A stretch of DNA of 18,614 nt from positions 1 through 18,614 of IMG/VR virus record IMGVR_UViG_2585427737_000006. The stretch is one strand, 5' to 3'. Each line of letters starts with the position of its first letter. Position 1 is the stretch's first letter. Below are positions 1 through 18,614 of this stretch, piece by piece. The notes below the pieces were generated by a model that had not been told where the DNA came from, ran no database searches, and worked only from the letters and a program-made list of their open reading frames with translations. The DNA comes from a virus (Duplodnaviria > Heunggongvirae > Uroviricota > Caudoviricetes). Made by a program: the position numbers and the translations under genes.

Positions 1-2
1 AT

Positions 3-233
3 CGCGCGCTGGCGATAACCGGTGCTATTGCTATTTCCAGTAGTTGTGCATTGGAAGGCACCGTCACCCGACAAATCGTCCCTTCTGTAGGATACGGCAA
101 TATCAATATTGAACACCCCAGTGGTGCGCTCGACGTTCATTTAAGTAATGAAGGTCAGGATGCCACGACGTTACGCGCATCTGTTATTCGGACGACCAGA
201 AAAATATTTTCCGGTGAAGTTTATCTTCCCTGA
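3..233 (+). CDS. ybhH: 3' end of upstream gene, probably the PrpF-family putative isomerase (partial, start outside window)
   Basis: Open frame runs from the window edge to the stop at 233; position upstream of ybhI matches K-12 gene order ybhH-ybhI-ybhJ. Identity is from synteny, not from recognising the protein. Confidence 0.5.
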   Translation, partial: RALAITGAIAISSSCALEGTVTRQIVPSVGYGNINIEHPSGALDVHLSNEGQDATTLRASVIRTTRKIFSGEVYLP

Positions 234-308
234 AAAAATTCGTTGTCAGGATAAGGACAATCAATAAAGGACTTCTGTATGAGTCATACAGAAAGAACAG
301 GATTTTAA

Positions 309-1742
309 ATGAATAAGAAATCGTTATGGAAGCTAATTCTGATATTAGCGATCCCATGTATTATTGGTTTTATGCCAGCTCCGGCAGGATTAAGCGAACT
401 GGCGTGGGTGCTTTTTGGTATTTACCTGGCGGCCATTGTGGGGCTGGTTATCAAGCCTTTCCCGGAACCTGTCGTACTGTTAATTGCCGTTGCTGCCTCC
501 ATGGTGGTGGTCGGTAACTTATCCGACGGTGCGTTTAAGACCACCGCCGTATTAAGCGGTTACTCTTCAGGTACTACCTGGCTGGTGTTCTCGGCGTTTA
601 CCTTAAGCGCCGCATTTGTGACCACCGGTTTAGGTAAACGTATTGCCTATCTGCTGATTGGTAAAATCGGTAACACCACGCTGGGTCTGGGTTACGTTAC
701 GGTATTCCTCGATCTGGTACTGGCTCCGGCAACACCGTCTAACACCGCGCGTGCGGGCGGCATTGTGTTACCGATCATCAACAGCGTGGCGGTGGCTTTG
801 GGGTCCGAACCGGAAAAAAGTCCGCGTCGTGTCGGACATTACCTGATGATGTCCATTTACATGGTCACCAAAACCACCAGCTATATGTTCTTTACCGCAA
901 TGGCGGGGAACATTCTGGCGCTGAAAATGATCAACGACATTCTGCACCTGCAAATTAGCTGGGGTGGATGGGCACTGGCCGCCGGATTGCCGGGCATCAT
1001 TATGCTGCTGGTCACCCCGCTGGTGATTTATACCATGTATCCGCCAGAAATTAAGAAGGTGGATAATAAAACCATCGCTAAAGCGGGCCTTGCCGAACTG
1101 GGACCGATGAAAATCCGCGAAAAAATGCTGCTCGGTGTCTTTGTGCTGGCGCTGCTGGGCTGGATTTTCAGTAAGTCTCTGGGGGTTGATGAATCCACCG
1201 TGGCAATCGTTGTTATGGCGACCATGCTGCTGCTGGGTATCGTTACCTGGGAAGACGTGGTTAAAAATAAAGGCGGCTGGAATACCTTAATCTGGTACGG
1301 CGGTATTATCGGATTAAGCTCCTTATTATCGAAAGTTAAATTCTTCGAATGGTTAGCTGAAGTCTTTAAAAATAACCTGGCATTTGATGGTCACGGTAAC
1401 GTTGCTTTCTTCGTTATTATTTTCCTCAGCATTATCGTGCGTTATTTCTTCGCTTCCGGTAGTGCCTATATCGTTGCTATGTTACCGGTATTTGCCATGC
1501 TGGCGAACGTCTCCGGCGCACCGTTAATGTTAACCGCGCTGGCACTGTTGTTCTCCAACTCCTATGGCGGCATGGTTACTCACTATGGCGGCGCGGCAGG
1601 TCCGGTCATCTTTGGCGTGGGTTACAACGATATTAAATCCTGGTGGTTGGTCGGTGCGGTACTGACGATATTAACCTTCCTGGTGCATATCACCCTCGGC
1701 GTGTGGTGGTGGAATATGCTGATCGGCTGGAACATGCTGTAA
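309..1742 (+). CDS. ybhI: Inner-membrane anion transporter, DASS family (477 aa)
   Basis: 477-aa ORF, highly hydrophobic with many predicted TM segments; length and gene order (before the aconitase-family gene, near attB-lambda) match K-12 ybhI. Confidence 0.85.
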   Translation: MNKKSLWKLILILAIPCIIGFMPAPAGLSELAWVLFGIYLAAIVGLVIKPFPEPVVLLIAVAASMVVVGNLSDGAFKTTAVLSGYSSGTTWLVFSAFTLSAAFVTTGLGKRIAYLLIGKIGNTTLGLGYVTVFLDLVLAPATPSNTARAGGIVLPIINSVAVALGSEPEKSPRRVGHYLMMSIYMVTKTTSYMFFTAMAGNILALKMINDILHLQISWGGWALAAGLPGIIMLLVTPLVIYTMYPPEIKKVDNKTIAKAGLAELGPMKIREKMLLGVFVLALLGWIFSKSLGVDESTVAIVVMATMLLLGIVTWEDVVKNKGGWNTLIWYGGIIGLSSLLSKVKFFEWLAEVFKNNLAFDGHGNVAFFVIIFLSIIVRYFFASGSAYIVAMLPVFAMLANVSGAPLMLTALALLFSNSYGGMVTHYGGAAGPVIFGVGYNDIKSWWLVGAVLTILTFLVHITLGVWWWNMLIGWNML

Positions 1743-1924
1743 ATATACTCGTCATACTTCAAGTTGCATGTGCTGCGTTTGCGTTCGCTCACCCCAGTCA
1801 CTTACTTATGTAAGCTCCTGGGGATTCACTCACTTGTCGCCTTCCTGCAACTCGAATTATTTAGAGTATATCCATTTATTATCTTTCTGCGCACTTCACG
1901 GTGCGCAGATATCTGGAGCATTTG

Positions 1925-4186
1925 ATGATCAAGTTATCTGAAAAAGGCGTGTTTCTCGCCAGTAATAACGAAATAATTGCCGAAGAACATTTCACCGGCG
2001 AAATTAAAAAAGAAGAAGCCAAAAAAGGCACTATTGCCTGGTCTATTCTCTCTTCTCATAATACGTCCGGAAATATGGATAAACTTAAAATTAAGTTTGA
2101 TTCATTAGCCTCTCACGATATTACCTTTGTTGGTATTGTACAGACCGCTAAAGCGTCCGGAATGGAACGTTTCCCGCTGCCGTATGTGCTGACCAACTGC
2201 CATAACTCACTCTGCGCCGTCGGCGGCACCATTAACGGTGATGACCATGTTTTTGGTTTATCGGCGGCCCAGCGTTATGGCGGGATTTTTGTGCCTCCGC
2301 ACATTGCGGTCATCCATCAATATATGCGTGAGATGATGGCAGGCGGCGGCAAAATGATCCTCGGGTCAGACAGCCACACCCGTTACGGTGCATTAGGGAC
2401 AATGGCAGTCGGTGAGGGTGGCGGTGAGTTGGTAAAACAGCTGCTTAATGACACCTGGGATATCGACTATCCGGGCGTGGTTGCGGTGCATCTGACCGGA
2501 AAACCTGCGCCGTATGTGGGGCCACAGGATGTGGCGCTGGCTATCATTAGCGCGGTGTTCAAAAACGGTTACGTCAAAAACAAAGTCATGGAGTTCGTTG
2601 GACCGGGCGTTAGCGCGCTCTCTACCGATTTCCGTAACAGCGTTGACGTGATGACCACGGAAACCACCTGTTTAAGCTCCGTCTGGCAAACTGATGAAGA
2701 AGTGCATAACTGGCTGGCGCTGCACGGTCGCGGCCAGGATTACTGCCAGCTTAACCCTCAACCGATGGCGTACTACGATGGCTGCATCAGCGTTGATTTA
2801 AGCGCCATCAAACCAATGATTGCGCTGCCGTTCCACCCGAGCAACGTGTATAAAATCGACACACTGAACCAGAACCTGACCGACATTCTGCGTGAGATTG
2901 AAATTGAGTCCGAACGCGTGGCGCACGGTAAAGCCAAACTCTCGCTGCTGGATAAAGTGGAAAATGGTCGCCTGAAAGTGCAGCAGGGGATTATCGCGGG
3001 CTGTTCTGGCGGTAACTACGAAAACGTCATCGCGGCGGCGAATGCACTGCGCGGTCAATCCTGTGGCAATGACACCTTCTCGCTGGCAGTTTACCCGTCA
3101 TCACAGCCGGTGTTTATGGATCTCGCCAAAAAAGGTGTGGTAGCAGATTTGATTGGCGCAGGCGCAATCATCAGAACCGCGTTCTGCGGCCCATGCTTTG
3201 GCGCGGGCGATACGCCAATCAACAACGGTTTGAGTATTCGCCACACCACGCGTAACTTCCCGAACCGCGAAGGCTCTAAGCCAGCTAATGGGCAGATGTC
3301 AGCGGTGGCGTTGATGGACGCTCGTTCTATCGCTGCGACTGCGGCAAACGGTGGCTATTTAACCTCTGCCAGCGAACTTGATTGCTGGGACAACGTGCCG
3401 GAGTACGCCTTCGATGTAACGCCGTATAAAAACCGTGTTTATCAGGGCTTTGTGAAAGGGGCAACTCAGCAACCGCTGATTTACGGACCGAACATTAAAG
3501 ACTGGCCGGAATTGGGTGCGCTGACTGACAATATCGTCCTGAAAGTGTGCTCGAAGATCCTCGACGAAGTGACCACCACCGACGAACTGATTCCTTCCGG
3601 TGAAACCTCTTCTTATCGTTCAAATCCGATTGGTCTGGCGGAGTTTACCCTGTCACGCCGCGATCCCGGTTATGTTGGCAGAAGTAAAGCGACTGCTGAG
3701 CTGGAAAATCAGCGTCTGGCGGGGAATGTCAGCGAGCTGACAGAGGTGTTTGCGCGCATTAAGCAGATTGCTGGTCAGGAGCATATTGATCCGCTGCAAA
3801 CTGAAATTGGCAGCATGGTATATGCGGTGAAACCAGGCGATGGTTCTGCGCGTGAACAGGCGGCGAGCTGCCAGCGTGTGATTGGTGGTCTGGCGAATAT
3901 TGCCGAAGAGTACGCGACTAAACGCTACCGTTCTAACGTCATCAACTGGGGGATGTTACCGCTGCAGATGGCGGAAGTGCCAACCTTTGAAGTGGGGGAT
4001 TACATTTACATCCCTGGCATTAAAGCGGCGCTGGATAATCCGGGTACGACGTTTAAAGGTTATGTGATCCATGAAGATGCGCCGGTAACGGAAATTACGC
4101 TCTATATGGAAAGTCTGACTGCTGAAGAGCGCGAGATTATCAAGGCGGGTAGTTTGATTAACTTCAATAAAAACCGTCAGATGTAA
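1925..4186 (+). CDS. ybhJ: Aconitase-family protein (753 aa from the MIKLSEKG start)
   Basis: Long ORF 1901-4186; I place the start at the internal ATG at 1925 to give 753 aa as in K-12 YbhJ. Sits between ybhI and ybhC as in K-12. Confidence 0.8.
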
Positions 4187-4194
4187 AAAGCGCC

Positions 4195-4412
<218 letters not shown>

Positions 4413-4419
4413 ATTGCTC

Positions 4420-5703
4420 TTACTTCTTCGCCTCTGCAACCACTTTACTACCCACGCCGCGGTTATTGTATTCCCACATGCGGTTGTAGTTAGTGTCATT
4501 CAGATTGCGCTGTATTTCGTCGTTATCATCTACGCTGCCGGTATTACCCGCAAACGGACGATTAGAGATCACCGCATCGGCCCACGGTTTAGCCGTGTTA
4601 AAACCTTCGTTGATGGCGCTATCACGGATCACCACCTGACCGTTGGTATTGGCATCAACATCCAGCGAGCGGCCCAGTTGCGCCACACCATCACCGAAAG
4701 CATTGAAACGGCTGTTTACGGCGAGGAAACCGTAGTAAATGTTGGACAGCGTAGCCGGTGCAAACACATACGCTTCTTGCTGAGTACGTGAGTTCACCAC
4801 GCGGAATTCGGTGTTATCGAACACCACTGCGCCGCGACCAGAAACGATATCCACATCCCCTTCAATGTAGCTGTTGGTCACCAGCGTACGCGGCTGACGG
4901 TTGGTTTCCAGACGGTTCTGCACACCGCTGTTGGTGACAAAGAAGGTGTTCTGACGACCGAGAATGTTAACGTTGTTAATCTGTACCTGGTCACCATCAG
5001 TACGCAGTGCCACCGCCGGATGGTTACCTGCATCTACGCTATCGCCCAGCGTGTTTTCGATGGTCAGATTTTGCAGTTGCAGGCCATTGTTTTGTGACCA
5101 GAAGACCGCAGAGCAGAGAACACCGATACTGTCGCTGCGTTTGCTCTGGCAGCTATCGTACATATACCACGCTGGTTTACCTGGCATATATTTGCCGCGC
5201 GGGTTGACGTCGTGACGCCAGTCGGCAGGGCTCATGCCACCATCAAGGGAAAGCCCAATCTTCACATCAATCGGTTTTTCACCTGTACCGTACAGAGTAA
5301 TTCCACCCGGAGCGGCAGGGACATATACCGTTCCCTGATACTCACCAGGCATCACGGCAATATACTGGCGCTTGTTGGTACGCTTGATAATTGCCGCATC
5401 TACCGCCGCCTGAATCGTGGTATGCGTTACACCTTGAGTGCCCGCCGGGCCGACAACAAAGTCAGGTTGCGCAGGCAGGGTAATCGGGGAAGGATTCCAC
5501 GCTGCAGCACCTGGTGTCAGGGATGCAAAATAGTGTTGAGCATCGAAATTCTGCGCTTCTTTTGCCGACAGAATCGGGCGAGAAGAGGTACCAGGCGCGG
5601 TTTGATCAGAAGGACGTTGATCGGGCGGGGTTGAGCTACAGGCGGTCAGCGTCACGCCAAAAGCCAATGCCAGCGCCAGACGGGAAACTGAAAATGTGTT
5701 CAC
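4420..5703 (-). CDS. ybhC: Pectinesterase-family outer-membrane lipoprotein (427 aa)
   Basis: 427-aa ORF; N-terminus MNTFSVSRLALALAFGVTLTAC has a signal peptide plus lipobox (LTAC); length and position immediately next to the lambda att core match K-12 ybhC. Confidence 0.85.
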   Translation of the reverse strand: MNTFSVSRLALALAFGVTLTACSSTPPDQRPSDQTAPGTSSRPILSAKEAQNFDAQHYFASLTPGAAAWNPSPITLPAQPDFVVGPAGTQGVTHTTIQAAVDAAIIKRTNKRQYIAVMPGEYQGTVYVPAAPGGITLYGTGEKPIDVKIGLSLDGGMSPADWRHDVNPRGKYMPGKPAWYMYDSCQSKRSDSIGVLCSAVFWSQNNGLQLQNLTIENTLGDSVDAGNHPAVALRTDGDQVQINNVNILGRQNTFFVTNSGVQNRLETNRQPRTLVTNSYIEGDVDIVSGRGAVVFDNTEFRVVNSRTQQEAYVFAPATLSNIYYGFLAVNSRFNAFGDGVAQLGRSLDVDANTNGQVVIRDSAINEGFNTAKPWADAVISNRPFAGNTGSVDDNDEIQRNLNDTNYNRMWEYNNRGVGSKVVAEAKK

Positions 5704-5735
5704 AGGTTGCTCCGGGCTATGAAATAGAAAAATGA

Positions 5736-5836
5736 ATCCGTTGAAGCCTGCTTTTTTATACTAAGTTGGCATTATAAAAAAGCATTGCTTATCAATTTGT
5801 TGCAACGAACAGGTCACTATCAGTCAAAATAAAATC
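5736..5836. other. attL: Prophage attL (B-O-P'): lambda core GCTTTTTTATACTAA at 5750-5764 followed by the lambda P' arm
   Basis: Exact lambda core cttttttatactaa followed by gttggcattataaaaaagcattgcttatcaatttgttgcaacgaacaggtcactatcagtcaaaataaaatcattatttg, which I recognise as the lambda attP P' arm (Int arm-type and IHF sites), directly upstream of int. Confidence 0.85.
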
Positions 5837-5837
5837 A

Positions 5838-6908
5838 TTATTTGATTTCAATTTTGTCCCACTCCCTGCCTCTGTCATCACGATACTGTGATGCCATGGT
5901 GTCCGACTTATGCCCGAGAAGATGTTGAGCAAACTTATCGCTTATCTGCTTCTCATAGAGTCTTGCAGACAAACTGCGCAACTCGTGAAAGGTAGGCGGA
6001 TCCCCTTCGAAGGAAAGACCTGATGCTTTTCGTGCGCGCATAAAATACCTTGATACTGTGCCGGATGAAAGCGGTTCGCGACGAGTAGATGCAATTATGG
6101 TTTCTCCGCCAAGAATCTCTTTGCATTTATCAAGTGTTTCCTTCATTGATATTCCGAGAGCATCAACATGCAATGCTGTTGGGATGGCAATTTTTACGCC
6201 TGTTTTGCTTTGCTCGACATAAAGATATCCATCTACGATATCAGACCACTTCATTTCGCATAAATCACCAACTCGTTGCCCGGTAACAACAGCCAGTTCC
6301 ATTGCAAGTCTGAGCCAACATGGTGATGATTCTGCTGCTTGATAAATTTTCAGGTATTCGTCAGCCGTAAGTCTTGATCTCCTTACCTCTGATTTTGCTG
6401 CGCGAGTGGCAGCGACAGGGTTTGTTGTTATATGGCCTTCAGCTATTGCCTCTCGGAATGCATCGCTCAGTGTTGATCTGATTAACTTGGCTGACGCCGC
6501 CTTGCCCTCGTCTATGTATCCATTGAGCATTGCCGCAATTTCTTTTGTGGTGATGTCTTCAAGTGGAGCATCAGGCAGACCCCTCCTTATTGCTTTAATT
6601 TTGCTCATGTAATTTATGAGTGTCTTCTGCTTGATTCCTCTGCTGGCCAGGATTTTTTCGTAGCGATCAAGCCATGAATGTAACGTAACGGAATTATCAC
6701 TGTTGATTCTCGCTGTCAGAGGCTTGTGTTTGTGTCCTGAAAATAACTCAATGTTGGCCTGTATAGCTTCAGTGATTGCGATTCGCCTGTCTCGGCCTAA
6801 TCCAAACTCTTTACCCGTCCTTGGGTCCCTGTAGCAGTAATATCCATTGTTTCTTATATAAAGGTTAGGGGGTAAATCCCGGCGCTCATGACTTCGCCTT
6901 CTTCCCAT
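5838..6908 (-). CDS. int: Phage integrase, tyrosine recombinase (356 aa), lambda Int
   Basis: 356-aa protein MGRRRSHERRDLPPNLYIRNNGYYCYRDPRTGKEF... matches lambda Int as I recall it, including the C-terminal catalytic region (HELRSL...LLGHKSDTMASQY); adjacent to attL. Confidence 0.95.
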   Translation of the reverse strand: MGRRRSHERRDLPPNLYIRNNGYYCYRDPRTGKEFGLGRDRRIAITEAIQANIELFSGHKHKPLTARINSDNSVTLHSWLDRYEKILASRGIKQKTLINYMSKIKAIRRGLPDAPLEDITTKEIAAMLNGYIDEGKAASAKLIRSTLSDAFREAIAEGHITTNPVAATRAAKSEVRRSRLTADEYLKIYQAAESSPCWLRLAMELAVVTGQRVGDLCEMKWSDIVDGYLYVEQSKTGVKIAIPTALHVDALGISMKETLDKCKEILGGETIIASTRREPLSSGTVSRYFMRARKASGLSFEGDPPTFHELRSLSARLYEKQISDKFAQHLLGHKSDTMASQYRDDRGREWDKIEIK

Positions 6909-7104
6909 TTCTGATCCTCTTCAAAAGGCTACCTGTTACTGGTCGATTTAAGTCAACCTTTACCGCTGATTCGTGGAACAGATATTCTCTTCCATCCTTA
7001 ACCGGAGGAGGGAATATCCTGCATTCGCGCACCCATCGACGAACTGTTTCAAGGCTTCTTGGGCGTCGCTGGCGAGCGTTCCACTCCTGAAGTGTCAAGT
7101 ACAT
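6886..7104 (-). CDS. xis: Excisionase (72 aa), lambda Xis
   Basis: 72-aa MYLTLQEWNARQRRPRSLETVRRWVRECRIFPPPVKDGREYLFHESAVKVDL... matches lambda Xis; overlaps the int start as in lambda. Confidence 0.9.
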   Translation of the reverse strand: MYLTLQEWNARQRRPRSLETVRRWVRECRIFPPPVKDGREYLFHESAVKVDLNRPVTGSLLKRIRNGKKAKS

Positions 7105-7129
7105 CGCAAAGTCTCCGCAATTACACGCA

Positions 7130-7152
7130 AGAAAAAACCGCCATCAGGCGGC
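7130..7152 (-). terminator. Putative rho-independent terminator (minus strand) between the orf55-like ORF and xis
   Basis: Minus-strand hairpin CCGCC-TGAT-GGCGG (plus 7138-7151) followed by TTTTTT (plus A-run 7132-7137). Confidence 0.4.
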
Positions 7153-7311
7153 TTGGTGTTCTTTCAGTTCTTCAATTCGAATATTGGTTACGTCTGCATG
7201 TGCTATCTGCGCCCACAGCATCCAGTGGTCATAGCAGTCGCTGATGTTCTCGGCTTCGATAACTCTGTTGAATGGTTCTCCATTCCATTCACCTGTGACT
7301 CGGAAGTGCAT
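7144..7311 (-). CDS. Small hypothetical protein (55 aa), lambda orf55-like
   Basis: Hand-translated 55-aa ORF, MHFRVTGEWNGEPFNRVIEAENISDCYDHWMLWAQIAHADVTNIRIEELKEHQAA; below the 60-aa cutoff of the ORF track; sits where lambda has a small ORF next to xis. Confidence 0.5.
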   Translation of the reverse strand: MHFRVTGEWNGEPFNRVIEAENISDCYDHWMLWAQIAHADVTNIRIEELKEHQAA

Positions 7312-7553
7312 TTATCATCTCCATAAAACAAAACCCGCCGTAGCGAGTTCAGATAAAAGAAATCCTCGTCAGTGCGAGGATGCTGTTCATTGCTGCTATA
7401 CACTTTTTTGCTCTCAACGTAAGCGGTAGCCCATTCTGTTGGGTTGGTGCAGTTGCTTTTAGGAAATGCTATTTACCCCTTAAATGTCGGCTGAAAGAGC
7501 TAAAATCCATGCAAAAAATTTACGCAATTTTGTGTATTATTGTGCAGTAAGTA

Positions 7554-8156
7554 ATGAGCTATTTTCTGCGCAAAAAATGGATGGTAAATTTGTCCGGGTC
7601 AGGAAAAATTTTATGGGCGCTAAACATGAAAAAAGATTCGTATCCTTATTTGATTTGCATGACAGTTTCAGGGCTGATCTTTATTTTCCTTTTCTTCTGG
7701 TGGCGGGCAGATATCTACAGGGTCACGTTTCTTAATCAGAGTATATCCCACTATTACATTCTGTTTAGCATGGGAATAGCTTTTCTGTTATCTCTGTTTT
7801 GGGTTAAGAAGGGGATAGTAAAACAAAGCGGCTGGAAGAGTCTGTCAGCATACCTTAAGGTTTATGCAGGGATGTGCATATTTGCTGGATTTTTTCTGAT
7901 TATACCCCTTACGACACTAACTTATTTTTTGCCTGGAGAGACATCGTCTTATGTTGCACCGTATCGGTATACTTCCGGTAGTTCAAAAAGTTGTTCTGGA
8001 GCTGAGGTGGATGACCCCGATCTACATGAGAATATTCGCATTTGCTATCCGTATGGCAATTATGAGTACGATAATATTATCTATGTTGAAAAGAAAATTA
8101 ATATATTAGGTGCGGTAGTGACATATGCACAGACCGCGCGTGATGATACTGAATGA
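7554..8156 (+). CDS. Membrane protein of unknown function (3 predicted TM helices plus a Cys/Tyr-rich soluble C-terminal domain); moron-like cargo in the prophage b-region
   Basis: 200-aa ORF (alternative start at 7626, MKKDSYPYL..., 176 aa). Hydrophobic segments LICMTVSGLIFIFLFFWW, YYILFSMGIAFLLSLFWV, VYAGMCIFAGFFLIIPLTTLTYFL. The 7440-8330 region is markedly AT-rich and the gene is on the opposite strand to the surrounding leftward early operon. Confidence 0.6.
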   Translation: MSYFLRKKWMVNLSGSGKILWALNMKKDSYPYLICMTVSGLIFIFLFFWWRADIYRVTFLNQSISHYYILFSMGIAFLLSLFWVKKGIVKQSGWKSLSAYLKVYAGMCIFAGFFLIIPLTTLTYFLPGETSSYVAPYRYTSGSSKSCSGAEVDDPDLHENIRICYPYGNYEYDNIIYVEKKINILGAVVTYAQTARDDTE

Positions 8157-8190
8157 TATAGTATATAGCGGGCAAGTTTTAGTTAATTTA

Positions 8191-8222
8191 TCGAGGTAAT
8201 ATAATTTACCTCGACTCGTTTG
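8191..8222 (+). terminator. Putative terminator hairpin downstream of the membrane-protein gene
   Basis: Perfect 9-bp inverted repeat tcgaggtaa / ttacctcga (8191-8199 and 8206-8214) followed by a T-rich tract ctcgtttgttctgg. Confidence 0.35.
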
Positions 8223-8366
8223 TTCTGGTATTAATATTTCGCTTTACGACCGATTTTTATCTGATGATATCATGCGGTTTTCATATACTGACTTACTGTC
8301 TTTTCTCCGTTAGCGATTTTCTCCTGCTCAGCGATGATTTTATCTTTGGCTTCTAGTTAATTTCGC

Positions 8367-8588
8367 TCACTTCGAACCTCTCTGTTTACTGATAAGCTCC
8401 AGATCTTGCTGGCAACTGGCACAAGTCCGACAACCCTGAACGGCCAGTCGTCTTCGTTCATCTATCGGATCGCCACACTCACAACAATGAGTGGCAGATA
8501 TAGCCTGGTGGTTCAGGCGGCGCATTTTTATTGCTGTGTTGCGCTGTAATTCTTCAATTTCTGATGCTGAATCAATTATGTCTGCCAT
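8367..8588 (-). CDS. TraR/DksA-family C4 zinc-finger protein (73 aa), phage-encoded
   Basis: 73 aa with the CxxC...CxxC motif (CCECGDPIDERRRLAVQGCRTCASC) typical of TraR/DksA zinc fingers; size and position match TraR-like genes of lambdoid prophages. Confidence 0.7.
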   Translation of the reverse strand: MADIIDSASEIEELQRNTAIKMRRLNHQAISATHCCECGDPIDERRRLAVQGCRTCASCQQDLELISKQRGSK

Positions 8589-8686
8589 CTTTCATTAATC
8601 CCTGAATTGTTGGTTAATACGCTTGAGGGTGAATGCGAATAATAAAAAAGGAGCCTGTAGCTCCCTGATGATTTTGCTTTTCATGT

Positions 8687-8968
8687 TCACCGTTCCTTAA
8701 AGACGCCGTTCAACATGCCGATCGCCAGGCTTAAATGAGTCGGTGTGAATCCCATCAGCGTTACCGTTTCGCGGTGCTTCTTTAGTACGCTACGGCAAAT
8801 GTCATCGACGTTTTTATCCGGAAACTGCTGTCTGGCTTTTTTGATTTCAGAATTAGCCTGACGGGCAATGCTGCGAAGGGCGTTTTCTTGCTGAGGTGTC
8901 ATTGAACAAGCCCCATGTCGGCAAGCATAAGCACACAGAATATGAAGCCCGCTGCCAGAAAAATGCAT
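8687..8968 (-). CDS. Small early-left-operon protein, lambda orf61-like (possibly starting at the internal ATG at 8902, 71 aa)
   Basis: ORF contains MTPQQENALRSIARQANSEIKKARQQFPDKNVDDICRSVLKKHRETVTLMGFTPTHLSLAIGMLNGVFKER; position between the TraR-like and orf63-like genes matches lambda organisation. Start codon uncertain. Confidence 0.5.
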   Translation of the reverse strand: MHFSGSGLHILCAYACRHGACSMTPQQENALRSIARQANSEIKKARQQFPDKNVDDICRSVLKKHRETVTLMGFTPTHLSLAIGMLNGVFKER

Positions 8969-8978
8969 TCAGTGGTTG

Positions 8979-9170
8979 TCATACCTGGTCTCTCTCATCT
9001 GCTTCTGCTTTCGCCACCATCATTTCCAGCTTTTGTGAAAGGGATGCGGCTAACGTATGAAATTCTTCGTCTGTTTCTACTGGTATTGGCACAAACCTGA
9101 CTCCAATTTGAGCGAGGCTATGTGCCATCTCGATACTCGTTCTTAACTCAACGGGAGATGCTTTGTGCAT
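8979..9170 (-). CDS. Small hypothetical protein (63 aa), lambda orf63-like
   Basis: 63-aa [63 protein letters not shown]; size and position as lambda orf63. Confidence 0.6.
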   Translation of the reverse strand: MHKASPVELRTSIEMAHSLAQIGVRFVPIPVETDEEFHTLAASLSQKLEMMVAKAEADERDQV

Positions 9171-9331
9171 ACAGCTCCCCGTTTATTATTTATCTCCTCA
9201 GCCAGCCGCTGTGCTTTCAGGGGATTTCTGATAACAGAAAGGCCGGGAAATACCCAGCCTCGCTTTGTAACGGAGTAGACGAAAGTGATCGCACCTACCC
9301 GGATATTATCGTGAGGATGCTTCATCGCCAT
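9143..9331 (-). CDS. Small hypothetical protein, lambda orf60a-like (60 aa if started at the second Met, 9325)
   Basis: [65 protein letters not shown] immediately downstream of exo on the minus strand. Confidence 0.5.
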
Positions 9332-10002
9332 TGCTCCCCAAATACAAAACCAATTTCAGCCAGTGCCTCGTCCATTTTTTCGATGAACTCCGGCACCATC
9401 TCGTCAAAACTCGCCATGTACTTTTCATCCCGCTCAACCACGACATAATGCAGGCCTTCACGCTTCATACGCGGGTCATAGTTGGCAAAGTACCAGGCAT
9501 CTTTTCGCGTCACCCACATGCTGTACTGCACCTGGGCCATGTAAGCCGACTTTATGGCCTCGAAACCACCGAGCCGGAACTTCATGAAATCCCGGGAGGT
9601 AAACGGGCATTTCAGCTCAAGGCCATTGCCGTCACTGCATAAACCATCGGGAGAGCAGGCGGTACGCATACTTTCGTCGCGATAGATGATCGGGGATTCA
9701 GTAACATTCACGCCGGAAGTGAATTCAAACAGAGTTCTGGCGTCGTTCTCGTACTGTTTTCCCCATGCCAGCGCCTTAGCATTAACTTCCGGAGCCACAC
9801 CGGTGCAAACCTCAGCCAGCAGGGTGTGGAAGTAGGACATTTTCATGTCAGGCCACTTTTTTCCGGAGCGGGGTTTTGCTATCACATTGTGAACTTCTGA
9901 AGCGGTGATGACGCCGAGCCGTAATTTGTGCCACGCATCATCCCCCTGTTCGACAGCTCTCACGTCGATTCCGGTACGCTGCAGGATAATGTCCGGTGTC
10001 AT
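9322..10002 (-). CDS. exo: Lambda exonuclease (Red-alpha), 226 aa
   Basis: 226-aa [68 protein letters not shown]... matches lambda Exo; overlaps the bet stop as in lambda. Confidence 0.95.
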
Positions 10003-10784
10003 GCAGCCACCTTCTGCTCAGTGGCTTTCTGTTTCAGGAATCCAAGAGCTTTCACTGCTTCGGCCTGTGTCAGTTCTGACGATGCGCGAATGTCGCGGCG
10101 AAATATCTGGGAACAGAGCGGCAATAAGTCGTCATCCCATGTTTTATCCAGGGCAATCAGCAGAGTGTTAATCTCCTGCATGGTTTCATCGTTAACCGGA
10201 GTGATGTCGCGTTCCGGCTGACGTTCTGCAGTGTATGCGGTATTTTCGACAATGCGCTCGGCTTCATCCTTGTCATAGATACCCGCAAATCCGAAGGCGA
10301 GACGGGCACACTGAATCATGGCTTTATGCCGTAACATCCGTTTGGGATGCGACTGCCACGGTCCGGTGATTTCTCTGCCTTCGCGGGTTTTGAATGGTTC
10401 GCGGCGGCATTCATCCATCCACTCGGTAACGCAGATCGGATGATTGCGGTCCTTGCGGTAAATCCGGCATGTGCAGGATTCATTGTCCTGCTCAAAGTCC
10501 ATGCCATCAAACTGCTGGTTTTCATTGATGATACGGGACCAGCCATCAACGCCCACCACCGGAACGATGCCGTTCTGCTTGTCAGGGAAGGCGTAAATTT
10601 CTTTCGTCCACGGATTAAGGCCGTACTGGTTGGCGACGATCAGCAATGCGATGAACTGCGCATCGCTGGCATCACCTTTAAATGCCGTCTGGCGAAGAGT
10701 GGTGATCAGTTCCTGTGGGTCGACAGAATCCATGCCGACGCGTTCAGCCAGCTTCCCAGCCAGCGTTGCGAGTGCTGTACTCAT
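9999..10784 (-). CDS. bet: Red-beta single-strand annealing protein (261 aa)
   Basis: 261-aa [68 protein letters not shown]... matches lambda Bet. Confidence 0.95.
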
Positions 10785-10789
10785 CCGTT

Positions 10790-11206
10790 TTATACCTCTG
10801 AATCAATATCAACCTGGTGGTGAGCAATGGTTTCAACCATGTACCGGATGTGTTCTGCCATGCGCTCCTGAAACTCAACATCGTCATCAAACGCACGGGT
10901 AATGGCTTTTTTGCTGGCCCCGTGGCGTTGTAAATGATCGATGCAGAGTGATTCAAACAGGTGCTGGGGCAGACCTTTTTCCATGTCGTCTGCCAGTTCT
11001 GCCTCTTTCTCTTCACGGGCGATCTGCTGGTAGTGACGCGTCCAGCTCTGAGCCTCAAGACGATCCTGAATGTAATAAGCGTTCATGGCTGAACTCCTGA
11101 AATAGCTGTGAAAATATCGCCCGCGAAATGCCGGGCTGATTAGGAAAACAGGAAAGGGGGTTAGTGAATGCTTTTGCTTGATCTCAGTTTCAGTATTAAT
11201 ATCCAT
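10790..11206 (-). CDS. gam: Gam, RecBCD inhibitor (138-aa long form)
   Basis: 138-aa [55 protein letters not shown]... matches lambda Gam. Confidence 0.95.
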
Positions 11207-11304
11207 TTTTTATAAGCGTCGACGGCCTCACGAAACATCTTTTCATCGCCAATAAAAGTGGCGATAGTGAATTTAGTCTGGATAGCCATAAGTGTTTGAT
11301 CCAT
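11161..11304 (-). CDS. kil: Kil, host-killing FtsZ inhibitor (47 aa)
   Basis: [47 protein letters not shown]; start placed at the internal ATG (11304) of the longer ORF 11161-11430; overlaps the gam start and the cIII end as in lambda. Confidence 0.75.
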
Positions 11305-11437
11305 TTTTTGGGACTCCTGGCTGATTAAGTATGTCGATAAGGCGTTTCCATCCGTCACGTAATTTACGGGTGATTCGTTCAAGTAAAGATTCGGAAGGGC
11401 AGCCAGCAACAGGCCACCCTGCAATGGCATATTGCAT
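11273..11437 (-). CDS. cIII: cIII, FtsH/HflB inhibitor (54 aa)
   Basis: Hand translation of the minus strand from the ATG at 11437 gives [54 protein letters not shown], which is lambda cIII; below the ORF-track cutoff. Confidence 0.85.
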   Translation of the reverse strand: MQYAIAGWPVAGCPSESLLERITRKLRDGWKRLIDILNQPGVPKNGSNTYGYPD

Positions 11438-11509
11438 GGTGTGCTCCTTATTTATACATAACGAAAAACGCCTCGAGTGAAGCGTTATTGGTATGCGGTA
11501 ACGCCGCGC

Positions 11510-11878
11510 TCAGGCGGCTTTGATAGTCATATCATCTGAATCAAATATTCCTGATGTATCGATATCGGTAATTCTTATTCCTTCGCTACCATCCATTGGA
11601 GGCCATCCTTCCTGACCATTTCCATCATTCCAGTCGAACTCACACACAACACCATATGCATTTAAGTCGCTTGAAATTGCTATAAGCAGAGCATGTTGCG
11701 CCAGCATGATTAATACAGCATTTAATACAGAGCCGTGTTTATTGAGTCGGTATTCAGAGTCTGACCAGAAATTATTAATCTGGTGAAGTTTTTCCTCTGT
11801 CATTACGTCATGGTCGATTTCAATTTCTATTGATGCTTTCCAGTCGTAATCAATGATATATTTTTTGATGTTTGACAT
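11510..11878 (-). CDS. ea10: Early protein Ea10-like (122 aa), function unknown
   Basis: 122-aa acidic protein MSNIKKYIIDYDWKASIEIEIDHDVMTEEKLHQINNFWSD...; size and position upstream of cIII match lambda ea10. Confidence 0.7.
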   Translation of the reverse strand: MSNIKKYIIDYDWKASIEIEIDHDVMTEEKLHQINNFWSDSEYRLNKHGSVLNAVLIMLAQHALLIAISSDLNAYGVVCEFDWNDGNGQEGWPPMDGSEGIRITDIDTSGIFDSDDMTIKAA

Positions 11879-11897
11879 CTATTCATATCCTCACAGA

Positions 11898-11924
11898 TAA
11901 AAAATCGCCCTCACATTGGAGGGC
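11898..11924 (-). terminator. Putative rho-independent terminator on the minus strand (tL-type, upstream of ea10)
   Basis: Minus-strand hairpin GCCCTC-CAATGT-GAGGGC (plus 11907-11924) followed by TTTTTT (plus A-run 11899-11904). Confidence 0.45.
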
Positions 11925-12138
11925 AAAGAAGATTTCCAATAATCAGAACAAGTCGGCTCCTGTTTAGTTACGAGCGACATTGCTCAGTGTATTCACTCGT
12001 TGGAATGAATACACAGTGCAGTGTTTATTAGTATGCCTGTCTTTTAACCACATCAGGCTCGGTGGTTCTCGTGTACCCCTACAGCGAGAAATCGGATAAA
12101 CTCTATTCACCCCTACAGAGAGCAAAAGAGAAACGCCG

Positions 12139-12720
12139 ATGAACAACTCATGGTGGCAGGAACTAATGCATTTTTTCCTGCAAGGAATGACACTTAAACA
12201 GTTGATTCATATGCTAATCATCCTGATCATATTGATTATTGTTATGCCTGTAAGCGTAAAAGAATGGATAAACCTGCATAATCCAGAAATCCTTCCTCAT
12301 TACTGGATGTATTACATCCTGTTGTTTTGCGTTAGCTATGTGCTTAACGGCGTTGTTAATTCCGCTTATCACGCTGTGACTGAAAGAATTGAGATATTCG
12401 CTGCTCAGAAGCGCAAATCTAAAGAAGAGAAATACGTGCAAGATTTGTTTGATTCGTTAACTCTTGGAGAAAGAGCGTATTTGGCATTCGCTGTAGCCGC
12501 TAATAACCAGCTAAAGACAGAAAAGGGAAGCCCTGAAGCAATCTCATTGCTCGAAAAAGGGCTTCTTATTCGGGTACCTTCTGCTACTGGATATCCTGAA
12601 ATCGACCGTTTTGTTATCCCGGAACGCTATAGAAATGAGTGCTACATTAGGTTTGCTGGGAAGAAAGACAGTCTTATGGATGAACTTATCGCTCAGGATA
12701 AGCATGGCAAAAACAAGTAA
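12139..12720 (+). CDS. sieB: Superinfection exclusion protein B (abortive-infection membrane protein), 193 aa
   Basis: 193-aa protein with two N-terminal TM segments (LIHMLIILIILIIVMPVSV, HYWMYYILLFCVSYVLNGVV); on the strand opposite the pL operon and just before N, as sieB is in lambda and P22; sequence resembles sieB as I recall it. Confidence 0.7.
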   Translation: MNNSWWQELMHFFLQGMTLKQLIHMLIILIILIIVMPVSVKEWINLHNPEILPHYWMYYILLFCVSYVLNGVVNSAYHAVTERIEIFAAQKRKSKEEKYVQDLFDSLTLGERAYLAFAVAANNQLKTEKGSPEAISLLEKGLLIRVPSATGYPEIDRFVIPERYRNECYIRFAGKKDSLMDELIAQDKHGKNK

Positions 12721-12736
12721 TTAGCAAATTAATTTA

Positions 12737-13009
12737 TCATCTCGCCGTCAGTTGTTTTGATTTCCGGTAGCCTGCCGCGTAAATGGCTACGTTTGGCAGG
12801 CAAATACTTCCACTGCATTCATCTGCCTTCTTGCAGCGAAGGCTTCCGAGTGATGCTGCTTTGTCTGCTCTGACGCAACCAGAGAGCTTTAGCGCAATTT
12901 TTCGCGCCAGTCGCTGTTCTTGCATTGCCTGCTCACGTTGAGCCTGTCTGCGTGCTCTGCGGCGATTTCTGGCGTTATTGTCAGCCAGATATGTAATGAC
13001 TACTGCCAT
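12737..13009 (-). CDS. N: N-type transcription antiterminator with Arg-rich RNA-binding motif (90 aa), P22 gene 24 / phage 21 N type rather than lambda N
   Basis: N-terminal Arg-rich motif NARNRRRARRQAQREQ; C-terminus ...AAGYRKSKQLTAR resembles P22/21-type N; first gene downstream of the inferred pL and nutL. Confidence 0.75.
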   Translation of the reverse strand: MAVVITYLADNNARNRRRARRQAQREQAMQEQRLARKIALKLSGCVRADKAASLGSLRCKKADECSGSICLPNVAIYAAGYRKSKQLTAR

Positions 13010-13107
13010 GTTGACCTCCGATGATTAACTTTGGCGGTGACGCGCCGGGTGCTTATCTTCCGGTTGCCGTCGTGCAGCTGCACTTCACGTCACCCCAAAG
13101 CCAACTA

Positions 13108-13148
13108 CTCTTTGGTTCCCGCATTTCGGCGGGACAATCCCATCAATG
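13108..13148 (-). promoter_or_regulatory. nutL: nutL (boxA GCTCTTTAA and boxB hairpin CCCGC-CGAAAT-GCGGG on the minus-strand transcript)
   Basis: Reverse complement of 13139-13147 is GCTCTTTAA (boxA-like); reverse complement of 13108-13123 is CCCGCCGAAATGCGGG, identical to the boxB-like hairpin after cro (nutR). Confidence 0.5.
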
Positions 13149-13203
13149 TTAAAGAGCCTGCCAATCTGTTCCGTTTGGCTACCAGCGTCCTGCCGATGAC
13201 TTA

Positions 13204-13232
13204 AATTTAAGATTTCTTTAACTATTGGTCAA
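13204..13232 (-). promoter_or_regulatory. pL: Putative pL with overlapping P22-type OL operator
   Basis: Minus strand: -35 TTGACC (plus 13227-13232), 17-bp spacer, -10 TAAATT (plus 13204-13209); operator-like ATTTAAGATTTCTTTAAC at 13205-13222 fits the P22 operator pattern AnTnAAG-n4-CTTnAnT. Confidence 0.45.
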
Positions 13233-13298
13233 GAGTGTTTTTGAAGAAAACTTAAATTTTGTTGCGAAGCTTAAGTTTTGCTTTGATTTTTAAAGGAA

Positions 13299-13321
13299 AG
13301 AAAAAAAGGGGCGAATGCCCC
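13299..13321 (-). terminator. Rho-independent terminator immediately after the repressor gene (minus strand)
   Basis: Minus-strand hairpin GGGGC-ATTC-GCCCC (plus 13308-13321) followed by TTTTTTT (plus A-run 13301-13307), directly after the c2 stop. Confidence 0.55.
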
Positions 13322-13972
13322 TTATGGAAGGTTTGCTATTTTTGCATCGACAACTACACCGATGATTTTGCAGTTCCCGTTGATCTCAATCATCGGATAT
13401 TGTGGGTTAAGTGGTTTTAGAAACCTTCTGCCAGCATCAATAACTAACTTCTTGAAAGTTGCCTCGTTTTCTCCTTCGAGCTTTGCCACTACCAGCTTCC
13501 CATTACGAGGTTCTACTTCAGGATCGACTAGTATTATCATCCCTTCCGGGATGCTAAGACCGGCTGGAGCCGTCATCGAATCACCCTTTACGTCCAGCCA
13601 AAACGAATCTTCTGAACAATCTACGGTTGTATCGTACCAGTTATCTATTGCACGCTTATGATATGGCTCTACAGCTTCCATCCAACATCCTGCGCTTACC
13701 CAACTAATTAGAGGATACGAACCTCTTGGATCATGCCTGCTGTGATAGGCAATGTTTGAAAGACTATCTTCTCCTTTCAACAAGTAATCAGGGGAGCACT
13801 GTAAAGCCTTGGCTAAAGCCAATAGGTTTTCGCCATTGGGCTCAGTTTCAGAACGCTCCCATTGGGAAATAGCAACATTAGACACGCCAACCATCTTGCC
13901 GAGGGCAGCCTGCCTAATCTTAAGTTCTTTTCTGCGAGCGCGAATACGCTCACCCATCAGTTGTGTATTCAT
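13322..13972 (-). CDS. c2: Prophage repressor, P22 c2 type (216 aa; N-terminal HTH, C-terminal LexA/S24 peptidase-like autocleavage domain)
   Basis: 216-aa MNTQLMGERIRARRKELKIRQAALGKMVGVSNVAISQWERSETEPNGENLLALAKALQCSPDYLLKG...; near-identical to P22 c2 as I recall it; C-terminal domain has the GDSM (Ser) ... K motifs of S24 repressors. Confidence 0.9.
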   Translation of the reverse strand: MNTQLMGERIRARRKELKIRQAALGKMVGVSNVAISQWERSETEPNGENLLALAKALQCSPDYLLKGEDSLSNIAYHSRHDPRGSYPLISWVSAGCWMEAVEPYHKRAIDNWYDTTVDCSEDSFWLDVKGDSMTAPAGLSIPEGMIILVDPEVEPRNGKLVVAKLEGENEATFKKLVIDAGRRFLKPLNPQYPMIEINGNCKIIGVVVDAKIANLP

Positions 13973-14038
13973 AGTTAAGACATCTTAAATAAACTTGACT
14001 TAAGATTCCTTTGATAGATAATTTAAGTGTTCTTTAAT
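13973..14038. promoter_or_regulatory. OR operator region with divergent pRM/pR (P22-type operators)
   Basis: Three operator-like 18-mers: AGTTAAGACATCTTAAAT (13973-13990), a central site around 14000-14017, ATTTAAGTGTTCTTTAAT (14021-14038); pR -35 TTGACT (13995-14000), 17-bp spacer, -10 ATAATT (14018-14023). Confidence 0.65.
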
Positions 14039-14052
14039 TTCGGGGCGAGTCT

Positions 14053-14238
14053 ATGTACAAGAAAGATGTTATCGACCACTTCGGAACCCAGCGTGCGGTA
14101 GCTAAAGCGTTAGGCATTAGCGATGCAGCAGTCTCTCAGTGGAAGGAAGTCATCCCAGAGAAAGACGCCTATCGACTGGAAGTCGTTACAGCTGGCGCCC
14201 TGAAGTATCAAGAAAGTGCTTATCGCAAAGCGGCATAA
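14053..14238 (+). CDS. cro: Cro repressor, P22 type (61 aa)
   Basis: 61-aa MYKKDVIDHFGTQRAVAKALGISDAAVSQWKEVIPEKDAYRLEVVTAGALKYQESAYRKAA with HTH (QRAVAKALGISDAAVSQW); first gene downstream of pR. Confidence 0.85.
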   Translation: MYKKDVIDHFGTQRAVAKALGISDAAVSQWKEVIPEKDAYRLEVVTAGALKYQESAYRKAA

Positions 14239-14244
14239 GCAAAT

Positions 14245-14287
14245 TGCTCTTTAACAGTCATGGTCCTTATTCCCGCCGAAATGCGGG
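14245..14287 (+). promoter_or_regulatory. nutR: nutR (boxA TGCTCTTTAA, boxB hairpin CCCGC-CGAAAT-GCGGG)
   Basis: boxA-like TGCTCTTTAA at 14245-14254 and hairpin at 14272-14287, identical to the nutL boxB; located between cro and the cII-like gene. Confidence 0.55.
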
Positions 14288-14346
14288 AATACAACGCGCA
14301 TCAGTTGGTGCGTATAACTTCTTATTTGTTAAGGAAATACTTACAT

Positions 14347-14625
14347 ATGCAACTTACAAGTACTCGCAAGAAAGCGAATGCAATCACAAGCAACATCCTG
14401 AATCGAATTGCTGTACGTGGTCAGCGAAAGGTTGCTGATGCATTAGGGATTAATGAATCGCAAATTTCGCGATGGAAAGACAGCTTTATCCCAAAGATGG
14501 CCATGCTTCTGGCTGTGCTGGAGTGGGGTGTTGAAGACGAGGAATTAGCAAAGCTAGCAAAGAAAGTAGCCATGGTGCTGACAAAAGAAAAGCCTCAAGA
14601 CTGCTGCAACAGTTTTGAGGCCTGA
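14347..14625 (+). CDS. c1: CII-family transcriptional activator (P22 c1 type, 92 aa)
   Basis: MQLTSTRKKANAITSNILNRIAVRGQRKVADALGINESQISRWKDSFIPKMAMLLAVLEWG...; start placed at the internal ATG at 14347 (preceded by aaggaaatacttacat); HTH present; position after cro and nutR. Confidence 0.8.
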   Translation: MQLTSTRKKANAITSNILNRIAVRGQRKVADALGINESQISRWKDSFIPKMAMLLAVLEWGVEDEELAKLAKKVAMVLTKEKPQDCCNSFEA

Positions 14626-14659
14626 TGTAGAAAGACTGGATCAATCCACAGGAGTCATT

Positions 14660-15559
14660 ATGACAAATACAGCAAAAATACTCAACTTCGGCAGAGGTAA
14701 CTTTGCCGGACAGGAGCGTAATGTGGCAGATCTCGATGATGGTTACGCCAGACTATCAAATATGCTGCTTGAGGCTTATTCAGGCGCAGATCTGACCAAG
14801 CGACAGTTTAAAGTGCTGCTTGCCATTCTGCGTAAAACCTATGGGTGGAATAAACCAATGGACAGAATCACCGATTCTCAACTTAGCGAGATTACAAAGT
14901 TACCTGTCAAACGGTGCAATGAAGCCAAGTTAGAACTCGTCAGAATGAATATTATCAAGCAGCAAGGCGGCATGTTTGGACCAAATAAAAACATCTCAGA
15001 ATGGTGTATCCCTCAAAACGAGGGAAAATCCCCTAAAACGAGGGATAAAACATCCCTCAAATTGGGGGATTGCTATCCCTCAAAACAGGGGGACACAAAA
15101 GACACTATTACAAAAGAAAAAAGAAAAGATTATTCGTCCGAGAATTCTGGCGAATCCTCTGACCAGCCAGAAAACGATCTTTCTGTGGTTAAACCGGATG
15201 CTGCAATTCAGAGCGGCAGTAAGTGGGGAACAGCAGAAGACCTGACCGCCGCAGAGTGGATGTTTGACATGGTGAAGACCATCGCGCCATCAGCCAGAAA
15301 ACCGAATTTTGCTGGGTGGGCTAACGATATCCGCCTGATGCGTGAACGTGACGGACGTAACCACCGCGATATGTGTGTGCTTTTCCGCTGGGCCTGCCAG
15401 GACAACTTCTGGTCCGGTAACGTGCTGAGTCCGGCCAAACTCCGCGACAAGTGGACCCAGCTCGAAATCAACCGTAACAAGCAACAGGCTGGCGTGACAG
15501 CCGGAAAACCAAAACTCGACCTGACAAACACTGACTGGATTTACGGGGTGGATCTATGA
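14660..15559 (+). CDS. O: Replication initiator O (299 aa), lambda type
   Basis: MTNTAKILNFGRGNFAGQERNVADLDDGYARLSNMLLEAYSGADLTKRQFKVLLAILRKTYGWNKPMDRITDSQLSEITKL... matches lambda O; start at the internal ATG at 14660 with SD ggag upstream. Confidence 0.95.
   Translation: MTNTAKILNFGRGNFAGQERNVADLDDGYARLSNMLLEAYSGADLTKRQFKVLLAILRKTYGWNKPMDRITDSQLSEITKLPVKRCNEAKLELVRMNIIKQQGGMFGPNKNISEWCIPQNEGKSPKTRDKTSLKLGDCYPSKQGDTKDTITKEKRKDYSSENSGESSDQPENDLSVVKPDAAIQSGSKWGTAEDLTAAEWMFDMVKTIAPSARKPNFAGWANDIRLMRERDGRNHRDMCVLFRWACQDNFWSGNVLSPAKLRDKWTQLEINRNKQQAGVTAGKPKLDLTNTDWIYGVDL
15008..15145. repeat. ori: ori-lambda: four O-binding iterons plus adjacent AT-rich unwinding region, inside the O gene
   Basis: Repeated inverted motifs tccctcaaaacgaggga / tcccctaaaacgaggga / atccctcaaattggggga / atccctcaaaacaggggga followed by attacaaaagaaaaaagaaaagattattcg. 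Confidence 0.8.
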
Positions 15560-16257
15560 AAAACATCGCCGCACAGATGGTTAACTTTGACCGTGAGCAG
15601 ATGCGTCGGATCGCCAACAACATGCCGGAACAGTACGACGAAAAGCCACAGGTACAGCAGGTAGCGCAGATCATCAACGGTGTGTTCAGCCAGTTACTGG
15701 CAACTTTCCCGGCGAGTCTGGCTAACCGTGACCAGAACGAACTGAACGAAATCCGCCGCCAGTGGGTTCTGGCTTTCCGGGAAAACGGGATCACCACAAT
15801 GGAACAGGTTAACGCAGGAATGCGCGTAGCCCGTCGGCAGAACCGACCATTCCTGCCATCACCCGGGCAGTTTGTTGCATGGTGCCGGGAAGAAGCATCC
15901 GTTATCGCCGGACTGCCAAACGTCAGCGAGCTGGTTGATATGGTTTACGAGTATTGCCGGAAGCGAGGCCTGTATCCGGATGCGGAGTCTTATCCGTGGA
16001 AATCAAACGCGCACTACTGGCTGGTTACCAACCTGTATCAGAACATGCGGGCCAATGCGCTTACTGATGCGGAATTACGCCGTAAGGCCGCAGATGAGCT
16101 TGTCCATATGACTGCGAGAATTAACCGTGGTGAGGCGATCCCTGAACCAGTAAAACAACTTCCTGTCATGGGCGGTAGACCTCTAAATCGTGCACAGGCT
16201 CTGGCGAAGATCGCAGAAATTAAAGCTAAGTTCGGACTGAAAGGAGCAAGTGTATGA
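15556..16257 (+). CDS. P: Replication protein P (DnaB helicase loader), 233 aa, lambda type
   Basis: 233-aa MKNIAAQMVNFDREQMRRIANNMPEQYDEKPQVQQVAQIINGVFSQLLATFPASLANRDQ... matches lambda P; overlaps the O stop (ATGA). Confidence 0.95.
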   Translation: MKNIAAQMVNFDREQMRRIANNMPEQYDEKPQVQQVAQIINGVFSQLLATFPASLANRDQNELNEIRRQWVLAFRENGITTMEQVNAGMRVARRQNRPFLPSPGQFVAWCREEASVIAGLPNVSELVDMVYEYCRKRGLYPDAESYPWKSNAHYWLVTNLYQNMRANALTDAELRRKAADELVHMTARINRGEAIPEPVKQLPVMGGRPLNRAQALAKIAEIKAKFGLKGASV

Positions 16258-16427
16258 TGGGCAAAGAGGCAATTATTCATTACCTGGGGACGCACAAGAG
16301 CTTCTGTGCGCCGGACGTTGCTGCGACAACAGGTGTGACATTAACCAGCATAAATCAGGCTGCGGCAAAAATGGCGCGGGCAGGAATCCTGGTCATTGAT
16401 GGTAAGGTCTGGCGAACGTTTGTTTAA
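16254..16427 (+). CDS. ren: Ren-like protein, truncated (57 aa against about 96 aa in lambda)
   Basis: Hand translation MMGKEAIIHYLGTHKSFCAPDVAATTGVTLTSINQAAAKMARAGILVIDGKVWRTFV* resembles the lambda Ren N-terminus but stops early; overlaps the P stop as in lambda. Confidence 0.6.
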   Translation: MMGKEAIIHYLGTHKSFCAPDVAATTGVTLTSINQAAAKMARAGILVIDGKVWRTFV

Positions 16428-16573
16428 CGGTTAGCTACTCAGGATGATAGGGCGGGGCAAGTGAGTATGAAGCGGATTTTCAGGAATGCCATCAGAGTTT
16501 GGAAATAAAGTGGGTTTTCTAGTGGCAAGAGACTTGATAATATTTAGTTCTTTGAATCCAAGGAGATAGGGTT

Positions 16574-17068
16574 ATGAGAAAATTTATTTTAGCCTTTGTT
16601 ATAAGTGCCTCGTTTACAGCAAATGCTGGTGTAGAGAAGTTAGGGCCGTGGATAACAAAGTCTGAGATAAATAAAATGACTGACCAGACTGACTTTGTGG
16701 CCCTTAATTTATCACCAGATTCATATAACAAAGCAGGTACTGATCGTGCAACTTCACTGGTGTTGCGTTGTAGTGATAACAAAACAGATGCCTATTTATC
16801 ATTCAATGATTATATGGGTTCGGACAACCCAAGAATTACAGTGCGGTTAGATGGCGGAAAGCCGGTCAAGAGTGTTTGGGGAGGTGGGGAAGGCGGTGAT
16901 TCTGCATTTGCTCCACAACCAATACAATTTATAAAGACCTTGGCTAAGCATAAAAAAGCTATTTTTGGGTTTGAACCTTATGGATCAACTATGCAAGTAG
17001 TTGAGTTTGACTTGTCTGAGATTGATAAGGTTGTGGAAAAAATTTCACAGTCTTGCAATTGGAAATGA
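16574..17068 (+). CDS. Secreted/periplasmic protein of unknown function (164 aa, cleavable signal peptide); moron-like cargo
   Basis: Strong SD aaggag 7 nt upstream of the ATG; N-terminus MRKFILAFVISASFTANA is a typical Sec signal peptide with an AxA cleavage site; AT-rich codon usage unlike the flanking lambda genes; followed by a strong intrinsic terminator. Confidence 0.65.
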   Translation: MRKFILAFVISASFTANAGVEKLGPWITKSEINKMTDQTDFVALNLSPDSYNKAGTDRATSLVLRCSDNKTDAYLSFNDYMGSDNPRITVRLDGGKPVKSVWGGGEGGDSAFAPQPIQFIKTLAKHKKAIFGFEPYGSTMQVVEFDLSEIDKVVEKISQSCNWK

Positions 17069-17086
17069 CAAAAAAATTTCATATGA

Positions 17087-17113
17087 ACCCAGTTTGCGCT
17101 GGGTTTTTTATTT
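17087..17113 (+). terminator. Rho-independent terminator after the secreted-protein gene
   Basis: Hairpin ACCCAG-TTTGCG-CTGGGT (17087-17104) followed by TTTTTTATTT. Confidence 0.7.
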
Positions 17114-17640
17114 CAGTAGCCAATAATGCATTCAAAATCTCTTACTTGAGAAACGGCCTATTTGAGATTTCAGTCGTGGCAGGATGATCAGTTGATTCGA
17201 GTATTGACGCATTTGCGTTCGGAGCGATTACAGTAGATTGTAAATAATAATGAGAAACACATAGCCACCCCGTGGTATTGAAACCATATAATGTTGGATT
17301 TGAAAACAGATCTTTTCCCATGTATTAATAACTACATCCCCGCGAGTGATTCAAAAAGGAGGGCCCAATTTTGTCCGAGTTTTTGTATTCCCCCGCATGC
17401 CGCTGCGGAGCACTACATCTGAGTGTCTGACTAGGGGATAAAATTAGACTGGATAGTGAGAAGAAAGTGGCGCGCTAGGCTGTGCCGAGTGCTACCAGTA
17501 CACCTTGGGGGTGTGCAGCTTTCGCCGAGACTGTAGTGGGTATCGGTTAATGCACGAAAAACCGAGAGGTCAGACAACCAATTTGCCGTAGGATTGTTTC
17601 CGGTGCGATACCGGTCTACTAACTGAAAGCAATGCGAAAA

Positions 17641-18614
<974 letters not shown>

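What the first reader, a model, noticed from the sequence alone, without database searches (positions are those of the whole stretch)
7440..8330. AT-rich opposite-strand cargo gene in the prophage b-region encoding a 3-TM membrane protein of unknown function
Between orf55/xis and the TraR-like gene, where lambda carries ea8.5/ea22, this prophage has an island of much lower GC content than its surroundings. It holds one gene on the opposite strand to the leftward early operon, with its own palindromic terminator candidate. The product (176-200 aa) has three hydrophobic helices and a Cys/Tyr-rich C-terminal domain (CSGAEVDDPDLHENIRICYPYGNYEYDN) that I cannot assign to any family. Single membrane-protein morons at this position in lambdoid prophages are often superinfection-exclusion, abortive-infection or host-modifying factors, so this is my best candidate for an undescribed function here.
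Basis: partly seen in the sequence, partly recalled or inferred. Interest (0 to 1): 0.7.

Follow-up and report, generated by a model that had tools for sequence, protein, structure and literature searches.

The report
Uncharacterised prophage membrane-protein moron (phage 434)
This is a real, self-contained cargo gene, found in classical phage 434 and about 18% of complete E. coli genomes, that encodes an inner-membrane protein of unknown function with a small periplasmic beta-barrel; it is most likely a prophage-expressed envelope factor, possibly a block to superinfecting phages, and nobody has tested it.

Summary
A 973-bp AT-rich island (7382-8354) replaces lambda's ea8.5 and ea22 and carries one + strand gene, opposite to the pL operon. 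The conserved start is ATG 7626 (176 aa); the 200-aa RefSeq model is not conserved. The protein has three TM helices (predicted N-in, C-out) and a 70-aa five-strand periplasmic beta-barrel. Its two cysteines are the only invariant residues in the family.

It has no Pfam, NCBIfam or PADLOC match, no solved-structure relative, and no homology to P22 SieA. The only hit is PHROG 1416 (unknown function).

The gene is nearly identical in phages 434, mEp332 and 2B8, and is O157:H7 Sakai ECs_0804. It occurs in 915 of 5426 complete E. coli genomes. dN/dS is 0.06-0.16, and it stays intact in decayed prophages.

A 758-bp module (conserved upstream region, CDS, hairpin) recurs in the old/tin defence hotspot of P2-like prophages. 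Native-GC syntenic orthologues sit in Enterobacter chromosomes.

Best guess, at about 0.35: a prophage-expressed entry block (superinfection exclusion) acting through a conserved envelope partner. A non-phage envelope or immunity role is nearly as likely. The function is undescribed but the kind of element is familiar, so interest is moderate.

The parts
7382..8354 (.). AT-rich island that replaces lambda ea8.5 and ea22 between orf55 and the TraR-like gene
   Evidence: blastn against lambda: homology ends at 7381 and resumes at 8355. GC is 0.36-0.41 against 0.44-0.54 in the flanks.
7489..8246 (+). Mobile module (moron unit) shared with copies in P2-like prophages: upstream region, CDS and hairpin
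   Evidence: blastn: 7489-8246 aligns at 76% to the E. coli P2-like copy L028, and 7530-8124 aligns at 71% to the Salmonella P2-like copy L016. Outside these ranges nothing aligns.
7626..8156 (+). CDS, 176 aa plus stop: inner-membrane protein with three TM helices and a C-terminal periplasmic beta-barrel (phage 434 CPT_434_36; O157 Sakai ECs_0804; RefSeq WP_000120065/WP_000711110 family)
   Evidence: All homologues start at this Met. dN/dS is 0.06-0.16. AF2 pLDDT is 87. TM segments are from hydropathy.
7554..7625 (+). N-terminal extension of the 200-aa RefSeq model; probably untranslated leader or promoter DNA
   Evidence: In the EC9 copy this frame contains TAG. In the Salmonella copies it reads ATG TAG. 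The nucleotides are conserved but the frame is not.
7520..7546 (+). Three direct repeats at a 10-bp period (TTACGCA / TTGTGTA / TTGTGCA; consensus TTGTGCA). Candidate regulator binding site. It includes the TTGT-N6-TTGT that the phage 434 record annotates as a CII site.
   Evidence: Conserved in the lambdoid copy, the E. coli P2 copy and two Salmonella P2 copies. In Salmonella it reads ATTGTGCAAAATTGTGCAGTATTGTGCAG. The 434 annotation is. The CII pattern alone is not enriched in the window: 5 found, 4.6 expected.
7562..7577 (+). Conserved imperfect palindrome TTTTCTGCGCAAAAAA at the -35 position of the candidate promoter
   Evidence: Nearly invariant block in alignments A3 and A5. Its function is inferred only.
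7582..7590 (+). Candidate extended -10 promoter element TGgTAAATT. The predicted start of transcription is near 7597, about 29 nt before the ATG.
   Evidence: Conserved as TGnTAA(A/T)TT in 7 phage-borne copies, down to those at 60% protein identity. The simple sigma-70 scan did not call it. Not verified experimentally.
8191..8214 (+). Terminator-like hairpin 35 nt after the stop codon
   Evidence: Scan hit with 9 pairs. -12.9 kcal/mol, z = -2.78. Retained with a G-U change in EC9 and weakly in the E. coli P2 copy. The U-tract is poor.

Best explanation
What it is (well supported). This is a 758-bp moron made of a conserved upstream control region, one CDS and a hairpin. It is inserted antisense in the pL operon of a 434-type lambdoid prophage. 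It encodes a 176-aa inner-membrane protein. The predicted topology is: N-terminus in the cytoplasm, three TM helices, a lysine-rich cytoplasmic loop between TM2 and TM3, and a C-terminal OB-like five-strand beta-barrel of about 70 aa in the periplasm. The barrel is probably stabilised by a disulfide between the two invariant cysteines (C123 and C140).

How it most likely works (inferred). It is transcribed from its own promoter in the repressed prophage. The periplasmic barrel, held at the outer face of the inner membrane, binds a conserved envelope component. That component would be either a host periplasmic or inner-membrane protein that phages need for genome entry, or the incoming ejection or tape-measure machinery itself. 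The result is a block to DNA translocation by superinfecting phages. This is superinfection exclusion in the manner of P22 SieA, T4 Imm or HK97 gp15, without homology to any of them. The benefit to the host would explain why the gene is kept after the rest of the prophage decays.
For: Real, selected gene. dN/dS is 0.06-0.16 across lambdoid, P2-borne and chromosomal copies. The periplasmic domain is the more constrained part, at 0.05-0.2.

Architecture. Hydropathy gives three TM segments, and five Lys lie in the TM2-TM3 loop. AF2 pLDDT is 87 for the whole protein and 87 for the C-domain. Only the two Cys are invariant among 30 diverse members.

Moron character. There are sharp homology boundaries against lambda, low GC, a hairpin, and an upstream region of about 130 nt conserved across phage types, with a conserved extended -10.

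Guilt by location. Homologues sit in the Q-gpA (old/tin) hotspot of P2-like prophages of E. coli, Salmonella and Klebsiella. Sometimes they are alone and sometimes beside other cargo. That hotspot is experimentally rich in antiviral systems. In the related P4 satellite hotspot, 6 of 8 randomly chosen loci holding only genes of unknown function gave protection (PMC9122126; PMC13586616).

Retention in decayed prophages. It is intact in O157:H7 Sp3, where int is frameshifted and bet truncated. It is also intact in a dsdC/torI remnant flanked by pseudogenes in two unrelated strains, which carry the identical protein.

Prevalence. It is in 915 of 5426 complete E. coli genomes, and a second allele is in about 77 more.

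Precedents. sieB, a known prophage-expressed exclusion gene, also sits on the + strand inside the pL operon of this same prophage. [quoted passage not shown]
Against: There is no experimental or transcript evidence here for expression in lysogens or for any phage phenotype.

The protein has no homology to SieA (hhalign probability 0.6%), to Pfam SieB, Imm or Rex families, or to any PADLOC model.

The Enterobacter cloacae complex carries a syntenic, native-GC chromosomal orthologue. Other copies lie at ordinary chromosomal sites. This is unusual for an exclusion gene and suggests a cellular envelope function.

The periplasmic domain shows purifying rather than diversifying selection. That argues against direct recognition of fast-evolving phage proteins, although it is compatible with binding a conserved host factor.

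The family is carried by both siphoviruses (lambdoid) and myoviruses (P2-like), so it is not tied to one injection machinery.

Only three isolated phages carry it.
Confidence: 0.35

Rival explanations
1. An envelope fitness or lysogenic-conversion factor unrelated to phages. The family would be an enterobacterial inner-membrane protein whose periplasmic barrel binds an envelope component. It could, for example, act as an orphan immunity protein against a periplasm- or membrane-acting bacteriocin or T6SS effector, or as a stress or antimicrobial-tolerance factor. Phages carry it because it helps the lysogen.
For: Syntenic, native-GC orthologues occur in at least 7 Enterobacter species (GGDEF_EAL-[LysR]-gene-HAMP_GGDEF-AI-2E). 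Other chromosomal sites are next to a LysR gene in Klebsiella and after ptsG. The periplasmic domain is under strong purifying selection. The upstream control region is conserved when the gene moves between lambdoid and P2-like phages, which suggests regulation by a host factor rather than a phage factor. From my own knowledge, small polytopic inner-membrane proteins are the usual form of immunity to pore-forming or periplasm-acting bacteriocins.
Against: No toxin, bacteriocin or T6SS gene lies next to it in any of the loci examined. It matches no Pfam family of any kind, colicin or microcin immunity families included. Its recurrent placement in the P2 old/tin hotspot favours an anti-phage role.
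Confidence: 0.3
2. An abortive-infection effector or sensor. The membrane protein would stay inert until phage infection and then depolarise or permeabilise the inner membrane, killing the cell before progeny are made (RexB- or AbiZ-like logic) as a single-gene system.
For: The hotspot location applies as above. In known systems, TM proteins at such loci are commonly thought to be suicide effectors (PMC9122126). The three TM helices could oligomerise.
Against: There is no partner sensor gene, and the gene occurs alone in several loci (L017, L023). The best-conserved part is periplasmic rather than cytoplasmic, where infection would be sensed. A constitutively carried pore-former would be risky in chromosomal core-like loci. 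No PADLOC match.
Confidence: 0.1
3. A phage life-cycle accessory. The gene would be activated by CII during establishment of lysogeny (as the phage 434 GenBank annotation implies), or used in lytic growth, for instance to modulate lysis timing or membrane physiology for the phage's own benefit.
For: The TTGT-N6-TTGT motif at 7530-7543 is annotated as a CII site in OL657226. The repeats are conserved.
Against: The CII pattern occurs at chance frequency in the window, 5 found against 4.6 expected. It uses TTGT, whereas the window matches at the positions annotated or expected for the CII promoters pI and pRE (7117-7130 and 14380-14393) use TTGC. From my own knowledge, P2-like phages have no CII, yet the same repeats are conserved in their copies. 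The gene is kept intact in prophage remnants that cannot grow and in non-phage chromosomal loci. It lies far from the lysis cassette.
Confidence: 0.08
4. A non-functional ORF or annotation artefact in AT-rich filler DNA.
For: None beyond the lack of any annotation. The 200-aa start is indeed an artefact.
Against: dN/dS is 0.06-0.16 over highly diverged copies. There are 62 family clusters with the same architecture. The AF2 model is confident. 909 of the 915 matching copies in complete E. coli genomes cover at least 80% of the probe.
Confidence: 0.02

Closest known systems
P22 SieA (superinfection exclusion A)
   Same: A prophage-borne single gene with its own promoter. The inner-membrane protein is about 160-176 aa with three predicted TM helices. 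It is expected to act at the DNA-entry step (PMC10883804).
   Different: No sequence relationship (hhalign probability 0.6%). SieA's conserved motif FxRYPxEAxxFNK is cytoplasmic and is absent here. Here the conserved soluble domain is a periplasmic beta-barrel with a Cys pair. SieA is confined to one locus of P22-like phages, whereas this family moves between lambdoid phages, P2-like phages and chromosomes.
Lambda-type morons expressed from the prophage (sieB, bor, lom; HK97 gp15)
   Same: An independent transcription unit inserted between conserved phage genes, with deviant base composition and a downstream hairpin. sieB in this very window is likewise on the + strand inside the pL operon.
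   Different: No homology to SieB, Bor, Lom or Cor (Pfam). HK97 gp15 is only 62 aa. The function here is untested.
Cargo of the P2 old/tin defence hotspot
   Same: Homologues occupy exactly this hotspot, between the portal gene Q and the replication gene A, in E. coli, Salmonella and Klebsiella P2-like prophages.
   Different: It matches none of the catalogued systems (PADLOC). It is a small membrane protein with no enzymatic or NTPase domain. No anti-phage test of it was found in the literature searched.
Membrane-anchored small OB-like beta-barrel proteins (DUF1093, YhhM/DUF2500, short NfeD such as YuaF)
PHROG 1416
   Same: Residues 113-200 of the 200-aa model (TM3 plus barrel) match the 90-position profile at E = 7e-51.
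   Different: The PHROG covers only the C-terminal half, being built from short or truncated gene calls such as the 81-112-aa entries seen. It carries no functional annotation.

Membership tests
Moron (independent cargo transcription unit in a phage genome, sensu Hendrix) | Inserted between genes that are adjacent or differently filled in related phages, with sharp homology boundaries | tested here: met
   Lambda homology stops at 7381 and resumes at 8355. Lambda has ea8.5 and ea22 there.
Moron (independent cargo transcription unit in a phage genome, sensu Hendrix) | Base composition different from the surrounding phage DNA | tested here: met
   Gene GC is 0.392 against 0.477 for the window.
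Moron (independent cargo transcription unit in a phage genome, sensu Hendrix) | Own promoter and own terminator | tested here: inconclusive
   Hairpin 8191-8214. Conserved extended -10 TGgTAAATT at 7582-7590 and a conserved upstream region. No transcript data, and the simple sigma-70 scan did not call a promoter.
Moron (independent cargo transcription unit in a phage genome, sensu Hendrix) | Expressed from the repressed prophage | not testable with these tools
P22 SieA superinfection-exclusion family | Sequence homology, including the FxRYPxEAxxFNK motif | tested here: not met
   hhalign of the family profile against P22 SieA gives probability 0.6%. The motif is absent from the sequence.
P22 SieA superinfection-exclusion family | Inner-membrane protein with three TM helices, about 160 aa | tested here: met
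   Prediction only: hydropathy and AF2.
P22 SieA superinfection-exclusion family | Blocks DNA injection of superinfecting phage | not testable with these tools
   Requires plating and K+ efflux or injection assays.
Known anti-phage defence proteins (PADLOC-DB v2.0.0) | HMM match to any catalogued defence protein | tested here: not met
   0 families at E <= 10.
Pfam/NCBIfam exclusion, immunity or membrane families (SieB, Imm, RexB, colicin immunity, NfeD, DUF1093, DUF2500) | HMM match above or near the curated threshold | tested here: not met
   The only Pfam hit is DUF6057 at E = 0.24, 10.7 bits against a cut-off of 29.8. NCBIfam gave none.
PHROG 1416 (unknown function) | HMM match | tested here: met
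   E = 7e-51 over residues 113-200 of the 200-aa model.
OB-fold / small beta-barrel domain | Five-strand closed barrel resembling solved OB or SH3-like barrels | tested here: inconclusive

The most novel reading that the evidence does not exclude
An unrecognised single-gene envelope system. An enterobacterial inner-membrane protein family, vertically inherited in Enterobacter, has been captured together with its own host-regulated promoter (three 10-bp-phased TTGTGCA repeats plus an extended -10). It shuttles between lambdoid and P2-like prophage hotspots. There its periplasmic disulfide-bonded barrel sequesters a conserved host factor needed for phage genome entry. This would give broad exclusion in about 18% of complete E. 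coli genomes, including phage 434 lysogens and O157:H7.
Probability: 0.25. Interest if true: 0.6.

Novelty: new member of a known kind. Interest (0 to 1): 0.42.

Why it matters
Phage 434 is a textbook phage, and this gene sits in roughly one complete E. coli genome in six, including O157:H7, O104:H4 and O145:H28 strains. Even so, it has no name, no family and no tested function.

It behaves like a domesticated gene. It is under purifying selection, it stays intact in dead prophages, and it moves as a compact module between two unrelated phage lineages and into a recognised defence hotspot.

If it is an exclusion or defence factor, it would add a new membrane-acting, single-gene family to the prophage defence repertoire, and it would affect the host range of therapeutic and typing phages on E. 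coli and Salmonella. If instead it is an envelope or immunity factor, it would be a new lysogenic-conversion function.

Either answer can be reached with simple cloning and plating experiments. The corrected start codon and the module boundaries given here make those experiments straightforward to design.

Tried and rejected
- Sequence families. Pfam, NCBIfam and PADLOC scans gave nothing usable.
- Solved structures by sequence. A profile search of PDB sequences returned only noise, E >= 0.36.
- Exhaustive HMM search of 1.84 billion representatives. Only 62 hits were found. The two multi-repeat hits (P0124, a 3074-aa repeat protein, and P0131, low-complexity) are spurious matches to the Cys-containing motif.
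- SieA homology was rejected. HK97 gp15 was rejected on size, 62 aa.
- Lipoprotein or cleavable signal peptide. Rejected from the sequence itself: Ile precedes C11, so there is no lipobox; C11 is not conserved; and there is no AXA site.
- CII-dependent promoter. This was not supported as a general explanation.
- Rfam. No RNA family in 7200-8450.
- Upstream 56-aa ORF (7380-7550), annotated 'putative membrane protein' in phage 434. It has no PHROG, and its sequence is not conserved outside the lambdoid copies. It was rejected as part of the unit.
- Neighbouring small ORFs in the Salmonella P2 hotspots (81/123 aa and 119 aa). They are not consistently present, being absent in L017 and L023, so they are not partners.
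- Literature. Searches for mEp332, WP_000120065, ECs0804 and neighbouring tags, and for lambdoid hotspot defence found no functional data.
- EDL933 locus tag. I could not verify it because the record is not in the collection.
- The search for related loci failed with the most divergent alignment and was rerun with A2.
Full report
**1. What is in the sequence**

The window is a lambdoid prophage integrated next to ybhC, the lambda att site. On the - strand it carries:
- int (5838-6908)
- xis (6886-7104)
- orf55 (7144-7311)
- a TraR/DksA-like gene (8367-8588)
- exo (9322-10002)
- bet (9999-10784)

Further right are sieB, N, a cI-type repressor, O and P.

Between orf55 and the TraR-like gene lies one + strand ORF, 7554-8156. 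GC falls to 0.36-0.41 across 7400-8300, against 0.44-0.54 on either side. The gene is 0.392 GC and the window as a whole 0.477.

blastn against lambda shows that homology ends at 7381 and resumes at 8355. The 973-bp island therefore replaces lambda's ea8.5 and ea22.

A hairpin at 8191-8214 follows the stop codon. It has a 9-bp stem, -12.9 kcal/mol and z = -2.8, but its U-tract is weak.

**2. The true gene model**

RefSeq calls a 200-aa protein from ATG 7554. The phage 434 record aa from a TTG.

All homologues outside this allele start at the Met encoded by ATG 7626, with the sequence MKK.SYP. The DNA upstream of 7626 is conserved in other copies, but the frame is not. The EC9 copy reads ATG...AAA TAG, and the Salmonella copies read ATG TAG.

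The product is therefore 176 aa, encoded by 7626-8156. The 7554-7625 stretch is leader or promoter DNA.

**3. The protein**

Hydropathy gives three TM segments, at residues 7-26, 41-60 and 80-102. The TM2-TM3 loop holds five lysines and the N-terminus holds two. The positive-inside rule (established knowledge) therefore predicts N-in and C-out.

AlphaFold2 with a 21-sequence alignment gives pLDDT 87 and pTM 0.72. It models helices 5-29, 38-61 and 70-101, followed by five strands. The C-terminal 78 residues modelled alone give pLDDT 87 with the same five strands.

Across 30 members, down to 18% identity, the only invariant residues are the two cysteines, C123 and C140. They flank the second and third strands. 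Invariant cysteines in a periplasmic domain suggest a structural disulfide, but that is inference.

No lipobox or cleavable signal peptide is evident in the sequence.

**4. Family and fold searches**

| Search | Result |
|---|---|
| Pfam | only DUF6057, E = 0.24, far below threshold |
| NCBIfam | none |
| PADLOC | none |
| PHROGs | phrog_1416 (unknown function, 90 positions) matches TM3 plus barrel, E = 7e-51 |
| PDB sequences, profile | nothing |
| Foldseek against viral structures | nothing |

The PHROG profile covers only the C-terminal half, probably because many gene calls are short; 81-112-aa entries were seen. The C-domain result means a generic small beta-barrel with no specific relative.

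A profile search of 1.84 billion cluster representatives found just 62 hits. Apart from two spurious repeat proteins, all were full-length members of about 170 aa or fragments. Every named source organism is a member of the Enterobacteriaceae. This is a small, taxonomically narrow family.

**5. Where the gene occurs**

- **Isolated phages.** The island is 98.8-99.9% identical in phages 434, 2B8 and mEp332. No other isolated phage in 50,697 records has it. The old 434 int-xis record (M60848) already showed its first codons as 'ORF-22+'.
- **E. coli genomes.** It is in 915 of 5426 complete genomes, and 909 of these cover at least 80% of the probe. Carriers include O157:H7, O104:H4 and O145:H28. 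In Sakai it is ECs_0804 in prophage Sp3.
- **Integration sites.** Carriers sit at ybhC, at torS, and in a remnant at dsdC/torI.
- **Second allele.** An allele 78% identical at the protein level is in about 77 further genomes. In 15 more genomes that allele matches over only part of the gene.
- **P2-like prophages.** That allele, and more distant ones at 55-71%, lie between the portal gene Q and the replication gene A. This holds in E. coli, Salmonella and Klebsiella. In E. coli the copy sits beside an ead/Ea22-like pseudogene; related P2-like prophages carry that gene intact at the same spot without the membrane-protein gene. So an insertion at that site is likely, and whether it points to exchange with lambdoid phages is open.
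- **Shared DNA.** What the lambdoid and P2 copies share is 7489-8246 (76% to the E. coli copy) or 7530-8124 (71% to the Salmonella copy). That is exactly the upstream region, the CDS and the hairpin.
- **Enterobacter cloacae complex.** The family member is chromosomal and syntenic across at least 7 species, in the order GGDEF_EAL, a variable LysR gene, the family gene, HAMP-GGDEF, AI-2E transporter and amino-acid permease. Its GC is native there, 0.50-0.54 against 0.52-0.55 for the locus.
- **Other contexts.** Copies also lie beside a LysR gene in Klebsiella and after ptsG in an enterobacterial chromosome. A distant member sits immediately downstream of an integrase on a ParM/ArdC/CbtA element.

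**6. Selection**

Pairwise Nei-Gojobori dN/dS is 0.06-0.16 between phage-borne copies. Split by region:

| Region | dN/dS |
|---|---|
| Periplasmic domain | 0.05-0.2 |
| TM part | 0.1-0.46 |
| Enterobacter chromosomal copies (both regions) | 0.17-0.46 |

Nothing suggests diversifying selection.

The gene is intact in O157:H7 Sp3, where int is frameshifted, bet is truncated and the immunity region is gone. It is also intact in the dsdC/torI remnant, surrounded by an IS4 pseudogene, an exo pseudogene and a tail-fibre fragment. There the protein is identical in a human isolate from China and a fox isolate from Norway. This is the pattern of a gene that benefits the host.

**7. Regulation (inferred)**

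About 130 nt upstream of the ATG are conserved between the lambdoid copies and the P2-borne copies whose proteins are at least 71% identical. The conserved elements are:
- three direct repeats at a 10-bp period (7520-7546; consensus TTGTGCA)
- an imperfect palindrome, TTTTCTGCGCAAAAAA (7562-7577)
- TGgTAAATT (7582-7590), which fits an extended -10 and persists in copies at 60% protein identity

The phage 434 record labels TTGT-N6-TTGT (7530-7543) as a CII site. That pattern occurs at chance frequency in the window, 5 found against 4.6 expected. The repeats are also conserved in P2-like phages, which from my own knowledge have no CII. A host regulator is therefore more likely.

**8. Interpretation**

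*Shown.* This is a real, selected, mobile single-gene module. It encodes a three-TM protein with a conserved C-terminal beta-barrel. It is unrelated to any characterised family, widespread in E. coli prophages, recurrent in the P2 old/tin hotspot, and also a resident chromosomal gene in Enterobacter.

*Inferred.* The topology is N-in, C-out. The two cysteines form a disulfide. The gene has its own promoter and is expressed from the prophage.

*Most likely function, about 0.35.* It blocks entry of superinfecting phage genomes at the inner membrane or periplasm, through binding of a conserved envelope partner. The arguments are:
- Its location in hotspots where antiviral cargo has been demonstrated experimentally. 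In the related P4 hotspot, 6 of 8 loci holding only unknown genes gave protection (PMC9122126, PMC13586616).
- Its retention in dead prophages.
- The architectural precedents of sieB in this same prophage and of P22 SieA, a three-TM, 162-164-aa inner-membrane protein that blocks injection (PMC10883804).

It is not a SieA homologue.

*Nearly as likely, about 0.3.* It has a non-phage envelope role, such as orphan immunity or stress tolerance. The Enterobacter synteny, the purifying selection on the periplasmic domain and the phage-independent control region favour this.

*Less likely.* Abortive infection (0.1), a phage life-cycle role (0.08) and a non-gene (0.02).

**9. Novelty and verdict**

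The sequence has long been in the databases as a hypothetical or putative membrane protein, and the type of element, a prophage moron encoding a small membrane protein, is familiar. What is new here is:
- the corrected gene model
- the module boundaries
- the fold description
- the distribution (lambdoid prophages, the P2 hotspot and the Enterobacter chromosome)
- the evidence of selection
- the conserved control region

I rate it a new member of a known kind. Interest is moderate, because the function is open, the gene is very common, it sits in a classical phage, and it can be tested cheaply.

Noticed in passing
window 12139-12720 (+): A sieB gene (Pfam SieB, E = 1e-25) lies on the + strand inside the leftward pL operon, next to N (12737-13009, -). 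It is a second opposite-strand, prophage-expressed exclusion gene in the same prophage.
   Followed up: partly
window 16574-17068 (+): A 164-aa ORF in the nin region downstream of P matches Pfam VasI (a type VI secretion accessory protein) at E = 5e-6, 26.7 bits against a cut-off of 26.5. That is an odd family to find in a lambdoid nin region.
   Followed up: no
window 7380-7550 (+): A 56-aa ORF annotated 'putative membrane protein' (CPT_434_35) in phage 434 has no PHROG. Its sequence is not conserved outside the lambdoid copies, and it overlaps the tL4 terminator region of M60848. It is probably not a gene.
   Followed up: partly
window 7520-7590 (+): Upstream of the gene are three 10-bp-phased TTGTGCA-like direct repeats, a TTTTCTGCGCAAAAAA palindrome and an extended -10. 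All are conserved between the lambdoid and P2-like copies. The regulator that would bind them is unknown.
   Followed up: partly
window 7331-7381 (- strand): Two terminator-like hairpins on the - strand lie just downstream of the island in the pL direction. They coincide with the 't-L4' terminator annotated in the old phage 434 record M60848.
   Followed up: no
L016 4284-4888; L009 5106-5836 (Salmonella P2-like prophages): Two small same-strand ORFs (81 or 123 aa, and 119 aa) often precede the homologue in the P2 hotspot. The 119-aa one hits PHROGs annotated phosphoheptose isomerase and polynucleotide kinase weakly (E about 1e-9). They are absent in other carriers, so they are probably separate cargo.
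   Followed up: partly
L024-L026 1281-4623 (Klebsiella P2-like prophage): A 790-aa AAA_16 protein and a 279-aa protein share the old/tin hotspot with the homologue. They look like an uncatalogued candidate defence pair.
   Followed up: no
L028 5935-6305 and L029 4262-4852 (E. coli P2-like prophages): An ead/Ea22-like gene, typical of the lambdoid exo-xis region, occupies the P2 hotspot. It is intact in O26:H11. It is a pseudogene (frameshifted, C-terminus missing) where the membrane-protein gene is present, so the gene probably inserted at that site.
   Followed up: partly
L045 3112-4541 (metagenome contig): The most distant family member (18% identity) lies 15 nt downstream of a tyrosine integrase on an element carrying ParM/StbA, ArdC, a CbtA toxin and a phospholipase-like gene. 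The family therefore also travels on plasmid- or ICE-like elements.
   Followed up: no
L031 (contig JARKOR010000073.1): A 3.5-kb contig binned as 'Candidatus Nanosynbacter' carries a copy 99% identical to the E. coli gene. This is almost certainly a binning contaminant from E. coli.
   Followed up: no
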